Positions 1-20,319 of a stretch of DNA of 20,319 nucleotides are shown here, piece by piece. How positions within the stretch are numbered: the stretch's first letter is position 1; each line of letters starts with the position of its first letter. Under the pieces are notes generated by a model that did not search any database, had not been told where the DNA came from, and saw only the letters and a program-made list of their open reading frames with translations. The translations under genes and the position numbers were made by a program. The stretch comes from a virus (taxonomy: Duplodnaviria; Heunggongvirae; Uroviricota; Caudoviricetes). The stretch lies in the IMG/VR virus record IMGVR_UViG_2651869781_000004. One strand, given 5' to 3'.

Positions 1-2
1 TG

Positions 3-167
3 CTGGTGGCCCGTATGCGCAGCCACAGTTCTGAATATTACCGTGAGATCGTCGAACGGAGGGATCGGCTGGTGAAGGATGTCGATGATTTTGTTGCGTC
101 AGCGGTTGTTTTGTATGACCAGATGAATCGCGGCGGCCCGGCAGGGAATGCTGTGGTGATGCACTAA
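3..167 (+). CDS. 3' end of an upstream gene (5'-truncated by the window edge); hypothetical protein
   Basis: Open frame from the window start to TAA at 165-167 (translation ends ...VLYDQMNRGGPAGNAVVMH*). Lies directly upstream of the replication genes. No family recognised. Confidence 0.3.
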   Translation: MVARMRSHSSEYYREIVERRDRLVKDVDDFVASAVVLYDQMNRGGPAGNAVVMH

Positions 168-189
168 AAGCACGGTGTTCGGGGGTTTT

Positions 190-1122
190 ATGAGCAGCAA
201 GCTTCATGGTCTTGTCTGGGAAGGGTGCGCCTTCACCGGCATGATCTTATCCAGGGTGGCGGTTATGGCCCGTCTTGCAGACTACAGCAATGACGAGGGC
301 GTGTCATGGCCTGCCATTGAAACTATCCGGCGTCAGATCGGTGCAAGAAGTGAATCCACAGTGAAATCGGCTATTGCAGAACTGGCGAAAGAGGGCTGGC
401 TGACGAAGGAAGAGCGTAAGGTCGGTGGGCGTAATGTAAGCAATATCTATCGGCTTAATGTGGAAAAACTCGAAGCAGCTGCGGCGGCGGCGCGTGAGTC
501 ATATAAACCGAAAAGAAAAATTAGCCCGGCAAAAAATGACCCGTTAACAGTTGACCCGTCAAATTTTGATGGATCAACTGTTGATAAAAAACTGCCGATT
601 AGGGGGGCGATGATTGACCCCGATCCGTCAGTATTAAAACCTGATCCGTCAGATAAAAGATCTTCTTGTCCGGACGCTTCGCAACCGGACCCGCAGACGG
701 CTGAACAGAATTTTTTAACCCGACACCCTGACGCGGTTGTGTTCAGTGCGAAAAAACGCCAGTGGGGAAGTCAGGAAGATTTGGTGTGCGCACAGTGGAT
801 CTGGGGACGAATCGTGAGTCTTTACGAGCAGGCGGCCAGCGATGATGGCGAGATCACTAGACCGAAAGAACCCAACTGGACAGCATGGGCCAATGACGTT
901 CGCACAATGCGGATGCTGGATGGCAGAACTCACAGACAAATTTGTGAAATGTTTGGGCGTCTCCAGCGGGATTCGTTCTGGGTAAAAAACATCATGAGTC
1001 CGGCAAAACTCCGGGAAAAATGGGATGAACTGGTTATCCGCCTGGGGCGTTCGCCCGCGCAGCGTTGCGTGAATCACATTTCTGAACCGGACACTGAAAT
1101 ACCGCCGGGATTCAGGGGGTGA
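190..1122 (+). CDS. Phage replication initiation / replisome-organiser protein (winged-helix N-terminus)
   Basis: ORF-track frame 175..1122; ATG at 190 preceded by GGGGG. N-terminus has a winged-helix-like segment (VSWPAIETIRRQIGARSESTVKSAIAELAKEGWL). Positioned immediately upstream of, and 6 bp from, a DnaC-like loader, as in lambdoid O/P-type modules. Confidence 0.55.
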   Translation: MSSKLHGLVWEGCAFTGMILSRVAVMARLADYSNDEGVSWPAIETIRRQIGARSESTVKSAIAELAKEGWLTKEERKVGGRNVSNIYRLNVEKLEAAAAAARESYKPKRKISPAKNDPLTVDPSNFDGSTVDKKLPIRGAMIDPDPSVLKPDPSDKRSSCPDASQPDPQTAEQNFLTRHPDAVVFSAKKRQWGSQEDLVCAQWIWGRIVSLYEQAASDDGEITRPKEPNWTAWANDVRTMRMLDGRTHRQICEMFGRLQRDSFWVKNIMSPAKLREKWDELVIRLGRSPAQRCVNHISEPDTEIPPGFRG

Positions 1123-1128
1123 CGTGTC

Positions 1129-1875
1129 ATGAAAAACATTGCGGCAGTTGGGGTTCTTGAACGTATTCGCAGACTTGCACCACAGGGGTCGGTTCCACCG
1201 TACCGGACGGTGGAGGAGTGGCGGGAATGGCAACTTGCTGAAGGACGAAAACGCAGCGAGGAGATTAACCGCCAGAATCGCCAGTTGCGGGTGGAAAAAA
1301 TCCTGAATCGTTCGGGCATCCAGCCTCTGCACAGCAAATGCTCGTTTGCAAATTATCAGGTGCAGAACGACGGGCAAAAATACGCGCTGAGCCAGGCCAA
1401 ATCCATAGCTGACGAACTGATGACCGGGTGCACGAATTTTGTGTTCAGCGGTAAAACCGGCACCGGGAAAAATCACCTTGCAGCGGCGATGGGCAACCGG
1501 CTGATGGTGAAGGGGCGCAGCGTGATTATCGTCACCGTGTCTGACGTCATGAGCGTGTTGCATGACAGCTACGACAACGGCAAATCCGGGGAAAAATTTT
1601 TACAGGAGCTTTGCGGGGTTGATTTGCTGGTCCTGGATGAAATAGGCGTTCAGCGGGAGACGAAAAACGAGCAGGTGGTATTGCACCAGATAATTGATCG
1701 CCGGACAGCATCACTGTGCAGTGTCGGGATGTTAACAAACCTGAATCATGCCGCAATGAGTACGCTTCTTGGTGAGAGGATTATGGACCGCATGACCATG
1801 AACGGTGGTCGATGGGTGACGTTTAACTGGGATAGCTGGCGTCCAAATGTCAGCAATATGAGGGTTGTGAAGTAA
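1129..1875 (+). CDS. DnaC-like replicative helicase loader (AAA+ ATPase, IstB/DnaC family)
   Basis: Walker A (FSGKTGTGKNHLA) and Walker B (LLVLDEIG). C-terminal MLTNLNHAAMSTLLGERIMDRMTMNGGRWVTFNWDSWR closely resembles the C-terminus of E. coli DnaC. RBS GGGGGTGA before the ATG. Confidence 0.85.
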   Translation: MKNIAAVGVLERIRRLAPQGSVPPYRTVEEWREWQLAEGRKRSEEINRQNRQLRVEKILNRSGIQPLHSKCSFANYQVQNDGQKYALSQAKSIADELMTGCTNFVFSGKTGTGKNHLAAAMGNRLMVKGRSVIIVTVSDVMSVLHDSYDNGKSGEKFLQELCGVDLLVLDEIGVQRETKNEQVVLHQIIDRRTASLCSVGMLTNLNHAAMSTLLGERIMDRMTMNGGRWVTFNWDSWRPNVSNMRVVK

Positions 1876-1896
1876 TTTTGTCCGGAGGAAATTTTA

Positions 1897-2667
1897 ATGG
1901 AAACCGTATCTGACGCACTGAAAGCACTGAAAAAAGCCTCTTCACATGTGGTGGCAGCTCGCCTTGGAATCAGTCGTGAAGAGGCTGTCAACGAGCTGTG
2001 GGAACTCAAAAGAAATGGCGTCGTTGATAAAACTGGTCACACCTGGTTTCTGGCTGGCGAAGGTGAATCCCGGGTAACCGAAGAGCGGCCAGTAAAATCT
2101 GAAGCACAGGATATGCTGACCGGGGAGGTCGAACAAAAAGTTACCGCAGACATGATGATTGAGTTTATCGGTCAGGATGGGGCTAAAACGTGTGAGGAAC
2201 TGGCGGGTAAGTTCGGTGTCAGTACTCGCAAGGTTGCTTCCACGCTGGCGGTGGTAACCGCAACGGGGCGGCTGGCACGCGTTAATCAGAACGGTAAATT
2301 TCGTTACTGCATGCCGGGCGATAATTTACCAGCAGAGCCGAAAGCCGCGCTGGTAACGGAAAGTGATGGTAAGGCCTTTCCTCAGCCAGCAGGTGCTGCG
2401 TTACCAGGCCGGGAAGCCGCAACACAGGAAGAAATTAAAACAGAAACTGTGGCGGACATTGTGCAGTCGTTGCCATCGTTTACCGAAACGCAAGCAGATG
2501 AGCTGATTTTTCCGTCCCTGCGCAGGGCAAACCTGGCGCTGCGCAGGGTGAAAAGTGATGTTCAGAAGTGGGAGCGAGTCTGCGCCGCGCTGCGGGAGCT
2601 GAACAAGCACCGGGATATTGTTCGACAGATTACTGATTCTTCCCGCCGTGTTGTATCGGAAAAGTGA
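1897..2667 (+). CDS. Hypothetical protein with two winged-helix-like repeats
   Basis: 256-aa ORF with GGAGG about 10 nt upstream of the ATG. Two internally similar HTH-like segments (LGISREEAVNELWELKRNGVV and AGKFGVSTRKVASTLAVVTATGRL). No confident family assignment. Confidence 0.55.
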   Translation: METVSDALKALKKASSHVVAARLGISREEAVNELWELKRNGVVDKTGHTWFLAGEGESRVTEERPVKSEAQDMLTGEVEQKVTADMMIEFIGQDGAKTCEELAGKFGVSTRKVASTLAVVTATGRLARVNQNGKFRYCMPGDNLPAEPKAALVTESDGKAFPQPAGAALPGREAATQEEIKTETVADIVQSLPSFTETQADELIFPSLRRANLALRRVKSDVQKWERVCAALRELNKHRDIVRQITDSSRRVVSEK

Positions 2668-2682
2668 TTGCCGGAGGCGCTT

Positions 2683-3105
2683 ATGGCAAAAGTATTTACA
2701 CAAGAAGAGCGGGAAAAAATTAAAGGGCAGGTTGTTGAGCTAGTACGCCGGAGTGGGCGCGAGACGTTACGGCAACTGGAAGCCAAGACAGGTGCGACAA
2801 GATATCTGATGAGTGTTCTCGCCAGAGAGCTGGTTGCCAGTGGCGATGTATACAACTCTGGTTACGGGTTATTCCCGTCTGAACAGGCGCGTAAGGACTG
2901 GCAAAACGCCCGCAAAAAACTCTCAAGGGCAAATCTGAAGAAACCATCTGTGGTTGATCCTGACCTTATCTGGCCATTACCAGACGGAGAAATACGCCGC
3001 TACGACAGGCGTCAAAACATAATCTGTAGCGAGTGCCGGAAGAGCGAAGCTATGCAGCGTGTACTGGCTTTCTATCAGGGTAATTTTCAGAAGGTGCTGT
3101 TGTGA
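2683..3105 (+). CDS. Hypothetical protein
   Basis: ORF-track frame 2668..3105; ATG at 2683 preceded by GGAGG (6-nt spacing). 140 aa, basic, with CxxC near the C-terminus (CSECRK). Confidence 0.5.
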   Translation: MAKVFTQEEREKIKGQVVELVRRSGRETLRQLEAKTGATRYLMSVLARELVASGDVYNSGYGLFPSEQARKDWQNARKKLSRANLKKPSVVDPDLIWPLPDGEIRRYDRRQNIICSECRKSEAMQRVLAFYQGNFQKVLL

Positions 3106-3144
3106 GCCAAATTAACAATCGGAACTTCGTGAAGAGAAAGCATA

Positions 3145-3202
3145 ATCCAAATCTGAATAATTAAGTTCAGCACTGTAAATAAAATTTAATCCTTAACTGG
3201 AG
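3145..3202. repeat. About 58-bp gene-junction element, copy 1 (aatccaaatctgaataattaagttcagcactgtaaataaaatttaatccttaactggagg)
   Basis: About 85% identical to a second copy at 4411-4468. Both end in GGAGG; copy 2 begins in the last codons and stop of the upstream gene. Confidence 0.6.
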
Positions 3203-3210
3203 GTATATCT

Positions 3211-3423
3211 ATGTCAAATACACAGAAAATTATTAACACTGAAAAATATAACGAGTGGGTGAAAAAATTCTCTGAGCAGATTTTTAAAATTACTGGCGAC
3301 GAGAATGTGGCAAAAAATGAATTGGAACCGTGGACACCTGAAGGAAACGCACCAAATTATTGCTGGTGGGAGGTTGATCCGGTTGATGCTGCAAATGAAG
3401 CCATGAGTTACCACAACGATTAA
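3211..3423 (+). CDS. Hypothetical small protein (70 aa)
   Basis: ORF with the GGAGG of the junction repeat 8 nt upstream. AT-rich codon usage, moron-like. No family recognised. Confidence 0.45.
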   Translation: MSNTQKIINTEKYNEWVKKFSEQIFKITGDENVAKNELEPWTPEGNAPNYCWWEVDPVDAANEAMSYHND

Positions 3424-3428
3424 TGTCG

Positions 3429-3451
3429 GGAGGCCGCCCGAAAGGGCGGTA
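3429..3451 (+). promoter_or_regulatory. SD-embedded GAAA-tetraloop hairpin (ggaggccgcccgaaagggcggta), copy 1
   Basis: Stem GCCGCCC / GGGCGGT closing a GAAA loop. The GGAGG overlaps the 5' base of the stem and the next ATG (3456) lies 5 nt after the stem. Identical 23-mer at 4493-4515. Confidence 0.5.
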
Positions 3452-3455
3452 AGAA

Positions 3456-3674
3456 ATGACTACATTATTCAGAAAAGAATATCCGCAAAAAAGTAGGGCG
3501 ACAGAATTTTTGTTTCTCATTCTGTTTATCGTATTGATGATACCGATATCCCCTCTAATTTTTGTCTGGGCAATCGGGAAAATAATTGAGCCAGTTACTG
3601 AATTGTATAACGACGTGGTATGGGCGTCATTCAACACACTGCACAATAAAATTAATCCGTATAAGGAAAACTGA
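3456..3674 (+). CDS. Small hydrophobic (membrane) protein, 72 aa
   Basis: ORF immediately after the hairpin. Central hydrophobic stretch FLFLILFIVLMIPISPLIFVWAIG consistent with one or two transmembrane helices. Confidence 0.4.
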   Translation: MTTLFRKEYPQKSRATEFLFLILFIVLMIPISPLIFVWAIGKIIEPVTELYNDVVWASFNTLHNKINPYKEN

Positions 3675-3675
3675 T

Positions 3676-3939
3676 ATGGCAACTTTGACAAAAAAAGAAC
3701 GGGCATGGTTGAACGAATTACAGGAAGTTCTTGATCGCTGTCCATCACCGAAAAAAATTGGCTTTTACACCATTGGCGATAAAAGCATTTACCTGTATGA
3801 CCTACGCCGCATGGATGAAATCATGGAGGCTCTTGATAATCGTTCGTCGATGGATTGGTGTGTTGCTGTTCATGATATGAATGCAGGGTTTGATGAAAAG
3901 ATTTTGTTCCCCTCATCAGTTGAAAGCACTGCGGGTTAA
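3676..3939 (+). CDS. Hypothetical protein (87 aa)
   Basis: In frame with ORF-track 3586..3939. ATG at 3676 is preceded by AAGGA and sits 1 nt after the stop of the previous gene, consistent with translational coupling. Confidence 0.45.
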   Translation: MATLTKKERAWLNELQEVLDRCPSPKKIGFYTIGDKSIYLYDLRRMDEIMEALDNRSSMDWCVAVHDMNAGFDEKILFPSSVESTAG

Positions 3940-3949
3940 GGAGTAACAC

Positions 3950-4093
3950 ATGACCACTATTACCAAAGAACGTATTGAATTGTTCATTAAATTTTCAGGA
4001 GGCGGTACTGTGAGTGAAATTAGCTATCAGGCTTCAATTACCGCTGGCATTCGCATCAAAGGAGAGGAGCATGGAAATAAAACCAGAGGATGA
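3950..4093 (+). CDS. Possible small ORF (47 aa)
   Basis: ATG at 3950 with AAGGAG 6 nt upstream; ends TGA 4091-4093, overlapping the next gene's start. Below the ORF-track size cut-off; read by eye. Confidence 0.25.
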   Translation: MTTITKERIELFIKFSGGGTVSEISYQASITAGIRIKGEEHGNKTRG

Positions 4094-4427
4094 GTTAAGC
4101 AATATCGTTTTATTTCCGGTAAAAGAGGATGACCCTCGTAATCAGGTTAATTTTCTTTATGAGCCATCGGAAAGACCATATTGTCATCACGCCTCTGTCC
4201 GGGTTGACGAAAAAGAGCGTCAGGTCCGCTGTAAAATCTGCGGTGCAGTTGTGGAACCATTTGACTGGATGCTCTCTGTGGCGAAAAGAGAAACCAGACT
4301 GGCAGATGATGTAAGGCTCTTGCGTCAGGAGGAGCGGGAAAGGCGAAAAAATATAGAAAAGCTAATTCAGATTGAGCGTAACGCGAAAGCGCGGATACGC
4401 AGGGCGACAAAATCCAGAACTGAATAA
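4071..4427 (+). CDS. Hypothetical protein with a possible zinc-ribbon (CHH...CKIC) and basic coiled C-terminus
   Basis: ORF-track frame 4014..4427; ATG at 4071 preceded by AGGAGAGGAG. Cys/His cluster YCHHASVRVDEKERQVRCKICG; C-terminal RQEERERRKNIEKLIQIERNAKARIRR. Confidence 0.5.
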   Translation: MEIKPEDELSNIVLFPVKEDDPRNQVNFLYEPSERPYCHHASVRVDEKERQVRCKICGAVVEPFDWMLSVAKRETRLADDVRLLRQEERERRKNIEKLIQIERNAKARIRRATKSRTE

Positions 4428-4468
4428 TTAAATTTAGCTCTGTTAAAAATTTAATCCTTAACCGGAGG
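4411..4468. repeat. About 58-bp gene-junction element, copy 2
   Basis: aatccagaactgaataattaaatttagctctgttaaaaatttaatccttaaccggagg; aligns with 3145-3202. Confidence 0.6.
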
Positions 4469-4492
4469 GATTTCTGCACCCTCAGAACATCA

Positions 4493-4515
4493 GGAGGCCG
4501 CCCGAAAGGGCGGTA
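4493..4515 (+). promoter_or_regulatory. SD-embedded GAAA-tetraloop hairpin, copy 2 (identical 23-mer)
   Basis: ggaggccgcccgaaagggcggta is identical to 3429-3451. The next ATG (4521) is 6 nt after the stem. Confidence 0.5.
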
Positions 4516-4520
4516 GTTAA

Positions 4521-4703
4521 ATGCGAAAGTTTAAAATAATTATTGAAACGGGAATAGCCGGTGGAGATTTCGAGGATGAATTCGAAGTGGATGATGATGC
4601 GACGCCTGATGAAATACATGACGAAGCAAAAGATATTTTCTTTAACTACTGCAATTACTCATATCACGAAATAAAAGACGAAGAGGAAGAACAAAATGGC
4701 TGA
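4521..4703 (+). CDS. Highly acidic small protein (60 aa)
   Basis: ORF after hairpin copy 2. Very D/E-rich (GDFEDEFEVDDDATPDEIHDE...KDEEEEQNG). Confidence 0.4.
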   Translation: MRKFKIIIETGIAGGDFEDEFEVDDDATPDEIHDEAKDIFFNYCNYSYHEIKDEEEEQNG

Positions 4704-4872
4704 TTTTGGTTCAACTAAATACAACGTCGGTTTTGAAGAATGGCATGAACTGTTAATGGACTATGCAGAGTTATGTGGTGGCAGTGCTGCTGATGCTGAA
4801 GCATGGCGTGATGATTATGAAGCAGGAAAAACTCCGGTCGAAGCATATTGTGATGAGTGGGGCGATGAATGA
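4696..4872 (+). CDS. Acidic small protein (58 aa)
   Basis: ATG at 4696 overlaps the end of the previous ORF by 8 nt. MADFGSTKYNVGFEEWHELLMDYAELCGGSAADAEAWRDDYEAGKTPVEAYCDEWGDE; read by eye, below the track cut-off. Confidence 0.4.
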   Translation: MADFGSTKYNVGFEEWHELLMDYAELCGGSAADAEAWRDDYEAGKTPVEAYCDEWGDE

Positions 4873-5184
4873 GCGAGGTTAATTATCAGGAAGGGCATGA
4901 AACGGCGGGGCAAGCAAAAACAGTGGCATGGCGATATCGCTACGTGAAAAAAAGGCGTTACGGACTTTCAGGGGAAGTAGTGGTCTGGTGACTGGAAATA
5001 TGTACCGAAAAAAGAGGATTGTAACGACAGGCCGAACTATGAAATTCAGGCCTTATTCACTGCCCCGCCAGTCCCGGTTACATCAGAAGAACTGGTTAAA
5101 GCTGTGCACTTTTATGAACAACTAAAATGCGAAAATCCACCAGCATCCGGAAACCTGATTACAGATTCCCAGATAAGGCAATGA
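4869..5184 (+). pseudogene. Possible frameshifted gene: a 40-codon ORF (4869-4991) continuing in the +1 frame to 5184
   Basis: ATG 4869 overlaps the previous stop (ATGA). The frame stops at TGA 4989-4991, but the +1 frame stays open from 4981 to TGA 5182-5184 with protein-like sequence (DWKYVPKKEDCNDRPNYEIQALFTAPPVPVTSEELVKAVHFYEQLKCENPP...) and no start codon of its own. Confidence 0.25.
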
Positions 5185-5354
5185 GCTACCTGGCGCAGAA
5201 CGGGCTGATAAGTATGGGGAATGTTTTACGATGAATATTTAGACTAAAGAGTTTGTAACGCTATGTAAGTGATTTTTTCTGGTTTAGATATTTATATGTC
5301 CGGCTAAATTGAGGTGTGTTTAAATGTTATTGCACATTGATTGTAGGGGGAATA

Positions 5355-5534
5355 ATGAAAAACGCATTGCAGTTTTTGTTTGTTGCGTTCTGGTTGTTCG
5401 CATCATGTATGCCCATCATCTTCACAGCAAGGTATATGGAAAAAGTTGATGTTTTGATATTAATGTTTGGACATATAAATGCCCTTTTTTTAGGGGTGTT
5501 CATGGCGGTCATGTGCATTGAATACTGGCGGTAA
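5355..5534 (+). CDS. Small hydrophobic protein (59 aa)
   Basis: ORF-track frame 5316..5534; ATG at 5355 follows GGGGG. Two hydrophobic segments (FLFVAFWLFASCMPIIF and LFLGVFMAVMCI) in very AT-rich surroundings. Confidence 0.3.
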   Translation: MKNALQFLFVAFWLFASCMPIIFTARYMEKVDVLILMFGHINALFLGVFMAVMCIEYWR

Positions 5535-5588
5535 ATACAGCGAACGCCATTGGTTTAGTTGGATATTTACTGTGCCGGACAAAAACGG

Positions 5589-5617
5589 TTTGCGGGGAAA
5601 TCTTAGTTAAGTAGAAT
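5589..5617 (+). promoter_or_regulatory. Putative sigma70 promoter of the hok mRNA (TTTGCG - 17 nt - TAGAAT)
   Basis: -35-like TTTGCG (5589-5594) and -10-like TAGAAT (5612-5617). The predicted start (about 5624) coincides with the 5' element that is complementary to the hok 3' end. Confidence 0.35.
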
Positions 5618-5689
5618 GACTGCGGGTGCTTGAGGCTATCTGTCTCAGGCATGAACACCAAAAGGCAGATAGAGAAAAGCCCCAGTTAA

Positions 5690-5780
5690 CATTACGCGTC
5701 CTGCAAGACGCTTAACATTAATCTGAGGCCATATCTATGCGACACATAGAGATTAGCCTCTTACGGACCGAAAGGTCAAG
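5690..5780 (-). ncRNA. Candidate Sok-like antisense RNA region (approximate)
   Basis: Expected by analogy with hok/sok loci. Minus strand has TTGACC (complement of 5774-5779) and a GCGTC-N6-GACGC hairpin at 5696-5711. The -10 is weak and boundaries are not determined. Confidence 0.2.
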
Positions 5781-5796
5781 GAGAAGCAGGCTATGA
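5737..5796 (+). CDS. Short leader ORF (19 codons) ending on the hok start codon; mok-like coupling ORF
   Basis: ATG 5737 with TGAGG 9 nt upstream; its TGA stop (5794-5796) overlaps the hok ATG (5793-5795). Shorter than a typical mok. Confidence 0.3.
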   Translation: MRHIEISLLRTERSRRSRL

Positions 5797-5948
5797 AGCA
5801 GCAAAAGGCGATGTTAATCGCCCTGATCGTCATCTGTTTAACCGTCATAGTGACGGCACTGGTAACGAGGAAAGACCTCTGCGAGGTACGAATCCGAACC
5901 GGCCAGACGGAGGTCGCTGTCTTCACAGCTTACGAACCTGAGGAGTAA
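5793..5948 (+). CDS. hok: Hok/Gef-family type I toxin (51 aa membrane peptide)
   Basis: MKQQKAMLIALIVICLTVIVTALVTRKDLCEVRIRTGQTEVAVFTAYEPEE is the Hok/Gef family signature and is nearly identical to HokD/RelF as recalled. Good SD (AAGGAGAAG) upstream. Confidence 0.9.
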   Translation: MKQQKAMLIALIVICLTVIVTALVTRKDLCEVRIRTGQTEVAVFTAYEPEE

Positions 5949-6016
5949 GAGACCAGGCGAGGGGGAAATCCCTCGCCACCTCTGATGAGTCAGGCATCCT
6001 CAACGCACCCGCACTT

Positions 6017-6043
6017 AACCCGCTTCGGCGGGTTTTGTTTTTT
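6017..6043 (+). terminator. Rho-independent terminator of the hok transcript
   Basis: aacccgc-ttcg-gcgggtt followed by TTTTGTTTTTT. Confidence 0.7.
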
Positions 6044-6115
6044 CCTGGCATTCTGGTTTACAATTCGCACGTCAGCCTGAACACCTGACACCTGCTGCGC
6101 CAGTAGAGAAAACAG

Positions 6116-6388
6116 ATGGCGCACAAAACCAAATTTCACAATTCTGATACCGACCTTGCCATCCGGCATGGGCGGCGTTCACACGCATTTAAAACCGACT
6201 GGTACCAACACCCACCATGTACTGAAGAACAGGCCGAATGGCTAATTCATAACTACCGCAGACGCGGATACGAGATTAAGAAAGCCCTCAGCCTCGATTA
6301 TCGTCACTGGATAATCTATGTCAGGCTCCCTTATTCCGAACGCCCACCGCGTCCGTCCCGCACATTCCAGCAACGCATCTGGAGGTAA
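6116..6388 (+). CDS. Small prophage protein, positionally equivalent to Rem of the Qin prophage
   Basis: 90-aa ORF whose stop (6386-6388) lies 1 nt before the GTG start of the next gene. Sits between hok and a YdfU-like gene, as rem does in Qin. Sequence identity to Rem not verified. Confidence 0.5.
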   Translation: MAHKTKFHNSDTDLAIRHGRRSHAFKTDWYQHPPCTEEQAEWLIHNYRRRGYEIKKALSLDYRHWIIYVRLPYSERPPRPSRTFQQRIWR

Positions 6389-6389
6389 C

Positions 6390-7445
6390 GTGCGGGTATT
6401 ACTTCGACCTGTTCCGGTACCGGAACTTGGGCTGGTGGTGCTAAAACCGGGCCGTGAATCCATGCAGGTATTTCATAACCCTCGAGTTCTGGTGGAGCCG
6501 GAACCGAAAAGCATGCGCGGTCTGCCGTCCGGAGTCGTTCCTGCTGTTCGCCAGCCGCTGGCGGAGGATAAATCATTACTGCCATTTTTCAGCGATGAGC
6601 GGGTGATTCGTGCTGCTGGTGGTGCTGGTGCATTGTCTGACTGGCTGTTACGCCACATTAAATCCTGCCAGTGGCCTCATGGTGACTACCATCACAGTGA
6701 AACCGTCATACATCGTTACGGTACCGGCGCGATGGTGTTGTGCTGGCACTGCGACAACCAGCTGCGTAACCAGACTTCCGAATCACTCGGGCAGCTTGCT
6801 CACCAAAACCTGTCAGCATGGATGATTGATGTCATCCGCCACGCAATGAATGGCACGCAGGAGCGGGAATTATCGCTGGCTGAATTATCCTGGTGGGCAA
6901 CCATAAATAACGTAGCGGACGCACTACCGGAGACGGTGTTACGTCGTTCACTGGGATTACGCGCGGAAAAAATTCGCTCAGTATACCGCGAGAGCGACAT
7001 CGTGCCGGGAGAGCAGACCGCCACCAGCATGCTGAAGCAGCGCACAAAAAATATTGCGCTACTGCCTCACGCCCACCAGCAAAACCCGCCACAGGAAAAG
7101 ACGGTGGTAAGCATTGCCGTTGATCCGGAGTCACCGGCTCAGTATCTCCAGCGCCAGAAACCACGACGGGAAGAGATGCCTGTATACACGCGTTGGGTAA
7201 AAACGCAGAAATGCATGACGTGTGGTAATCAGGCAGATGATCCGCATCACATCATTGGTCATGGACTGGGAGGGATGGGAACAAAGGCTGATGATTTGTT
7301 TGTTATTCCGCTGTGCCGTAAATGCCATAGCGAACTACACGCCGGGGTAAAAGATTTTGAAGAAAAACACGGCAGCCAGCTGTTGTTGCTGATTCGTTTT
7401 TTAATGCACGCGAGAAATTCGGGTGTCCTGAAGTGGAAAGCATGA
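6390..7445 (+). CDS. YdfU/DUF968-like prophage protein with a C-terminal Cys/His (HNH-like) motif
   Basis: GTG at 6390 with GGAGGTAA 5 nt upstream (in frame with ORF-track 6318..7445). C-terminus CMTCGNQADDPHHIIGHGLGGMGTKADDLFVIPLCRKCHSELH. Family call is from recall. Confidence 0.6.
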   Translation: MRVLLRPVPVPELGLVVLKPGRESMQVFHNPRVLVEPEPKSMRGLPSGVVPAVRQPLAEDKSLLPFFSDERVIRAAGGAGALSDWLLRHIKSCQWPHGDYHHSETVIHRYGTGAMVLCWHCDNQLRNQTSESLGQLAHQNLSAWMIDVIRHAMNGTQERELSLAELSWWATINNVADALPETVLRRSLGLRAEKIRSVYRESDIVPGEQTATSMLKQRTKNIALLPHAHQQNPPQEKTVVSIAVDPESPAQYLQRQKPRREEMPVYTRWVKTQKCMTCGNQADDPHHIIGHGLGGMGTKADDLFVIPLCRKCHSELHAGVKDFEEKHGSQLLLLIRFLMHARNSGVLKWKA

Positions 7446-7811
7446 ATGACTGAACGCATAGAATTTGTTTTGCCTTACCCGCCAACGGTGAACACTTACT
7501 GGCGACGTCGTGGCAGCACATATTTTGTATCAAAAGCCGGTGAGCGTTATCGCCGTGATGTGGCGCTTATTGTTCGCCAGCAGCGGCTGAAATTAAACCT
7601 GTCCGGAAGGCTGGCGATAAAGATTATTGCAGAGCCACCGGATAAACGTCGTCGTGACCTGGACAATATCCTGAAAGCACCACTGGATGCGCTGACGCAT
7701 GCCGGACTTCTCATAGACGACGAGCAGTTTGATGAAATCAATATTGTGCGCGGTCAGCGCGTTCCTGGGGGACGGCTGGGCGTGAAGATTTACAAAATTG
7801 AGAGTGAGTGA
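7446..7811 (+). CDS. rusA: Holliday-junction resolvase RusA
   Basis: 121 aa; LPYPPTVNTYWRRRG...PPDKRRRDLDNILKAPLDALTHAGLLIDDEQ matches the RusA family motif (RRRDLDN). Start adjoins the previous stop. Confidence 0.85.
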   Translation: MTERIEFVLPYPPTVNTYWRRRGSTYFVSKAGERYRRDVALIVRQQRLKLNLSGRLAIKIIAEPPDKRRRDLDNILKAPLDALTHAGLLIDDEQFDEINIVRGQRVPGGRLGVKIYKIESE

Positions 7812-7819
7812 TCGTAAAT

Positions 7820-8362
7820 ATGATATACCCGGAAATTACAGGCAAAAGCGGCGAGCATTTACGTCTAAAAACGCTGGAAGCCGTCTGGATCCAGGGGAAA
7901 TTACGGATGTGGGGGCGTTGGTCGTATATAGGTGGTGGCAAACCAGGAAATATGTTCAATCAGTTGCTGGCATCCAAAAAACTGACAAAAACCGCAATCA
8001 ATGAAGCCCTGCGTAGAATCAGGGAGTCAGGGATTGATAAACCAGAGCTGGAAGCATTCTTGCGAGAGATGATCGCTGGCAGACAGAAGAGCTGGTTGTC
8101 TCACTGTACTGATGCAGAGGCGTTACGCATTGATGGGGTGATAAGTAAAGCGCTTGCACGTTATCCTGGATTGATTGATATCCTGCGGCAAAGGTACGAA
8201 GGGCGGGGGATGAGTAAACGCAAAATGGCTGAATTGTTGAATGAGGTGCACCCGGAATGGTGTTTTAGTACATGCGAAAAGCGAATTGCTAATTGGTTGG
8301 CTGTTGCTGAATATGCGCTATACATCCCTATGCGAGAATCGTTTGCTCAAAAAATGTCTTGA
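7820..8362 (+). CDS. Putative late-gene antitermination protein (Q-like), assigned by position
   Basis: Lies between rusA and a strong intrinsic terminator that precedes the late genes, which is the canonical Q position. The sequence does not resemble lambda Q. Start ambiguous (GTG 7808 overlapping the rusA stop, or ATG 7820). Confidence 0.45.
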   Translation: MIYPEITGKSGEHLRLKTLEAVWIQGKLRMWGRWSYIGGGKPGNMFNQLLASKKLTKTAINEALRRIRESGIDKPELEAFLREMIAGRQKSWLSHCTDAEALRIDGVISKALARYPGLIDILRQRYEGRGMSKRKMAELLNEVHPEWCFSTCEKRIANWLAVAEYALYIPMRESFAQKMS

Positions 8363-8445
8363 TTTTTTACGCATAAACTGTTTCAATCCAGCTACGCTTC
8401 GCAAAGCTATACCGCGAGGCGAATAGCAGACATGGACACCTGAAA

Positions 8446-8470
8446 GAACCCGCTTTATGCGGGTTTTTTT
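8446..8470 (+). terminator. tR'-like intrinsic terminator downstream of the Q-like gene
   Basis: gaacccgc-tttat-gcgggtt followed by TTTTTTT, about 85 nt after the Q stop, as expected for the pR'/tR' unit. Confidence 0.7.
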
Positions 8471-8593
8471 ATGTCTGAAAAACGGCACAGAACATTAAAC
8501 GCGCTGGTAGTTGTGAATACTGGTCTTTCAGCTTGCTGGCTTTTTCGACAAGAGGTATTGGTATGTCACGTTAACCGGAAAAGGGAAAAAAGC

Positions 8594-8791
8594 ATGCTAA
8601 AACAGCAGGATATGACCGAAACCGCCAGAGTGGTGTTTAATGAATTAAGCGTCACCGAACCGGCGACCGTCGGGGAAATTGCGCAGAATACTTACCTTTC
8701 ACGCGAACGCTGCCAGTTAATACTGACTCAGCTTGTTATGGCGGGTCTGGCAGATTATCAGTTCGGTTGTTACAGACGCCTTCCGCAGTGA
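8594..8791 (+). CDS. Hypothetical small protein (65 aa), possibly winged-helix
   Basis: ATG at 8594 preceded by AAGGGAAAAAAGC. The ORF-track start at 8471 lies inside the terminator T-tract and is unlikely. Confidence 0.4.
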   Translation: MLKQQDMTETARVVFNELSVTEPATVGEIAQNTYLSRERCQLILTQLVMAGLADYQFGCYRRLPQ

Positions 8792-8941
8792 AGGCTTTTT
8801 AATTTGTGGTAATGGGCGGCTGGTGGGTGTTAGCGGCACCTGCCAGCCATCTGCTCATGCGTTGGGGTCACAAGCAAACCTCAGGCCCATCTGCTTTGCG
8901 CAAAAGCGGTATGAGCCTATCAGAGAAGTGCTTATTGATCT

Positions 8942-9991
8942 ATGATTAATACTGTAAAAATATCCAGTTGTGAGTTAATCAACGCTGATTGCCTGGAATT
9001 TATCCAGACCTTACCGGAAAACTCTGTCGATCTGATAGTCACAGACCCGCCATACTTTAAAGTGAAGCCCGAGGGCTGGGATAACCAGTGGGAGGGCGAC
9101 GATGATTACCTGAAATGGCTGGACCAGTGTCTGGCGCAGTTCTGGCGGGTACTGAAGCCTGCCGGAAGTCTTTACCTGTTCTGTGGTCATCGCCTGGCAT
9201 CTGACACCGAAATCATGATGCGTGAGCGCTTTAATGTGCTGAACCACATTATCTGGGCGAAGCCGTCCGGACGCTGGAACGGGTGCAATAAGGAAAGTCT
9301 GCGGGCGTATTTTCCGGCAACAGAGCGCATTCTGTTTGCAGAACATTATCAGGGACCGTATCGCCCGAAAGATGATGGCTATGTGGCACAGGGGCGCGAG
9401 CTAAAACAGCACGTCATGGCCCCGCTGATTTCTTACTTTCGTGATGCGCGTAAATCACTGGGAATAACGTCAAAACAGATAGCGGAAGCCACCGGAAAGA
9501 AAAACATGGCTTCGCACTGGTTTGGTACCAGTCAGTGGCAGTTACCGAACGAGGGTAATTACAACAAATTGCAGGCGTTGTTTGCGCGTGTTGCGGCAGA
9601 AAAACATCAGCGCGGGGAACTGGAAAAGCCACACCACCAGCTGGTCAGCACATACAGTGAGCTGAACCGGCAGTATACGGAACTGCTGAGTGAATATAAA
9701 AATTTGCGGCGGTATTTCGGTGTGACGGCGCAGGTTCCGTACACCGATGTCTGGACGCATAAACCGGTGCAGTACTATCCAGGGAAACATCCGTGCGAAA
9801 AACCGGCAGAAATGCTGCAGCAGATAATCAACGCGAGCAGTCGTCCGGGAGACCTGGTTGCAGATTTTTTTATGGGTTCAGGTTCAACGGTAAAAGCGGC
9901 GATGGCACTGGGGCGTTGTGCGATTGGTGTTGAGCTGGAGACAGGACGTTTTGAACAGACAGTCAGGGAAGTTCAGGATTTAATCGTTTGA
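8942..9991 (+). CDS. DNA N6-adenine/N4-cytosine methyltransferase (beta-class amino-MTase)
   Basis: Catalytic DPPY motif near the N-terminus (VTDPPYF) and AdoMet-binding FxGxG near the C-terminus (DFFMGSGSTVKAA); this motif order is typical of beta-class MTases. No adjacent restriction endonuclease gene seen. Confidence 0.85.
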   Translation: MINTVKISSCELINADCLEFIQTLPENSVDLIVTDPPYFKVKPEGWDNQWEGDDDYLKWLDQCLAQFWRVLKPAGSLYLFCGHRLASDTEIMMRERFNVLNHIIWAKPSGRWNGCNKESLRAYFPATERILFAEHYQGPYRPKDDGYVAQGRELKQHVMAPLISYFRDARKSLGITSKQIAEATGKKNMASHWFGTSQWQLPNEGNYNKLQALFARVAAEKHQRGELEKPHHQLVSTYSELNRQYTELLSEYKNLRRYFGVTAQVPYTDVWTHKPVQYYPGKHPCEKPAEMLQQIINASSRPGDLVADFFMGSGSTVKAAMALGRCAIGVELETGRFEQTVREVQDLIV

Positions 9992-10040
9992 AACGGATGG
10001 GATTGCAGAATTAATTACGCACCATTATTATTCTGCTACC

Positions 10041-10116
10041 GGCCCTTTAGCTCAGTGGTGAGAGCGAGCGACTCATAATCGCCAGGTCGCTGGTTCAAAT
10101 CCAGCAAGGGCCACCA
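10041..10116 (+). tRNA. ileZ: tRNA-Ile2 (anticodon CAU, lysidine type), ileZ-like
   Basis: 76 nt with CCA end. 7-bp acceptor stem GGCCCTT/AAGGGCC, D-arm GCTC...GAGC, anticodon loop CTCATAA, T-loop GGTTCAAATCC. Closely resembles E. coli ileX. Confidence 0.85.
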
Positions 10117-10123
10117 TCACATA

Positions 10124-10200
10124 CCGCCATTAGCTCATCGGCAGAGAGCGTCAGCTTTCGAAACTGGCTGTGTGGGGCCCGGGTCCCCGATGGCAATCCA
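10124..10200 (+). tRNA. argN: Atypical tRNA-Arg (anticodon UCG), argN-like
   Basis: D-arm GCTC...GAGC and anticodon loop TTTCGAA (UCG). However two acceptor-stem mismatches, a C-A pair closing the anticodon stem, and a T-loop CCCGGGT instead of TTCGAAT. Boundaries approximate. Confidence 0.45.
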
Positions 10201-10213
10201 TTATCTGCATTAT

Positions 10214-10290
10214 GCGTTGTTAGCTCAGCCGGACAGAGCAATTGCCTTCTAAGCAATCGGTCACTGGTTCGAATCCAGTACAACGCGCCA
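10214..10290 (+). tRNA. argO: tRNA-Arg (anticodon UCU), argO-like
   Basis: 77 nt with CCA. Acceptor GCGTTGT/ACAACGC, anticodon loop CTTCTAA (UCU), T-loop GGTTCGAATCC. Confidence 0.85.
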
Positions 10291-10427
10291 TATTCATTCT
10301 TCCAGATTTCTTCCGGCAGAGCCTTATACTGGAATATACCTGGCTCAGTATATTGTTGAAAATATTATATGTTTGTCAAAAATAAAAGTTCTGTTAAGTA
10401 TTGATTGAGTGTTTGTTATACGGTCTA

Positions 10428-10754
10428 ATGATTTTTTCAGTATTAAATATTTATCATTCATATGGTGTGGGTAGAGTGAATATTGATGAGGCGTCGGGGT
10501 GTTTCATCCTTAGGCAGCGTATTGATATAGTCAATGCAGCACGAGCAAAGGCCTTCAGCCGTTTGACAGTTTTGTTCTGTACTCCTGATCGTCTTTTGGG
10601 AAGAGACGTTATTATTCTGAATAGTGATGCTATACAGAGGGTTTGCGATGAGTTCATGGTTGCTAATTCAGAATTATTTGCTCTTGTTCAGGAGTACAAC
10701 AGAATAGCCAGGACCTGTGGTATGGATGAACTTCGGATTACTCATCTGGGGTAG
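10428..10754 (+). CDS. Hypothetical protein in the stx-equivalent slot (weakly supported)
   Basis: ORF-track frame 10401..10754 (TTG); first ATG at 10428. No clear SD, low GC, no signal peptide, no recognisable family. Confidence 0.3.
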   Translation: MIFSVLNIYHSYGVGRVNIDEASGCFILRQRIDIVNAARAKAFSRLTVLFCTPDRLLGRDVIILNSDAIQRVCDEFMVANSELFALVQEYNRIARTCGMDELRITHLG

Positions 10755-11146
10755 ATACATATCTGGATTATCACCTGTTACGGTAAAAAGTGATTGCTTA
10801 CTGTTTTTGTGAATGGCATTGCAGCAGCCGGATAATGTCAGTGCTGGCTGACGGTGTGCTGGTGGCGGGTGTGGTGGTTGTTGCTTTCCCGTTGCTGAAA
10901 AAGAAAACGCCAGACTGTTAGCCGGGTATCAGTTAGCGGGAGAAATTTTTAAATACTTCACAATTCAGGCGGTTGACTGTTGTCTGGTTTGCGGGGAGTT
11001 TGTTAAAAGAAACTGGCATGGTGAATCCCCCTGTGCGGAGGGGCAATCAGCGAGTAGGTATATGGGATAATCGCGGATTCAGGTGCTGGTACTGAATTCA
11101 CCGGGAGGCACCCGGCACCATGCAATGGCACATAGCGCCACTCTCC

Positions 11147-11172
11147 AGCCCCTCTCCGGAGGGGCTGTTTAT
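11147..11172 (+). terminator. Putative intrinsic terminator (agcccctc-tccg-gaggggct followed by a T-rich tract)
   Basis: 8-bp GC-rich stem with tetraloop followed by GTTTAT. Lies between the two convergent cargo ORFs. Confidence 0.4.
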
Positions 11173-11201
11173 ATTGATTTTGTCAGATGTGAGTAAACTC
11201 C

Positions 11202-11537
11202 TTATGGACTTTGTTGTTTTAGTCCATAAGGACATATTTGCAGAGTGCAACGGTTATTAAAGCATTCATTCAATACGTTATCTGTATTTGTAGGGCATTC
11301 CTGGCTGTTTTTGATTAAATTCCAGAATGTTTTATTGAATGGTACTACGTTGTAAATGGTTACAGGTAGCACTTTGTTATTGAGCATGATGCCTGTGTGA
11401 GTCAGTGTAAATATACTTTCAGGAGGTAAGAAAGCATCCGATTGATACCAGATTATTAATTTTATTTTACTCCATATGACTGAAAAAGATATTCCGCATG
11501 ATGGCTGGATAACTGTATCAATCACAATCCACTTCAT
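11202..11537 (-). CDS. Hypothetical protein (111 aa) in the stx-equivalent slot, opposite strand
   Basis: Minus-strand ORF with a strong SD (AAGGAAAG 5 nt before the ATG). Six Cys residues, several in the C-terminal third ([24 protein letters not shown]). A perfect 10-bp inverted repeat (11201-11210 / 11221-11230) overlaps its stop. No family recognised. Confidence 0.45.
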
Positions 11538-11796
11538 TTACTTTCCTTGTTTATGCCTTGCTGGTGATGTTCTGAAAAGTATAAATGATATTTTTGAATT
11601 AAACCATAGAGCAGAATTATTTTTCTGATGTTGTTTATTGTTTATTTAAATACAGGGTGGTTTATATCTCGTCTTGTAGTTTATCCATGCATATCTGCTT
11701 GATAATCAGGTTTTTATTTAAGGTATGGTTTTGTGTTTTTTCTGTATTACATGTCAGGTATTTTAAAGAATTATTTTTCAGATGGTGGAAAGAACC

Positions 11797-13647
11797 ATGG
11801 CATTTAAACACTATGATGTTGTCAGGGCGGCGTCGCCGTCAGATCTTGCGGAAAAGCTGACACATAAACTGAAAGAGGGCTGGCAGCCGTTTGGTAGTCC
11901 GGTGGCCATAACCCCTTATACTCTGATGCAGGCGATTACAGCAGAAGGTGATGTGGTGGTCAGTGGTGCAACTGAGCCGGATTGGTACTACGTCATCGTA
12001 CTGGCCGGGCAGTCCAATGCCATGGCTTACGGTGAAGGGCTTCCGCTGCCGGATTCATACGATGCTCCGGATCCGCGCATTAAACAGCTGGCGCGCCGCA
12101 GTACAGTGACGCCGGGTGGGGCTGCCTGCAGATATAACGATATTATTCCGGCCGACCACTGCCTGCATGATGTGCAGGATATGAGTACGCTGAATCATCC
12201 GAAGGCAGACCTGAGCAAAGGGCAGTACGGCTGTGTCGGCCAGGGCTTACATATTGCCAAAAAACTGCTTCCGTATATCCCGAATAACGCGGGGATCCTG
12301 CTGGTACCATGCTGTCGTGGTGGTTCGGCATTCACCCAGGGCACGGAGGGGACATTCAGCGAGTCCACGGGGGCCAGTCAGGATTCGGCTCGCTGGGGAG
12401 TGGGTAAGCCGTTATATCAGGATCTGCTTTTCCGCACGAAGGCAGCATTGCAGAAAAACCCGAAAAACGTTTTGCTGGCGATATGCTGGATGCAGGGGGA
12501 ATTCGATATGACGAATGCCAGTTACGCCCAGCAGCCAGCAGCATTTCTTGCAATGGTACAGCAGTTCCGTGCTGACTTTGCCGGGCTGGCGGCGCAGTGT
12601 CACGGTGGAAGTCCGGCATCAGTCCCCTGGATTTGTGGCGACACGACATACGCGTGGAAACAAGAACACGGTACGCAATATGAAGTGGTATATGGTGCAT
12701 ATAAAGGTAAAGAATCCCAGCAGATTTATTTTGTTCCCTTTATGACCGATGGTAGCGGAGTTAATACACCGACAAACAACCCGTCAGAAGATCCTGATAT
12801 TGCCGGGTCTGGTTATTACGGTTCGGCATCCCGAACGAACAAAAACTGGGTATCATCAAATCGCCCGACGCATTTCAGCTCATGGGCGCGTCGTGGCATT
12901 ATTCCCGATCGTATGGCAACTGCTATTCTGAACGTAGCCGGTCGCACCTTAGCCTTCATTAGTGGTAAGGCACCGGAAATCAAACCCTCGCCCGGCGGCG
13001 ACACGCCATCGGGGCCGTCTGAAGATGCATCCGTACGCACAATCTCCCTGTTGCCGACAGCCGGAGATGCTGCTGCGCAGGGCTGGAGCATTAAGAATGG
13101 CGGAATTCAGTTGTCAGATGGTGTATTTAAGATCACCAAGCAGAGCAATAAAACCTGGTCCCTGATGCATCCGGTGGATGACGCAATTACCCTGCTGACA
13201 CAGGGCGGCAGACTGACCTGTAAGTTCCGCCTCTCAGGCGCACTGACCAACAATCAGTTCGGGCTGGGGATTTATCTGTATACGGACGCTCCCGTTCCTG
13301 ATGATGTGGCGATGACGGGTACTGGTAATCCGTTCCTGATGTCTTACTTCACTCAGACCACTGACGGCAGAGTGAATCTGATGCATCACAGGAAAGCCGG
13401 AAACACGAAGCTGGGGGAGTTCGGCGATAACGGTAACGACTGGCAGACGCTGGAGCTGGTGTTCACCGCCGGCAGTGCCACGGTTACTCCGAAACTGAAT
13501 GGAGTGGCTGGCCCGGCATTCCAGGTTATAAAAGACAGTCTGACACTGGGACTGAATGCGCTGACGCTGACGGATGTTACAAAAAATGCAGCGTATGGCG
13601 TTGAGATAGAAAGTCTGGTGCTGGAGATAAATGCACCGGCAGCATAA
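11797..13647 (+). CDS. nanS-p: Sialate (9-O-acetyl-Neu5Ac) O-acetylesterase, NanS-p-like
   Basis: 616 aa. SGNH/SASA esterase motif GQSN (VLAGQSNAMAYGEG) after a DUF1737-type N-terminus, in the position immediately upstream of the lysis cassette that NanS-p occupies in Stx phages. ATG 11797 preferred (GGTGGAAAG upstream) over the track start 11782. Confidence 0.75.
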   Translation: MAFKHYDVVRAASPSDLAEKLTHKLKEGWQPFGSPVAITPYTLMQAITAEGDVVVSGATEPDWYYVIVLAGQSNAMAYGEGLPLPDSYDAPDPRIKQLARRSTVTPGGAACRYNDIIPADHCLHDVQDMSTLNHPKADLSKGQYGCVGQGLHIAKKLLPYIPNNAGILLVPCCRGGSAFTQGTEGTFSESTGASQDSARWGVGKPLYQDLLFRTKAALQKNPKNVLLAICWMQGEFDMTNASYAQQPAAFLAMVQQFRADFAGLAAQCHGGSPASVPWICGDTTYAWKQEHGTQYEVVYGAYKGKESQQIYFVPFMTDGSGVNTPTNNPSEDPDIAGSGYYGSASRTNKNWVSSNRPTHFSSWARRGIIPDRMATAILNVAGRTLAFISGKAPEIKPSPGGDTPSGPSEDASVRTISLLPTAGDAAAQGWSIKNGGIQLSDGVFKITKQSNKTWSLMHPVDDAITLLTQGGRLTCKFRLSGALTNNQFGLGIYLYTDAPVPDDVAMTGTGNPFLMSYFTQTTDGRVNLMHHRKAGNTKLGEFGDNGNDWQTLELVFTAGSATVTPKLNGVAGPAFQVIKDSLTLGLNALTLTDVTKNAAYGVEIESLVLEINAPAA

Positions 13648-13849
13648 TAAAAAAAGCCAGCGCCCACTCTGAAGGACGCTGGCTAAAACGGGTAGATGTA
13701 CTTCACATGATACTTATACTTGGCAGTACATTTTCTGACAGACAGTGACGGATGTTGTCAAGATATTGTGTCATTTATAACCTGAATCAGGGGTTGGCCG
13801 GAATGTTATCTGGCATTTTTAGCAGAGCCTGAATGCCATAATCACGGCT

Positions 13850-13890
13850 CCCGGCGTTGGCCGTCAGTGGGTGACACTGGCGGCTTTTTT
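13850..13890 (+). terminator. Intrinsic terminator upstream of the holin gene
   Basis: gccgtcagtg-ggtga-cactggcggc (10-bp stem, one mismatch) followed by TTTTTTGTTTTTCTTT. Confidence 0.55.
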
Positions 13891-13940
13891 GTTTTTCTTT
13901 ACTTTCATTTTCTGTCGGCGGTGACGGAGACATACATCAG

Positions 13941-14147
13941 ATGGAAAAAATCACAACAGGTGTGTCATACACCACGTCAGCGGTGGGGACGGGATACTGT
14001 TTACTGCAGCTGCTGGACAAAGTCTCTCCGTCCCAGTGGGTGGCAATAGGTGTGCTGGGGAGTCTGCTGTTTGGCCTGCTGACGTATCTGACAAACCTTT
14101 ATTTCAAGATTAAAGAAGATAAGCGCAAGGCTGCGAGAGGTGAATAA
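13941..14147 (+). CDS. S: Holin (S-like, Stx-phage 933W type)
   Basis: 68 aa; [68 protein letters not shown], nearly identical to the recalled holin of Stx phages. Stop overlaps the endolysin start. Confidence 0.85.
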
Positions 14148-14644
14148 TGCCTCCATCATTACGAAAAGCCGTTGCTGCTGCTATTGGTGGTGGGGCTGTT
14201 GCCATAGCGTCTGTGCTCATCACTGGTCCGAGTGGTGACGATGGCCTGGAAGGTGTCAGCTACATACCATACGAAGATATCGTTGGCGTATGGACTGTAT
14301 GTCACGGACACACCGGAAAAGACATCATGCCCGGTAAAACGTATACCGAAGCAGAATGCAAAGCCCTCCTGAATAAAGACCTTGCCACGGTCGCCAGACA
14401 AATAAACCCGTACATCAACGTCGATATACCGGAAACAACGCGCGGCGCTCTTTACTCGTTCGTTTACAACGTGGGCGCTGGCAATTTCAGAACATCGACG
14501 CTTCTTCGCAAAATAAACCAGGGCGATATCAAAGGCGCATGTGATCAGCTACGGCGCTGGACATACGCTGGCGGTAAGCAATGGAAAGGGCTGATGACTC
14601 GCCGTGAGATTGAGCGTGAAGTCTGTTTGTGGGGGCAACAATGA
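14147..14644 (+). CDS. R: SAR-endolysin (lysozyme, glycoside hydrolase family 24)
   Basis: N-terminal Gly/Ala-rich signal-anchor-release segment ([20 protein letters not shown]) followed by a T4/P22-type lysozyme core ([18 protein letters not shown]). Confidence 0.85.
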
Positions 14645-15078
14645 GCAGAGTAACCGCGATTATCTACGTTCTGGTCATCTGCCTCATCGTCTGCCTTTCA
14701 TGGGCTGTTAATCATTACCGTGATAACGCCATCGCCTACAAAGAGCAGCGCGATAAAGCCACATCCATCATCGCTGATATGCAGAAGCGGCAACGTGATG
14801 TAGCAGAACTTGACGCCAGATACACAAAGGAGCTTGCTGATGCTAATGCGACTATCGAAAGTCTCCGTGCTGATGTTTCTGCTGGGCGTAAGCGCCTGCA
14901 AGTCGCCGCCACCTGTGCAAAGTCAACGACCGGAGCCAGCGGCATGGGCAATGGAGAAACCCCAGGACTTACAGCAGATGCTGAACTCAATTATTACCGT
15001 CTCCGAAGTGGAATCGACAGGATAACCGCGCAGGTTAACTACTTGCAGGAGTACATTAGGACGCAATGCCTTCGATGA
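14641..15078 (+). CDS. Rz: Spanin, inner-membrane subunit (Rz)
   Basis: ATG 14641 overlaps the endolysin stop. N-terminal transmembrane helix ([18 protein letters not shown]) then a coiled-coil periplasmic domain. Confidence 0.8.
14840..15025 (+). CDS. Rz1: Spanin, outer-membrane lipoprotein subunit (Rz1), embedded in Rz in the +1 frame
   Basis: Embedded ORF with lipobox (LLGVSAC) and Pro-rich mature region ([18 protein letters not shown]). Exact start (14810/14840/14846) uncertain. Confidence 0.55.
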
Positions 15079-15194
15079 TAGCGATAATTTTCCCATTATC
15101 TTTCATATGCGTGATTTTAGTTAGTTTTAGTCGCAACACGAATAAAACAGAGAACCACCCGCTATACGAGTGGTTCTGATTTACACTTTTGAAA

Positions 15195-15425
15195 CTAAAA
15201 GCTAAATACTTGAGCAAGAACAGCTAACGCTGCGCAAAAAGCAGCCCGTTTATTCCATTTACTTTGTATTTCAATGGCTTTAAAACAACCCAGTGATGAG
15301 AAACTGCCTTGTTCCGTTTTTGGTGGGTGTTCTTTGGAAGATGCAAAACATGAAATAATCCAAAAAATGGCGGAAAAAATTCCAAAAATTATTGAAGGCA
15401 AATGATGCTCTTTCAAAAACTCCAT
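15195..15425 (-). CDS. Small membrane protein (76 aa), opposite strand to the lysis genes
   Basis: Minus-strand ORF with two hydrophobic segments (LPSIIFGIFSAIFWIISCF and AAFCAALAVLAQVF). An inverted repeat at 15151-15177 with T-run lies just beyond its stop. Occupies a bor-like position but is not Bor-like in sequence. Confidence 0.35.
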   Translation of the reverse strand: MEFLKEHHLPSIIFGIFSAIFWIISCFASSKEHPPKTEQGSFSSLGCFKAIEIQSKWNKRAAFCAALAVLAQVFSF

Positions 15426-16100
15426 GACTTAACTCTCTTAAAAGTTGCTAAACATCGCTCGCAAACAAGAAAGAAAAGTTCTGTTGCGAGCACTCCACAA
15501 TTTAAACGCCACACAAGCAGCTATTAGGTGGACGGTTCCAAGATTGCTATCAACTGCCACCCGAATACCGTCAAAACTTGACGTCCAACCAAGAATTATT
15601 GAGTTGTAAACTCAACGCAATGATCTGGTTGGTATAAATGTGACATATGTCATGAATCGACTAGTTGAGATAGTCAAGATGGGCTTGCTTGACATCATCA
15701 CCACAACCGGAGCCAACAATGGCAGATTGCGTTACCCAGATTTGATAAAGGCATTTTAGCCTGACATAACTATGCACTGTATCGTCGCCGTATTCCCGCA
15801 TCAACAGAGACCACAGCCCGAGAGGGAGACTCCTCTGCGCGAGTGTGCGGGGATAATCAAAAACGATACACACCGGGGTTTACCGTGTTAACGGAGCGCG
15901 GCGTTGTCCCCTCATGGTCGCTGGTCCGGTGCGATGGTGGAAGAAACCGGACGATGTGTTACCTCGCAAGCTCTGTTATGTCATGTGTCTGATTTGTGAT
16001 TTAAGTCGGATAATTGTCATTGCCATTAAGCAGAGGATTGATGACCGACAGGGCTGCATTGTTAGAATAAGACTTATTCTTATCTATGCCGGGAATAAAA

Positions 16101-16427
16101 ATGAAAAGAAATCTTCCGTTAATTATTTTGTTGTCTTCTTTGGTTATGGGCTGTACGCAACATAAAACAGATATGCCTCGACAGTTGGTTAAGGCATTAC
16201 CACAATATCCGGCCTATGCCGCGGCAAATTATATAAAGGGACGGGTTGATGTGAAGTTTGATATTGGTGCTGATGGTACTGTCACCCGAATTGAGTTTAT
16301 CCGTTCAGAGCCGCACCATCTGTTTGATGAGCAGGTTGTAAAGGCGATGGCAAAATGGCGATTTGAGAAGGACAAGCCGCGTAAAGGCGTGAAGAAAACA
16401 TTTATCTTTAGTCCTTCAGCACCCTGA
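16101..16427 (+). CDS. Small lipoprotein with a TonB C-terminal-like domain
   Basis: Signal peptide plus lipobox (MKRNLPLIILLSSLVMGC). The mature part PQYPAYAAANYIKGRVDVKFDIGADGTVTRIEFIRSEPHHLFDEQVVKAMAKWRFE matches the TonB C-terminal domain pattern (compare E. coli TonB PVYPARAQALRIEGQVKVKFDV...AMRRWRYE). Confidence 0.65.
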   Translation: MKRNLPLIILLSSLVMGCTQHKTDMPRQLVKALPQYPAYAAANYIKGRVDVKFDIGADGTVTRIEFIRSEPHHLFDEQVVKAMAKWRFEKDKPRKGVKKTFIFSPSAP

Positions 16428-16938
16428 TTATTTTATCAGAAGTTAATTATCACTCTGTTGCTATTCAGTACATCCCTGCAGGGTAAAGTCTTGTTTCGCC
16501 GGATATGAAGATGAAATATTGTTAGAAGACAGTAGCTACCGGTTCCTGTAACCGAACGTTCATTTCTCGTTATTTTTCATGCTGGCCGGGCGCAGGTGCT
16601 TTGCATCTGTTGCCAGCCTTCTCCTGCAGGCTTCAATAACCCATGCCGAAAAATTACCCGATCCCTTACGTTCAAGGGCAATATGGATTTGATTAATCAT
16701 CTGGTTTGGGAAGCTTTATTTTTTGATGACATTGTGTTTTTCCGTGTTCAGTGCTGCTGATTTGTATTGTCTTAAGATGTCTTTACGTTAAGTTGACACA
16801 GATCAATTAATGCATGACTTGGACAAAATTGATTATTTGTCGTGGTTTTATGGTGTACGTGGGATGTGTGATGGTATTTATATAAATGATAATTATTATC
16901 ATTTTATTGGGTCCTTTCCGGCGATCCGGCAGGCTACG

Positions 16939-16950
16939 GGGCGGCGACCT
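16939..16950. other. cosN cohesive-end site (GGGCGGCGACCT), with lambda-like cosB extending to about 17100
   Basis: gggcggcgacctcgcgggttttcgctatttatgaaaatttt matches the left end of phage lambda as recalled, about 170 bp upstream of the Nu1 homologue. Confidence 0.75.
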
Positions 16951-17119
16951 CGCGGGTTTTCGCTATTTATGAAAATTTTTAGGGAAAAATCAGATCCGTT
17001 CTTCTTCTTTTTAACTGTTTGATTATCAATAGAATTTTAAAAATATAAAAGGATCTGACAAAGGCTGTTTTTGTTAGAAAACGCCATTTTCAGATCCTTT
17101 CTGGTTCCCGGGGGAGTGT

Positions 17120-17668
17120 ATGAACGTCAATAAGAAAAAACTGGCCGATATTTTTGGCGTTGATGTCAGGACCATCACCGCCTGGCAGAGTCAGGGGTTA
17201 CCACTAGTTTCTGGTGGAGGGAAAGGGACTGAATCAGTTTTTGATACAACTGCTGCCATTCAGTGGTATGCGCAGAGGGAATCTGATATTGAAAACGAAA
17301 AACTCCGTAAAGAGATCGAGGATTTGAGGGCTGCCAGCGAATCAGACCTTCAGCCCGGCACCATTGATTACGAACGTTACCGACTGACGAAGGCACAGGC
17401 CGATGCACAGGAGCTGAAAAATGCTCGTGAGGAAGGCCTTGTCCTCGAGACGGAGTTATTTACCTACATCTTTCAGCGAGTGGCACAGAATATATCAGGG
17501 ATCCTTGTCCGTGTCCCTCAGACACTGCAGCGTAAATACCCTGATATATCACCCGCACATCTTGATGCTGTGAAAACTGAAATCGCGAAAGCATCCGATG
17601 TGGCTTCTGAAGCCGGTGAGAATGTGCGCAGGTGGATTGATGATTTCAGACGAACTGAGGGCGGCTAA
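17120..17668 (+). CDS. nu1: Terminase small subunit (lambda Nu1 homologue)
   Basis: [36 protein letters not shown]...[48 protein letters not shown] is highly similar to lambda gpNu1. RBS GGGGAG. Confidence 0.85.
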
Positions 17669-19568
17669 TTCTGCAGGAGCGATAGCAACCGGCCTCCTTG
17701 CGCTAAAAATTCCTGTCCCTCTGACGACAGTTCAGTGGGCAGATCGACATTATTACCTTCCGAAAGAGTCATCTTACACCCCGGGGCGGTGGGAAACACT
17801 GCCGTTTCAGGTTGCCATCATGAACAGCATGGGGAATGACCGGATCCGCACTGTTAATCTGATTAAATCTGCCCGTGTTGGTTATACAAAGATGTTGCTG
17901 GGAGTGGAGGCTTATTTTATTGAGCATAAATCACGCAACAGCCTTCTTTTCCAGCCCACGGATTCTGCTGCTGAAGATTTTATGAAATCTCATGTGGAAC
18001 CCACGATCAGGGATGTGCCGGTTTTACTCGATCTTGCACCGTGGTTTGGGCGTAAACATCGTGATAATACCCTCACGCTGAAACGCTTTTCATCGGGCGT
18101 CGGTTTCTGGTGCCTGGGCGGCGCTGCCGCCAAAAACTACCGTGAAAAATCCGTGGACGTGGTCTGCTATGACGAACTTTCCTCGTTCGAGCCGGATGTC
18201 GAAAAAGAGGGCTCGCCAACCCTGCTGGGGGATAAGCGTATTGAGGGGTCGGTGTGGCCAAAATCCATTCGCGGCTCGACGCCTAAAATCAAAGGCACCT
18301 GCCAGATCGAAAAAGCGGCCAACGAGTCGGCGCATTTCATGCGTTTTTATGTGCCCTGCCCGCACTGTGGGGAGGCGCAGTATCTGAAATTTGGCGATGA
18401 GTCCACGCCTTTTGGGCTTAAATGGGAGAAGGACAGTCCCGAAAGCGTTTTCTACCTCTGTGAACATCATGGCTGCGTGATCCATCAGTCTGAGCTTGAC
18501 CAGAACAACGGGCGGTGGATCTGTGAAAACACGGGCATGTGGACCCGTGACGGTCTGACGTTTTTCAGCGCCCGGGGTGATGAAATTCCGCCGCCGCGCT
18601 CCATCACGTTCCATATCTGGACGGCGTACAGTCCGTTCACCACCTGGGTACAGATTGTCTATGACTGGCTGGATGCACTGAAAGATCCCAACGGCCTGAA
18701 AACCTTTGTGAACACCACGCTGGGCGAGACCTGGGAAGAGGCCGTGGGCGAAAAACTCGATCACCAGGTACTGATGGATAAGGTGGTGCGTTACACGGCG
18801 GCGGTGCCTGCCCGGGTGGTTTATCTGACGGCGGGCATTGACTCGCAGCGAAACCGTTTTGAGATGTATGTCTGGGGATGGGCTCCGGGAGAGGAAGCCT
18901 TTCTGGTGGATAAAATCATCATTATGGGGCGTCCTGATGAGGAAGAGACGCTGTTACGTGTGGATGCGGCGATCAACAAAAAATACCGCCATGCGGATGG
19001 CACCGAAATGACTATTTCCCGTGTCTGCTGGGACACCGGGGGGATCGATGGTGAAATTGTTTATCAGAGATCAAAAAAACACGGTGTTTTCCGGGTGCTG
19101 CCGGTAAAAGGCGCATCTGTCTATGGCAAGCCGGTGATCACCATGCCAAAAACCCGCAATCAGCGGGGCGTGTATCTGTGTGAAGTGGGAACGGACACCG
19201 CAAAAGAAATTCTCTATGCCCGTATGAAAGCCGATCCCACGCCTGCGGATGAAGCCACGTCGTATGCCATCCGTTTTCCTGATGATCCGGAGATTTTTTC
19301 GCAGACAGAGGCGCAGCAACTGGTGGCGGAAGAGCTGGTGGAGAAGTGGGAAAAAGGAAAGATGCGTCTGCTGTGGGATAACAAAAAGCGGCGTAACGAA
19401 GCGCTGGACTGCCTGGTGTATGCCTACGCGGCATTACGTGTGTCCGTGCAACGCTGGCAGCTTGATCTGGCTGTACTGGCAAAATCCCGGGAAGAAGAGA
19501 CGACCCGGCCAACCCTGAAAGAACTGGCAGCGAAGCTGTCCGGAGGAGTGAATGGTTACAGTCGCTGA
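17640..19568 (+). CDS. A: Terminase large subunit (lambda gpA homologue)
   Basis: Collinear high similarity to lambda gpA ([27 protein letters not shown]..., [18 protein letters not shown]..., KRRNEALDC...). ATG 17640 chosen by alignment with the lambda N-terminus; overlaps the Nu1 end. Track start is 17598. Confidence 0.9.
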
Positions 19569-19758
19569 ACTGCAGGCGCTGCGTCAGGCGCGCCTTGATT
19601 TATTAACCGGTAAACGGGTGGTGTCTGTCCAGAAAGATGGTCGCAGAATTGAATATACGGCGGCTTCTCTGGATGAGCTTAACCGGGCGATCAATGATGC
19701 GGAGTCGGTACTGGGGACAACCCGGCGTCGCCGTCGTCCGCTGGGAGTGAGGTTATGA
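19552..19758 (+). CDS. W: Head-tail joining protein (lambda gpW homologue)
   Basis: 68 aa; LTGKRVVSVQKDGRRIEYTAASLDEL resembles lambda gpW. Overlaps the end of A and the start of the portal gene. Confidence 0.8.
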   Translation: MVTVAELQALRQARLDLLTGKRVVSVQKDGRRIEYTAASLDELNRAINDAESVLGTTRRRRRPLGVRL

Positions 19759-20319
19759 AACGAACGCCTGTCCTGATTGATGTGAACGGCGTTCCGCTTC
19801 GGGAGAGTCTCAGCTACAACGGGGGCGGTGCAGGATTTGGCGGGCAAATGGCGGAGTGGTTGCCACCGGCGCAGAGTGCCGATGCAGCCCTGCTGCCTGC
19901 GTTGCGTCTGGGGAATGCCCGGGCAGATGATCTGGTGCGCAATAACGGAATAGCGGCCAATGCGGTGGCACTGCATAAGGATCACATTGTCGGGCATATG
20001 TTTCTTATCAGCTACCGTCCGAACTGGCGCTGGCTGGGGATGCGGGAGACCGCAGCAAAAAGCTTTGTCGATGAGGTGGAGGCGGCCTGGTCGGAATACG
20101 CCGAAGGGATGTCTGGCGAGATCGACGTGGAAGGAAAACGCACGTTCACGGAATTTATCCGTGAAGGTGTGGGCGTTCATGCGTTTAACGGCGAAATCTT
20201 TGTGCAGCCGGTCTGGGATACGGAAACCACGCAGTTATTCCGTACGCGTTTTAAAGCCGTGAGTCCGAAACGGGTGGACACGCCAGGACACGGTATGGGG
20301 AACCGTTTTCTGCGGGCCG
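19755..20319 (+). CDS. B: Portal protein (lambda gpB homologue), 3'-truncated by the window edge
   Basis: ATG 19755 overlaps the W stop. MKRTPVLIDVNGVPLRESLSYNGGGAGFGGQ...ADDLVRNNGIAANAVALHKDHIVG...HAFNGEIFVQPVWDT...RTRFKAVSPKR is collinear with lambda gpB. Absent from the ORF track because no stop lies in the window. Confidence 0.85.
   Translation, partial: MKRTPVLIDVNGVPLRESLSYNGGGAGFGGQMAEWLPPAQSADAALLPALRLGNARADDLVRNNGIAANAVALHKDHIVGHMFLISYRPNWRWLGMRETAAKSFVDEVEAAWSEYAEGMSGEIDVEGKRTFTEFIREGVGVHAFNGEIFVQPVWDTETTQLFRTRFKAVSPKRVDTPGHGMGNRFLRA

What the first reader, a model, noticed from the sequence alone, without database searches (positions are those of the whole stretch)
3145..4468. Duplicated gene-junction element framing a moron cassette in the nin-like region
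Two copies of an about 58-bp element (3145-3202 and 4411-4468, about 85% identical) each run from the last codons and stop of one gene to a GGAGG that serves the next gene. Between them lie five small AT-rich ORFs. Such short conserved boundary sequences are the proposed recombination joints that shuffle modules among lambdoid phages, so this looks like a cassette captured by junction-mediated exchange, caught with both joints still intact.
Basis: partly seen in the sequence, partly recalled or inferred. Interest (0 to 1): 0.55.

Follow-up and report, generated by a model that had tools for sequence, protein, structure and literature searches.

The report
Recurrent gene-junction element, duplicated by illegitimate join
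The repeat is real: it is two alleles of a roughly 100-base junction sequence that sits between many different small genes in E. coli prophages and behaves as a recombination patch, but here it occurs twice because of one illegitimate join inside coding sequence, not because a cassette was captured at the repeats.

Summary
The two copies exist (3141-3210 and 4408-4475, 58/70 identical with a 2-nt indel; chance expectation 0).

They are the left part (A) of a roughly 100-nt element. It comprises the last Glu codon and stop of an upstream gene, an AT-rich spacer, GGAGG, a 24-nt linker, a second SD, a 7-bp GAAA hairpin (B) and the ATG.

The element occurs in 2394 of 5426 complete E. coli genomes, between at least 4 unrelated upstream and about 10 downstream gene families. 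Homology breakpoints fall at its two edges. So the "boundary sequence" idea holds for the population.

The window's duplication has a different origin. The repeated unit is larger: 3082-3210 matches 3990-4475, with the 118-aa gene deleted from the first copy. Its right-hand joint lies in the AA at 3990-3991, where codon 14 of a DUF550 gene is fused to the last 24 nt of a DUF977 gene. Each half is common; the fusion is in only 73 genomes.

Two prophage lineages (98.6% and 98.5% identical to the respective sides) were joined illegitimately.

No promoter or terminator was found, so this is not a moron. It is a new member of a known kind, of modest interest.

The parts
2683..3105 (+). DUF977 gene (LygF; PHROG 'Ren-like exclusion protein'). 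Its last 24 nt (3082-3105) are the first copy of the DUF977 3' end.
   Evidence: Pfam PF06163 E=5e-31; phrog_142; RefSeq annotation.
3106..3160 (+). Relic of a deleted 118-aa gene. The first roughly 15 nt of its leader (3106-3120) and its last 6 codons plus stop (3141-3160) remain. About 379 nt are replaced by 20 nt (3121-3140).
   Evidence: Repeat families D2 and D1. L009, L021 and L055 carry the full gene at this position.
3153..3203 (+). Junction element, module A, copy 1: CTGAATAATTAA ... AAATTTAATCCTTAACTGGAGG. Its GGAGG serves the ATG at 3211.
3211..3423 (+). 70-aa gene (phrog_4659). It is an optional insert lying between module A and module B.
3428..3455 (+). Module B, copy 1: SD 3428-3432, 7-bp stem 3433-3439/3444-3450 with GAAA loop, 5-nt tail, then the ATG of DUF4014 at 3456.
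   Evidence: -18.8 kcal/mol, z=-3.6.
3456..3674 (+). DUF4014 gene.
   Evidence: Pfam PF13198 E=5e-26.
3676..3939 (+). 87-aa gene (phrog_1714).
3950..4093 (+). 47-aa chimeric ORF: 14 codons of a DUF550 gene (3950-3991), then an out-of-frame DUF977 tail and the leader of the 118-aa gene. Probably a by-product of the fusion.
   Evidence: (H65).
3990..3991 (.). Illegitimate recombination joint (dinucleotide AA shared by both parents).
   Evidence: Three-way alignment. Half-matches end at 3991 or begin at 3990 in about 1850 genomes; the intact joint is in 73.
3990..4013 (+). Second, non-functional copy of a DUF977 3' end (AAT TTT CAG GAG GCG GTA CTG TGA).
   Evidence: Matches the end of DUF977 in JJ1886 within a 543/551 alignment.
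4071..4427 (+). 118-aa gene (phrog_1621; weak zinc-ribbon match below the Pfam cut-off).
4420..4468 (+). Junction element, module A, copy 2. It begins with the last Glu codon and TAA of the 118-aa gene.
4469..4491 (+). Linker of the long form of the element (GATTTCTGCACCCTCAGAACATC).
4492..4520 (+). Module B, copy 2: SD AGGAG 4492-4496, stem 4497-4503/4508-4514 with GAAA loop, 6-nt tail, then the ATG of DUF7167 at 4521.
   Evidence: -15.9 kcal/mol, z=-2.75.
4521..4703 (+). DUF7167 gene, the commonest downstream partner of the element.
   Evidence: Pfam PF23768 E=8e-15.

Best explanation
The two copies are different alleles of module A of a roughly 100-nt gene-junction element of Escherichia/Shigella lambdoid prophages.

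The element starts with the last Glu codon and TAA of whatever gene lies upstream. It continues through an AT-rich spacer to a GGAGG, then a 24-nt linker. It ends with module B: a second SD, a stable 7-bp hairpin with a GAAA loop, 3-8 nt, and the start codon of whatever gene lies downstream.

The same element sits between many unrelated gene pairs. It therefore acts as a patch of homology at which homologous recombination (phage Red/RecT-type or RecA) re-assorts the neighbouring small genes. This step is inferred from population patterns. Module B probably works as a 'split' ribosome-binding site, in which the hairpin shortens a 23-nt SD-AUG distance to about 6 nt. This step is inferred from the anatomy.

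In this window the element occurs twice because of one illegitimate join, at the AA of 3990-3991.
- The left part came from one lineage: DUF977, relic of the 118-aa gene, A, 70 aa, B, DUF4014, 87 aa, start of DUF550. It resembles strain D1.
- The right part came from another lineage: last 24 nt of DUF977, 118-aa gene, A, linker, B, DUF7167. It resembles JJ1886.

The join produced a partial tandem duplication (3082-3210 and 3990-4475) and a chimeric 47-aa ORF. Earlier, the first copy had lost the body of its 118-aa gene by deletion.
For: Structure of the duplication:
- Extra repeats 3082-3120/3990-4028 and 3141-3210/4408-4475.
- JJ1886 aligns to window 3990-4540 at 543/551, starting inside its DUF977 gene.
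- Strain D1 matches window 2673-3991 at 98.6% and then diverges into DUF550.
- The three-way alignment shows only a 2-nt overlap.
- The intact joint is in 73 of 5426 genomes. The other genomes that match (about 1850) carry only one half, and the rows listed end at 3991 or start at 3990.
- Every two-copy IMG/VR locus carries the same joint.

The element as a recurrent junction:
- 2394 of 5426 genomes, 3397 places, up to 7 per genome.
- Upstream partners: the 118-aa gene, its relic, two diverged Ead/Ea22 genes and a 103-aa O157 gene.
- Downstream partners: DUF7167, the 70-aa gene, DUF551, DUF4014, a Q-like antiterminator, QueH and others.
- All four combinations of the major partners exist.
- All four combinations of {relic or full 118-aa gene} with {70-aa gene or B-DUF7167} exist.
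- Variable positions in the left part of A follow the upstream gene, and the tail after the hairpin follows the downstream gene.
- Pairwise homology begins at -29/-27 or ends at +66 to +78 relative to the core.
- The conservation plateau ends sharply at +69.

Hairpin:
- -15.9 and -18.8 kcal/mol, z = -2.75 and -3.6.
- 19 one-sided C-to-U changes keep U.G pairs on the + strand only.
- Precedent for a split RBS: T4 genes 38 and 25 (PMC3014915).
Against: - No experiment shows that crossovers occur in the element. Repeated illegitimate events followed by selection could in principle give similar edges.
- The IMG/VR set was collected with the 22-nt core as an exact pattern, so the invariance of that core is by construction. 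The megablast searches need a 28-nt exact word.
- Covariation in the hairpin is not significant (132-202 of 500 shuffles reach the observed values; one compensatory change).
- The element is confined to Escherichia/Shigella, so its conservation may reflect recent spread rather than function.
- The parents are inferred from extant relatives, not observed.
- No genome holds a near-identical A1 x A2 deletion derivative of this arrangement. The best match to the synthetic junction is 88-92% identical.
Confidence: 0.7

Rival explanations
1. A five-gene cassette was captured by homologous exchange at the two 58-mers, which are the intact left and right joints of that event.
For: The element does behave as a boundary sequence in the population. 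L019-type relatives lack 3211-4475 as a unit, with a single hybrid A element in its place. 153 genomes have relic-A-linker-B.
Against: The duplicated unit extends beyond the 58-mers to a DUF977 3' end and a gene relic. The lineage switch lies at 3990-3991 inside coding sequence, with 2-nt microhomology. The 118-aa gene to the left of copy 2 belongs with copy 2's lineage, not with the 'cassette'. The cassette-less relatives are only about 88-94% identical, whereas the two parental types are 98.5-98.6% identical.
Confidence: 0.1
2. A simple local tandem duplication within one genome, followed by divergence of the copies and internal deletion.
For: Direct repeats in tandem orientation. Copy 1 carries a deletion.
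Against: The copies differ by 17-23% while their flanks are 98.5-98.6% identical to two separate extant lineages. Each A allele is the one typical of its own neighbours elsewhere: the TAAAT/CTGGAGGT form with the relic and the 70-aa gene, and the TTA--/CCGGAGGG form with the 118-aa gene and DUF7167. The 87-aa/DUF550 side of the joint is unrelated to DUF977.
Confidence: 0.04
3. The element is conserved mainly because it is a functional RNA or regulatory site, for example an N/boxB-like antitermination hairpin, a processing site or an sRNA. Its role in recombination would then be incidental.
For: Stable hairpin with a GNRA loop. U.G-preserving substitutions fit only the + strand. The element lies just after the Ren-like DUF977 gene, the place where lambda has its ren-nin boundary (for the Ren-like assignment; the lambda gene order is from general knowledge).
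Against: No Rfam family matches, even at E up to 10. No promoter-like or terminator-like site and no U tract. The boxA-like string GCTCTGTTAA is present in only one allele of A and is not conserved. No significant covariation. The exact core is restricted to Escherichia/Shigella.
Confidence: 0.15

Closest known systems
Conserved boundary (linker) sequences of lambdoid phages, proposed as homologous-recombination joints between modules (cited as refs 21-22 in PMC3029335; the debate is summarised in PMC3945230)
   Same: A short conserved sequence exactly at gene boundaries. It is shared by phages whose neighbouring genes are unrelated, and mosaic breakpoints fall at its edges.
   Different: This element is long (about 100 nt) and composite: stop codon, SD, linker, then SD-hairpin-ATG. 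It is very abundant (44% of complete E. coli genomes). I found no description of this particular sequence. In the window itself the decisive joint is not at the element.
PeSLs (promoter-early stem-loops) of T4-type phages, regulatory cassettes that mediate modular shuffling (PMC2839356, PMC4122927)
   Same: Repeated intergenic motifs with a stem-loop, lying between small non-essential genes in a hyperplastic region. Recombination between copies inserts, deletes or replaces the genes between them. Direct repeats flank a small gene set, as in this window.
   Different: PeSLs combine a strong sigma-70 promoter with a terminator. Here no promoter-like site was found, and the hairpin has no U tract and sits between the SD and the ATG. 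Mini-circles were not tested.
Split ribosome-binding sites of T4 genes 38 and 25 (PMC3014915)
   Same: The SD and AUG are too far apart (23 nt here; 22 and 27 nt in T4), and a stable hairpin lying entirely between them reduces the distance to about 6 nt (5 and 11 nt in T4).
   Different: Only predicted here. There is no mutational or probing evidence, and covariation is not significant.
Illegitimate-recombination joints of the Hendrix model of phage mosaicism (discussed in PMC3029335 and PMC3945230)
   Same: The join at 3990-3991 falls inside two unrelated coding sequences with 2-nt microhomology, leaving gene fragments and a chimeric ORF.
   Different: Nothing unusual. It is a clear single-origin example, found in 73 genomes.
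Morons (independent transcription units inserted between adjacent phage genes)
   Same: Extra small genes of lower GC are present in some relatives and absent in others. The 70-aa gene is an optional insert between modules A and B.
   Different: No own promoter or terminator was detected. The genes are on the same strand and tightly coupled to their neighbours. The low GC is shared by the whole region to about 5700.

Membership tests
Lambdoid boundary/linker sequence | Short conserved sequence located at a gene or module boundary | tested here: met
   The element begins with the last codon and stop of the upstream gene and ends 3-8 nt before the downstream ATG.
Lambdoid boundary/linker sequence | The same sequence is flanked by non-homologous genes in different phages | tested here: met
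   At least 4 intact upstream families and about 10 downstream families.
Lambdoid boundary/linker sequence | Mosaic breakpoints coincide with it, and combinations are reticulate | tested here: met
   Homology starts at -29/-27 or ends at +66 to +78. All four combinations of the major partners exist.
Lambdoid boundary/linker sequence | Recombination actually occurs there | not testable with these tools
   Needs genetic crosses. Hybrid A alleles such as L019 are only suggestive.
Moron | Own promoter upstream of the inserted gene(s) | tested here: not met
   No sigma-70-like site in or near either copy. Four sites were found in 2600-5000 against 4.4 expected, none at the element. This is a consensus scan only.
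Moron | Own intrinsic terminator downstream | tested here: not met
   No terminator-like site on the + strand. The B hairpin has no U tract.
Moron | Composition distinct from the neighbours | tested here: inconclusive
   GC falls at about 3000, but it stays low to about 5700, well beyond copy 2.
PeSL (T4-type promoter-early stem-loop) | Strong sigma-70 early promoter joined to a terminator stem-loop | tested here: not met
   The resemblance is functional (homology patches between small genes), not a matter of membership.
Split RBS (T4 gene 38/25 type) | SD-AUG spacing too long for direct function | tested here: met
   The SD ends at 4496 and the ATG is at 4521 (24 nt between). For copy 1 the SD ends at 3432 and the ATG is at 3456.
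Split RBS (T4 gene 38/25 type) | A stable hairpin lying wholly between SD and AUG restores a functional distance | tested here: met
   Predicted 7-bp stem with a GAAA loop, leaving 5-6 nt before the AUG; z = -2.75 and -3.6. Conserved in 48 distinct sequences, 95.5% of cells paired.
Split RBS (T4 gene 38/25 type) | Stem mutations lower translation and compensatory changes restore it | not testable with these tools
   Natural covariation is not significant.
Lambda-type nut site (boxA + boxB) | Conserved boxA a few bases upstream of a GNRA-like boxB hairpin | tested here: not met
   A boxA-like string occurs in one allele of A only, about 60 nt upstream of the hairpin, and it varies among alleles.
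Known RNA families (Rfam 15) | Match to a curated covariance model | tested here: not met
   Nothing at the element at the gathering threshold or at E up to 10.

The most novel reading that the evidence does not exclude
The A-linker-B element could be a dedicated cassette-exchange and expression site of E. coli lambdoid prophages, comparable in role to PeSLs or integron attC sites. Its composite structure (shared stop, SD, structured split RBS) would then be selected because it lets any small gene dropped between two copies be translated at once and moved on by phage recombinases. On this reading the hairpin might also be a regulatory switch for the variable accessory genes.
Probability: 0.12. 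Interest if true: 0.65.

Novelty: new member of a known kind. Interest (0 to 1): 0.38.

Why it matters
Whether phage mosaicism arises by homologous exchange at short conserved boundary sequences or by random illegitimate joins followed by selection is a long-standing debate (PMC3029335, PMC3945230). This 1.4-kb stretch shows both processes side by side.

- It holds a boundary element present in 44% of complete E. coli genomes, with clean reticulate partner combinations.
- It also holds, 430 nt upstream of copy 2, a textbook illegitimate join with gene debris.

The element is abundant and sharply bounded, so it would make a convenient natural substrate for measuring boundary-sequence recombination.

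The work also shows that a RefSeq-annotated 47-aa 'protein', which has its own PHROG family, is probably fusion debris.

Tried and rejected
- Rfam at gathering and permissive thresholds: nothing at the element.
- Promoter and terminator scan: nothing at either copy.
- Module A as RNA structure: no stability beyond shuffles (z = -0.06 and -0.73).
- Hairpin covariation: not significant.
- 'Stop codons in all three frames' as the reason for TGAATAATTAA: rejected, because every intact upstream gene uses the same frame (..GAA TAA).
- BoxA/boxB (nut) reading: the boxA-like string is allele-specific.
- Module B as an independent, widespread RBS module: rejected. In the loci examined it is always directly after A or after A plus the 70-aa gene.
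- Recent A1 x A2 deletion derivative of this arrangement: none found. The best match to the synthetic junction is 88-92% identical.
- Full-text search for the core sequence, and for a description of a conserved intergenic element in lambdoid prophages: no papers.
- Range beyond Escherichia/Shigella: only a 3-kb 'Collinsella' MAG scaffold, probably mis-binned.
Full report
**Context**

The window is part of an E. coli lambdoid prophage. Bases 2600-4800 are 100% identical to the chromosome of strain FDAARGOS_1059. RefSeq annotation there gives the following gene order, in window coordinates:
- DUF1627, 1897-2667
- DUF977, 2683-3105
- 70-aa gene, 3211-3423
- DUF4014, 3456-3674
- 87-aa gene, 3676-3939
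- 47-aa ORF, 3950-4093
- 118-aa gene, 4071-4427
- DUF7167, 4521-4703
- 58-aa gene, 4696-4872

Pfam and PHROG scans agree with these assignments and give no known function for any of the small genes. DUF977 falls in a PHROG labelled 'Ren-like exclusion protein'.

**Checking the observation**

The repeat is real. 3141-3210 matches 4408-4475 at 58 of 70 positions with a 2-nt indel. The 22-nt core AAATTTAATCCTTAACYGGAGG occurs exactly twice, against 0 expected in shuffles.

Five ORFs lie between the copies. GC is low there (0.37-0.47), but it stays low to about 5700.

Two details are only half true. Copy 1 does not contain the end of any annotated gene, because DUF977 stops at 3105. The GGAGG of copy 2 lies 52 nt from the next start codon.

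Two further repeats were missed. One is 3082-3120 with 3990-4028 (30/39). The other is 3426-3451 with 4490-4515 (25/26): an SD followed by the hairpin GCCGCCC-GAAA-GGGCGGU just before an ATG.

**What the repeated unit is**

In JJ1886-type relatives the order is DUF977, 118-aa gene, DUF7167. JJ1886 aligns with window 3990-4540 at 543/551, and the alignment begins inside its DUF977 gene.

So window 3990-4013 is a second, functionless copy of the last 8 codons and stop of a DUF977 gene. The unit 3990-4475 therefore consists of a DUF977 end, a leader, the 118-aa gene and the junction. It corresponds to 3082-3210, in which about 379 nt of the 118-aa gene are replaced by 20 nt.

The 12 nt before CTGAATAA in copy 1 (CATAATCCAAAT) resemble the 3' end of the 118-aa gene. 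They do not resemble the ends of the other upstream partners. Loci L009, L021 and L055 carry the full 118-aa gene in front of the 70-aa gene. Deletion is therefore the parsimonious reading of copy 1.

**The joint that created the duplication**

Strain D1 matches window 2673-3991 at 98.6% and then continues into a DUF550-type gene. H65 shows that 3944-3991 is the start of a gene annotated as DUF550.

A three-way alignment gives the following:
- window: ..GTTCATTAAATTTTCAGGAGG..
- D1: ..GTTCATTAAAAATCCGC..
- JJ1886: ..CAGGGTAATTTTCAGGAGG..

The parents overlap only in the AA at 3990-3991.

A 121-nt probe across the joint matches in full in 73 of 5426 genomes. The other genomes that match (about 1850) carry only one half. 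In the rows listed, that half either ends at 3991, under two hypothetical genes, or starts at 3990, under DUF977.

All IMG/VR contigs with two copies of the core carry this same joint.

The join is therefore a single illegitimate event. It fused codon 14 of DUF550, out of frame, to the tail of DUF977. The result is the 47-aa ORF 3950-4093, which is probably debris even though it is annotated and has its own PHROG family.

**The element in the population**

The exact core is found in more than 120 IMG/VR contigs. The long form (4420-4520) is found in 2394 of 5426 complete E. coli genomes, at 3397 places and up to 7 per genome. Copy 1 (3141-3210) matches only 18 of 50,697 phage records. Among species representatives, the core occurs only in Escherichia and Shigella, plus one 3-kb 'Collinsella' MAG scaffold.

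Alignment of 48 distinct instances shows one conserved block. It runs from C[T/A]GAATAATTAA to the 3' end of the hairpin. The usual form is A, then GATTTCTGCACCCTCAGAACATC, then B, then 3-8 nt, then ATG. Conservation drops to background at +69 relative to the core.

Upstream partners:
- the 118-aa gene
- its relic
- two diverged Ead/Ea22 genes
- a 103-aa O157 gene

Downstream partners:
- DUF7167
- the 70-aa gene
- a DUF551 protein
- DUF4014
- a Q-like antiterminator
- QueH
- others

All intact upstream genes end in the same frame with ..GAA TAA.

The combinations are reticulate: each major upstream class occurs with DUF7167 and with DUF551, and two of them also occur with DUF4014. Variable positions in the left part of A follow the upstream gene, and the tail after the hairpin follows the downstream gene.

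Pairwise comparisons show that homology starts at -29/-27 when the upstream genes differ. It ends at +66 to +78 when the downstream genes differ.

All four arrangements of {relic or full 118-aa gene} with {70-aa gene or B-DUF7167} exist. L019 equals the window minus 3211-4475, at about 93.6% identity, with a hybrid A allele. 153 genomes have relic-A-linker-B.

One caveat applies. The 22-nt core was the retrieval pattern, so its invariance is by construction. The conservation of the linker and of B is not.

**How it most likely works**

The population patterns fit homologous recombination in the near-invariant middle of the element, about 55 nt long. By general knowledge this length is enough for RecA- and Red/RecT-type exchange. 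Rad52-like phage recombinases are known to recombine short, diverged homologies between lambdoid phages and prophages (PMC3945230). This step is inferred, not shown.

Module B is predicted to fold stably: -15.9 and -18.8 kcal/mol, z = -2.75 and -3.6. The hairpin lies exactly between an SD and an AUG that are 23-24 nt apart, and leaves 5-6 nt after the stem. This mirrors the split ribosome-binding sites of T4 genes 38 and 25 (PMC3014915).

Substitutions in the stem are mostly C-to-U changes that keep U.G pairs on the + strand. Covariation is not significant, however.

Module A shows no structure beyond chance. No Rfam family matches, and no promoter-like or terminator-like site is present.

The 70-aa gene is an optional insert between A and B. 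It uses the GGAGG of A, which is otherwise unused in the long form.

**Comparison with what is known**

The element meets the testable criteria of a lambdoid boundary (linker) sequence (PMC3029335). It works like the PeSLs of T4-type phages (PMC2839356, PMC4122927), but it lacks their promoter and terminator.

It is not a moron. The duplication in the window is an ordinary illegitimate-recombination product. I found no published description of this specific sequence.

**Verdict**

The specific story, a cassette captured at two intact joints, is wrong for this window.

It is a new member of a known kind, of modest interest. Its main value is as a clean, abundant example that shows both proposed routes to phage mosaicism within 1.4 kb.

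Noticed in passing
window 3428-3455 and 4492-4520: An SD, a 7-bp GC-rich hairpin with a GAAA loop and the ATG: a predicted split ribosome-binding site in front of DUF4014 and DUF7167. In the loci examined it is always found after module A, or after module A plus the 70-aa gene.
   Followed up: yes
window 3950-4093: The 47-aa ORF is annotated in RefSeq (WP_000207966.1) and has its own PHROG family (phrog_19884). It is nevertheless a fusion of 14 DUF550 codons to an out-of-frame DUF977 tail, so it is probably not a real gene.
   Followed up: partly
window 3102-3164: A 20-codon GTG-started mini-ORF (VSQINNRNFVKRKHNPNLNN) overlaps the DUF977 stop and runs through the relic of the 118-aa gene. It recurs in 23 or more IMG/VR instances, and in some loci longer ORFs read into it (L019, L111).
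   Followed up: no
L065, L072, L088 (linker of the element): In some alleles the linker begins with a run of 7-9 G (GGAGGGGGGGGCTGCACC) in place of GGAGGGATTTCTGCACC. This is a homopolymer tract of variable length right after the first SD.
   Followed up: no
window 5624-5795 and 5793-5948: A sok antitoxin RNA (Rfam RF01794, 106.7 bits) with a hok-type toxin ORF. This is the conserved landmark that follows the variable small-gene region in most relatives.
   Followed up: no
window 10041-10116, 10214-10290, 10987-11176: tRNA-Met (CAT), tRNA-Arg (TCT) and the sRNA STnc100 (RF02076, 132 bits), all downstream of the Q antiterminator region.
   Followed up: no
window 4869-5234: In FDAARGOS_1059, which is identical to the window over 2600-4800 only, RefSeq marks the gene at the corresponding position as a pseudogene (frameshifted, internal stop). 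JE86-ST02 has an intact 119-aa gene in the corresponding position.
   Followed up: no
L133 (JAIHTM010000290.1) and H82 (PP818812.1): The E. coli-type junction element appears on a 3-kb scaffold binned as Collinsella sp. and in a record named Actinobacillus phage vB_Apl-pPE4. Possible mis-binning, contamination or an unexpected host label.
   Followed up: no

Follow-up and report, generated by a model that had tools for sequence, protein, structure and literature searches.

To our knowledge, split ribosome-binding sites have been described for just a handful of genes, namely genes 38 and 25 of phage T4 and the Escherichia coli genes thrS and rpmE. A separate body of work on the lambdoid phages has described their mosaicism, in which module boundary ('linker') sequences lie at gene boundaries and are flanked by interchangeable genes. 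In T4 gene 38, the Shine-Dalgarno sequence (SD) and the AUG are 22 nt apart in the linear mRNA and 5 nt apart once the intervening structure is folded (PMC3014915), and in T4 gene 25 the distance is shortened by folding from 27 nt to 11 nt (PMC3014915; PMC7297116), with mutations that destabilise the intervening structure lowering translation initiation (PMC3014915; PMC7297116). A repeated initiation motif is known from the cluster K mycobacteriophages, the start-associated sequence (SAS), a short, conserved and asymmetric repeat with an SD core. Its copies all point the same way, are found 3–7 bp ahead of non-structural genes that are unrelated to one another, and are shared from phage to phage even though the genes behind them differ (PMC3203893).

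The window analysed here, i.e. the whole 20,319-nt stretch of DNA of IMG/VR record IMGVR_UViG_2651869781_000004, is an E. coli prophage of the lambdoid group and Rac/Stx type. The region matches, at 100% identity, a prophage beside potC in E. coli FDAARGOS_1059, a Rac/Qin-like lambdoid prophage with dicB, ydfC, cI/cro, ydaT, replication genes, RusA, holin and terminase. A 23-nt element, GGAGGCCGCCCGAAAGGGCGGTA (hereafter the 23-mer), occurs on its + strand at 3429-3451 (copy 1) and 4493-4515 (copy 2), both exact, as the first-pass annotation had reported, and no further match with up to 3 mismatches was found in the whole window; 100 dinucleotide-preserving shuffles yielded zero matches even at ≤3 mismatches, and the number expected by chance is 0. 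The exact repeat is limited to these 23 nt, and the flanks of copies 1 and 2 differ both upstream (..TGTCG and ..CATCA, respectively) and downstream (AGAA and GTTAA). Both copies lie in the rightward early operon, past the replication genes and amid very small ORFs of unknown function that are all encoded on the + strand, with neighbouring genes having ordinary SDs 5–8 nt from their starts. The Stx2a phage ArgO145 carries the same genes and both elements, but in the leftward early operon.

Fold prediction on the 23-mer gave a single hairpin, ....(((((((....)))))))., with a free energy of −15.5 kcal/mol and 96% of the ensemble, alone or in context, in which six G-C pairs and a terminal G.U form a 7-bp stem closed by a GAAA loop. 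This bears out the hairpin that the first-pass annotation had placed behind GGAGG, with the amendment that the last G of GGAGG is already the first base of the stem, paired with U22. In copy 1, the SD GGAGG occupies 3429-3433, the stem is formed by 3433-3439 with 3444-3450, the GAAA loop lies at 3440-3443 and the final A at 3451; the corresponding parts of copy 2 are 4493-4497, 4497-4503 with 4508-4514, 4504-4507 and 4515. The element had no match in Rfam at the gathering threshold, and at E ≤ 5 none was obtained in 3100-4600, one chance snoRNA match being placed elsewhere; nor did promoter and terminator scans return anything at the element. A literature search for the 23-mer sequence retrieved no paper, that on split or noncontiguous ribosome-binding sites and structured SD-start spacers retrieved no description of this element, and that on lambdoid boundary stem-loops retrieved just a preprint on the unrelated Pas sRNA.

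Each copy is closely followed by a gene on the + strand. Copy 1 precedes a DUF4014 gene (phrog_1832, 72 aa, 3456-3674) and copy 2 a DUF7167 gene (phrog_1997, 60 aa, 4521-4703), both with full-length Pfam (1-72 of 72 for DUF4014) and PHROG matches. The starts at 3456 and 4521 cannot be placed further upstream because an in-frame TAA just precedes each ATG (3450-3452 and 4518-4520, respectively), and with both starts so fixed the distance of 5–6 nt from stem to ATG given in the first-pass annotation was reproduced, ATG 3456 lying 5 nt past the last stem base 3450 and ATG 4521 lying 6 nt past 4514. Measured along the linear sequence, the SD-AUG distances come to 22 nt in copy 1 and 23 nt in copy 2, i.e. 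in both copies the SD is more than about 15 nt from the start; measured across the folded stem they are 5 and 6 nt, with the hairpin lying wholly between SD and start and restoring a spacing of about 5–11 nt. No other free SD at normal spacing precedes 3456 or 4521, the spacers being AAGAA and AGTTAA, respectively, and the sole other SD-like stretch is GGGCGGU, the 3′ arm of the stem; the predicted anti-SD pairing of this arm (AAGGGCGGUA, −8.1 kcal/mol) is close to that of GGAGG (−8.7 kcal/mol), but the arm is locked in the −15.5 kcal/mol stem. The dN/dS values were 0.24 for DUF4014 (hairpin-preceded copies) and 0.08 for DUF7167, indicating purifying selection and therefore that both proteins are made, and the two genes are probably translated from the initiation regions of copy 1 and copy 2, respectively, as judged from the sequences.

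The same arrangement was found widely among relatives. The search of other prophages for the 23-mer ahead of start codons, which the first-pass annotation had proposed, returned the exact sequence in more than 120 IMG/VR contigs, and in ~230 of 234 related copies (about 98%) the next start codon lies 5–8 nt past the stem without an intervening SD. Across the relatives, at least 7 genes without relation to one another follow the hairpin, the families being DUF7167, three diverged DUF4014 types, Ea22-like, MQ(E/D)IKE, MAELTKEW and MGITKERLL, and the start at 5–8 nt is found before at least 6 unrelated genes without an SD of their own; the hairpin is always on the same strand as its gene, whether in early-left or early-right operons. 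Since DUF4014 and Ea22-like homologs elsewhere carry ordinary SDs (aaaggagagtgatATG, ataaggaaaactgaaATG) in place of the hairpin cassette, the cassette appears to stand in for an SD. The hairpin can also occur without the split arrangement, because the MGITKERLL gene has its own GGAG past the hairpin in its four loci. A survey of 2.1 Mb of related prophage DNA revealed no second hairpin family in an SD-hairpin-start arrangement.

Of 5426 complete E. coli genomes, 2372 (about 44%) contain the 68-nt segment around copy 2 (4453-4520, 23-mer included), which is found at about 3150 places in all and at up to 7 in a single genome, with 1–2 copies of the element per prophage. Only 19 of 50,697 deposited phage genomes hold this segment, among them Rac, Rac-SA53, mEp460 and ArgO145-like Stx2a phages; the element is absent from the Rac prophage of E. 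coli K-12. DUF4014 itself is hardly found outside Escherichia, Shigella and Salmonella, and a scan of species-representative genomes for its distant relatives returned 2 loci only, so that deep covariation is out of reach.

With moderate confidence, we read the 23-mer as a portable split (noncontiguous) translation-initiation region with the geometry of T4 gene 38, which would serve as a recombination joint as well. On the early-operon mRNA the stem-loop would essentially always be folded, and folding would bring the unpaired GGAG(G) on the 5′ side of the stem to a distance of about 5–8 nt, across the helix base, from the next AUG, so the 30S subunit could pair with the SD and reach the AUG despite a linear separation of 22–23 nt that would otherwise be insufficient for initiation. 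The cassette may have originated as the 3′ flank of the module of a 70-aa gene and would now be serving at least 6 unrelated, SD-less small accessory genes. The first-pass claim that SD and ATG are at functional spacing only in the folded state is favoured by the geometry, the distribution, the substitution bias described below and the purifying selection on the downstream genes, but that folding stimulates initiation is a step we infer from these; the hairpin would then promote, and not merely tolerate, initiation.

The 70-aa gene (phrog_4659, 3211-3423, +) is the constant left partner of the hairpin, copy 1 beginning 5 nt past its TAA stop (3421-3423). In a sample anchored on the 70-aa protein alone (81 copies in 80 loci), TAATG(T/C)C(R) and then the hairpin element come after the gene in 81 of 81 copies, with the stem intact in 79 and badly decayed in 2. 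Upstream of the gene lies a linker on the + strand (3153-3210, CTGAATAATTAA..AAATTTAATCCTTAACTGGAGG), comprising the intergenic region and the ordinary SD of the 70-aa gene, and this linker is about 85% identical to 4418-4475; its sub-motifs CTGAATAATTAA and AAATTTAATCCTTAACTGGAGG each occur exactly twice in the window, against an expectation of 0. Alignment to 3150-3250 delimited a second linker copy on the + strand together with a scar of the missing 70-aa ORF (4420-4492), which joins the 23-mer to give a 93-nt conserved intergenic module (U1). As the 5′ half of U1 matches the linker of the 70-aa gene (about 85%), U1 is the same module minus the 70-aa ORF, and to the left of its linker at least 5 unrelated upstream genes occur. 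What the first-pass annotation had overlooked is that the element forms one end of this larger, duplicated unit and is also a joint of mosaic recombination. The comparison of copies suggests one ancestral arrangement behind all of them, i.e. linker, SD, 70-aa gene, SD and hairpin, and because of this shared origin the positional regularity is in part inheritance rather than repeated independent selection. The linker, which is AT-rich, also contains a boxA-like and likewise AT-rich GCTCTGTTAAAAA.

[quoted passage not shown] The high stability of the hairpin, the AU-rich single-stranded stretches beside it, the four loci where the next gene has its own SD and the use of identical hairpins as 3′-end structures (terminators) in unrelated phages are all compatible with such a role. 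It leaves unexplained, however, the unvarying GGAG set directly against the stem, the 5–8 nt distance to the start and the six SD-less gene families, and the ORF-less module U1 keeps the hairpin though no module ORF lies upstream to be protected, and we thus regard a primary stability function as unlikely.

A stable structure within a ribosome-binding site is usually inhibitory, and the hairpin might instead be a negative or regulatory element that holds translation down or makes it conditional, whether by taking up the ribosome-binding site or through an SD-sequestering fold of copy 2. The predicted consensus fold of the 65-nt copy-2 module does pair an upstream UCCU with the AGGA of the SD, enclosing a GAGGG:CCCUC helix, which would lower, not raise, initiation, and the SD-like 3′ arm is locked in the stem. 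The upstream helices of this fold have no covariation support, however, and copy 1 has no upstream pairing partners; the SD and the AUG both lie outside the hairpin, a layout that is stimulatory in T4 genes 38 and 25, and −15.5 kcal/mol is far too stable for a thermometer or switch. An RNA thermometer was rejected on the same ground, the energy being that given by the six G-C pairs, and we consider a repressive role to have a rather low probability.

Besides initiation, the cassette appears to mark a joint of the mosaic. BLAST matches in other phages and in E. coli genomes stop in many records at query base 63 (4515 of the window), the last base of the 23-mer, and both left contexts (the 70-aa gene and U1) combine with several right-hand genes. 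ArgO145 is the reciprocal of the window, in that its 70-aa gene is followed by hairpin and DUF7167 and its U1 by hairpin and DUF4014. In the window the two direct repeats are 1064 bp apart, and the product predicted from a deletion between them, 70-aa gene-hairpin-DUF7167, was found in L079 and ArgO145. Because the neighbours vary, the similarity ends at base 23 and both reciprocal and deletion joins exist, the element can be regarded as a mosaic joint, all the more so as the cassette is conserved while both of its neighbours vary, and lambdoid phages probably exchange and delete genes by recombination at these 23 bp, as far as can be read from the sequences. We further raise, as a tentative and somewhat doubtful extension, that the 23-mer is an expression adaptor for any promoterless, SD-less ORF landing 5–8 nt behind the stem, which would couple gene shuffling with expression; since 23 bp is near the minimum length for homologous recombination, genes could be swapped, deleted and captured without loss of translation.

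The joint could also be nothing else, i.e. a boundary stretch spread by phage recombination that has no RNA function and in which the hairpin is a historical accident. The similarity breaks exactly at the end of the 23-mer, the freely recombining left and right partners, the reciprocal and deletion products and the single origin of all copies would all fit such a neutral stretch, and a covariation count on 24 haplotypes was no better than shuffles and not significant, because the copies are too similar. A neutral stretch, though, would leave the downstream genes, which show purifying selection, without an SD that they could use, and it should diverge like third codon positions. In an unbiased sample anchored on the DUF7167 coding sequence (n = 61), third codon positions had a mean pairwise p-distance of 0.11, and only the 5′ arm (0.12) and the loop (0.11) reached this level, with 0.028 in the 3′ arm and 0.000 in GGAG. 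The 5′-arm changes are chiefly C-to-U at positions 7, 9, 10 and 11 and G5-to-A, which keep G.U or A-U pairing, and their mirror image, G-to-A changes of the 3′ arm that would break pairs, is rare. This strand asymmetry is as a + strand RNA helix would predict, unlike a DNA palindrome or a minus-strand RNA, although the conservation of the 3′ arm may have a second cause because AAGGGCGGUA is itself SD-like.

Among the 234 copies, all 7 pairs are kept in 93%, with one compensatory event, in which G8A is accompanied by C19U (G-C to A-U) in 7 loci, the same lineage also containing the A.C intermediate; uncompensated mismatches occur in some lineages as well (A8.C19; C11A with G17A; G8A with G20A). 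GGAG never varies where the downstream gene needs the element, and GGAGG has decayed to GGATG in 6 copies that are followed by an ORF remnant of 7 codons, as well as in one copy (L250) whose next gene has its own GGAG, a restriction that a neutral stretch would not impose. Given these patterns, we hold it quite improbable that the 23-mer is without RNA function. The loop varies among GAAA, GGCA, UAAA and AAAA; it is thus not sequence-constrained, which argues against a loop-reading protein. The 70-aa protein was considered as an RNA-binding regulator of the hairpin and rejected, being strongly acidic (6 K, 0 R, 14 D/E).

Two roles that the first-pass annotation had raised for the element, intrinsic termination for the upstream gene and processing by RNase III, are hardly credible, since the GC-rich hairpin directly past the stop codon in copy 1 and the recurrence of the same 18-nt hairpin with T runs in unrelated phage contigs are outweighed by the lack of a T/U tract past the stem on either strand (the next bases are AAGAAAUG or AGUUAAAUG), by the negative terminator scan and by same-operon genes that continue 5–6 nt later, and since RNase III needs roughly two helical turns, a stem of about 20 bp or more, for which 7 bp is far too short. 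Because the same hairpin occurs with T runs in unrelated phages, the 18-nt hairpin itself is generic, and what is specific here is the GGAG before it and the start codon behind it.

Three further identities were rejected. Translational coupling, in which a terminating ribosome melts the stem, is disfavoured by geometry, the distance from stop codon to stem being 10 nt in copy 1 and 70 nt in copy 2. The lambda nut site consists of boxA and boxB, a 5-bp stem with a conserved GNRA-like pentaloop that is recognised by N, and lies after an early promoter; the element has a variable tetraloop, and its position is fixed relative to start codons. Integron attC sites are imperfect palindromes of 57–141 bp with extrahelical bases and a GTTRRRY core, which are used by the integron integrase; the hairpin here is 18 nt and perfect, and GTTAAAT is found only past copy 2, being absent past copy 1 and the other variants.

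If confirmed, the 23-mer would be a natural, multi-copy and widespread split ribosome-binding site, its module occurring in about 44% of the complete genomes of E. coli, and would drive several prophage accessory genes that are unrelated to one another, some of them in Shiga-toxin phages. It would also provide an annotation rule for starts seemingly without an SD, a compact structured ribosome-binding site for synthetic biology, and a concrete case of a functional RNA element fixing the exact position of a mosaic joint. Were the hairpin neutral or inhibitory, the finding would shrink to an ordinary conserved boundary sequence. As a natural case the element is clean, widespread and open to testing, though not a new principle.

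Of the described systems, T4 genes 38 and 25 share with the 23-mer the canonical SD, the stable hairpin and the AUG, as well as an overlong linear spacing that is shortened by folding. They are, however, single orthologous genes of lytic T-even phages that have no sequence relation to the 23-mer, whereas the latter is repeated within a genome, precedes at least 6 unrelated genes and resides at the mosaic joints of temperate lambdoid prophages; function has been demonstrated for the T4 genes and is predicted for the 23-mer. With the mycobacteriophage SAS it has in common a repeated SD motif in one orientation before the starts of unrelated non-structural genes, at least 7 families in the present case, but the SAS is a 13-bp repeat with no hairpin between SD and start and about 10–20 copies per genome in phages of another host phylum, and the 23-mer has an 18-nt stem-loop core and 1–2 copies per prophage, with as many as 7 in one genome. 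In the E. coli genes thrS and rpmE, too, a hairpin within the ribosome-binding region is tolerated, with functional elements on both sides; these hairpins are operators bound by the genes' own protein products for feedback control, and the 23-mer gives no sign of a binding protein, its loop being free to vary (GAAA, GGCA, UAAA). Like the lambdoid linkers, finally, it is a short conserved boundary stretch with interchangeable flanking genes and sharp similarity breaks, from which it differs in its evident RNA-level anatomy, an SD plus a hairpin, and in the constant spacing that separates it from the start codon behind it.

The hairpin element with its Shine-Dalgarno (SD) sequence is not kept in the same form at all related loci compared with the window. 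A deletion, its size put at ∼14 nt by sequence comparison, joins CCCTCAG straight to GCCCGAAAGGGCGGTA at two of them (L180 and L185), so that the GGAGG is lost together with some of the hairpin's 5′ arm in front of a still intact DUF7167 gene; this deletion offers a natural test case of whether the SD is needed for DUF7167. The joint, i.e. the point where the 3′-end of the hairpin meets the exchangeable downstream gene, has the variant form GGCGGT/GGAGATAATAATG at five loci (L139, L148, L153, L177 and L250), and the MGITKERLL.. gene behind it retains its own SD immediately 3′ of the hairpin; in L250, the GGAGG upstream of the hairpin is changed to GGATG as well. The copy at L170 (minus strand, offset 8577) has an AAAA loop and GGCT instead of GGTA, and no ORF follows it on that strand; perhaps this copy lies at a block end and is decaying.

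For the module holding the second copy of the element, a consensus fold was predicted at window positions 4453-4497, in which pairing of UCCU (4456-4459) with the SD's AGGA surrounds a helix of GAGGG (4465-4469) with CCCUC (4479-4483), so that two SD-like and two anti-SD-like tracts are present. In the variant GGAGTG..CACTCTC of the related locus L052, a 5-bp helix forms again with its register shifted. The predicted 4453-4497 fold has no support from covariation. A second repeat family in the window is the AT-rich linker CTGAATAATTAA..AAATTTAATCCTTAACYGGAGG (3153-3204 and 4420-4468), whose 5′-end lies at the final codons of the preceding gene, whichever one it is, and whose 3′-end is an ordinary SD. 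In other phages, at least five unrelated genes precede the linker, every one with the terminus ..CTGAATAA.

Upstream of the second copy lies a 118-aa gene (phrog_1621, 4071-4427), of which the start overlaps the 47-aa ORF before it and the product gave a weak, sub-threshold match to a TFIIB-type zinc-ribbon. Rfam matches elsewhere in the prophage comprise the sok antitoxin RNA (5624-5795, with hokD nearby), two tRNA genes (10041-10113 and 10214-10287) and the sRNA STnc100 (10987-11176). Colinearity with the prophage copy of the reference strain (L001) breaks off, with 8816 of 20,319 bases agreeing at a fixed offset, and an IS66-family element (IS679) is annotated at 18533-21121 of L001, slightly downstream of the studied region.

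Outside this prophage, positions 11351-11413 of PP818812.1 (Actinobacillus phage vB_Apl-pPE4) form a segment with 100% identity to the E. coli prophage module. The recorded host of this phage is Actinobacillus pleuropneumoniae, and Escherichia is the source of every other match; it may be worth re-checking how the host was assigned or the genome assembled. The identical 18-nt hairpin GCCGCCCGAAAGGGCGGT also occurs in unrelated environmental phage contigs (L229, L233, L236, L246, L257 and others), where T runs follow it directly on the 3′ side. In those contigs it has the look of a common intrinsic terminator, and its likeness to the prophage element presumably reflects convergence.

What the first reader, a model, noticed from the sequence alone, without database searches (positions are those of the whole stretch)
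4521..4872. Two overlapping, extremely acidic mini-proteins: candidate DNA-mimic or anti-defence proteins
ORFs 4521-4703 (60 aa) and 4696-4872 (58 aa) are translationally coupled and dominated by Asp/Glu (DFEDEFEVDDDATPDEIHDE...KDEEEEQNG; EAWRDDYEAGKTPVEAYCDEWGDE). Small, very acidic phage proteins in early or nin regions are the typical composition of DNA mimics (Ocr, ArdA, anti-restriction and anti-CRISPR-like proteins). Neither matches a family I can name.
Basis: inference. Interest (0 to 1): 0.5.

Follow-up and report, generated by a model that had tools for sequence, protein, structure and literature searches.

The report
Two small acidic prophage proteins
Two real, conserved genes for tiny, very acidic proteins sit in the early accessory region of an E. 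coli lambda-like prophage; both belong to catalogued families of unknown function, and the idea that they block host defences is plausible but untested.

Summary
ORF1 (4521-4703, 60 aa, 33% Asp/Glu, net -15) and ORF2 (4696-4872, 58 aa, 28% Asp/Glu, net -13) are the two most acidic ORFs in the window. They overlap by 8 nt (ATGGCTGA).

Both are real genes. dN/dS is about 0.1, and the pair occurs full-length in about 1750 of 5426 complete E. coli genomes.

ORF1 is a full-length member of Pfam DUF7167 (phrog_1997). ORF2 belongs to phrog_519 and has no Pfam family.

They are two independent families, not a system. They travel together only in E. coli lambdoid prophages. Elsewhere DUF7167 occurs alone in Klebsiella, Enterococcus and Phapecoctavirus phages. 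ORF2 relatives occur alone in Ackermannviridae, Autographiviridae and about 420 IncI2 conjugative plasmids.

Acidity is conserved across both families and lies on the solvent-facing sides. My best guess (about 0.4) is that each is a stoichiometric acidic decoy that binds a nucleic-acid-binding protein. Strict DNA mimicry is unproven. The genes are catalogued but uncharacterised; interest is modest.

The parts
4420..4890 (+). Mosaic module: leader plus ORF1 plus ORF2, which moves as one block among E. coli lambdoid prophages
   Evidence: Megablast matches to phages Rac, PhiR42_1 and vB_Apl-pPE4 start at query 521 (window 4420); the Rac match ends at query 991 (window 4890). The flanking genes differ between prophages, while ORF1 and ORF2 stay adjacent in 80/80 and 79/80 viral contigs.
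4492..4520 (+). Translation-initiation leader of ORF1: AGGAGG (4492-4497), a 7-bp hairpin with a GAAA loop (4497-4514), then 6 nt before the ATG
   Evidence: Sequence. The hairpin is in both the MFE and the centroid fold. It is conserved, with a GGAA loop variant, in E. coli-type copies that have different upstream genes, and is absent from distant DUF7167 genes. A role as a 'split Shine-Dalgarno' is inference.
4521..4703 (+). ORF1: 60-aa member of the DUF7167 family (phrog_1997); beta-hairpin, amphipathic helix and a disordered acidic tail
   Evidence: Pfam PF23768 E = 7.9e-15, profile positions 1-60/60. phrog_1997 E = 9e-31. RefSeq annotates the homologous gene as WP_001224662.1, 'DUF7167 family protein'; the L016 copy of that accession translates identically to window ORF1. 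AF2 pLDDT 88.3, E2-9, E16-23, H29-43. dN/dS 0.10.
4696..4872 (+). ORF2: 58-aa member of phrog_519 (no Pfam family); aromatic-core three-helix bundle with an acidic surface
   Evidence: phrog_519 E = 9.1e-22; no Pfam hit. AF2 pLDDT 87.9, H13-27, H34-42, H47-55. Near-invariant F13, W16, W37, Y41, G44, P47. dN/dS 0.10 against the IncI2 plasmid copy.
4696..4703 (+). 8-nt overlap ATGGCTGA between the ORF1 stop and the ORF2 start (translational coupling inferred)
   Evidence: Sequence. The same 8-nt overlap geometry joins the IncI2 ORF2 homolog to a different upstream gene, DUF1187, whose protein also ends in Gly.

Best explanation
These are two independent, conserved accessory genes of a lambdoid (Rac/Qin/Stx-phage-like) E. 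coli prophage. They sit between the replication genes and the hokD / DUF968 / RusA / Q block, so they would be transcribed with the early-right operon. They are probably translated in series through overlapping stop and start codons.

ORF1 is a DUF7167 protein and ORF2 is a phrog_519 protein. Each folds into one compact domain of about 50 residues. The conserved residues build the hydrophobic or aromatic core, and the solvent faces are covered with Asp/Glu. Neither has catalytic motifs, metal-binding clusters or a basic DNA-binding surface.

The most likely mode of action (inferred, not shown) is stoichiometric. Each protein would act as a negatively charged decoy that docks onto the positively charged nucleic-acid-binding surface of a host or rival-element protein and blocks it. 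That would make them host-takeover or counter-defence inhibitors of the same general kind as T7 Gp2, T7 gp5.9, Ocr or enterococcal TifA.

They do not need each other. Their adjacency in E. coli reflects shared descent of a small mosaic module.
For: Shown:
- Both are real genes with family membership. dN/dS is about 0.1. The pair covers at least 80% of the query in 1750 of 5426 complete E. coli genomes.
- The context is an early-right accessory block with low GC, 37-47% against 52-56% for the neighbouring core genes.
- Acidity is conserved across each family. DUF7167 members have D/E 25-34% and net charge -7 to -18. ORF2 relatives have D/E 16-34% and net charge -4 to -15.
- In all four predicted helices the acidic residues lie roughly 170-190 degrees from the hydrophobic face.
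- The AF2 folds are confident and compact.
- There are no enzyme or DNA-binding family matches.
- Both families are spread across unrelated mobile elements, as expected of portable accessory genes. DUF7167 is in Klebsiella siphophages, Enterococcus Herelleviridae and Phapecoctavirus. ORF2 relatives are in Ackermannviridae, Autographiviridae, a Morganella phage, about 420 IncI2 plasmids and large Klebsiella and Providencia plasmids.
- Both ORFs carry stop codons in the Qin-like copies examined, including the ECOR13 phage PhiR42_1. This suggests they serve the phage rather than the host.

Precedent: TifA is a small phage protein with 21% acidic residues that does not resemble B-DNA yet binds and inhibits type IV restriction enzymes (PMC11322646).
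Against: - No target, binding partner or phenotype is known.
- There is no homology to any characterised inhibitor.
- Neither family is named in the supplementary tables of EVADES.
- The best-conserved positions are core residues. No conserved surface patch identifies an interface.
- Only 11 of the 268 catalogued anti-defence proteins are DNA mimics, so composition alone has a low prior.
- Gene neighbourhoods in virulent phages (next to an exonuclease, a DNA polymerase or RdgC) fit a phage-internal replication or recombination role equally well.
- I could not inspect model coordinates or compute an electrostatic surface.
Confidence: 0.4

Rival explanations
1. Phage-internal accessory factors. 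Each small acidic protein modulates the phage's own replication or recombination machinery (exonuclease, SSB, polymerase, RusA/RecE-type functions) rather than a host or defence protein. It might do so by binding the DNA-binding surface of a phage enzyme, as acidic C-terminal tails of SSBs do.
For: - DUF7167 lies immediately upstream of, and overlaps, a 454-aa exonuclease gene next to a Gp2.5-like SSB and DNA polymerase in Klebsiella phages VLCpiS11a and 37P2.
- It lies directly after a gene annotated 'exonuclease' in Enterococcus phage PBEF129.
- The ORF2 homolog lies between the DNA polymerase and the 5'-3' exonuclease in phiKDA1, and two genes upstream of RdgC in Morganella phage Mecenats66.
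- In the window the pair lies between the replication genes and RusA.
- ORF1 has a disordered acidic tail.
Against: - The neighbouring genes are not the same from phage to phage. In Phapecoctavirus, Ackermannviridae and the plasmids there is no nuclease or polymerase nearby.
- The IncI2 plasmid copy sits in a CaiF/GrlA - DUF1187 - ORF2 - SPFH - NfeD operon, which has no phage replication partner.
Confidence: 0.2
2. Strict DNA mimics of the Ocr/ArdA kind. The proteins would form dimers whose carboxylates reproduce the phosphate geometry of B-DNA and so block type I restriction enzymes, BREX, RecBCD or similar enzymes.
For: - Extreme net negative charge, conserved across both families.
- Acidic stripes along one face of each helix.
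- Early-region location.
- Size and charge similar to the 52-aa mimic gp5.9 and the 56-aa mimic p56, whose sequences I confirmed against the PDB.
- A local FEV-loop-T-x-DE-I/A motif is shared with p56 and T7 Gp2, but it is not significant.
Against: - No Pfam match to Ocr, ArdA or any other family apart from DUF7167.
- hhalign E-values of 0.14-0.22.
- The monomers are globular domains of about 50 residues, not elongated rods.
- The positions of the acidic residues are only loosely conserved.
Confidence: 0.12
3. The two proteins work together as an obligate heterodimer or two-component unit.
For: - The 8-nt overlap implies coupled, roughly equimolar synthesis.
- They are adjacent in 80/80 and 79/80 close relatives in viral contigs.
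- They are still adjacent at 75% ORF1 identity.
- The module boundaries enclose both genes.
Against: - At 65-70% ORF1 identity (Citrobacter, Klebsiella prophages), the gene downstream of DUF7167 is unrelated to ORF2.
- DUF7167 phages (Enterococcus, Phapecoctavirus, Klebsiella) have no adjacent ORF2 homolog in the loci examined, and the ORF2-bearing loci examined (Ackermannviridae, Autographiviridae, IncI2) have no adjacent DUF7167 gene.
- DUF7167 is nearly absent from plasmids (15 records), whereas ORF2 relatives are in 561.
Confidence: 0.08
4. ORF2 is an anti-CRISPR, as machine-learning tools predicted for phrog_519 members of Kuttervirus phages.
For: PaCRISPR/AcrHub scored phrog_519 proteins as candidate Acrs in five of six Kuttervirus genomes (PMC9409062). 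The protein is small and acidic.
Against: - This is a prediction only, with no experiment.
- No Aca-type HTH gene follows ORF2 in the window or in relatives; the downstream genes are an uncharacterised 119-171 aa family or Ead/Ea22-like.
- There is no match to any solved Acr.
- The wide host range, including IncI2 plasmids, does not track one CRISPR type.
Confidence: 0.05
5. The ORFs are chance or decaying reading frames with no function.
For: Both are interrupted by stop codons in Qin-like defective prophages. The gene just downstream is a pseudogene in this window.
Against: - dN/dS is about 0.1.
- Intact homologs occur in virulent phages of Gram-positive and Gram-negative hosts and in plasmid backbones.
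- AF2 predicts confident, compact folds.
Confidence: 0.02

Closest known systems
Pfam DUF7167 (PF23768) / PHROG phrog_1997
   Same: ORF1 is a full-length member (55.1 bits against a 24.4-bit cut-off, profile 1-60/60; phrog_1997 E = 9e-31). It has the family's conserved residues I8-E9-T10, E22, D25, I32, A36, F40 and C44, and the acidic C-terminal tail.
   Different: Nothing distinguishes the window copy. RefSeq protein WP_001224662.1, as encoded in L016, translates identically to it. The family has no known function, so membership explains nothing about mechanism.
PHROG phrog_519 (uncharacterised; includes CBA120 orf183, phiKDA1 gp26, R721_90-like IncI2 plasmid protein WP_000753050.1)
   Same: ORF2 matches at E = 9.1e-22. 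It shares the motif F-E-E-W ... L ... A ... GGSAADAEAWR-DY-AGKTP-EA[WY]-DEWG with phage and plasmid relatives of 38-86% identity.
   Different: - ORF2 covers only positions 76-137 of the 143-column profile.
- The window copy has Cys27 where almost all relatives have Arg.
- One phage record labels a relative 'DUF5419', but no Pfam model matched any member here.
T7 Ocr and ArdA (classical DNA-mimic anti-restriction proteins)
   Same: Strongly acidic, early-expressed, carried by phages or plasmids.
   Different: No sequence match and no structural match. Ocr and ArdA are longer and form elongated dimers that trace bent B-DNA. The proteins here are globular domains of about 50 residues (established knowledge for Ocr/ArdA; for these).
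T7 gp5.9 (52 aa, acidic, RecBCD and MukBEF inhibitor; PDB 8b1r)
   Same: Same size and charge class. The phiKDA1 homolog of ORF2 sits between the DNA polymerase and the exonuclease, the same position gene 5.9 holds in T7 (T7 gene order from established knowledge).
T7 Gp2 (64 aa, acidic beta-beta-alpha-beta RNA polymerase inhibitor; PDB 2wnm) and phi29 p56 (56 aa UDG-inhibiting DNA mimic; PDB 2le2)
   Same: Similar size, net charge and sheet-plus-helix make-up to ORF1. All three share a local strand-FEV / loop / T-x-D-E-[IA] helix-start motif in the same register.
TifA (Orf65 of Enterococcus phage phi47), inhibitor of type IV restriction enzymes
   Same: A small phage protein with a strongly electronegative surface that does not look like B-DNA, yet binds and inactivates nucleases directly (PMC11322646). 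This is the best functional analogy for the mechanism proposed here.
   Different: TifA has two domains (SH3-like N-terminal domain) and 21% acidic residues. No relationship to DUF7167 or phrog_519 was tested or is claimed.

Membership tests
Pfam DUF7167 (PF23768) | Whole-protein score above the curated gathering threshold, with full-length coverage of the 60-position model | tested here: met
   ORF1 scores 55.1 bits against a 24.4-bit cut-off, E = 7.9e-15, residues 2-53 on profile 1-60. RefSeq names the homologous gene 'DUF7167 family protein'.
Pfam DUF7167 (PF23768) | Conserved family residues (I8-E9-T10, E22, D25, I32, A36, F40, C44) and an acidic C-terminal tail | tested here: met
   All are present in ORF1; see the alignment of 42 diverse members.
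PHROG phrog_519 | Significant HMM match | tested here: met
   ORF2 E = 9.1e-22, 79 bits, residues 1-58 on profile 76-137/143.
DNA-mimic proteins (Ocr, ArdA, gp5.9, p56, Arn and similar) | Large net negative charge | tested here: met
   Net -15 and -13, pI 4.05. Conserved family-wide.
DNA-mimic proteins (Ocr, ArdA, gp5.9, p56, Arn and similar) | Homology (sequence or fold) to a characterised mimic family | tested here: not met
   - No Ocr/ArdA Pfam hit.
- PDB profile searches found nothing.
- hhalign against Gp2, gp5.9 and p56 gives E = 0.14-0.22.
DNA-mimic proteins (Ocr, ArdA, gp5.9, p56, Arn and similar) | Surface carboxylates arranged with the spacing and helical path of DNA phosphates, usually on a dimer | not testable with these tools
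   Model coordinates and electrostatics were not available, and no multimer prediction was possible. Helical-wheel analysis shows only that the acidic faces lie opposite the hydrophobic faces.
DNA-mimic proteins (Ocr, ArdA, gp5.9, p56, Arn and similar) | Competitive binding to a DNA-binding protein | not testable with these tools
   Requires biochemistry.
Anti-CRISPR (Acr) loci | Association with an Aca-type HTH regulator gene directly downstream | tested here: not met
   Downstream genes are a frameshifted member of an uncharacterised 119-171 aa family, Ead/Ea22-like, or DUF551. None is an HTH protein.
Anti-CRISPR (Acr) loci | Similarity to a known Acr family | tested here: not met
   No PDB sequence or fold match. 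Only a machine-learning score exists for phrog_519 (PMC9409062).
Known anti-phage defence systems (PADLOC) | HMM match to any defence component | tested here: not met
   No match for ORF1 or ORF2 at E up to 0.1.
Ribbon-helix-helix (CopG/Arc/MetJ) DNA-binding proteins (considered for ORF2) | Significant profile match and an N-terminal beta-strand with conserved DNA-reading residues on a basic surface | tested here: not met
   There is only a 19-residue match to pRN1 ORF56 (E = 0.24). The N-terminal 12 residues are variable and were predicted as coil. The protein is strongly acidic.

The most novel reading that the evidence does not exclude
One or both families (DUF7167 and phrog_519) are new, broad-host-range counter-defence or host-takeover inhibitors. 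They would work by nucleic-acid charge mimicry and would be shared by temperate phages, virulent phages of Gram-negative and Gram-positive hosts and, for phrog_519, the backbone of the mcr-1-spreading IncI2 conjugative plasmids. Since the pair is carried by about a third of sequenced E. coli, a very common inhibitor would have been overlooked.
Probability: 0.25. Interest if true: 0.55.

Novelty: already known. Interest (0 to 1): 0.3.

Why it matters
If either protein proved to be an inhibitor of a defence or DNA-metabolism protein, it would add a new, very widespread family to a short list: only 11 DNA mimics among 268 catalogued anti-defence proteins. It would also give a function to a gene pair present in roughly one third of complete E. 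coli genomes, and to a backbone gene of IncI2 plasmids.

The genes are short, easy to synthesise and easy to test in trans, so they are reasonable candidates for a screen. As it stands, the window copy is an ordinary member of two catalogued families of unknown function.

Tried and rejected
**Family libraries.** Pfam, NCBIfam and PADLOC scans of both proteins and their neighbours returned only DUF7167.

**'DUF5419'.** One phage record gives an ORF2 relative this label. It was not reproduced by Pfam for any of six relatives, and no paper mentions it.

**Sequence searches against solved structures.** PDB sequence and profile searches found nothing significant. The 19-residue similarity of ORF2 to the RHH protein ORF56 of pRN1 (E = 0.24) was rejected as a basis for classification.

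**Direct comparisons with known acidic inhibitors.** I compared the families with T7 Gp2, T7 gp5.9 and phi29 p56, after confirming each sequence against the PDB. None was significant. The shared FEV...T-x-DE motif is most simply a strand end followed by a helix-capping box.

**ORF1 against ORF2.** The profiles are unrelated.

**Guilt by association.**
- Neighbours of distant homologs in phages and plasmids are inconsistent.
- Ten plasmid neighbours gave no informative Pfam hits.

**IMG/VR scans.** They returned only near-identical E. coli copies among the best 80. The first attempt with the diverse ORF2 alignment failed for lack of a conserved stretch.

**Literature.**
- No paper mentions DUF7167, the RefSeq accessions or phrog_1997.
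- The EVADES supplements do not contain either family.
- The IncI2 paper (PMC8053102) deleted the neighbouring CaiF/GrlA regulator but says nothing about the ORF2 homolog.

**Signals and RNAs.** No sigma-70-like promoter on the + strand and no terminator-like site was found in or next to the cassette. No Rfam family matches 4400-4900.

Full report
**Observation**

The two ORFs exist exactly as described.
- ORF1 (4521-4703) encodes 60 aa with 20 Asp/Glu and 5 Lys/Arg (pI 4.05).
- ORF2 (4696-4872) encodes 58 aa with 16 Asp/Glu and 3 Lys/Arg (pI 4.05).
- They are the two most acidic of the 78 ATG-started ORFs of at least 50 aa in the window; the third has 19% D/E.
- The ORF2 start lies within the last codons of ORF1 (AAT GGC TGA / ATG GCT GAT), an 8-nt overlap. 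The ORF2 stop overlaps the next ATG (ATGA).

This is the usual layout of translationally coupled phage genes. The coupling itself is inferred.

**Context**

The window is a lambdoid E. coli prophage. Its order is:
- an HTH replication initiator, a DnaC/IstB-like loader, DUF1627 and DUF977;
- a run of small ORFs that includes the two of interest;
- sok/hokD, DUF968, RusA and a Q-like antiterminator (DUF1133);
- a DNA methylase, two tRNAs, a NanS-like esterase, lysis genes and terminase.

The pair therefore sits in the nin-equivalent accessory stretch of the early-right operon. That block has 37-47% GC, against 52-56% for the neighbouring core genes. No sigma-70-like promoter on the + strand and no terminator-like site was found at the cassette. 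No Rfam family matches there.

**Identity**

ORF1 is a full-length member of Pfam DUF7167 (55.1 bits against a 24.4-bit cut-off) and of phrog_1997. RefSeq annotates the homologous gene as WP_001224662.1, 'DUF7167 family protein', and the L016 copy of that accession translates identically to window ORF1.

ORF2 has no Pfam family. It matches phrog_519 at E = 9e-22 and corresponds to the RefSeq 'hypothetical protein' WP_000753057.1.

So both can be named, although neither family has a known function. No paper in the library mentions DUF7167 or these accessions. The only mention of phrog_519 is a machine-learning anti-CRISPR score in Kuttervirus phages (PMC9409062).

**Are they real genes?**

Yes.
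- The 352-bp pair is found at 80% coverage or more in 1750 of 5426 complete E. coli genomes, at 89-100% identity.
- ORF2 compared with the IncI2 plasmid copy gives dS 0.80, dN 0.077 and dN/dS 0.10.
- ORF1 compared with the Qin-like copy gives dN/dS 0.10.
- Synonymous sites are saturated against Enterobacter and Klebsiella copies, while the proteins remain 65-80% identical.
- In the Qin-like copies examined (an E. coli O43 chromosome and the ECOR13 phage PhiR42_1), both ORFs carry stop codons and the ORF2 ATG has become GTG. That is what one expects if the genes serve the phage and not the host.

**Distribution**

DUF7167 relatives of 34-51% identity occur in:
- Klebsiella Guernseyvirinae siphophages;
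- Enterococcus Brockvirinae myophages;
- Phapecoctavirus and a related Pseudomonas phage.

BFVD structure matches extend the DUF7167 fold to uncharacterised proteins of Lactococcus and Streptomyces phages. DUF7167 is nearly absent from plasmids (15 records).

ORF2 relatives occur in:
- Ackermannviridae (CBA120 orf183, Klebsiella 0507-KN2-1, Dickeya LIMEstone1);
- Autographiviridae (phiKDA1 gp26);
- a Morganella phage and Klebsiella Lastavirus;
- 561 plasmids, of which about 420 carry an 86%-identical copy. The sampled records with that copy are about 60-kb IncI2 conjugative plasmids, where the gene sits in a CaiF/GrlA - DUF1187 - ORF2 - SPFH - NfeD operon beside repA and the T4SS genes.

An exhaustive HMMER search of 1.84 billion representative proteins found only 58 ORF2 relatives. 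Nearly all are stand-alone proteins of 48-99 aa.

**A pair, or two genes?**

Within E. coli-type prophages the two are almost always adjacent: 80/80 and 79/80 viral contigs, and still adjacent at 75% ORF1 identity.

Megablast boundaries (window about 4420 to 4890) enclose just the leader and both ORFs, while the upstream and downstream genes vary.

Deeper in the tree the linkage disappears.
- Citrobacter and Klebsiella prophage DUF7167 genes are followed by unrelated small proteins.
- The Enterobacter prophage ORF2 homolog follows an Ead/Ea22 gene.
- In the loci examined, virulent phages and plasmids carry one family or the other.
- The two profiles are unrelated.

I conclude they are independent genes that share a small mosaic module by descent.

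**Structure**

| | ORF1 | ORF2 |
|---|---|---|
| Alignment used | 42 sequences | 38 sequences |
| Mean pLDDT | 88.3 | 87.9 |
| Secondary structure | beta-hairpin (2-9, 16-23), helix 29-43, short segment, low-confidence acidic tail | three helices: 13-27, 34-42, 47-55 |
| Conserved positions | I8, E9, T10, E22, D25, I32, A36, F40, C44 | F13, W16, L20, A24, W37, Y41, G44, P47 |

For both proteins the conserved positions are mostly core or turn residues.

Acidity is a family-wide property. DUF7167 members have D/E 25-34% and net charge -7 to -18. ORF2 relatives have D/E 16-34% and net charge -4 to -15. In every helix the acidic residues lie roughly 170-190 degrees from the hydrophobic face, so the exposed surface should be negative all round.

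**Comparison with known acidic inhibitors**

I confirmed my recalled sequences of T7 Gp2, T7 gp5.9 and phi29 p56 against the PDB and compared them with the family profiles. hhalign E-values were 0.22, 0.14 and 0.21, so there is no detectable homology.

ORF1, Gp2 and p56 share a local 'FEV - loop - T-x-D-E-[I/A]' motif in the same register. This is most simply a strand end followed by a helix-capping box, and I give it no weight. Ocr and ArdA Pfam models did not match.

Neither family is named in the supplementary tables of EVADES, which lists 268 anti-defence proteins, 11 of them DNA mimics.

The nearest functional precedent is TifA. It is a small acidic phage protein that does not resemble B-DNA yet binds and inhibits type IV restriction enzymes (PMC11322646).

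**Mechanism**

Shown:
- two conserved, compact, catalytically featureless, strongly and persistently acidic single-domain proteins;
- encoded in an early accessory block;
- each family carried by many unrelated mobile elements.

Inferred: each acts stoichiometrically as a negatively charged decoy that occupies a basic, nucleic-acid-binding surface of a host or rival-element protein, giving host takeover or counter-defence. I put this at about 0.4.

Rivals:
- a phage-internal role with replication or recombination enzymes (0.2), supported by positions next to exonuclease, polymerase or RdgC genes in several virulent phages but not in others or in plasmids;
- strict Ocr-like DNA mimicry (0.12);
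- an obligate ORF1-ORF2 complex (0.08);
- anti-CRISPR (0.05);
- non-functional ORFs (0.02).

**Novelty and verdict**

The genes are real and very common, and both belong to catalogued families, so the window copy is not new.

The genes are cheap candidates for an anti-defence or interaction screen. Interest is modest (0.3). If one of them proved to be a broad inhibitor, the interest would be about 0.55.

Noticed in passing
window 4492-4520: A possible 'split Shine-Dalgarno'. AGGAGG lies 23 nt upstream of the ORF1 ATG, with a 7-bp GC-rich hairpin (GAAA tetraloop) between them. When folded, the hairpin would leave about 6 nt of spacing. It is conserved (loop GGAA in one lineage) in E. coli-type copies even where the upstream gene differs. 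It is absent from Citrobacter, Klebsiella and virulent-phage DUF7167 genes, some of which show an ordinary purine-rich Shine-Dalgarno-like stretch close to the ATG.
   Followed up: partly
window 4869-5234: The gene that overlaps the ORF2 stop is broken here (40-aa ORF, then a frameshift; RefSeq calls the equivalent gene 'frameshifted; internal stop'). Intact relatives are 119-171 aa, start MSEINYQEGHE..., and have no Pfam family. In other prophages this position holds an Ead/Ea22-like or DUF551 gene.
   Followed up: partly
L015 5001-5352 and L024 4001-4352 (Qin-like prophage; phage PhiR42_1): In these 89%-identical copies both ORFs are knocked out: Lys37 to stop in ORF1, Trp37 to stop in ORF2, and the ORF2 ATG changed to GTG. 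The remaining substitutions are still mostly synonymous, which suggests recent decay.
   Followed up: yes
window 4774-4776 (ORF2 codon 27): The window copy has Cys27 (AELCGG) where almost every relative, including the IncI2 and Enterobacter copies, has Arg (AELRGG).
   Followed up: no
L011 6793-7177 (IncI2 plasmid pZJ3920-3) and about 420 similar plasmids: The 86%-identical ORF2 homolog overlaps its upstream gene by the same 8 nt, but that gene is DUF1187 instead of DUF7167. The operon continues with SPFH and NfeD genes and is headed by a CaiF/GrlA-type regulator, next to repA and the T4SS genes.
   Followed up: partly
L025-L104 (upstream neighbours of the cassette in other E. coli prophages): Alternative genes found just upstream of the cassette are themselves small and very acidic: a 103-aa protein MNEIKEIPVVRDEYGCW... 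and a 70-aa protein MLNTQKAINAEKYNEW.... The 103-aa protein has no Pfam family; the 70-aa protein was not scanned. This accessory region appears to collect small acidic proteins.
   Followed up: no
window 4071-4427: The upstream neighbour is a 118-aa protein of phrog_1621. It has a weak zinc-ribbon match (CxxC...CxxC, below the Pfam cut-off) and a basic Arg/Lys-rich C-terminal helix. Its function is unknown. It is the commonest upstream partner of the cassette (49 of 80 contigs).
   Followed up: no
window 5624-5948: A complete hok/sok type I toxin-antitoxin: Rfam sok at 106.7 bits, and a 51-aa HokD ORF at 5793-5948.
   Followed up: no
window 8942-11176: Downstream of the Q-like antiterminator lie an orphan N6/N4 DNA methylase (8942-9991), tRNA-Met (10041-10116), tRNA-Arg-TCT (10214-10290) and the sRNA STnc100 (10987-11176). 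In the closest chromosome relative (L001) this region instead carries an IS3 element.
   Followed up: no
P0076 (E. coli ORF2 variant): One natural variant carries a tandem duplication of the 14-residue segment DDYEAGKTPVEAYC, which spans helix 2 to helix 3.
   Followed up: no

What the first reader, a model, noticed from the sequence alone, without database searches (positions are those of the whole stretch)
5589..6043. Complete hok-family type I toxin locus with leader-ORF coupling and long-range 5'/3' complementarity
A plausible sigma70 promoter (TTTGCG-17-TAGAAT) precedes a 19-codon leader ORF whose stop overlaps the hok ATG, the toxin gene itself, and a strong terminator. The mRNA 5' element tgcgggtgcttgagg (5621-5635) is complementary to cctcaacgcacccgca near the 3' end (5998-6013) with a single bulge, which is the tac/fbi fold-back pairing that keeps full-length hok mRNA translationally inert. 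This suggests a functional post-segregational killing or abortive-infection module, not a decayed remnant. The antisense Sok partner is expected on the minus strand near 5690-5780 but I could not define a strong promoter.
Basis: partly seen in the sequence, partly recalled or inferred. Interest (0 to 1): 0.45.

Follow-up and report, generated by a model that had tools for sequence, protein, structure and literature searches.

The report
Intact prophage hok/mok/sok toxin–antitoxin locus
This is a complete copy of the textbook hok/sok RNA-regulated toxin–antitoxin module (the hokD/hokW type carried by lambda-like prophages of E. coli), so it is real and probably functional but already well known.

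Summary
Window 5589-6046 holds a full hok-family type I toxin–antitoxin locus. It has a promoter, a 5' 'tac' element at the transcript start, and a 19-codon leader ORF whose UGA overlaps the hok AUG. It also has a 51-aa Hok toxin (Pfam HOK_GEF, 1.2e-23), a 3' 'fbi' element complementary to tac, and a terminator. In 47 distinct homologous loci from Escherichia to Erwinia and Photorhabdus the 5'/3' pairing is kept through compensatory changes. Folding reproduces the three known states of hok mRNA: nascent hairpin, closed full-length form, open truncated form. Its RNA is about 5743→5675 on the minus strand, with promoter TTGACC-18-TAATCT, homologous to the experimentally mutated sokW promoter. 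The same sequence sits in lambdoid prophages of many E. coli genomes, annotated hokD. It is 90% identical to the characterised hokW-sokW of Sakai prophage 5. The one nuance is the leader. It is a short allele of mok, caused by a 2-nt deletion. It occurs in 798 of 5426 E. coli genomes, and the same layout recurs in other lineages. Data from plasmid R1 predict that coupling still works. Verdict: already known, low interest.

The parts
5589..5617 (+). hok/mok mRNA promoter: -35 TTTGCG (5589-5594), 17-nt spacer, -10 TAGAAT (5612-5617)
   Evidence: Read from the sequence. In 51 of the 53 homologous loci with a recognisable tac, a -10-like hexamer (TAGAAT, TATAAT, TATATT, TAGTAT...) ends exactly 6 nt before the conserved GGG; two loci have GAAAAT there. 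The consensus scan does not call it; the -35 is weak and not conserved.
5624..6046 (+). Full-length hok mRNA (about 423 nt), from the inferred start at GGG to the end of the terminator T-run
   Evidence: The start is inferred from the -10 spacing and from the first position of the Rfam model. The 3' end comes from the terminator scan. Fold z-score is -7.5.
5624..5635 (+). tac (translational activator) element GGGUGCUUGAGG. It pairs with fbi in the full-length RNA, with ucb in the truncated RNA, and with 5642-5650 in the nascent RNA.
   Evidence: folds; conservation and covariation in 47 loci.
5628..5650 (+). Metastable 5' hairpin of the nascent transcript (5628-5636 paired with 5642-5650)
   Evidence: Fold of 5624-5660: -17.1 kcal/mol, z = -3.7. 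96.7% of cells are paired across 47 loci, 2 pairs have double changes, and 0 of 500 shuffles reach the covariation score.
5677..5683 (+). ucb (anti-SD of mok), AAGCCCC. It helps sequester the mok SD in the full-length fold and pairs with tac in the truncated fold.
   Evidence: GCCCC is nearly invariant in 47 loci. The element names follow PMC9841398.
5675..5743 (-). Predicted Sok antitoxin RNA (about 69 nt). It has a 5' single-stranded tail antisense to the mok start codon, a long hairpin, then GGGGCUUUU.
   Evidence: Homology to sokW (71 nt; its probe and -10 mutagenesis primers are in PMC8621323) and alignment A1. Fold: -30.8 kcal/mol, z = -5.5. Hairpin pairs covary (62:102 AU34/GC13; 66:97 GC30/AU16). 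The ends are inferred, not mapped.
5750..5779 (-). Sok promoter: -35 TTGACC (5779→5774), 18-nt spacer, -10 TAATCT (5755→5750)
   Evidence: It is positionally homologous to the TAACCT box that Takada et al. mutated to silence sokW (primer YO-421; alignment). The generic consensus scan does not call it.
5725..5728 (+). mok Shine-Dalgarno GAGG, 8 nt before the mok ATG
   Evidence: Read from the sequence. TGAGGC is invariant in 47 loci. It is paired in the full-length fold and re-paired with dcb in the truncated fold.
5737..5796 (+). mok leader ORF, short allele: 19 codons plus a UGA that overlaps the hok AUG (AUGA)
   Evidence: Read from the sequence. There is a 2-nt deletion relative to all close relatives. 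Frame survey of 47 loci. The allele is present in 798 of 5426 E. coli genomes.
5756..5760 (+). dcb (downstream complementary box) GCCUC, which pairs with the mok SD in the truncated fold
   Evidence: GCCTCTTAC is nearly invariant.
5778..5783 (+). hok Shine-Dalgarno AAGGAG. It lies inside mok and overlaps the Sok -35 on the other strand.
   Evidence: Read from the sequence. CAAGGAG is conserved in 47 loci.
5793..5948 (+). hok toxin gene (51 aa, HokD-type)
   Evidence: Pfam PF01848 1.2e-23; PHROG 251 2.8e-33; annotated hokD in RefSeq.
5956..5977 (+). Conserved GC-rich 3' UTR stem-loop (GGCGAGGG...CCCTCGCC)
   Evidence: pairs 341-348 with 360-367, including compensatory changes.
5998..6010 (+). 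fbi (fold-back inhibitory) element CCUCAACGCACCC, complementary to tac with one bulged C
6017..6046 (+). Intrinsic terminator of hok mRNA
   Evidence: 7-bp stem with 5 GC pairs, loop of 4, T-run.

Best explanation
Window 5589-6046 is an intact hok/mok/sok type I toxin–antitoxin locus of the hokD/hokW lineage. It lies in the nin region of a lambdoid E. coli prophage, between the replication genes and the HNH/RusA/Q genes.

Proposed mechanism. Steps 1-5 are inferred from sequence, folding and homology to the R1 and Sp5 systems; nothing was measured here.
1. A weak constitutive promoter makes a roughly 423-nt mRNA that starts at GGG (5624).
2. During transcription the 5' tac element is held in a local hairpin.
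3. In the finished RNA, tac pairs with fbi near the 3' end, and the mok SD is sequestered. The RNA is then neither translated nor bound by Sok.
4. Slow 3' trimming removes fbi. tac switches to ucb, and the mok SD and the Sok target hairpin are exposed.
5. Ribosomes translating the 19-codon mok run across the hok SD and terminate on the hok AUG (AUGA). This allows hok translation, unless the abundant, unstable roughly 69-nt Sok RNA (minus strand, 5743→5675) pairs with the mok start region first and the duplex is cleaved by RNase III.

When Sok supply stops, the 51-aa Hok peptide is made and damages the inner membrane. By analogy with hokW-sokW, the likely trigger in this context is prophage induction, and the effect is earlier lysis and more phage release.
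For: Identity.
- Pfam HOK_GEF 1.2e-23 and PHROG 'MokW-like host killing' 2.8e-33.
- Rfam RF01794 at 106.7 bits over 5624-5795.
- 100% identical copies are annotated hokD in E. coli chromosomes.
- 90.3% DNA identity to the Sp5 hokW locus, which was shown experimentally to be a type I TA system dependent on RNase III and Hfq (PMC8621323).

RNA switch.
- The full-length MFE forms tac/fbi.
- The truncated RNA forms tac/ucb and SDmok/dcb.
- The nascent RNA forms the 5' hairpin.
- These are the same states described for R1 (PMC9841398).

Conservation.
- All 47 distinct complete loci keep a 10-13-bp tac/fbi duplex.
- In the 17 distinct tac/fbi types, 96.1% of cells are paired, 5 of 12 pairs show changes on both sides, and 0 of 500 shuffles reach the covariation score. 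Slid controls give 20-57% pairing.
- RNAalifold finds the helix unaided, with pair 4:404 as UA32/CG12/UG2.

Leader.
- All 47 loci keep an ORF from the conserved ATG to at least the hok ATG, although three different frames are used.
- In R1, mok needs to be translated only up to the hok start (PMC9841398).

Sok: the promoter is homologous to the mutated sokW -10, and the fold has z = -5.5.

Context: lambdoid nin region.
Against: - No expression, processing or toxicity data exist for this copy.
- Both promoters score only 8 of 12 against consensus, and the scan misses them.
- The short mok allele has not been tested experimentally. A stop placed exactly on the hok AUG is not the case tested in R1, where stops upstream of the start abolished hok expression and stops downstream were neutral.
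- Chromosomal hok loci tested earlier (hokA, hokB, hokC) did not mediate post-segregational killing (cited in bioRxiv 10.1101/2025.08.07.668861).
- The tac/fbi duplex energy alone is matched by 0.75% of shuffled UTRs.
- The mini-alignment used was fitted for bulge position (3 choices per sequence).
Confidence: 0.88

Rival explanations
1. The locus is structurally complete but translationally dead. The 2-nt deletion shifts mok so that it stops on the hok start codon. Coupling would be lost, and Hok would never be made: a silent, drifting copy.
For: All close relatives in alignment A1 have longer mok frames. In R1, premature mok stops upstream of the hok start abolish toxicity (PMC9841398). Many chromosomal hok copies are inactivated in other ways, such as L011 with tac deleted and the K-12 hokD that lacks the 5' half.
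Against: The stop lies after the hok SD and overlaps the AUG. The ribosome therefore traverses the whole region that R1 data show must be translated. The same 19-codon/AUGA layout recurs in hokC of E. ruysiae and E. whittamii and in Erwinia and Kalamiella loci. The allele is present in 798 of 5426 E. coli genomes. Hok, tac, fbi, both SDs and the Sok promoter are all intact. AUGA overlaps are a classical termination–reinitiation arrangement (general knowledge).
Confidence: 0.1
2. The module works as a toxin–antitoxin system, but its role is prophage or plasmid-style addiction (post-segregational killing) or abortive infection against other phages. It would not be a lysis helper during induction.
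For: R1 hok/sok stabilises plasmids and has been linked to phage defence (introductions of PMC8621323 and the bioRxiv paper). hok genes are enriched about four-fold in prophages.
Against: The only experimental test of a close homologue in a lambdoid prophage found no growth phenotype from deletion. Hok production was RecA-dependent on induction, and phage release was halved without the locus (PMC8621323). The bioRxiv survey found no enrichment of hok next to defence systems. The roles are not mutually exclusive.
Confidence: 0.3
3. The 5'/3' complementarity is a chance match in a GC-rich 3' UTR and has no regulatory role.
For: 15 of 2000 shuffled UTRs reach the same duplex energy. A few unrelated 13-mers in the window pair equally well with the UTR.
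Against: The pairing starts at the exact inferred transcript start in every locus. It is kept in 47 of 47 loci, with compensatory changes at five positions. It is the experimentally established tac/fbi stem of the family (PMC9841398).
Confidence: 0.01

Closest known systems
hokW-sokW of Sakai prophage 5 / phage 933W-type Stx2 phages (Takada et al. 2021, PMC8621323)
   Same: 90.3% DNA identity over 432 nt. It is likewise carried by a lambdoid prophage. tac, ucb, Sok target hairpin, mok SD and ATG, Sok promoter position, hok SD and fbi are all the same. Both Hok proteins are 51 aa.
   Different: In Sp5 a 1-nt deletion puts mok in frame with hok (a 70-aa 'MokW'), whereas here a 2-nt deletion gives a 19-codon mok. 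The Hok C-terminus differs (VFVDYESEK versus VFTAYEPEE). The Sok -10 is TAACCT there and TAATCT here, and the -35 is TTGCCT there and TTGACC here. Predicted Sok length is 71 nt there and 69 nt here. Sp5 diverges after fbi and lacks this terminator.
hokD (relF) of E. coli K-12 Qin prophage
   Same: RefSeq gives the gene in this locus the same name, hokD. The K-12 copy is 97.7% identical over query positions 191-454, which cover the hok SD, hok, the 3' UTR, fbi and the terminator.
   Different: The K-12 copy lacks everything upstream of about 5779: promoter, tac, ucb, mok and sok. Upstream of it lies unrelated sequence, which by my own knowledge is the relBE operon. The window holds the complete form.
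hok/mok/sok of plasmid R1 (the paradigm; Gerdes and co-workers; re-examined in PMC9841398)
   Same: The same set of elements in the same order: tac, metastable hairpin, ucb, Sok target, mok SD, dcb, hok and fbi. The same three predicted RNA states. In both systems mok has 19 codons upstream of the hok AUG.
   Different: Hok proteins are only about 44% identical (HokW versus R1 Hok). blastn did not list an R1-type hok locus among the plasmid matches shown. R1 mok is 70 codons in the +1 frame. R1 is plasmid-borne with a proven post-segregational killing role.
hokC/mokC (gef) chromosomal locus
   Same: About 75-76% DNA identity over the whole mRNA, with an identical tac. The fbi differs by one wobble.
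   Different: The Sok-target hairpin is shorter. mokC is usually in frame (69 aa). It sits in the core chromosome next to dnaJ, not in a prophage.

Membership tests
hok/mok/sok type I toxin–antitoxin family | Small hydrophobic Hok/Gef-family toxin ORF | tested here: met
   Pfam PF01848 E=1.2e-23 at 82.9 bits, against a cutoff of 22. PHROG 251 E=2.8e-33.
hok/mok/sok type I toxin–antitoxin family | Conserved structured hok mRNA 5' leader (Rfam RF01794) | tested here: met
   106.7 bits against a gathering score of 59, full-length model 1-157 on the + strand at 5624-5795. The model is named 'sok' but is in hok-sense orientation.
hok/mok/sok type I toxin–antitoxin family | tac/fbi pairing between the extreme 5' end and the 3' UTR of the full-length mRNA | tested here: met
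   MFE fold. The duplex is kept in 47 of 47 loci. 96.1% of cells are paired, 5 pairs have double changes, and 0 of 500 shuffles match. RNAalifold finds it independently.
hok/mok/sok type I toxin–antitoxin family | Metastable 5' hairpin that sequesters tac in the nascent transcript | tested here: met
   Fold at -17.1 kcal/mol. 96.7% of cells are paired across 47 loci.
hok/mok/sok type I toxin–antitoxin family | Refolding after 3' truncation: tac/ucb and mok-SD/dcb stems | tested here: met
   In silico only. The fold of 5624-5997 pairs 5624-5631 with 5677-5683 and 5725-5729 with 5756-5760, as described for R1.
hok/mok/sok type I toxin–antitoxin family | mok leader ORF with its own SD, translated across the hok SD and start (translational coupling) | tested here: met
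   GAGG 5725-5728 and ATG 5737; 19 codons; UGA overlaps the hok AUG. This differs from the 55-70-codon forms but satisfies the requirement mapped in R1. Coupling itself was not measured.
hok/mok/sok type I toxin–antitoxin family | Antisense Sok gene with its own promoter and terminator, complementary to the mok translation initiation region | tested here: inconclusive
   The promoter (TTGACC-18-TAATCT) is placed by homology to the experimentally mutated sokW -10. The hairpin plus U-tract fold has z = -5.5. The generic promoter and terminator scan finds neither element, and no transcript data are available.
hok/mok/sok type I toxin–antitoxin family | Hok toxicity, neutralisation by Sok, RNase III cleavage of the duplex, 3' exonucleolytic activation | not testable with these tools
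   Shown for the 90%-identical hokW-sokW (toxicity, Sok rescue, RNase III and Hfq dependence; PMC8621323) and for R1. Not shown for this copy.
hokD/hokW prophage lineage | Near-identity to HokD and residence in a lambdoid prophage nin region | tested here: met
   100% identical loci are annotated hokD. Neighbours are replication genes, DUF968/HNH, RusA and Q antiterminator.

The most novel reading that the evidence does not exclude
The 19-codon mok that ends in AUGA on the hok start may be more than a frameshifted oddity. It could be a recurrent, selected alternative way of coupling (termination–reinitiation). It has arisen independently in hokD-type prophage loci, in hokC of other Escherichia species, and in Erwinia and Kalamiella loci. 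It may set a different Hok output or Sok sensitivity than the in-frame (Mok-Hok fusion) and +1-frame alleles. More generally, the three interchangeable mok frames show that only ribosome transit is under selection, not any Mok peptide.
Probability: 0.4. Interest if true: 0.3.

Novelty: already known. Interest (0 to 1): 0.1.

Why it matters
It matters little for discovery. hok/sok is one of the best-studied RNA regulatory switches. This exact sequence is annotated hokD in hundreds of genomes, and a 90%-identical prophage copy has been characterised experimentally.

It has some practical value. RefSeq annotates only the hok CDS here. The mok leader, the Sok RNA and the tac/fbi elements can now be placed to the nucleotide. 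The window also shows the complete form of the hokD locus, which is truncated in K-12.

The survey of mok frames across 47 loci is a compact natural-variation argument for the view that only mok translation matters. It also flags an untested short-leader allele carried by about 15% of complete E. coli genomes.

Tried and rejected
- The generic promoter scan found no sigma-70 site on either strand, so both promoters rest on position and homology.
A 3-sequence alignment worked.
- The search for homologous proteins listed only near-identical HokD proteins in its top 120 and was useless for diversity. The search of protein representatives supplied the diverse set.
- RNAduplex on long flanks gave uninformative whole-length duplexes. 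I replaced it with tac 13-mers against the fbi region.
- The test of cognate versus non-cognate duplex energy was only weakly discriminating. Most tac variants differ by one wobble-tolerant base, so I did not rely on it.
- Duplex energy against shuffled UTRs is only p of about 0.0075 and is not decisive alone.
- blastn in 'distant' mode did not list R1-type plasmid hok loci among the matches shown. The comparison with R1 therefore rests on the literature and on my own recollection of the R1 sequence, which I did not use as data.
- I considered and rejected the reading that the Rfam 'sok' hit on the + strand means Sok is encoded on the + strand. The model spans tac to the hok AUG, so it is the hok leader.

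Full report
**1. What is in the sequence.**
- Promoter: TTTGCG (5589-5594), 17 nt, TAGAAT (5612-5617).
- Leader: an ATG at 5737 opens 19 codons and ends in TGA 5794-5796.
- Toxin gene: that TGA overlaps the ATG (5793-5795) of a 51-codon ORF, 5793-5948.
- Terminator: a GC-rich hairpin at 6017-6034 followed by a T-run.
- Complementarity: tgcgggtgcttgagg (5621-5635) and cctcaacgcacccgca (5998-6013) are complementary apart from one bulged C.

The 51-aa product is a Hok/Gef toxin (Pfam PF01848, E=1.2e-23; PHROG 'MokW-like host killing', 2.8e-33). Rfam's RF01794 matches 5624-5795 on the + strand end to end at 106.7 bits. That family is called 'sok', but its consensus begins at the tac sequence and ends at the hok AUG. 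It therefore models the hok mRNA leader, and the hit does not show which strand encodes Sok.

**2. Where it comes from.** The 462-nt locus is 100% identical to chromosomal sequences of several E. coli strains. There only the toxin CDS is annotated, as hokD. A match is present in 4955 of 5426 complete E. coli genomes at megablast sensitivity.

The whole window aligns best (96% coverage, 97.8% identity) to a prophage of E. coli O111:H2. Upstream lie the YdaT and replication genes. Downstream lie a DUF968/HNH protein, RusA and a Q-like antiterminator, then tRNAs, lysis genes and terminase. This is the nin region of a lambdoid prophage.

In the phage collection the locus recurs in Rac-like, mEp460-like and Stx2 phages. 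The Stx2 phage VT2-Sakai (Sp5) copy, 90.3% identical, is the experimentally characterised hokW-sokW. In that system HokW is toxic and sokW (71 nt) neutralises it with help from RNase III and Hfq. Sok disappears after mitomycin C, HokW then appears in the inner membrane in a RecA-dependent way, and deletion halves phage release (PMC8621323).

The K-12 hokD (relF) matches only query positions 191-454. It lacks the promoter, tac, mok and sok, so the window carries the complete form of that locus.

**3. The RNA switch.** Folding the predicted full-length RNA (5624-6046) gives an MFE in which GGGUGCUUGAGG (5624-5635) pairs with CCUCAACGCACCC (5998-6010). The energy is -171.9 kcal/mol, z = -7.5.

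Folding the RNA without its last 49 nt (5624-5997) moves tac onto AAGCCCC (5677-5683). It also pairs the mok SD region GAGGC (5725-5729) with GCCUC (5756-5760) and leaves the 5685-5722 hairpin free-standing.

The first 37 nt alone form a 5' hairpin.

These are the metastable, closed full-length (tac/fbi, SDmok/ucb) and open truncated (tac/ucb, SDmok/dcb) states described for R1 hok mRNA (PMC9841398).

**4. Conservation and covariation.** One scan of species-representative genomes with a small Hok alignment returned 62 loci. They come from Escherichia, Shigella, Kluyvera, Citrobacter, Photorhabdus, Pantoea, Rosenbergiella, Erwinia and Kalamiella.

In 51 of the 53 loci that retain a tac-like sequence, a -10-like hexamer ends exactly 6 nt before the GGG. 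This fixes the transcript start at 5624.

Forty-seven distinct complete loci were aligned (A5). All 47 keep a 10-13-bp duplex between the first 12-13 nt and the 3' UTR. Several changes are compensated:
- U4-A to C4-G via U·G (Photorhabdus, Pantoea).
- G9-C to A9-U (Rosenbergiella), with G·U intermediates.
- G11-C to A11-U (Citrobacter youngae).
- G12-C to A12-U (Photorhabdus).

I built a 17-type mini-alignment in which only the bulge offset was fitted. On it, 96.1% of cells pair, 5 of 12 pairs have changes on both sides, and no shuffle in 500 reaches the observed covariation. Sliding the partner by 1-3 columns gives 20-57% pairing.

RNAalifold on the unfitted alignment finds the inner half of the helix by itself (1-6 with 402-407; pair 4:404 = UA32/CG12/UG2/CA1). 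It also finds covarying pairs in the Sok-target hairpin and the 3' stem-loop.

The alternative 5' hairpin is likewise kept (96.7% paired). Some of the same tac positions (9 and 11) covary with both partners.

Energy alone is weaker evidence: 15 of 2000 shuffled UTRs match it.

**5. Sok.** Alignment with Sp5 settles the position.

Takada et al. silenced sokW by mutating TAACCT (their primer YO-421). The homologous hexamer here is TAATCT (5755→5750, minus strand). It is preceded at 18 nt by TTGACC (5779→5774).

The sokW probe ends where a start 7 nt downstream of the -10 would fall. By the same spacing, Sok here starts near G5743 and is antisense to the mok start codon. It runs through a long imperfect hairpin to GGGGCUUUU (5683→5675), giving about 69 nt. 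This RNA folds to -30.8 kcal/mol, z = -5.5. The ends are inferred.

**6. The leader is a short mok allele.** Relative to all close relatives, the window lacks 2 nt just after the mok ATG. The deletion sits in the loop of a small hairpin that holds the AUG, and at the very 5' end of Sok.

Across the 47 loci the ORF that starts at the conserved SD and ATG uses three different frames:
- In frame with hok, 68-70 codons: 29 loci, including Sp5 'MokW' and mokC.
- The classical +1 frame, 55-69 codons: 11 loci, including Rac.
- The frame that ends after 19 codons in the UGA of AUGA: 7 loci. These are the window, a soil MAG, hokC of E. ruysiae and E. whittamii, two Erwinia loci and one Kalamiella locus.

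In every locus the ORF stays open at least to the hok AUG. A 40-mer spanning the deletion is found exactly in 798 of 5426 E. coli genomes.

Saturation mutagenesis of R1 showed that mok must be translated up to the hok initiation region but not beyond it. In R1 too, 19 mok codons precede the hok AUG (PMC9841398). The short allele therefore meets the known requirement. Whether termination exactly on the AUG changes the yield is untested.

**7. Interpretation.** The best-supported reading (confidence about 0.88) is an intact, probably active hok/mok/sok module of the hokD/hokW prophage lineage, working by the R1 mechanism.

Its role in this setting is most likely the one shown for hokW-sokW. Addiction or phage exclusion cannot be excluded. 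A recent survey finds hok about four-fold enriched in prophages and not enriched next to defence systems (bioRxiv 10.1101/2025.08.07.668861).

The main rival, a copy silenced by the mok frameshift, gets about 0.1. The arguments against it are the allele's recurrence, its frequency, and the intact state of every other element.

**8. Novelty.** The family, its mechanism, its covariation pattern, its presence in lambdoid prophages and this very sequence are already known. What is unannotated in databases is the placement of mok, Sok and the RNA elements. The only mildly new observation is the recurrent 19-codon/AUGA mok layout. Interest is low (0.1).

Noticed in passing
window 5316-5534 (+): A 72-aa very hydrophobic ORF (GTG start) sits directly upstream of the hok promoter. 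It has no Pfam or PHROG match and is not annotated in the RefSeq relatives. It could be a small membrane protein or could be spurious.
   Followed up: partly
window 10987-11176 (+); 10041-10113 and 10214-10287 (+); 11202-11537 (-): An Rfam STnc100 sRNA (132 bits), two tRNA genes (annotated tRNA-Ile and tRNA-Arg in the relative) and an IraM-like anti-adapter gene lie downstream of the Q-like antiterminator. These are typical lambdoid late-region cargo.
   Followed up: no
window 5990-6169 (-): RefSeq relatives annotate a 59-aa 'hypothetical protein' on the minus strand. It runs across the hok fbi and terminator and into the next gene. It is probably an annotation artefact.
   Followed up: no
window 5624-5795 (+), Rfam RF01794: The Rfam family named 'sok antitoxin (CssrC)' is modelled in the hok-sense orientation, from tac to the hok AUG. 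Hits report the strand of the hok mRNA leader, not the strand of the Sok gene.
   Followed up: yes
L018, L028, L035; hit H17 (PP818812.1): HokD-encoding loci (100%, 96% and 100% protein identity to the window's Hok) sit on contigs labelled Veillonella parvula MAG, Acinetobacter idrijaensis (275 nt) and Xanthomonas pisi (431 nt). A 94%-identical locus is in 'Actinobacillus phage vB_Apl-pPE4'. These probably reflect contamination, mis-binning or a mislabelled host.
   Followed up: no
L011 (E. coli ECMA0423, 1947610-1949162); L012, L017, L034, L039: These are examples of decayed copies. L011 has lost the tac element (GACTGCATGTGGCTATGTGCC) while keeping an intact Hok ORF. L012 and L017 (E. coli, Shigella), L034 and L039 share one unrelated upstream sequence in place of tac, mok and sok; this looks like the K-12-type hokD arrangement (relBE upstream, by my own knowledge).
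   Followed up: partly
L007 (plasmid NZ_LR130553.1) and L026 (E. coli ECDA1023 hokC): In both loci the 3' UTR is cut at the same point inside the conserved stem-loop (…GATCCCATAAGCGCTAACTTAAGGGTT…), and fbi is lost. In L007 an IS4-like IS421 transposase gene is annotated just downstream. Such copies lack fold-back inhibition.
   Followed up: no

Follow-up and report, generated by a model that had tools for sequence, protein, structure and literature searches.

For EHEC prophages, convergent sRNA dyads have been described at the moron site of pR', namely AsxR/EcOnc27 and AgvB/EcOnc06 (Tree et al. 2014, PMC4104026). As this study and a later review set out, a spacer at this site encodes the antisense anti-sRNA, AsxR or AgvB, which forms a convergent pair with a second sRNA. 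The element downstream of stx2B is the Hfq-bound sRNA EcOnc27/sRNA103, which is related to PasD and belongs to the STnc100 family; the Hfq-CRAC and Northern blot data for EcOnc27 come from copies related to the one treated below. STnc100 copies of EDL933 are transcribed also without induction, as seen by RNA-seq and Northern blot. In addition, Stx phages raise RpoS through StxS, an sRNA derived from pR'.

K-12 IraM is an anti-adaptor that is induced by Mg2+ starvation, and its gene is PhoP-dependent. The IraL protein of CFT073 was characterized as an anti-adaptor of RssB that stabilizes RpoS in log phase, with two-hybrid assays for RssB binding and with measurements of RpoS stability, and it was reported to be 58.9% identical to IraM (Hryckowian et al. 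2014, mBio, PMC4045071). The transcription start of iraL was mapped by 5' RACE in uninduced log-phase CFT073, and the gene is read from a sigma-70 promoter. The gene corresponds to c1429 (PMC12890032), and increased IraL has been reported elsewhere for a CFT073 fur mutant and upon a shift to 37 C. Its location was given in the 2014 study only as "the potB genomic island", and not as the Stx-equivalent moron site, and the papers on iraL consulted here do not state explicitly that the gene occupies this site in place of an anti-sRNA.

The DNA analyzed here is a window of 20,319 nucleotides, which represents the late region of a lambdoid prophage in E. coli and contains an AT-rich interval of 1.5 kb (10291-11796) between the tRNAs and nanS-p. 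We think, with a probability of roughly 90%, that this interval consists of two moron cassettes, known and present in many genomes, which occupy the cargo site downstream of pR'. The sequence identities, the assignments to families, the boundaries, the distribution and the selection on coding sequence were computed in this work; RssB binding, RpoS stabilization and the transcription start are taken from the literature on the identical protein.

The late region and its cargo site

The late order of Stx-converting phages, i.e. Q, pR'/tR', tRNAs, cargo site, nanS-p and S/R/Rz, is present in the window on one strand (Table 1). The initial annotation had claimed this order, and it is borne out by Pfam, ARAGORN and inspection of the sequence. 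The stem-loop that follows the Q-like gene is, judged by its position, probably the intrinsic terminator tR' of the short pR' transcript, and a weak, sub-threshold match to isrK (21.6 bits) covers positions 8396-8469. The nanS-p product is named "SASA family carbohydrate esterase" in RefSeq. On both sides, the flanks of the cargo align with an Stx1 phage. The interval has a GC content of 0.39, compared with 0.487 in the whole window, and the value falls to 0.32 in the subregion 11168-11796. The genes stxA and stxB are absent, as the ORFs of 10291-11796 do not match any toxin A or B subunit family in a Pfam scan, which leaves signal peptides outside its scope. Thus, the descriptions as an AT-rich stretch of about 1.5 kb without an stxAB-like ORF, and as an Stx-type moron site with cargo other than stxAB, both hold. 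The same is true for the positions of the individual elements, as the plus-strand ORF (10401/10428-10754), the minus-strand ORF, a 28-codon ORF and GC-rich hairpins are all found where they had been reported.

The tRNA genes, which had been described as an ileZ/argN/argO trio, conform to this description in part. The ileZ-like tRNA with a CAT anticodon, identical copies of which are labeled tRNA-Ile in RefSeq, and the Arg-TCT tRNA are intact, but the copy at the argN position is degenerate. ARAGORN does not call a tRNA at 10124-10197, and the sequence carries many substitutions in comparison with the tRNA-Arg of CFT073, which is intact. This degenerate tRNA is one of the observations that would fit an interval in decay, in which the genes are relics that a defective prophage still carries and a promoter indel has silenced iraL; the further observations that bear on such a decay are given below with the genes concerned.

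Table 1. Positions, strands and supporting evidence for the features of the late region and the cargo interval.
Feature	Position	Strand	Evidence
Q-like late antiterminator gene	7808..8362	+	Pfam DUF1133, 342 bits; Phage_antitermQ, 28.3 bits (cutoff 26)
Stem-loop AACCCGC / GCGGGTT with T-run, just 3' of the Q-like gene	8447..8470	+	Sequence inspection
DNA methyltransferase	8942..9991	+	Pfam N6_N4_Mtase, 152.6 bits
tRNA, CAT anticodon, ileZ-type	10041..10116	+	ARAGORN; Rfam tRNA, 72.5 bits
Degenerate tRNA, argN position	10124..10197	+	Rfam, 22.2 bits (gathering score 29)
tRNA-Arg (TCT), argO-type	10214..10290	+	ARAGORN; Rfam, 70.1 bits
Conserved 92-aa protein gene, phrog_2873	10476..10754	+	phrog_2873, E = 2e-68
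DUF3927/TciB-like small hydrophobic protein	10790..10921	+	Pfam PF13064
STnc100-family sRNA (EcOnc27 / sRNA103 / PasD relatives)	10987..11176	+	Rfam RF02076
iraL cassette, 629 bp, 32% GC	11168..11796	-	Homology break and resumption relative to Stx-type phages
12-bp hairpin over the iraL stop codon	11196..11232	-	RNA fold
iraL, RssB anti-adaptor, IraM family, 111 aa	11202..11537	-	NCBIfam NF007393
Putative iraL promoter: start 11570, -10 TATACT, -35 region GGTTTA	11570..11610	-	Published 5'-RACE end
nanS-p type sialate O-acetylesterase	11797..13647	+	Pfam DUF1737 + SASA + DUF6645
Lysis cassette	13941..15078	+	Pfam Phage_holin_2_1, Phage_lysozyme, Phage_lysis
P21-type holin	13941-14147	+	Pfam
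Lysozyme	14147-14644	+	Pfam
Rz	14629-15078	+	Pfam

The iraL cassette

The minus-strand ORF of 111 aa is, by its protein sequence, the experimentally characterized anti-adaptor IraL. All 111 residues are identical to the CFT073 potB-prophage protein WP_000871291.1, and the NF007393 profile is matched with 162 bits (cutoff 121) over residues 1-110 of 111. In the alignment with K-12 IraM, 66 identities are found in 112 columns, which reproduces the 58.9% published for IraL (PMC4045071) and thereby connects the ORF with the described protein; over 107 residues the identity is 62%. RefSeq names the protein "anti-adapter protein IraM", and the solved IraM chain 8twd_A is matched with E = 9e-32. The iraL/iraM pair shows a dN/dS of 0.155. 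Both proteins share the family NF007393, and both genes lie in or beside prophage DNA. However, IraL possesses a C-terminal extension of 4 residues, and the region upstream of K-12 iraM is unrelated to that of iraL, indicating that the regulation of the two genes differs.

The similarity to CFT073 extends beyond the identical protein. There, iraL is likewise found downstream of ileZ/argN/argO tRNAs in a lambdoid prophage, the flanks show the same succession of DUF3927, STnc100, iraL and the DUF1737 start of nanS-p, and the mRNA 5' end sequence as well as the -10 element are shared. In contrast, the backbones differ. In the window, the tRNAs are preceded by a DNA methylase, nanS-p is of full length and the holin is of the P21 type, whereas CFT073 has an IS200 in this place and a truncated nanS-p.

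The Stx1 phage, phi296 and L009 are homologous to the window up to the STnc100 terminator (about 11167) and again from the nanS-p ATG at 11797 onward. From these break and resumption points it follows that the iraL cassette replaces a spacer of about 210 bp in Stx-type phages. In AP005153, an Stx1 phage, STnc100 (4375-4584) follows stx1B, the end of which is at 4296, and precedes the nanS-p homologue, which begins at 4807 (locus positions), and in the stx-negative phage phi296 STnc100 is located between argO and NanS. The positions of STnc100 in Stx phages place the slot for coding cargo between argO and STnc100, and in the window this slot holds the 92-aa ORF and the DUF3927 gene. AsxR and AgvB (RF02702 and RF02703) do not match at E <= 1 in 8300-12000. 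As the spacer is replaced and these two RNAs find no match, iraL takes the place of the anti-sRNA partner and, like it, converges on STnc100.

The locus thus shares with the EHEC dyads the site, the sense-strand partner, and an antisense gene that lies between STnc100 and the conserved downstream ORF, and it shares with Stx phages in general the position of STnc100 between the moron CDS and nanS-p. It differs in that the convergent partner of STnc100 is the protein gene iraL in its 629-bp coding cassette, instead of an anti-sRNA in a spacer of about 210 bp. As far as sequence can tell, the locus is therefore not a convergent sRNA dyad as defined for EHEC, the anti-sRNA being absent.

The iraL mRNA's 5' end as published from 5' RACE (ACATCACCAGCAAGGCATAAACAAGGAAA...) is present in the window and maps to 11570 on the minus strand, leaving a leader of 33 nt. 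Compared with CFT073, the promoter of the window lacks one nucleotide in the -35 region and carries an A where CFT073 has G at -1, and GT instead of CC is found between the SD and the iraL ATG. The deletion in the -35 region could be taken as the indel that silences a relic gene, but IraL itself is intact and 100% identical to the protein of the functional allele, and we think that the promoter allele of the window is probably active. A simple scan for sigma-70 promoters missed the mapped one; its minus-strand match at 11644-11616 is a different one. As IraL rises in the CFT073 fur mutant, a Fur box was sought upstream of iraL, where the best match reaches 11 of 19 positions and is no better than in shuffled sequence. 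One direct repeat with 1 mismatch to a PhoP box is located near iraL at 11632-11648, and at least one such repeat occurs in 35% of the shuffles, so that it is not significant. At the other end of the gene, the hairpin over the stop codon likely serves as 3' end or stabilizer of the mRNA; the predicted fold of 11140-11240 on the minus strand has -37.2 kcal/mol with z = -6.8.

The initial annotation expected the contents of the interval to be expressed from pR'/Q on induction. This expectation is tenable only for the features on the plus strand (the 92-aa ORF, DUF3927 and STnc100), and it does not apply to iraL. As iraL lies on the opposite strand and has a predicted sigma-70 promoter of its own, the CFT073 version of which was mapped in uninduced cells, the gene is probably a moron expressed in the lysogen and not a Q-driven late gene. 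In the lysogen, IraL made from this right-hand cassette would bind the adaptor RssB and block the delivery of RpoS to ClpXP, which would raise RpoS in exponential growth. On induction, antiterminated late transcription would be expected to cross iraL in antisense direction.

The left cassette

The left cassette (10291-11176, plus strand) comprises the 92-aa gene, a gene for a small DUF3927/TciB-like membrane protein, and STnc100, presumably an Hfq-binding sRNA, with its terminator. Its orientation is that of the late operon, so that antitermination by Q may allow it to be read from pR'. STnc100 would be made in lysogens as well.

The STnc100 family model RF02076 is matched with 132.4 bits (gathering score 47) over model positions 1-206, i.e. 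over its full length, and the copy of the Stx1 phage scores higher with 177 bits, compared with 132 bits in the window. The sRNA is predicted to end in a terminator-like hairpin at 11146-11167, and the GC-rich hairpins of 10987-11176 are explained by STnc100, according to the Rfam match and the predicted fold. A small fragment in this region is labeled as a pseudogene in RefSeq, which would agree with a decaying interval, but the score over the full-length model does not.

The DUF3927 ORF comprises 43 aa when started from GTG 10790 and 28 aa from ATG 10835 (10835-10921), and RefSeq annotates both lengths. It reaches 95.6 bits with PF13064 (cutoff 25) and matches phrog_1470, "TciB-like", with E = 8e-13; a literature search for "TciB" returned only unrelated papers. 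As in the TciA-TciB cargo of phage JLK-2012 and with other genes of the DUF3927 family, the DUF3927 ORF of the window is located directly upstream of an STnc100-like region, follows Q and the tRNAs, and precedes yjhS/nanS-p. The difference is found upstream of DUF3927, where JLK-2012 carries TciA and the window the 92-aa phrog_2873 protein.

The 92-aa ORF is the only piece of the interval that is not explained. In-frame starts further upstream are possible at ATG 10428 or TTG 10401, and a convincing Shine-Dalgarno sequence is not present at any candidate start. In a clade of paralogues with 52-59% protein identity, the proteins start where GTG 10476 lies, with the frame kept and without indels, and from this start the conserved core is taken as 92 aa. 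At about 33% nucleotide divergence, dN/dS is 0.28 in frame versus 1.18 and 0.76 in the shifted frames, and the differences distribute over the three codon positions as 25/24/44. Judged by these substitution patterns, the ORF is a real gene under purifying selection. The comparison with CFT073 yields 4 nonsynonymous and 1 synonymous differences, which are small numbers; they would be in line with a relic, but the reading frame is open and its dN/dS across the wider divergence argues against one.

The function of this protein could not be read from its relatives or its fold. An exhaustive profile search collected 19 representatives, all proteins of about 92 aa with identities down to 32%, and none of them is informative. 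Pfam gives no match for the ORF and nothing above threshold for distant family members. PADLOC does not assign any of the three proteins of the interval, the 92-aa protein included, to a defence system. The AF2 model (pLDDT 85) shows a helix, a beta-hairpin and a helix, and Foldseek finds nothing in the PDB at E <= 0.001. The best hit there, prefoldin beta with E = 0.11, was dropped as a generic helical hairpin. Thus, of the two longer ORFs that the initial annotation had proposed for fold-based identification, the 111-aa ORF finds its match in 8twd_A, the solved chain of IraM, and the 92-aa ORF has no significant fold match. In the genomes inspected, RefSeq leaves the 92-aa ORF unannotated, and it is present in about 22% of the complete E. 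coli genomes.

Such a protein without significant fold, Pfam or PADLOC match and without RefSeq annotation, located at what is the Stx moron site, is what could be expected if the slot held unrecognised cargo, possibly toxin-like or new, that is driven by pR'/Q on induction. We consider this very improbable for the interval as a whole, and for iraL, STnc100 and DUF3927 it is already refuted. Named families account for three of the four features, iraL has been characterized experimentally (PMC4045071) and runs antisense to the late operon from a predicted promoter of its own, and the interval ORFs that were scanned against Pfam do not match a toxin family. The module is, moreover, found in hundreds of genomes.

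Distribution and implications

A search of 5426 complete E. coli genomes finds at least 80% of the interval in 863 of them, and most of the best matches are 95-99% identical. Considered separately, the iraL cassette occurs in 1446 of these 5426 genomes and the left part in 1186. The genomes with the module include commensal as well as uropathogenic strains. The alignment with other genomes, which the initial annotation had suggested as a way to tell a conserved module from a private insertion, therefore shows the former. Its view that the cargo is unrecognised is contradicted by the identity of IraL, by the Rfam and Pfam assignments of STnc100 and DUF3927, and by the wide occurrence of the interval. 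With the potB prophage of CFT073 the interval shares 99% identity, although the phage backbones differ. The phage mEp460_ev081 carries the left half, and vB_EcoS-640R1 and its relatives carry STnc100 and iraL. As the halves are thus carried separately by sequenced phages, the module is a mosaic, with both halves overlapping at STnc100.

This distribution is also not what would be expected for decaying DNA. Among the 1446 genomes with the iraL cassette, 1428 carry at least 80% of its length, and at its best place the cassette is at least 95% identical in 1419 of the 1446, the other 27 showing 90-95%. Furthermore, the vB_EcoS-* phage genomes have iraL at the same position. Together with the intact IraL, the open and selected 92-aa frame and the full-length STnc100, these data leave only a slight chance that the interval consists of relic genes, in spite of the degenerate tRNA and the promoter indel. 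The simpler idea of a deletion scar, which the initial annotation had set against its cargo reading, was rejected, as the ORFs are intact and under selection.

We therefore hold to the interpretation of the interval as a pair of shared moron cassettes. Much of this is already known, as iraL was characterized in 2014, the sRNA is part of Rfam, and the module is common. Going by the sequence comparisons, iraL sits exactly at the Stx moron site and replaces the anti-sRNA partner of STnc100, and this placement is a point of description and does not constitute a new kind of system. The gene also moves between different lambdoid backbones. Standard annotation labels it as IraM and skips its conserved 92-aa neighbor. 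These points can be of use for the interpretation of differences in RpoS level among E. coli strains and for the annotation of stx-negative relatives of Stx phages.

A more far-reaching proposal has two parts, namely that the 92-aa ORF, DUF3927 and STnc100 form a late-expressed moron operon, and that the prophages of this site have repeatedly gained means to raise RpoS. We put it forward tentatively and regard it as rather unlikely. The left-cassette operon could act, for example, in exclusion, in the timing of lysis or in host takeover. With respect to RpoS, it may be speculated that StxS in Stx phages, and IraL in place of the anti-sRNA in their stx-negative relatives, represent parallel routes to an elevated level. 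If this is true, the raising of RpoS would be a trait of lysogenic conversion that is under selection in this group of phages.

The iraL promoter, the end of the gene and the neighboring tRNA trio

The iraL promoter of the window differs at several points from the allele of CFT073 that has been experimentally tested (L008, the copy in the potB prophage). The −35 region carries a 1-nt deletion, reading GGTTTA-ATTC in the window versus GGTTTACATTC in CFT073, position −1 is an A instead of a G, and the bases just 5' of the start codon are GT instead of CC. Further upstream, 62-78 bp from the iraL start site, lies the direct repeat TGTTTATTGTTTATTTA, which resembles a PhoP box. The match has no statistical significance, as 35% of shuffles also yield one, but because iraM of K-12 is PhoP-dependent, the repeat may be worth attention. 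At the other end of the gene, a perfect hairpin encodes the PYGLK...SP end of IraL and accounts for the C-terminal extension of 4 residues by which IraL differs from IraM. The CFT073 copy of the interval is otherwise 99% identical, and its middle tRNA, at the argN position, is intact, whereas that of the window is degenerate.

Features of the window
Feature	Coordinates	Strand	Remarks
sok antisense RNA	5624-5795	+	Rfam, 106.7 bits
IsrK-like region	8396-8469	+	21.6 bits, sub-threshold
Degenerate middle tRNA of the ileZ-argN-argO trio	10124-10197	+	22 bits, under tRNA threshold
92-aa protein gene, phrog_2873	10476-10754	+	conserved, purifying selection
Perfect 12-bp hairpin spanning the iraL stop codon	11196-11232	-	
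iraL promoter	11571-11610	-	
PhoP-box-like direct repeat	11632-11648	+	
Sequence preceding the nanS-p ATG	11780-11799	+	

The 92-aa gene, the nanS-p start and other RNAs

The DNA of the 92-aa gene was found in 1186 of the 5426 complete E. coli genomes, and in the genomes inspected RefSeq/PGAP places no annotation across it. In Stx-type phages, nanS-p is preceded by a strong GGAGG ribosome-binding site, which in the window was likewise replaced by the iraL insertion. Here GGTGGAAAGAACC precedes the ATG, and a further in-frame ATG at 11782 makes the open reading frame 5 codons longer. The short stretch that separates the Q-like gene from the putative tR' terminator bears a weak likeness to the sRNA IsrK, and by position it is the equivalent of the StxS/6S-type pR' transcript. 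Within the prophage's early-right region, the sok RNA forms part of a toxin-antitoxin locus of the hokD type.

STnc100 copies and cargo in related late regions

In the related late region L009, this slot is occupied by a gene for an AraC-type regulator (1933-2658) and by an IS3-family element (2762-3990), the latter inserted just 5' of the 92-aa paralogue, which thereby acquired a chimeric N-terminus. Some late regions possess two STnc100 copies, namely L007 (4165-4358 and 4634-4822) and L009 (1344-1556 and 4650-4839), and every copy lies immediately 3' of a distinct cargo cassette, containing either a TolA-like gene or the 92-aa paralogue. As the two copies each follow a different cassette, STnc100 may represent a repeated cassette end and a recombination site for the exchange of cargo.

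Follow-up and report, generated by a model that had tools for sequence, protein, structure and literature searches.

An STnc100-family small-RNA gene adjoining a tciB remnant between the Q and lysis genes of a lambdoid prophage

What is encoded between the two convergent cargo ORFs of the tailed-phage sequence IMGVR_UViG_2651869781_000004? In a preliminary description, the stretch separating them (10755-11200) was presented as GC-rich and structured, with several stable hairpins and a hydrophobic mini-ORF, and was suggested to be a small-RNA or peptide locus, or else a terminator array. The window, i.e. the whole 20,319-nucleotide sequence that was analysed, corresponds to the late part of a lambdoid prophage that resembles Stx phages. 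Our results identified the locus, very probably, as an RNA gene of the STnc100 family adjoining a remnant of tciB. The explanation favoured as a whole, namely an Hfq-linked small-RNA gene of the STnc100 type beside that remnant, was assigned a probability of about 0.6.

The features of the window are listed in Table 1. The stretch would be a mosaic 'moron' segment of the prophage, composed of two parts, with the Q / tRNA region on its left and the lysis genes on its right. The iraM-like gene on its right is convergent with the ORF at 10401-10754 and with the small-RNA gene as well; searches of Pfam and NCBIfam with the ORF at 10401-10754 gave no match. The GC content of the stretch (0.491) was close to the window mean (0.487), and the label 'GC-rich' holds only against its flanks: the unusual part is the neighbouring cargo genes, which are AT-rich (0.404 on one side, 0.345 and 0.279 on the other). 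Positions 10755-11200 occurred with 100% identity in E. coli 042 and many other complete E. coli genomes. Matches to the stretch were recorded in 2860 of 5426 complete E. coli genomes, the number of places per genome having a median of 2 and reaching 12 at most.

Table 1. Features of the window, elements of the RNA core and similarity blocks around the locus
Feature	Position	Strand	Evidence and remarks
Q-like antiterminator gene	7808-8362		DUF1133 / Phage_antitermQ
DNA methylase gene	8942-9991		
tRNA-Met(CAT)	10041-10116		ARAGORN
tRNA-Arg(TCT)	10214-10290		ARAGORN
Cargo ORF, function not assigned	10401-10754	+	PHROG 2873
43-codon ORF, GTG start	10790-10921	+	Pfam PF13064 DUF3927, 95.6 bits (cut-off 25), E = 1.7e-27; residues 2-43 aligned to profile positions 7-53 of 53
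28-codon mini-ORF	ATG 10835, stop 10919-10921	+	Peptide MSVLADGVLVAGVVVVAFPLLKKKTPDC; C-terminal part of the 43-codon ORF
Conserved block upstream of the core	10942-11015	+	Common to Stx-type phages; CTCACAATTCAG-like box and -35-like TTGACT (10973-10978); putative promoter region
Structured core	11016-11123	+	Covariation, 43 diverse copies; own covariance model
P1, 8-bp closing helix	11016-11023 with 11116-11123	+	91.9% of cells paired; both-side changes at 6/8 pairs
Junction AAU	between P1 and P2	+	
P2, 5-bp hairpin, UNNGC loop	11027-11031 with 11037-11038 and 11040-11042	+	A11039 bulged; 98.6% paired; both-side changes at 3/5 pairs
Pseudoknot	11046-11052 (5' strand) with P4 loop 11084-11090	+	5' strand directly after P2
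Variable insert	between pseudoknot 5' strand and P4	+	In the common architecture, ends in YGCGG ahead of the single A
P4	11075-11082 with 11092-11099, loop 11084-11090	+	72.8% paired; both-side changes at 7/8 pairs
Single A	A11100, between P4 and P5	+	
P5, CCGGG-AGGCA-CCCGG	11101-11105 with 11111-11115	+	Loop AGGCA; 100% paired, both-side changes at 1/5 pairs, an invariance mostly fixed by copy selection (the 17-mer anchor spans P5)
Linker from core to terminator	11124-11145	+	Varies among copies; mEp460 and JLK-2012 similarity stops at 11123/11124
Intrinsic terminator	11146-11176	+	Terminator scan; 9-bp stem with 7 G-C pairs, 4-nt loop, then GTTTATATTG; 3' end of the small RNA
iraM-like anti-adapter gene	11202-11537	-	NCBIfam NF007393, 162 bits; RefSeq 'anti-adapter protein IraM'
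DUF1737 and SASA sialate esterase gene	11782-13647		
Holin gene	13941-14147		
Endolysin gene	14147-14644		
Similarity block, mEp460	10600-11124		99.8% identity
Similarity block, JLK-2012	10822-11123		93.7% identity
Similarity block, many Stx phages	~10942-11172		Left edge ~10942-10958
Similarity block, vB_EcoS-733R4 group	10958-11350		96% identity; iraM included

Positions 10987-11176 (plus strand) matched Rfam family RF02076 (STnc100) over the entire model (1-206 of 206) in cmscan, with 132.4 bits for a cut-off of 47 (E = 2.2e-29). The three hairpins of the preliminary description, CCCCT-N6-AGGGG (11028-11043), CCGGG-AGGCA-CCCGG (11101-11115) and AGCCCCTC-TCCG-GAGGGGCT (11147-11166) followed by GTTTATATTGATTTTG, were found where it had placed them, and all lie inside this match. 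The consensus helices of STnc100, i.e. the closing helix, the CCCCC hairpin, the CCGGG-AGGCA-CCCGG hairpin and the 3' terminator hairpin, were kept, the cmscan alignment and the minimum-free-energy fold being in agreement. Published qPCR primers for STnc_100, used for its detection in outer-membrane vesicles (PMC12370729), matched 11018-11037 and 11089-11108 exactly. Our own covariance model recognised a single copy in the window (11013-11126, 99 bits). STnc100 is already catalogued as a prophage small RNA; the locus is not new, nor does it constitute a new toxin or terminator system. The folding energy of the stretch was unremarkable (z = -1.86; 13 of 200 shuffled sequences folded at least as well), and the evidence above chance comes from the Rfam match, the Pfam match and covariation.

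Some other candidates were discarded. ARAGORN reported no tRNA or tmRNA-like gene in the stretch, its only predictions being the two tRNA genes upstream, and a tRNA-like four-way layout is a resemblance only. A frame of 46 codons within the RNA begins with an ATG at 11120, on the 3' side of helix P1, but most family members lack this ATG. As to a convergent partner RNA of the AsxR/AgvB type, no T-tract follows the hairpin on the minus strand.

The fold of the core was established by comparison. Copies were collected by scanning IMG/VR for the 17-mer CACCGGGAGGCACCCGG (window 11099-11115), which yielded at least 120 loci. The sequence around the anchor came in 119 distinct versions, with one common architecture. 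Pair counts were taken from a MAFFT alignment of 43 diverse copies, for which none of 500 shuffles reached the observed covariation score. The true structure paired 79% of cells, against 38-47% when partners were slid by one to three columns. Compensatory changes were numerous in P1, P2 and P4, one pair of P2 being, for example, CG in 31 copies, GC in 9 and UA in 3. P5 stacks directly on the 3' strand of P1, and a compensatory U-A pair was present in the P5 of an independently found copy from E. coli K-12. Loops and junctions (GAAU, UNNGC, YGCGG and AGGCA) were nearly invariant even in very divergent copies; the most conserved parts of the RNA are thus structured ones, with no obvious single-stranded seed.

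The pseudoknot called for a separate treatment. At one fixed register of the MAFFT alignment, only 43% of its cells were paired because the register varies among rows, and it was therefore tested by register-free scripts. Of 103 unique cores, 99 could form at least five contiguous pairs, and over a dozen sequence versions were represented. Matching partners formed 6.6 bp on average, a mean that none of 2000 permutations reached, compared with 4.4 bp for partners drawn from other copies; six or more pairs were formed by 80% of matching and 19% of mismatched partners. Covariation among more than 40 diverse copies supports the closing helix, the four hairpin elements and the pseudoknot of the core, which is the outcome of the comparison of homologous regions that the preliminary description had proposed. 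The hairpins it had listed are real but not independent, the first two being P2 and P5 of one core and the third the terminator. The CCCCT/AGGGG register given there for the first hairpin is possible in the window sequence; across divergent classes, only the bulged register is kept.

Of the hairpins in the stretch, the one at 11146-11167 was the sole one to combine a T-rich tract with a terminator score. This tract reads GUUUAUAUUGAUUUUG and its U run is interrupted. No T-tract was found behind the two others, which are followed by CAATCAGC (after 11028-11043) and CACCATGC (after 11101-11115), and the terminator array that had been suggested is reduced to a single terminator. Among class A copies, defined by a P2 of the CCCCC type, a terminator occupied the same position in 68 of 85 unique ones (80%); its median distance from P1 was 26 nt, and 45 different hairpin sequences were in use. 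A riboswitch-like attenuator was considered, since in the window subtype pairing would be possible between GGAGGGGC (P2, 3' half) and GCCCCUCU (terminator, 5' half). Yet, other copies use 45 unrelated terminator hairpins and this pairing is therefore not a family feature.

The terminator would stop ordinary rightward transcription ahead of the convergent iraM gene. Q-modified late transcription passes intrinsic terminators by antitermination. The proposed insulation of the minus-strand gene would thus hold against ordinary rightward transcription but not against Q-modified late transcription.

At the other end of the gene, the situation differed among copies. Many relatives displayed TTGAC(N)-17-TAAATT, a good sigma-70 promoter ending 4-5 nt before P1, which indicates that those copies are stand-alone genes whose RNA starts at the closing helix. 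In the window subtype, the box and the -35-like element (Table 1) are followed by a poor -10 element (GAGTTT), and no promoter was called there by the consensus scan. We infer a transcription start at, or a few bases before, 11016. Given the poor -10 element and the lack of a called promoter, the window RNA could instead be cut from a longer transcript.

The similarity blocks around the locus (Table 1) pointed to mosaic exchange. Two of them, those of mEp460 and JLK-2012, stop exactly at the 3' end of P1, which suggests that the conserved core is a shared patch joining different 3' tails and cargo genes.

The other part of the stretch, at 10790-10921, is a 5'-truncated recombination remnant of tciB (DUF3927), a gene for a small membrane protein. 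The mini-ORF of the preliminary description is present at 10835-10921, and protein-family similarity begins upstream of its ATG. In addition to the Pfam match, the 43-aa product corresponded to PHROG 1470 ('TciB-like', E = 7.8e-13) and to a RefSeq 'DUF3927 family protein' of E. coli 042. Its homologues formed three groups: proteins of 54-57 aa, in which there are two hydrophobic segments (MTVKMRLAVVALLLFLVVMV..DFSSRIMSVLADGVLVAGVVVVAFPLLKKKTPDC), the 43-aa form of the window, and the 28-aa form alone, for which more than 1000 contigs carry an annotation. The window ORF has in common with TciB of P1/P7 and JLK-2012 its C-terminal 32 residues ('SSRIMSVLADGVLVAGVVVVAFPLLKKK...'). Similarity to full-length tciB starts only at nucleotide ~10822 ('SSRIM'), where the match to JLK-2012 also begins, so that the first hydrophobic segment is missing. 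Indeed, the N-terminal 'MTVKMRLAVVALLLFLVVMV' segment is replaced by 'MIAYCFCEWHC', and the hydropathy profile displayed one hydrophobic segment only. JLK-2012 and P7 both carry an intact tciA(terB)-tciB pair, in JLK-2012 with the RNA core directly after tciB. Since the pair is intact there, the window copy, which lacks tciA as well as the first hydrophobic segment, is regarded as a recombination remnant. The name TciB ('inhibition of cell division or resistance to colicin') stems from annotation and not from a tested function.

Could the 28-codon ORF nevertheless encode a functional toxin or membrane regulator, with the nearby RNA as its antitoxin or regulator, in the manner of a type I toxin-antitoxin locus? 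Its single hydrophobic segment followed by KKK, together with the frequent annotation of the 28-aa form, would suit such a role. Likewise, conservation at the amino-acid level held in variants that were 50-62% identical. On the other hand, the full-length family has two hydrophobic segments, of which the window copy retains one, and frameshifts, stop codons and in-frame duplications were common among homologous copies. A DUF3927-like frame was found 132-202 nt upstream of the anchor in ~25 of roughly 120 loci, several of them with frameshifts or stop codons. Moreover, transcription from a promoter-like site at 10807-10836 would begin within the ORF. No RNA partner antisense to the ORF or overlapping it was seen, the only RNA gene lying downstream on the same strand, and no Rfam antitoxin family matched the stretch. 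For the small RNA and the start region of the ORF, the duplex energy was one that shuffled sequence attained just as well (in 167 of 300 shuffles). Taken together, these data make a type I system very unlikely and withdraw support from the toxin or membrane-regulator function initially envisaged; the small-RNA locus, put forward at the same time, is borne out by the full-length STnc100 match and by relatives seen as discrete transcripts (PMC5331693) or bound to Hfq (PMC4104026, PMC8550237).

Strain EDL933 contains 11 Rfam STnc100 copies, most of which had RNA-seq reads, and one of them, STnc100_4, was confirmed on a Northern blot (PMC5331693). EcOnc27/sRNA103 is an Hfq-binding small RNA (crosslinked to Hfq in CRAC experiments) encoded downstream of stx2B, and partly overlaps an STnc100 match (PMC12711010, PMC7873438, PMC4104026). 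Its overexpression raises fimZ and espA by a mechanism that is not settled, the effects of relatives being weak or indirect (PMC12711010, PMC7873438). Sequence variants in the STnc100 beside stx2 were among the features predictive of HUS (PMC12711010), and STnc100 is one of the most abundant Rfam small-RNA families in bacterial genomes (PMC9029176).

The window RNA resembles STnc100/EcOnc27/sRNA103 in its helices, in its kind of terminator and in its location in the moron region, from late promoter to lysis genes. Indeed, the position between Q and the lysis genes matches the moron site downstream of PR' where Tree et al. (2014) described such small-RNA genes for eight prophages of strain Sakai (PMC4104026). 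The element was likewise encountered in unrelated phages between the Q gene and a P21-type holin with lysozyme, and in HK639 it lies in the late leader, after tR' and tRNA genes. The window differs from EcOnc27/sRNA103 by its neighbours, the tciB remnant and iraM instead of stx2AB, and by the fact that no convergent partner RNA of the AsxR/AgvB type was detected, Rfam giving no hit to one in 10300-14200 even at E <= 5.

A further comparison concerns PasD1 and PasD2 of EPEC E2348/69, prophage small RNAs that are also located near Q antiterminator genes; a sialate esterase gene comes directly after PasD2. Both depend on Hfq for their stability, and many RIL-seq partners were recorded for them (PMC8550237). 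PasD was reported to be structurally homologous to STnc100 (bioRxiv 10.64898/2026.05.13.724894); according to the authors, the seed regions described for the two differ.

The favoured explanation can then be put as follows. Positions ~10987-11176 would form a stand-alone STnc100-family gene transcribed rightwards into an RNA of ~160-190 nt, made of the compact pseudoknotted core, a short, variable, single-stranded linker and an end at the 11146-11176 terminator. Family membership, fold, terminator and genomic position are features of the window copy itself, whereas transcription, and Hfq binding with Hfq-linked RNA partners, come from its relatives only. By analogy with EcOnc27/sRNA103 and PasD1/2, the RNA would be bound by Hfq and would pair in trans with mRNAs of the host and of prophages, with its conserved core as a stable scaffold. 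That such Hfq-dependent pairing is its main mode of action seems to us, on this analogy, slightly better than an even bet.

A second and divergent class of copies bears on this point. Class B is characterised by a P2 of the GCGGC type. The single member scored against Rfam, locus L020, stayed under the cut-off (41.9 bits against 47, E = 1e-7), while the class reached 83-91 bits with our own model. Neither the pseudoknot nor these leader copies appear in the STnc100 structure line of cmscan, which cannot display pseudoknots. Class B copies follow the repressor region and immediately precede early genes, usually without a terminator of their own. In IMG/VR contigs, they preceded Kil, Exo VIII-like and DUF2303 genes. 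Others were found upstream of kilR in Rac-SA53, upstream of kil in Stx phage 75/02, and in the ban operon of P7 between tRNA genes and terB-tciB. The copies of Qin and Rac scored 83-88 bits with our own model and displayed a compensatory change in P5; those at dicF-dicB (Qin) and kilR (Rac) have the same core as the window but as a 5' leader.

The cores in the dicB, kilR and terB leaders carry no annotation. The one of E. coli K-12 lies in the unannotated 174 nt between dicF and dicB of Qin (~NC_000913.3 1649452-1649584).

Tandem arrangements were also observed. Three to five core-plus-terminator units occurred upstream of a holin gene (loci L024, L040, L077 and L014), and a Pantoea plasmid contained seven cores within ~1 kb, some of them back-to-back without terminators.

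In a one-genome-per-species collection, all hits of the model fell in Enterobacterales except one 388-bp scaffold, which is probably a contamination. The 17-mer also hit Streptomyces and other high-GC genomes, but none of these hits was matched by the covariance model and they were attributed to chance.

Leader copies without terminators and back-to-back arrays are not easily explained by a pure seed-pairing small RNA, and fit a binding or cis-acting module better. The core could then be mainly a module that binds a protein or ligand, or a cis-acting leader, of which the terminated small RNA is one packaging; it might control the toxic genes behind it at the level of RNA stability, processing or translation, or titrate a host factor. 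The nearly invariant loops and junctions and the conserved pseudoknot are in line with such a module. So are the class B copies ahead of dicB (K-12 Qin), kilR (Rac), kil (Stx phage 75/02) and terB (P7), each separated from the start codon behind it by 25-40 nt that contain no terminator, and the arrays recall multi-site sponge RNAs. Yet, no partner protein or ligand is known, and there is no general alternative pairing between core and terminator, the resemblance of P2 to the terminator being limited to one subtype. Most class A copies look like ordinary small-RNA genes running from promoter to terminator, and relatives were found with Hfq and RNA partners. We consider this alternative, the main rival of the favoured explanation, possible, with the odds rather against it.

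Since the core heads long operons (from the repressor region to kil/recE-like genes, and from Q to the lysis genes), a processive antiterminator RNA comparable to the put RNAs of HK022 and HK639 was also envisaged. Both are structured phage RNAs near the start of a long operon, but put RNAs are ~70 nt long with two stems whereas the core spans ~108 nt, is closed by P1 and is pseudoknotted, and no similarity of sequence or structure was found between them. HK022 lacks the core motif and gave no hit with our own model; the annotated putL-like RNA of HK639 is unrelated to the core, of which this phage has a separate copy in its late leader. Moreover, most class A copies have their own terminator within ~26 nt and relatives accumulate as terminated RNAs, while the cores of Qin and Rac are preceded by the DicF terminator. 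An antiterminator function was consequently rejected as extremely improbable.

For the window, the result of this study, an STnc100-type small-RNA gene beside a tciB remnant, is mainly a correct annotation. The remaining interest lies in the function of the family and in its structural and distributional features. Tentatively, and as a rather unlikely view at this stage, STnc100 may be only the recognised fraction of a broader family of pseudoknotted RNAs in prophages and plasmids of Enterobacterales, with cores also in the 5' leaders of cell-division-inhibitor and cargo genes and in arrays. Their main job would be to bind a specific protein or ligand, or to control the toxic genes located behind them, Hfq-dependent seed pairing being secondary. 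Work on the family could shift from target prediction to structure and binding partners, i.e. to the pseudoknot, the dicB/kilR/terB leaders and the arrays, for which the dicF-dicB intergenic region offers a tractable model in K-12.

Copies of the STnc100-family core were recorded ahead of dicB, kilR, kil and terB (see table). In the E. coli K-12 Qin prophage, helix P5 of the copy reads CCUGG-AGGCA-CCAGG, which is a compensatory change. There, the unannotated core copy takes up most of the interval that separates dicF, an sRNA gene, from dicB, which encodes a cell-division inhibitor. A DicF-like hairpin was observed upstream of the copy in Rac.

The element also occurred in tandem arrays. Those located upstream of holin genes were composed of three to five core-plus-terminator units each, repeating about every 253 nt. 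Plasmid pAPP145_2 of Pantoea sp. App145 carried seven cores in about 1 kb, some of them back-to-back without an intervening terminator.

Features of the window and of other DNA records compared (L-numbers)
Feature	Location	Strand	Basis or context
sok antitoxin RNA (RF01794)	window 5624-5795	+	full-length Rfam match, 106.7 bits
tRNA-Met (anticodon CAT)	window 10041-10116		ARAGORN
Promoter-like site TTGTGA-18-GATAAT	window 10807-10836	+	
Partial "hypothetical protein" pseudogene	window 11006-11131 (equivalent to L003 3752-3877)	-	RefSeq
isrI (Rfam family)	L038 8139-8235; L013 5465-5560		just upstream of STnc100-like element
Core copy, E. coli K-12 Qin prophage	L129 2053-2185 (about NC_000913.3 1649452-1649584)		unannotated; our covariance model of the core, 82.9 bits
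Core copy, Rac-SA53	L126 2498-2620		25-40 nt upstream of kilR
Core copy, Stx phage 75/02	L127 2498-2631		25-40 nt upstream of kil
Core copy, phage P7	L125 2500-2623		between tRNA-Thr and terB-tciB, C1-controlled ban operon
Element arrays	L024 342-1038; L040 1702-2340; L077 4464-5451 and 8491; L014 (four Rfam matches); L209 947-1991		

The RefSeq pseudogene spans the RNA core of the window and is most likely a spurious call on structured RNA. Within the element, the 3' half of helix P2 (GGAGGGGC; 11037-11044) and that of the terminator (GGAGGGGCU; terminator hairpin 11147-11166) have almost the same sequence, and the P2 half could pair with the terminator 5' half. This resemblance is confined to the E. 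coli subtype of the window, and may represent a duplication or a subtype-specific switch.

Other RNA genes were found in the window or near the element. The sok match points to a type I toxin-antitoxin locus of the hok/sok type, located early in the window. The tRNA gene was called tRNA-Met by ARAGORN; the identical gene of E. coli 042 carries the RefSeq annotation tRNA-Ile. The product is probably an ileX/ileZ-type tRNA that is read in its lysidine-modified form, as in Stx phages. Some phage contigs carry isrI, an Hfq-binding RNA of Salmonella prophages, directly ahead of the STnc100-like element, thus giving two consecutive small-RNA genes between Q and the lysis genes.

Promoter-like sites in the region were not more numerous than in shuffled sequence (6 versus 4.7 in shuffles). 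In one of them, the -10 element overlaps the start codon (ATG) of the 28-codon ORF (10835-10921) upstream of the sRNA; if this site were active, the transcript would begin within the ORF and continue into the sRNA.

What the first reader, a model, noticed from the sequence alone, without database searches (positions are those of the whole stretch)
11202..11537. Opposite-strand 111-aa Cys-rich gene with its own RBS immediately upstream of nanS-p
The ORF has a near-consensus SD (AAGGAAAG, 5-nt spacing) and a perfect 10-bp inverted repeat across its stop, and is transcribed against the late operon from a 260-bp AT-rich divergent intergenic region shared with nanS-p. The protein has six cysteines, several in the C-terminal third ([24 protein letters not shown]), and resembles no family I recognise. 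An autonomously expressed gene embedded antisense in a late operon is the usual signature of a lysogenic-conversion or defence moron.
Basis: seen in the sequence. Interest (0 to 1): 0.65.

Follow-up and report, generated by a model that had tools for sequence, protein, structure and literature searches.

The report
Prophage copy of known gene iraL
The small opposite-strand gene is iraL, an already characterised E. coli gene carried by lambda-like prophages whose protein blocks the adaptor RssB and so protects the stress sigma factor RpoS from degradation; it is real but not new.

Summary
The ORF at 11202-11537 (minus strand) is real and under purifying selection. It is not an orphan. Its 111-aa product is 111/111 identical to IraL of uropathogenic E. 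coli CFT073 (c1429, WP_000871291.1). It scores 162 bits against NCBIfam NF007393 "anti-adapter protein IraM" (cutoff 121) and is 62% identical to K-12 IraM. Its model superposes on the IraM chain of the IraM-RssB crystal structure 8twd at 1.3 A.

IraL was shown in 2014 (PMC4045071) to bind RssB and stabilise RpoS in log phase, from its own sigma70-type promoter. That mapped transcript start corresponds to window position 11570.

Minor corrections: five cysteines, not six; the inverted repeat is 12 bp, not 10.

Three points go beyond the literature I could search:
- iraL sits in a 629-bp, 32%-GC cassette just downstream of where Stx phages carry stx.
- This copy has a 1-nt deletion in the probable -35 hexamer, so its expression is unproven.
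- The four C-terminal cysteines, with W72, are the most conserved residues across the enterobacterial family, yet they lie in the tail removed for crystallography.

The parts
11202..11537 (-). iraL coding sequence (111 aa, stop included); RssB anti-adaptor of the IraM/IraL/RssC family
   Evidence: 100% protein identity to CFT073 IraL. NCBIfam NF007393 at 162 bits against a cutoff of 121. PDB 8twd_A at E 9e-32. dN/dS 0.155 against iraM.
11304..11537 (-). Codons 1-78: PmrD-like beta-barrel plus helix domain, the part that contacts RssB in the IraM-RssB crystal structure
   Evidence: AF2 model pLDDT 89-97 over residues 1-80. Foldseek against 8twd_A: rmsd 1.3 A, target TM 0.89; PmrD 4hn7/2jso/2rqx follow. 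Ten of 14 IraM interface residues named in PMC10844676 are identical and 4 are similar residues.
11205..11303 (-). Codons 79-111: C-terminal tail carrying the family-invariant four-cysteine motif C81-P-x9-C92-x4-C97-x4-C102-P-Y-G
   Evidence: In 38 family representatives, C81, C97 and C102 are invariant and C92 is present in 37; the 38th has a shifted Cys. The tail is absent from crystal structure 8twd. AF2 pLDDT is 55-72 here.
11538..11570 (-). 33-nt 5' UTR with Shine-Dalgarno AAGGA (11548-11544); inferred transcript start at 11570
   Evidence: The 5' RACE sequence ACATCACCAGCAAGGCATAAACAAGGAAA of CFT073 iraL (PMC4045071) is found at this position.
11578..11603 (-). Probable sigma70 promoter: -10 TATACT (11583-11578) and a damaged -35 (TTTAAT at 11603-11598; TTTACA in CFT073 and three other strains, TTTATA in a fourth)
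   Evidence: Alignments show a 1-nt deletion of the C. The consensus scan does not call a promoter here. The hexamer assignment is my inference from the mapped start.
11199..11232 (.). Perfect 12-bp inverted repeat spanning the iraL stop; it encodes PYGL...SP* and is a candidate weak terminator or stabilising 3' hairpin
   Evidence: It is followed by GUUUACU only, and the terminator scan does not call it.
11167..11795 (.). iraL cassette: a 629-bp, 32%-GC block between the sRNA terminator and the nanS-p start codon
   Evidence: Homology to Stx1 phage AP005153 stops at 11166 and resumes at 11796. That phage has 232 unrelated bp there. GC.

Best explanation
The ORF is iraL, a prophage-borne paralogue of iraM. 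IraL is a small cytoplasmic anti-adaptor. Its N-terminal PmrD-like beta-barrel domain binds the response-regulator-like adaptor RssB. RssB then cannot hand the stress sigma factor RpoS to the ClpXP protease, so RpoS accumulates even in growing cells.

The gene sits in a 629-bp AT-rich cassette in the late region of a lambdoid prophage. The cassette lies between a prophage sRNA gene (STnc100 family) and nanS-p, and the gene points against the Q-dependent late transcript. It is read from its own sigma70-type promoter in the lysogen, so it changes host physiology without phage induction.

Shown in the literature for the identical protein: RssB binding, raised RpoS level and half-life, and the transcript start. 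Shown here: identity, family membership, fold, purifying selection, cassette boundaries and prophage context. Inferred: that this particular copy is expressed, because its -35 hexamer carries a 1-nt deletion; and that late antisense transcription shuts it off after induction.
For: - Protein 111/111 identical to CFT073 IraL; the same RefSeq protein WP_000871291.1 is annotated on loci 100% identical to the window.
- NCBIfam IraM model at 162 bits against a cutoff of 121.
- 62% identity to K-12 IraM without gaps.
- PDB 8twd IraM chain at E 9e-32.
- AF2 model at pLDDT 85.6 superposes on 8twd_A at 1.3 A.
- Ten of 14 RssB-contact residues are identical.
- dN/dS 0.155.
- Published function and 5' RACE start: PMC4045071.
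- iraL mRNA seen by RNA-seq in CFT073: up at 37 C (PMC12890032) and up without Fur (PMC7157518).
- Prophage late-region context; the same arrangement is found in CFT073, JJ1886 and four phage records.
Against: The promoter of this copy is not the CFT073 one. There is a 1-nt deletion inside the probable -35 (TTTACA to TTTAAT), G to A at -1, and CC to GT between the SD and the ATG. The consensus scan finds no promoter at this spot. The 2014 paper says it is unknown whether an allele with a -35 mutation (JJ1886 iraL2) is expressed. The window is 100% identical to one JJ1886 copy. No experiment was done on this locus, and nothing here measures RssB binding.
Confidence: 0.93

Rival explanations
1. 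The coding sequence is intact iraL, but this copy is transcriptionally silent or nearly so. The 1-nt deletion spoils the -35 hexamer, making it a spare copy that drifts with the prophage.
For: The deletion in GGTTTA[C]ATTC is absent from all five other strains aligned. No promoter is called here. The paper's own caveat about a -35 mutant allele applies. Only about 166 of 1446 iraL-positive genomes carry this allele at 99% or more over 111 nt.
Against: The coding sequence is 336/336 identical to the expressed CFT073 gene, with no disabling change. The -10 TATACT, the start-site region and the SD are kept. AT-rich upstream DNA can substitute for a weak -35. An allele present in about 166 complete genomes is not a rare accident.
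Confidence: 0.25
2. The gene is an anti-phage defence or superinfection-exclusion moron, as the first reader suggested as an alternative.
For: Its position and antisense orientation resemble those of many prophage defence morons. PHROGs lists the family (phrog_4407) as 'unknown function'.
Against: There is no PADLOC match. The identical protein has a demonstrated host target, RssB (PMC4045071). Relatives named IraM by NCBI occur across Enterobacteriaceae, and K-12 iraM lies outside the annotated end of prophage e14.
Confidence: 0.03
3. The main role of the locus is at the RNA level. The iraL transcript, antisense to the late operon and convergent with the STnc100-family sRNA 25 bp away, acts mainly by interfering with late or sRNA transcription rather than through its protein.
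For: Geometry only. The sRNA is at 10987-11176 on the plus strand. iraL has no strong terminator of its own. The gene lies about 3 kb downstream of the Q-like antiterminator gene (7808-8362), inside the region that Q-dependent late transcription would cross.
Against: Strong purifying selection on the protein (dN/dS 0.155) and a demonstrated protein function. No data show read-through into the sRNA.
Confidence: 0.04

Closest known systems
IraL of uropathogenic E. coli CFT073 (c1429; Hryckowian et al. 2014, PMC4045071)
   Same: Protein identical (111/111). Same neighbours: tRNAs, DUF3927 ORF, iraL on the opposite strand, then nanS-p/DUF1737, holin and lysozyme. Same 5' UTR start sequence.
   Different: There are seven differences in the 263 bp upstream, including a 1-nt deletion in the probable -35. 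The host prophage has a different antiterminator type (phrog_753 Q-like, DUF1133) and an intact nanS-p; in CFT073 nanS-p is a remnant.
IraM (YcgW/ElbA) of E. coli K-12; structure 8twd with RssB
   Same: 62% identity over 107 residues without gaps. Same fold. Ten of 14 RssB-contact residues identical. Same four C-terminal cysteines.
   Different: The upstream regions share no detectable similarity. iraM is induced by Mg2+ starvation through PhoP/PhoQ, whereas IraL acts in log phase without stress (PMC4045071). IraL has a four-residue C-terminal extension (QQSP) created by the inverted repeat. The 2014 paper reports a different pattern of interaction with RssB domains. iraM lies next to e14, not in a late operon.
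RssC of Salmonella and other enterobacterial proteins named IraM
   Same: Same length class (about 108-125 aa), the same N-terminal domain and the same Cys4 tail.
   Different: 20-41% identity to IraL. Their genomic context was not examined here.
PmrD connector protein (4hn7, 2jso, 2rqx)
   Same: Same unusual beta-barrel fold (target TM 0.71-0.75). Both are small proteins that bind a response-regulator-type partner (PMC10844676).
   Different: 13-20% identity. Pfam-A run here gives no match. The partner is PmrA rather than RssB. No Cys4 tail was evident in this comparison.
stx genes and other morons of the Q-to-lysis interval of lambdoid phages
   Same: Same interval: downstream of Q and the tRNA genes, upstream of nanS-p and the lysis cassette. 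In Stx1 phage AP005153 the shared flank begins about 45 bp downstream of stx1B.
   Different: stx is on the late strand and is boosted by Q-dependent transcription. iraL is on the opposite strand and has its own promoter.

Membership tests
IraM/IraL/RssC RssB anti-adaptors (NCBIfam NF007393) | Whole-protein score above the curated cutoff of the family model | tested here: met
   162 bits against a cutoff of 121, E 4.7e-48, residues 1-110 on model positions 1-113 of 114.
IraM/IraL/RssC RssB anti-adaptors (NCBIfam NF007393) | Identity with an experimentally characterised member | tested here: met
   111/111 to CFT073 IraL; 62% to K-12 IraM.
IraM/IraL/RssC RssB anti-adaptors (NCBIfam NF007393) | PmrD-like antiparallel beta-barrel with flanking helix in residues 1-78 | tested here: met
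   AF2 pLDDT 89-97 over residues 1-80. Foldseek against 8twd_A: rmsd 1.3 A, target TM 0.89.
IraM/IraL/RssC RssB anti-adaptors (NCBIfam NF007393) | Conservation of the three clusters of RssB-contact residues seen in 8twd | tested here: met
   I4, I6, W22, K26, I42, C14, F18, W30, I61 and Y62 are identical. T13S, L75I, H63N and I64V are similar-residue substitutions (residue list, alignment).
IraM/IraL/RssC RssB anti-adaptors (NCBIfam NF007393) | Binds RssB and stabilises RpoS | not testable with these tools
   Shown for the identical protein by two-hybrid, co-purification and RpoS half-life assays in PMC4045071. Not measured for this locus.
IraM/IraL/RssC RssB anti-adaptors (NCBIfam NF007393) | C-terminal four-cysteine motif (my own criterion, derived from the family alignment) | tested here: met
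   C81, C92, C97 and C102 are present. They are invariant or nearly so in 38 representatives.
iraL locus as defined in CFT073 | Functional sigma70 promoter upstream of the mapped transcript start | tested here: inconclusive
   The start-site sequence and the -10 TATACT are kept. The probable -35 TTTACA has lost its C, and the consensus scan does not call it.
PmrD family (Pfam PF11183; the family name is from my memory) | Match to the Pfam model | tested here: not met
   hmmscan of this protein and of 13 relatives finds no such match, even at E up to 10. The precomputed table nevertheless lists PF11183 for 19 of 20 homologues. The fold resemblance itself is real.
Prophage moron (autonomous cargo gene) | Foreign composition, presence/absence polymorphism between related phages at a fixed site, and its own transcription signals | tested here: met
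   The cassette is 32% GC against 48.7% for the window. It replaces 232 unrelated bp in the Stx1 phage. A transcript start is mapped on the homologous locus.
Known anti-phage defence systems (PADLOC-DB 2.0) | Match to any defence protein model | tested here: not met
   No family at E up to 0.01.

The most novel reading that the evidence does not exclude
I propose it is a Cys4 metal-binding (probably zinc) or redox-sensitive module common to all IraM/IraL/RssC anti-adaptors, and that it governs their stability or activity. Across 38 representatives from Escherichia, Salmonella, Citrobacter, Enterobacter, Klebsiella, Cronobacter and others, the four cysteines and one tryptophan are the only residues that never change. 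The tail was removed for the only crystal structure because it made the protein unstable. I found no paper that discusses it.
Probability: 0.35. Interest if true: 0.4.

Novelty: already known. Interest (0 to 1): 0.15.

Why it matters
For the scan, this finding can be closed. The gene has a name, a structure-backed mechanism and a published phenotype.

It still has some practical value:
[quoted passage not shown] It is present in about a quarter of complete E. coli genomes (1446 of 5426).
- PHROGs still lists the family (phrog_4407) as 'unknown function'. That is why a reader of phage sequence would not recognise it.

Two small open points follow from the analysis. First, natural promoter alleles of iraL, including the -35 deletion seen here, may set different basal RpoS levels between strains. 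Second, the role of the invariant four-cysteine tail is unknown.

Tried and rejected
- Pfam-A gave no match for the protein or 13 relatives, even at E up to 10. A Pfam-only annotation would call it an orphan; NCBIfam and the PDB settle it.
- A first AlphaFold run with 14 close homologues was useless (pLDDT 39). A second run with 38 diverse representatives worked.
- PhoP control like iraM: one PhoP-box-like site, TGTTTATTGTTTATTTA, lies at 11632-11648 with one mismatch. 35 of 100 shuffles give at least one such site, and the iraL and iraM upstream regions are unrelated. Not pursued.
- The inverted repeat at the stop as a classical intrinsic terminator: rejected as unproven. It has no U-run and is not called by the scan.
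- The GC hairpin at 11146-11167 as the iraL terminator: rejected. It is the plus-strand terminator of the STnc100-family sRNA and has no U-run on the minus strand.
- Defence function: no PADLOC match.
- A literature search for zinc or cysteine in IraM found nothing about the tail.
- I did not determine which of the two JJ1886 copies the 2014 paper calls iraL2. The figure is not held, and the second copy was not fetched.
- The four 'phage' records with iraL appear, from the title and abstract of the preprint that names them, to be prophages described in sequenced clinical isolates. They do not prove an inducible phage.

Full report

Yes. The window has an ATG-started ORF of 111 codons at 11202-11537 on the minus strand.

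- An AAGGA Shine-Dalgarno sequence lies at 11548-11544, six bases from the ATG.
- A perfect inverted repeat spans the TAA stop. It is 12 bp rather than 10, with arms at 11199-11210 and 11221-11232 and 10 nt between them.
- This repeat plus the next hairpin downstream fold far better than shuffled sequence (z = -5.9).
- The 259 bp between the ORF and the annotated nanS-p start (11797) are 29% GC. The ORF is 34.5% GC and the window 48.7%.
- The protein has five cysteines (14, 81, 92, 97, 102), not six.

The surrounding genes are a lambdoid late region, all on the plus strand:
- RusA, then a Q-like antiterminator (7808-8362);
- a DNA methyltransferase (8942-9991);
- two tRNA genes (10041-10116, 10214-10290);
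- nanS-p, with DUF1737, SASA esterase and DUF6645 domains;
- holin, endolysin and Rz spanin;
- Nu1 and gpA terminase.

**2. What is it?**

It is iraL.

- BLAST against complete E. coli genomes found the 701-bp region in 2233 of 5426 genomes, and 1428 genomes cover at least 80% of it. The ORF is annotated throughout as "anti-adapter protein IraM".
- The NCBIfam model NF007393 scores 162 bits against a curated cutoff of 121.
- The protein is 111/111 identical to the CFT073 gene product WP_000871291.1. That gene is c1429, named iraL by Hryckowian et al. 2014 (PMC4045071; c1429 from PMC12890032).
- It is 62% identical, without gaps, to K-12 IraM.
- It matches the IraM chain of the IraM-RssB crystal structure 8twd at E 9e-32.
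- An AlphaFold model built on 38 diverse family members has mean pLDDT 85.6, with 89-97 over residues 1-80.
- That model superposes on 8twd_A at 1.3 A (target TM 0.89). The next matches are the PmrD structures 4hn7, 2jso and 2rqx. This agrees with the published description of the IraM fold (PMC10844676).
- Of the 14 IraM residues that paper lists at the RssB interface, IraL keeps ten. It substitutes similar residues at four: T13S, L75I, H63N and I64V.
- The frame is under purifying selection. Against iraM, dN/dS is 0.155, and 54 of 98 nucleotide differences fall at third positions.

**3. How it works**

What is published for the identical protein (PMC4045071):
- IraL interacts with RssB in two-hybrid and co-purification assays.
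- It raises the level and half-life of RpoS in log phase in CFT073.
- It is transcribed from a start mapped by 5' RACE, with the sequence ACATCACCAGCAAGGCATAAACAAGGAAA.

That sequence occurs at window 11570 on the minus strand. This gives a 33-nt leader.

The structure of the paralogue shows the mechanism. The barrel domain contacts the alpha4-beta5-alpha5 face of the RssB receiver domain and the C-terminal domain. It remodels the segmented helical linker and blocks RpoS binding.

RNA-seq in CFT073 detects the transcript. It rises at 37 C and in a fur mutant.

The transfer of all this to the window copy is inference from identity.

**4. A caveat specific to this copy**

The coding sequence is 336/336 identical to CFT073. 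The 263 bp upstream differ at seven positions. Three of them lie in the regulatory core: G to A at -1, CC to GT between the SD and the ATG, and a 1-nt deletion in GGTTTA[C]ATTC.

From the mapped start I place the -10 at TATACT (11583-11578). The best -35 in CFT073 is then TTTACA. In the window it reads TTTAAT (11603-11598). Of the five other strains aligned, four keep TTTACA and one has TTTATA. The consensus scan calls no promoter here.

Allele frequencies over 111 nt:
- About 166 of 1446 iraL-positive genomes match the window allele at 99% or more.
- 32 of the 1444 genomes matched with the CFT073 query match that allele at 99% or more.
- Most genomes carry a third allele.

The 2014 paper notes that JJ1886 has a second copy, iraL2, with a -35 mutation of unknown consequence. 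The window is 100% identical to one JJ1886 copy. It is probably that allele, but I could not check the figure.

**5. Anatomy of the insertion**

Compared with Stx1 phage AP005153, similarity runs up to 11166 and resumes at 11796, one base before the nanS-p ATG. The Stx1 phage has 232 unrelated bases in between. The window has a 629-bp block of 32% GC there.

iraL is thus a discrete cassette in the Q-to-lysis interval. In AP005153 the shared flank begins about 45 bp downstream of stx1B, so the cassette site lies a little beyond the stx position.

The same cassette occurs in prophages with different antiterminator types, and with intact or truncated nanS-p.

The upstream region has no similarity to that of iraM. 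This fits the different regulation reported for the two genes.

**6. Rivals**

- A silent copy is the only serious rival (about 0.25). It concerns expression, not identity.
- A defence role has no support.
- An RNA-level role is allowed by the geometry but is contradicted by selection on the protein.

**7. Novelty**

The finding as stated is already known. Three side observations go slightly beyond the literature I could search.

(a) The 2014 paper places iraL on "the potB genomic island". The annotation shows this is a lambdoid prophage with iraL in its late region.

(b) The promoter alleles described in section 4.

(c) The cysteine-rich tail. A profile search of 1.84 billion representative proteins found 93 relatives. 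Those whose sources I looked up come from Salmonella, Citrobacter, Enterobacter, Klebsiella, Cronobacter, Intestinirhabdus and Dryocola. In an alignment of 38 full-length members with 20-63% identity to IraL:
- the only invariant residues are W72, C81, C97 and C102;
- C92 is present in 37, and the 38th has a cysteine shifted by a few positions.

The structural paper describes this tail as less conserved, flexible and proteolytically unstable, and removed it. On average the tail is no less conserved than the domain: the mean fraction of sequences sharing the commonest residue is 0.44 for the tail and 0.45 for the domain. An invariant C-x(8-17)-C-x(3-6)-C-x4-C pattern is what a structural metal site looks like.

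I found nothing on this in the searchable literature. The AlphaFold confidence in the tail is only 55-72, and I could not inspect coordinates. This remains a hypothesis.

**8. Verdict**

The gene is real, correctly delimited and correctly sensed as a moron, but it is a known gene of a known family. Interest is low.

Noticed in passing
window 10987-11176 (+): Rfam RF02076 (STnc100, a prophage-associated sRNA family related to PasD) matches at 132 bits against a gathering score of 47. Its terminator is the GC hairpin at 11146-11167 plus a T-run. The sRNA gene is convergent with iraL and ends 25 bp from the iraL stop. RefSeq annotates a minus-strand 'hypothetical protein' pseudogene over it (window about 11006-11131), which is probably spurious. 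The last 73 bp of this element are conserved downstream of stxB in Stx1 and Stx2 phages.
   Followed up: partly
window 11205-11303 (-), codons 79-111: The four C-terminal cysteines (C81, C92, C97, C102) and W72 are the only invariant or near-invariant residues across 38 enterobacterial IraM-family representatives. This tail was cut off for crystal structure 8twd and is described there as less conserved. It may be an unrecognised Cys4 metal site.
   Followed up: partly
window 11598-11603 (-): There is a 1-nt deletion in the probable -35 hexamer of the iraL promoter relative to CFT073 and four other strains. At least four natural alleles of this short stretch exist: TTTACA-T, TTTACA-A, TTTATA and TTTA-A. 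The window-type allele is in about 166 of 1446 iraL-positive complete genomes.
   Followed up: partly
window 11199-11232: The 12-bp inverted repeat creates the four extra C-terminal residues of IraL relative to IraM. Arm 1 encodes PYGL and arm 2 encodes SP plus the stop. In the O104:H4 allele the single change in arm 1 (GGA to GGG) keeps pairing as G-U.
   Followed up: no
window 5624-5795 (+) and 5793-5948 (+): A hok/sok type I toxin-antitoxin module. The Rfam sok antitoxin RNA matches at 107 bits, next to a 51-aa ORF. That ORF corresponds to the gene annotated hokD in the related loci.
   Followed up: no
window 10041-10116 and 10214-10290 (+): Two phage-borne tRNA genes lie between the methyltransferase and the sRNA. 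ARAGORN calls the first tRNA-Met (CAT), but RefSeq annotates it as tRNA-Ile, i.e. a lysidine-modified ileX/ileZ type. The second is tRNA-Arg (TCT). These are the rare-codon tRNAs typical of the stx region of lambdoid phages.
   Followed up: no
window 10401-10754 (+): A 117-aa ORF matches phrog_2873 (unknown function, E 2e-68). It is not annotated in the RefSeq loci examined; those annotate only a small DUF3927 protein further downstream.
   Followed up: no
PHROGs phrog_4407: The phage protein family that contains IraL is labelled 'unknown function' in PHROGs v4 (E 3e-73, full length). Direct Pfam-A scans give no hit, although a precomputed table lists PF11183 for the homologues. This is an annotation gap that makes a known gene look like an orphan in phage pipelines.
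   Followed up: yes
window 16086-16427 (+): A 113-aa protein with a TonB C-terminal domain (Pfam TonB_C, E 2.7e-15) sits between the lysis cassette and the terminase genes. It is annotated 'TonB family protein' in the related locus.
   Followed up: no

What the first reader, a model, noticed from the sequence alone, without database searches (positions are those of the whole stretch)
16101..16427. Phage-encoded lipoprotein consisting of little more than a TonB C-terminal domain, between the lysis genes and cos
The 109-aa product has a lipobox signal peptide and then a segment matching the TonB C-terminal domain (YPAYAAANYIKGRVDVKFDIGADGTVTRIEFIRS...AMAKWRFE). It lacks the TonB proline-rich spacer and N-terminal ExbB/D-interacting helix. 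A periplasm-facing TonB-C decoy anchored to a membrane could compete for TonB boxes of outer-membrane receptors. That would be a plausible route to superinfection exclusion of TonB-dependent phages and colicins, or to modulating iron uptake. It occupies the late-region accessory position where lambda carries bor.
Basis: partly seen in the sequence, partly recalled or inferred. Interest (0 to 1): 0.65.

Follow-up and report, generated by a model that had tools for sequence, protein, structure and literature searches.

The report
Prophage lipoprotein made of TonB's C-terminal domain
A lambda-like prophage, of a kind found in about 30% of complete E. coli genomes, carries a small outer-membrane lipoprotein that is just the receptor-docking head of the TonB energy transducer; it most likely occupies the docking sites of nutrient receptors without powering them, but its function has never been tested.

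Summary
The ORF at 16101-16427 (+) encodes 108 aa (not 109). It has a lipoprotein signal peptide (Cys18, +2 Thr). Residues 26-104 align without gaps to E. coli TonB 153-231 at 41% identity. The AlphaFold model superposes on TonB C-terminal domain (CTD) crystal structures at 1.1-1.4 Å. The TonB membrane helix and proline-rich spacer are absent. The gene lies between Rz/Rz1 and cosN.

It is not a broken piece of host tonB. It is under purifying selection (dN/dS 0.13) and belongs to a distinct clade of small TonB-C lipoproteins found on chromosomes, a plasmid-like contig and phages of Enterobacterales.

Two findings are new. Most family members have a Fur-box-like sequence 25-65 nt upstream of the start codon, though the window allele keeps only a degenerate 13/19 remnant. 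And 70 of 73 distinct phage contexts place the gene directly after the lysis cassette.

The phage-21-type allele is transcribed in an LF82 lysogen, as a moron would be. Homologues occur in 1618 of 5426 complete E. coli genomes and in phage 21.

Fur-linked chromosomal relatives also allow a positive role in iron uptake. I found no functional study.

The parts
16101..16427 (+). CDS for the 108-aa TonB-C lipoprotein (RefSeq WP_000828067.1, 'TonB family protein')
   Evidence: ORF list and sequence; RefSeq annotation of the identical DNA; dN/dS 0.13 against the phage-21 allele
16101..16154 (+). Lipoprotein signal peptide, residues 1-18 (MKRNLPLIILLSSLVMG|C); the Cys18 codon is 16152-16154; the +2 residue is Thr, so there is no Asp retention signal
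   Evidence: Read from the sequence; Cys invariant in the family alignment; lipobox found in 219 of 226 viral copies
16176..16412 (+). TonB C-terminal domain, residues 26-104, equivalent to E. coli TonB 153-231; beta3 edge strand is about residues 94-103
   Evidence: Pfam, NCBIfam and PDB matches; AF2 model pLDDT 96-99 over residues 31-100; Foldseek rmsd 1.1-1.4 Å to 1U07, 2GSK_B and 2GRX_C
16041..16068 (+). Promoter-like site: ATGACC, 16-nt spacer, TAGAAT with an extended -10 (TGTTAGAAT at 16060-16068)
   Evidence: Consensus scan; the -10 block is conserved in the 72%-identical phage-21 allele and aligns with TAGTAT in P0035-phage, Raoultella and Klebsiella promoters
16064..16084 (.). Perfect palindrome AGAATAAG-A-CTTATTCT (16064-16080) overlapping a 13/19 Fur-consensus remnant (AATAAGACTTATTCTTATC, 16066-16084); it occupies the same position as the strong Fur-type boxes of relatives
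   Evidence: Fur control of the window allele is inconclusive
16091..16094 (+). Ribosome-binding site GGGA, 6 nt before the ATG
   Evidence: Sequence; AGGAATAAAAATG is conserved in phage 21
13941..15078 (+). Context: complete lysis cassette upstream, with holin 13941-14147, endolysin 14147-14644, Rz 14629-15078 and embedded Rz1 14810-15025
   Evidence: PHROG matches; RefSeq annotation
16909..16950 (+). Context: cosQ (16909-16920) and the cosN cohesive-end sequence GGGCGGCGACCT (16939-16950) downstream; nu1 starts at 17120
   Evidence: Exact-pattern positions; comparison with the lambda right end

Best explanation
The gene encodes a small lipoprotein that, after lipidation at Cys18 and Lol sorting, should hang from the inner leaflet of the outer membrane on a linker of about 8 residues. 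There it displays a single TonB C-terminal domain directly beneath the outer-membrane transporters.

Shown here:
- The lipobox and the TonB-C fold.
- The absence of any energy-coupling part.
- Purifying selection.
- Membership of a distinct, mobile family of lipoprotein-plus-TonB-C genes.
- A conserved promoter block just upstream.
- A fixed position at the end of the phage late operon.
- Transcription of the sister allele in a lysogen (from a paper).

Inferred:
- The domain binds TonB boxes by beta-strand addition to its beta3 edge, as TonB does.
- Because it cannot pull, it acts as a membrane-concentrated competitive occupant of TonB boxes on transporters, and on incoming colicins that carry their own TonB box.
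- This would dampen TonB-dependent entry of phages (T1/phi80 type), colicins B/D/Ia/M, microcins and albomycin, at some cost to siderophore and B12 uptake.
- In relatives, expression appears to be tied to iron starvation through Fur, the condition in which those receptors are most abundant.
- In E. coli prophages the operator is degenerate (type A, the window allele) or lost (phage-21 type). The gene would then be expressed from its own promoter in lysogens, and probably by read-through during late lytic transcription.
For: Fold and sequence:
- establish the TonB-C domain. The model fits the BtuB-bound and FhuA-bound TonB states at 1.1-1.2 Å.
- PQYP (TonB 161-164) and F180, G186, F202, W213 and F230 are all conserved.
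- The protein fails the full-length TonB equivalog cutoffs and has no TM helix or Pro-rich region (sequence).

Anchoring:
- The lipobox is invariant in the family.

Precedent:
- Exported TonB fragments 33-239, 103-239 and 122-239 block TonB-dependent transport.
- From my own memory, not re-read here: Koedding et al. 2004 JBC reported that TonB-86, which has the same N-terminal boundary as this domain, binds FhuA, inhibits ferrichrome uptake and protects against phi80.
- Phage outer-membrane lipoproteins Llp and Cor act on the periplasmic face of FhuA, and acylation aids complex formation by confining both partners to the membrane plane.

Expression and selection:
- Lysogenic expression is 8-fold above prophage background for the Perceval allele.
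- dN/dS is 0.13.
- The conserved -10 block is shown.

Prevalence:
- 1618 of 5426 complete E. coli genomes.
Against: - There is no phenotype, binding or localisation data for any family member; I found none in 10 literature searches.
- There is no PADLOC match.
- Chromosomal, syntenic family members lie behind Fur-type boxes. They would inhibit their own iron uptake exactly when it is needed.
- TBDTs vastly outnumber TonB, so a transporter-directed decoy must be abundant. The only expression figure is a modest 8-fold above prophage background.
- TonB R166 (which contacts FhuA, from memory) is Tyr in nearly the whole family, and the Q160 position is variable. The interface may therefore have diverged.
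- The shortest inhibitory fragment documented in a text I could read here is TonB 122-239, which is longer than this domain.
Confidence: 0.45

Rival explanations
1. Positive accessory of iron acquisition. The outer-membrane-anchored TonB-C domain helps TonB-dependent uptake. It could recruit periplasmic binding proteins (FhuD and BtuF have been reported to bind TonB, from my memory), or it could pre-position or prime TonB boxes. On this reading, prophages carry it as an iron-fitness moron.
For: Fur-box-like sequences at -25 to -65 occur in 17 of 26 non-viral-set loci, spanning about 11 lineages, against 0.6% of background windows. They are also present in phage subfamilies. That is the signature of iron-uptake genes. 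Some chromosomal copies are stable and syntenic. Phage 21 and Perceval also carry sitABCD.
Against: No known mechanism lets an uncoupled TonB-C domain stimulate transport, and every experimental precedent for free TonB-C fragments is inhibitory. The two E. coli alleles have a degenerate Fur box or none. The sitABCD co-carriage is probably one prophage lineage. There is no conserved neighbouring iron gene.
Confidence: 0.2
2. TonB trap. The domain pairs with the C-terminal domain of TonB itself through beta-strand or edge dimerisation, as seen in crystals of TonB-C fragments. It would hold the scarce TonB at the outer membrane and so shut the whole system down at low copy number.
For: The best structural match is the dimeric 92-residue TonB fragment 1U07. 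The mature length of 91 aa matches that fragment. This route solves the stoichiometry problem of a transporter-directed decoy.
Against: The physiological relevance of TonB-C crystal dimers is disputed (title of PMC3005593, listed). I have no direct evidence, and heterodimer modelling could not be run with these tools.
Confidence: 0.1
3. Envelope or lysis accessory. The lipoprotein tethers the outer membrane to peptidoglycan, or modulates the last step of lysis, as the PHROG label 'Rz-like spanin' implies.
For: phrog_1267 is labelled 'Rz-like spanin'. 70 of 73 phage contexts place the gene right after an endolysin or spanin on the same strand, across five lysis-module types. TonB-C has been proposed to bind peptidoglycan (from my memory: Kaserer et al. 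2008).
Against: A complete holin, endolysin, Rz and Rz1 set is already present. The protein has no C-terminal TM segment, is not proline-rich or Cys-rich like o-spanins, and is not nested in or adjacent to Rz (about 1 kb away). Chromosomal and plasmid members have no lysis genes nearby. It is expressed in lysogens. The slot after the lysis genes is a general moron site, where bor also sits.
Confidence: 0.07
4. Another lysogenic-conversion role unrelated to TonB boxes, for example a Bor/Iss-like host-interaction or serum-resistance lipoprotein that merely reuses a stable fold.
For: It is a moron-type gene adjacent to bor, enriched in pathogenic lineages (EPEC, EHEC, B2), with lower GC than its surroundings (43% against 49%).
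Against: There is no similarity to Bor/Iss. The TonB-like core and PQYP motif are retained under purifying selection. The Fur link points to iron and TonB physiology.
Confidence: 0.08
5. Non-functional remnant: a captured 3' fragment of a bacterial tonB gene, as the database names 'partial tonB-like' and 'TonB fragment' suggest.
For: Database names.
Against: dN/dS is 0.13 at saturated dS between two intact 108-codon alleles. A lipoprotein signal peptide has been acquired and is invariant. The protein falls in a separate clade from canonical TonB CTDs. Hundreds of intact copies exist.
Confidence: 0.02

Closest known systems
C-terminal domain of E. coli TonB (PDB 1U07; complexes 2GSK with BtuB and 2GRX with FhuA)
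   Same: The fold is the same (rmsd 1.1-1.4 Å over 76-83 residues). The alignment is gapless at 41% identity over TonB 153-231. The PQYP motif, the aromatic core and the beta3 edge strand are all present.
   Different: It has no N-terminal TM helix and no proline-rich spacer, so it cannot couple to ExbB/ExbD. Its N-terminus is a lipoprotein signal instead. R166 is replaced by Tyr and Q160 by Leu. It lacks the last 8 TonB residues. It belongs to a separate clade.
Engineered periplasmic TonB fragments (Howard et al. 2001, as cited in bioRxiv 10.1101/2020.01.05.895219; Koedding et al. 2004, from my memory)
   Same: These are uncoupled TonB C-terminal pieces placed in the periplasm, and they act as dominant-negative inhibitors of all TonB-dependent uptake. 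This is the mechanism proposed here.
   Different: Those are laboratory constructs, soluble and overexpressed. This is a natural gene, lipid-anchored and with its own promoter. Inhibition by it has not been shown.
Phage T5 Llp and the Cor proteins of phi80, N15, HK022 and T1
   Same: They are small phage-encoded lipoproteins of the outer-membrane inner leaflet that act from the periplasmic side on a TonB-dependent transporter and give superinfection exclusion.
   Different: They have a different fold and no detectable sequence relation. Llp and Cor are specific for FhuA and work allosterically. A TonB-C module would target the TonB box common to all such transporters and to TonB-dependent colicins.
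Lambda Bor (Iss-like lipoprotein)
   Same: It is a small outer-membrane lipoprotein moron in the same region between the lysis genes and cos.
   Different: The sequence is unrelated and the gene is on the opposite strand. Bor coexists with the TonB-C gene in phage 21 and Perceval.
o-spanin Rz1 and u-spanins (the label of phrog_1267)
   Same: It is an outer-membrane lipoprotein signal encoded near lysis genes.
   Different: The genuine Rz/Rz1 pair is present upstream. This protein has a globular TonB-C fold, no Pro-rich rod and no C-terminal TM segment, and it has non-phage family members.

Membership tests
TonB_C domain family (Pfam PF03544 / TIGR01352) | Profile score above the curated cutoff | tested here: met
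   PF03544 57.2 bits against 24.6; TIGR01352 57.1 against 27.1
TonB_C domain family (Pfam PF03544 / TIGR01352) | Three-stranded sheet plus helices fold of the TonB CTD, with the conserved YP motif | tested here: met
   AF2 pLDDT 87 overall and 96-99 in the domain; Foldseek probability 1.00 and rmsd 1.1-1.4 Å to E. coli TonB CTDs; Y36-P37 = TonB Y163-P164
TonB_C domain family (Pfam PF03544 / TIGR01352) | Binds TonB-box peptides by beta-augmentation | not testable with these tools
This needs AF-multimer, ITC or NMR.
Functional TonB energy transducer (NCBIfam PRK10819 equivalogs) | N-terminal signal-anchor TM helix that contacts ExbB/ExbD | tested here: not met
   The N-terminus is an 18-residue lipoprotein signal that would be cleaved. 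The match to TonB models covers only their last ~85 positions.
Functional TonB energy transducer (NCBIfam PRK10819 equivalogs) | Proline-rich periplasm-spanning spacer and a score above the equivalog cutoff | tested here: not met
   50-74 bits against cutoffs of 265-448. Only 8 residues separate Cys18 from the domain.
Bacterial lipoprotein (SPase II substrate, Lol-sorted to the outer membrane) | Lipobox [LVI][ASTVIM][GAS]C after a K/R n-region and a hydrophobic h-region | tested here: met
   MKRN-LPLIILLSSLVMG-C18; invariant Cys in the family; detected in 219 of 226 viral copies
Bacterial lipoprotein (SPase II substrate, Lol-sorted to the outer membrane) | No Asp at +2, so no inner-membrane retention signal | tested here: met
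   +2 is Thr in the window allele, and Ser, Thr, Ala or Val in relatives. Actual acylation and localisation were not tested.
Spanins (label of phrog_1267) | o-spanin: short Pro-rich lipoprotein gene embedded in, overlapping or abutting an i-spanin gene. u-spanin: lipobox plus a C-terminal TM segment. | tested here: not met
   Rz/Rz1 are present separately at 14629-15078 and 14810-15025. This gene is about 1 kb downstream, encodes a globular domain, and has no C-terminal hydrophobic segment (sequence).
Llp/Cor superinfection-exclusion lipoproteins | Sequence or fold relation to Llp/Cor | tested here: not met
   Only TonB-type hits in Pfam, PHROG and PDB. The resemblance is functional and topological only.
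Known anti-phage defence systems (PADLOC-DB 2.0) | Match to any defence-protein model | tested here: not met
   0 families at E<=1
Moron (autonomously expressed prophage cargo gene) | Own promoter and transcription in the lysogen | tested here: inconclusive
   A promoter-like extended -10 is conserved between alleles. The 70%-identical Perceval allele is transcribed 8-fold above prophage background in LF82. I have no expression data for the window allele, and the scan found no terminator between the stop codon and the next ORF.
Fur regulon | Fur box overlapping the promoter | tested here: inconclusive
   Family level: matches of at least 14/19 in 17 of 26 loci against 7 of 1235 background windows; 15-16/19 in P0035-type phages. 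Window allele: only 13/19 at the homologous position (P about 0.04). Phage-21 allele: none. Binding was not tested.

The most novel reading that the evidence does not exclude
A natural, outer-membrane-tethered, energy-uncoupled TonB head domain is an unrecognised control and defence layer of TonB-dependent transport in Enterobacterales. Its ancestral form is switched on by iron starvation through Fur. Lambdoid prophages in roughly 30% of E. coli have captured it and partly deregulated it. The result would be one-protein, broad-spectrum exclusion of every TonB-dependent phage, colicin and microcin, by occupying TonB boxes or trapping TonB itself.
Probability: 0.3. Interest if true: 0.8.

Novelty: new variant of a known kind. 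Interest (0 to 1): 0.6.

Why it matters
TonB-dependent transporters are the gateways for siderophores and vitamin B12. They are also the entry route for many phages, colicins, microcins and siderophore-conjugated antibiotics such as albomycin and cefiderocol-type drugs.

If a single prophage lipoprotein throttles all of them, it would be a new and very broad superinfection-exclusion and bacteriocin-immunity mechanism. It would be present in about 30% of complete E. coli genomes, including EHEC, EPEC, ST131 and AIEC lineages, and in the classical phage 21. It would also be a hidden variable in phage-therapy host range, in colicin ecology and in uptake of Trojan-horse antibiotics.

If the Fur-linked family instead assists uptake, it is an unrecognised component of iron acquisition.

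Either outcome is directly testable with standard E. coli genetics. The gene has been annotated since the first O157 genomes, and I found no functional study of it.

Tried and rejected
- **TolA-type domain.** TonB_2 (PF13103) scores only E=0.004, below its cutoff. TolA structures match at E>0.07 and TM about 0.36. Rejected.
- **Spanin.** Rejected (see the membership test).
- **Pseudogene or fragment of host tonB.** Rejected by dN/dS, intact alleles and clade placement.
- **Self-exclusion, i.e. the carrier phage uses a TonB-dependent receptor.** The J C-terminus of phage 21 is a lambda-J-type receptor-binding domain, 57% identical to lambda's. The receptor cannot be read from it, so this gives no support and I dropped it.
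- **The strong Fur-type box at 16888-16906 as a regulator of this gene.** It lies downstream, beside cosQ, and lambda has the same element while lacking the gene. It is unrelated to this gene.
- **A conserved chromosomal partner gene.** None was found; the neighbours are unrelated housekeeping genes.
- **Viral structure library (BFVD).** No fold match.
- **afdb50 fold library.** Not available.
- **First genome-contig scan.** A 12-sequence alignment had no usable conserved stretch; the scan succeeded with 6 sequences.
- **Literature.** Ten full-text searches found no functional study. The primary papers Howard 2001 and Koedding 2004 are not held.
- **IMG/VR scan with the window-led alignment.** It returned only near-identical type A copies. 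Two further scans with distant members were needed.
Full report
**1. The observation**

The window is a lambdoid prophage late region. The 801 bases around the finding are 100% identical to E. coli O127:H6 E2348/69, where the ORF is annotated 'TonB family protein' WP_000828067.1. The window as a whole is closest (97.8% identity, 96% coverage) to prophages of O111:H2 and related strains.

The ORF at 16101-16427 (+) is present. A GGGA ribosome-binding site lies 6 nt upstream of the ATG.

The N-terminus, MKRNLPLIILLSSLVMG|C, is a textbook lipoprotein signal: a K/R n-region, a hydrophobic core, a lipobox and Cys18. The Thr at +2 means there is no Asp retention signal, so by the established Lol sorting rule the protein goes to the outer membrane.

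Residues 26-104 match the TonB C-terminal domain:
- Pfam TonB_C E=2.4e-15.
- TIGR01352 above its cutoff.
- E=1e-16 to the solved E. coli and Salmonella TonB C-terminal domains. That alignment is gapless: query 26-104 equals TonB 153-231, with 32 of 79 residues identical.

An AlphaFold2 model built on an 18-sequence family alignment has mean pLDDT 87, and 96-99 across residues 31-100. It superposes on 1U07, on TonB in the BtuB complex (2GSK_B) and on TonB in the FhuA complex (2GRX_C), at 1.1-1.4 Å over 76-83 residues.

Nothing corresponds to the TonB membrane helix or proline-rich spacer. The protein scores 50-74 bits on full-length TonB equivalog models whose cutoffs are 265-448.

Upstream is a complete lysis cassette: holin, endolysin, Rz and embedded Rz1. 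Downstream are cosQ (16909-16920), cosN (GGGCGGCGACCT, 16939-16950) and nu1.

**2. It is a real, selected gene and not a tonB fragment**

E. coli carries two deeply diverged alleles. Type A is the window allele, found in EPEC and EHEC prophages and in Stx1a phages. Type B is the phage-21 allele, also found in Perceval of AIEC LF82, and in ST131 and NC101.

The two alleles are 72% identical in DNA and 70% in protein. Both are intact at 108 codons. They have dS about 1.4-1.5 (saturated) and dN 0.19, giving dN/dS 0.13.

A profile-free search of 1.84 billion representative proteins found many other short proteins (about 105-135 aa) with the same architecture of lipobox plus one TonB-C domain.

In a neighbour-joining tree of the 79 domain columns, the phage proteins nest among these small lipoproteins, apart from the canonical enterobacterial TonB C-terminal domains. 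This tree has no bootstrap support, so I treat it as indicative only. The clade has its own motifs that differ from TonB: YPxYAxAN, SEPxHLFD and KWRFExNKP.

The database names 'partial tonB-like' and 'TonB fragment' are therefore misleading.

**3. Where the family lives**

Chromosomal copies:
- Copies with conserved synteny occur in four Raoultella species and one Klebsiella, next to a large glycosidase and a LacI-type regulator.
- A copy occurs in Serratia grimesii between minCD and dsbB.
- Copies occur in Pantoea next to fliDST.
- Copies occur in other contexts next to ahpCF or next to PTS and Usp genes.
- No partner gene recurs.

One copy is on a plasmid-like contig beside ParM/StbB and a Qat defence system.

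Phage copies are numerous. There are 15 GenBank phage records, including phage 21, and at least 220 IMG/VR loci.

After removing duplicates I analysed 73 distinct phage contexts in three subfamilies. In 70 of them an endolysin or spanin gene lies upstream on the same strand. Five different lysis-module types are involved, and a terminase lies downstream wherever I could recognise one.

The slot after the lysis genes and before packaging is thus strikingly constant. In phage 21 and Perceval, bor lies next to the gene on the other strand, so the gene is an additional cargo gene and not a bor substitute.

Homologues are present in 1618 of 5426 complete E. coli genomes.

**4. Expression and regulation**

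A consensus scan found an extended -10 promoter-like site (TGTTAGAAT, 16060-16068) 33 nt before the ATG. This block is an island of conservation between the two E. coli alleles. It aligns with TAGTAT in P0035-type phages and in Raoultella/Klebsiella chromosomal copies.

A transcriptome study of LF82 lists the Perceval allele ('TonB fragment', LF82_160) among morons transcribed 8-fold above the prophage background in a lysogen (PMC9928086).

The gene is on the late strand. Only weak terminator-like hairpins lie between Rz and the gene. It is therefore probably also read through from pR' late in infection; this is an inference.

The unexpected result concerns Fur. Immediately after the -10 block, most family members carry a Fur-type palindrome, for example TGATAATTATTATCA.
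- Among 26 loci outside the IMG/VR set, 17 have a match of at least 14/19 to the Fur consensus within 150 nt upstream of the start. These lie 25-65 nt before the ATG and represent about 11 independent lineages.
- Only 7 of 1235 background windows of the same size in the same loci reach that score.
- Phage subfamilies show the same at a fixed position: the P0035 type at 15-16/19, and the Klebsiella type at 12-14/19.
- The window allele keeps only a 13/19 remnant at the homologous place. It overlaps a perfect palindrome, AGAATAAG-A-CTTATTCT.
- The phage-21 allele has lost the box.

A consensus match is not proof of Fur binding. Still, the family as a whole looks iron-regulated, like tonB and the transporters themselves (established knowledge). 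The E. coli prophage copies look partly or wholly released from that control.

**5. Mechanism**

The common denominator of all serious readings is that this is an energy-uncoupled TonB-box-binding module held at the periplasmic face of the outer membrane.

The domain keeps the beta3 edge strand (residues about 94-103, equal to TonB 221-230). It keeps the PQYP segment (TonB 161-164). Both lie at the TonB-box interface in the BtuB and FhuA complexes; that interface assignment is established knowledge from the literature, and I did not re-derive the contacts here. It also keeps the aromatic core residues F180, G186, F202, W213 and F230.

The position of TonB Q160, where Q160L suppresses TonB-box mutations (PMC11658791), is Leu here but varies across the family. 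R166 is Tyr in nearly all members.

TonB periplasmic fragments exported to the periplasm block TonB-dependent transport. From memory, TonB-86, which has the same N-terminal boundary as this domain, binds FhuA, inhibits ferrichrome uptake and protects against phi80 (Koedding et al. 2004; I could not re-read it).

Lipid anchoring would concentrate the domain in the plane where TonB boxes emerge, as argued for Llp.

Its main difficulty is that Fur-controlled chromosomal relatives would then inhibit iron uptake during iron starvation. That keeps three other readings alive:
- a positive accessory role (0.2);
- a low-copy trap for TonB itself (0.1);
- envelope or lysis roles (0.07).

The remnant hypothesis is refuted.

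**6. Comparison with known systems and novelty**

The protein is a member of the TonB_C domain family. It is not a TonB: it fails the TM, spacer and equivalog tests. It is not a spanin, not Llp/Cor and not Bor, and it matches no PADLOC model.

Functionally its nearest analogues are laboratory TonB fragments and the FhuA-specific phage lipoproteins Llp and Cor.

The gene itself has long been annotated, and its presence in phage 21 is on record. What I did not find described in any searched text is the following:
- the family as a distinct lipoprotein clade;
- its Fur-box association;
- its constant slot after the lysis genes;
- any function.

I rate it a new variant of a known kind. It is of moderate to high interest because it is very common and cheaply testable.

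**7. Limits**
- All mechanistic steps beyond fold, anchoring signal, selection, context and operator-like sequences are inferred.
- The tree is a simple distance tree on 79 columns.
- Fur boxes were scored by consensus mismatch against an empirical background, not by binding data.
- TonB residue roles come from the literature and from memory.
- Expression evidence exists only for the sister allele.

Noticed in passing
window 16888-16906 (with cosQ 16909-16920 and cosN 16939-16950): A perfect 7-1-7 Fur-type palindrome, TGATAATTATTATCA, matches the 19-bp Fur consensus at 16/19 (0.01 such matches expected by chance in the window). It sits immediately left of cosQ. Lambda has TGATAATCATTATCA at the same spot, and phage 21 has a weaker version. 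This looks like a conserved cos-flank element; I know of no described role for it.
   Followed up: partly
window 16064-16080: A perfect palindrome, AGAATAAG-A-CTTATTCT, overlaps the predicted -10 and start region of the TonB-C gene. It is essentially invariant across the type A viral contexts (one has a single base change) and is absent from the phage-21 allele. It could be an operator for an unknown regulator or a decayed Fur box.
   Followed up: partly
window 15195-15425 (-): A 76-aa hydrophobic ORF (phrog_14357, function unknown, annotated hypothetical in RefSeq) occupies the position where lambda, phage 21 and Perceval carry bor.
   Followed up: partly
window 16560-16700 (-): A DUF3950 / YlcI-YnfO family small ORF (phrog_949) lies between the TonB-C gene and cos. 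It is annotated next to the TonB-C gene in every E. coli record listed for that region.
   Followed up: no
window 5624-5795, 10987-11176, 10041-10116 and 10214-10290: Rfam and ARAGORN find a sok antitoxin RNA (hokD locus), the sRNA STnc100, and two tRNAs. One tRNA has anticodon CAT (annotated tRNA-Ile in RefSeq) and the other is tRNA-Arg (TCT). They lie upstream of the lysis genes.
   Followed up: no
L025 9968-12001 (phage 21) and Perceval (PMC9928086 Table 1): Both phages that carry the type B TonB-C lipoprotein also carry sitABCD. This transporter imports iron and manganese across the inner membrane, and as far as I know does not depend on TonB at the outer membrane. The pairing could offset a TonB-damping protein, or it may simply reflect one prophage lineage.
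   Followed up: no
L009 6738-7301 and L003 1277-1903: A DUF1440 membrane protein lies directly downstream of the chromosomal family member in Raoultella. A DUF1440 protein is also encoded in the late region of Klebsiella phage ST13-OXA48phi12.4, which carries a family member. This may be coincidence.
   Followed up: no
L031 5001-5390 and 6866-10390: One family member (P0065) sits on a plasmid-like contig right after parM/stbB-type partition genes. It is about 1.5 kb upstream of a Qat (QatA/QatB) anti-phage system.
   Followed up: no
PHROG phrog_1267: The PHROG family that contains this protein is labelled 'Rz-like spanin'. The label appears to be an annotation artefact of its position next to lysis genes, and it will propagate into phage annotations.
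   Followed up: yes
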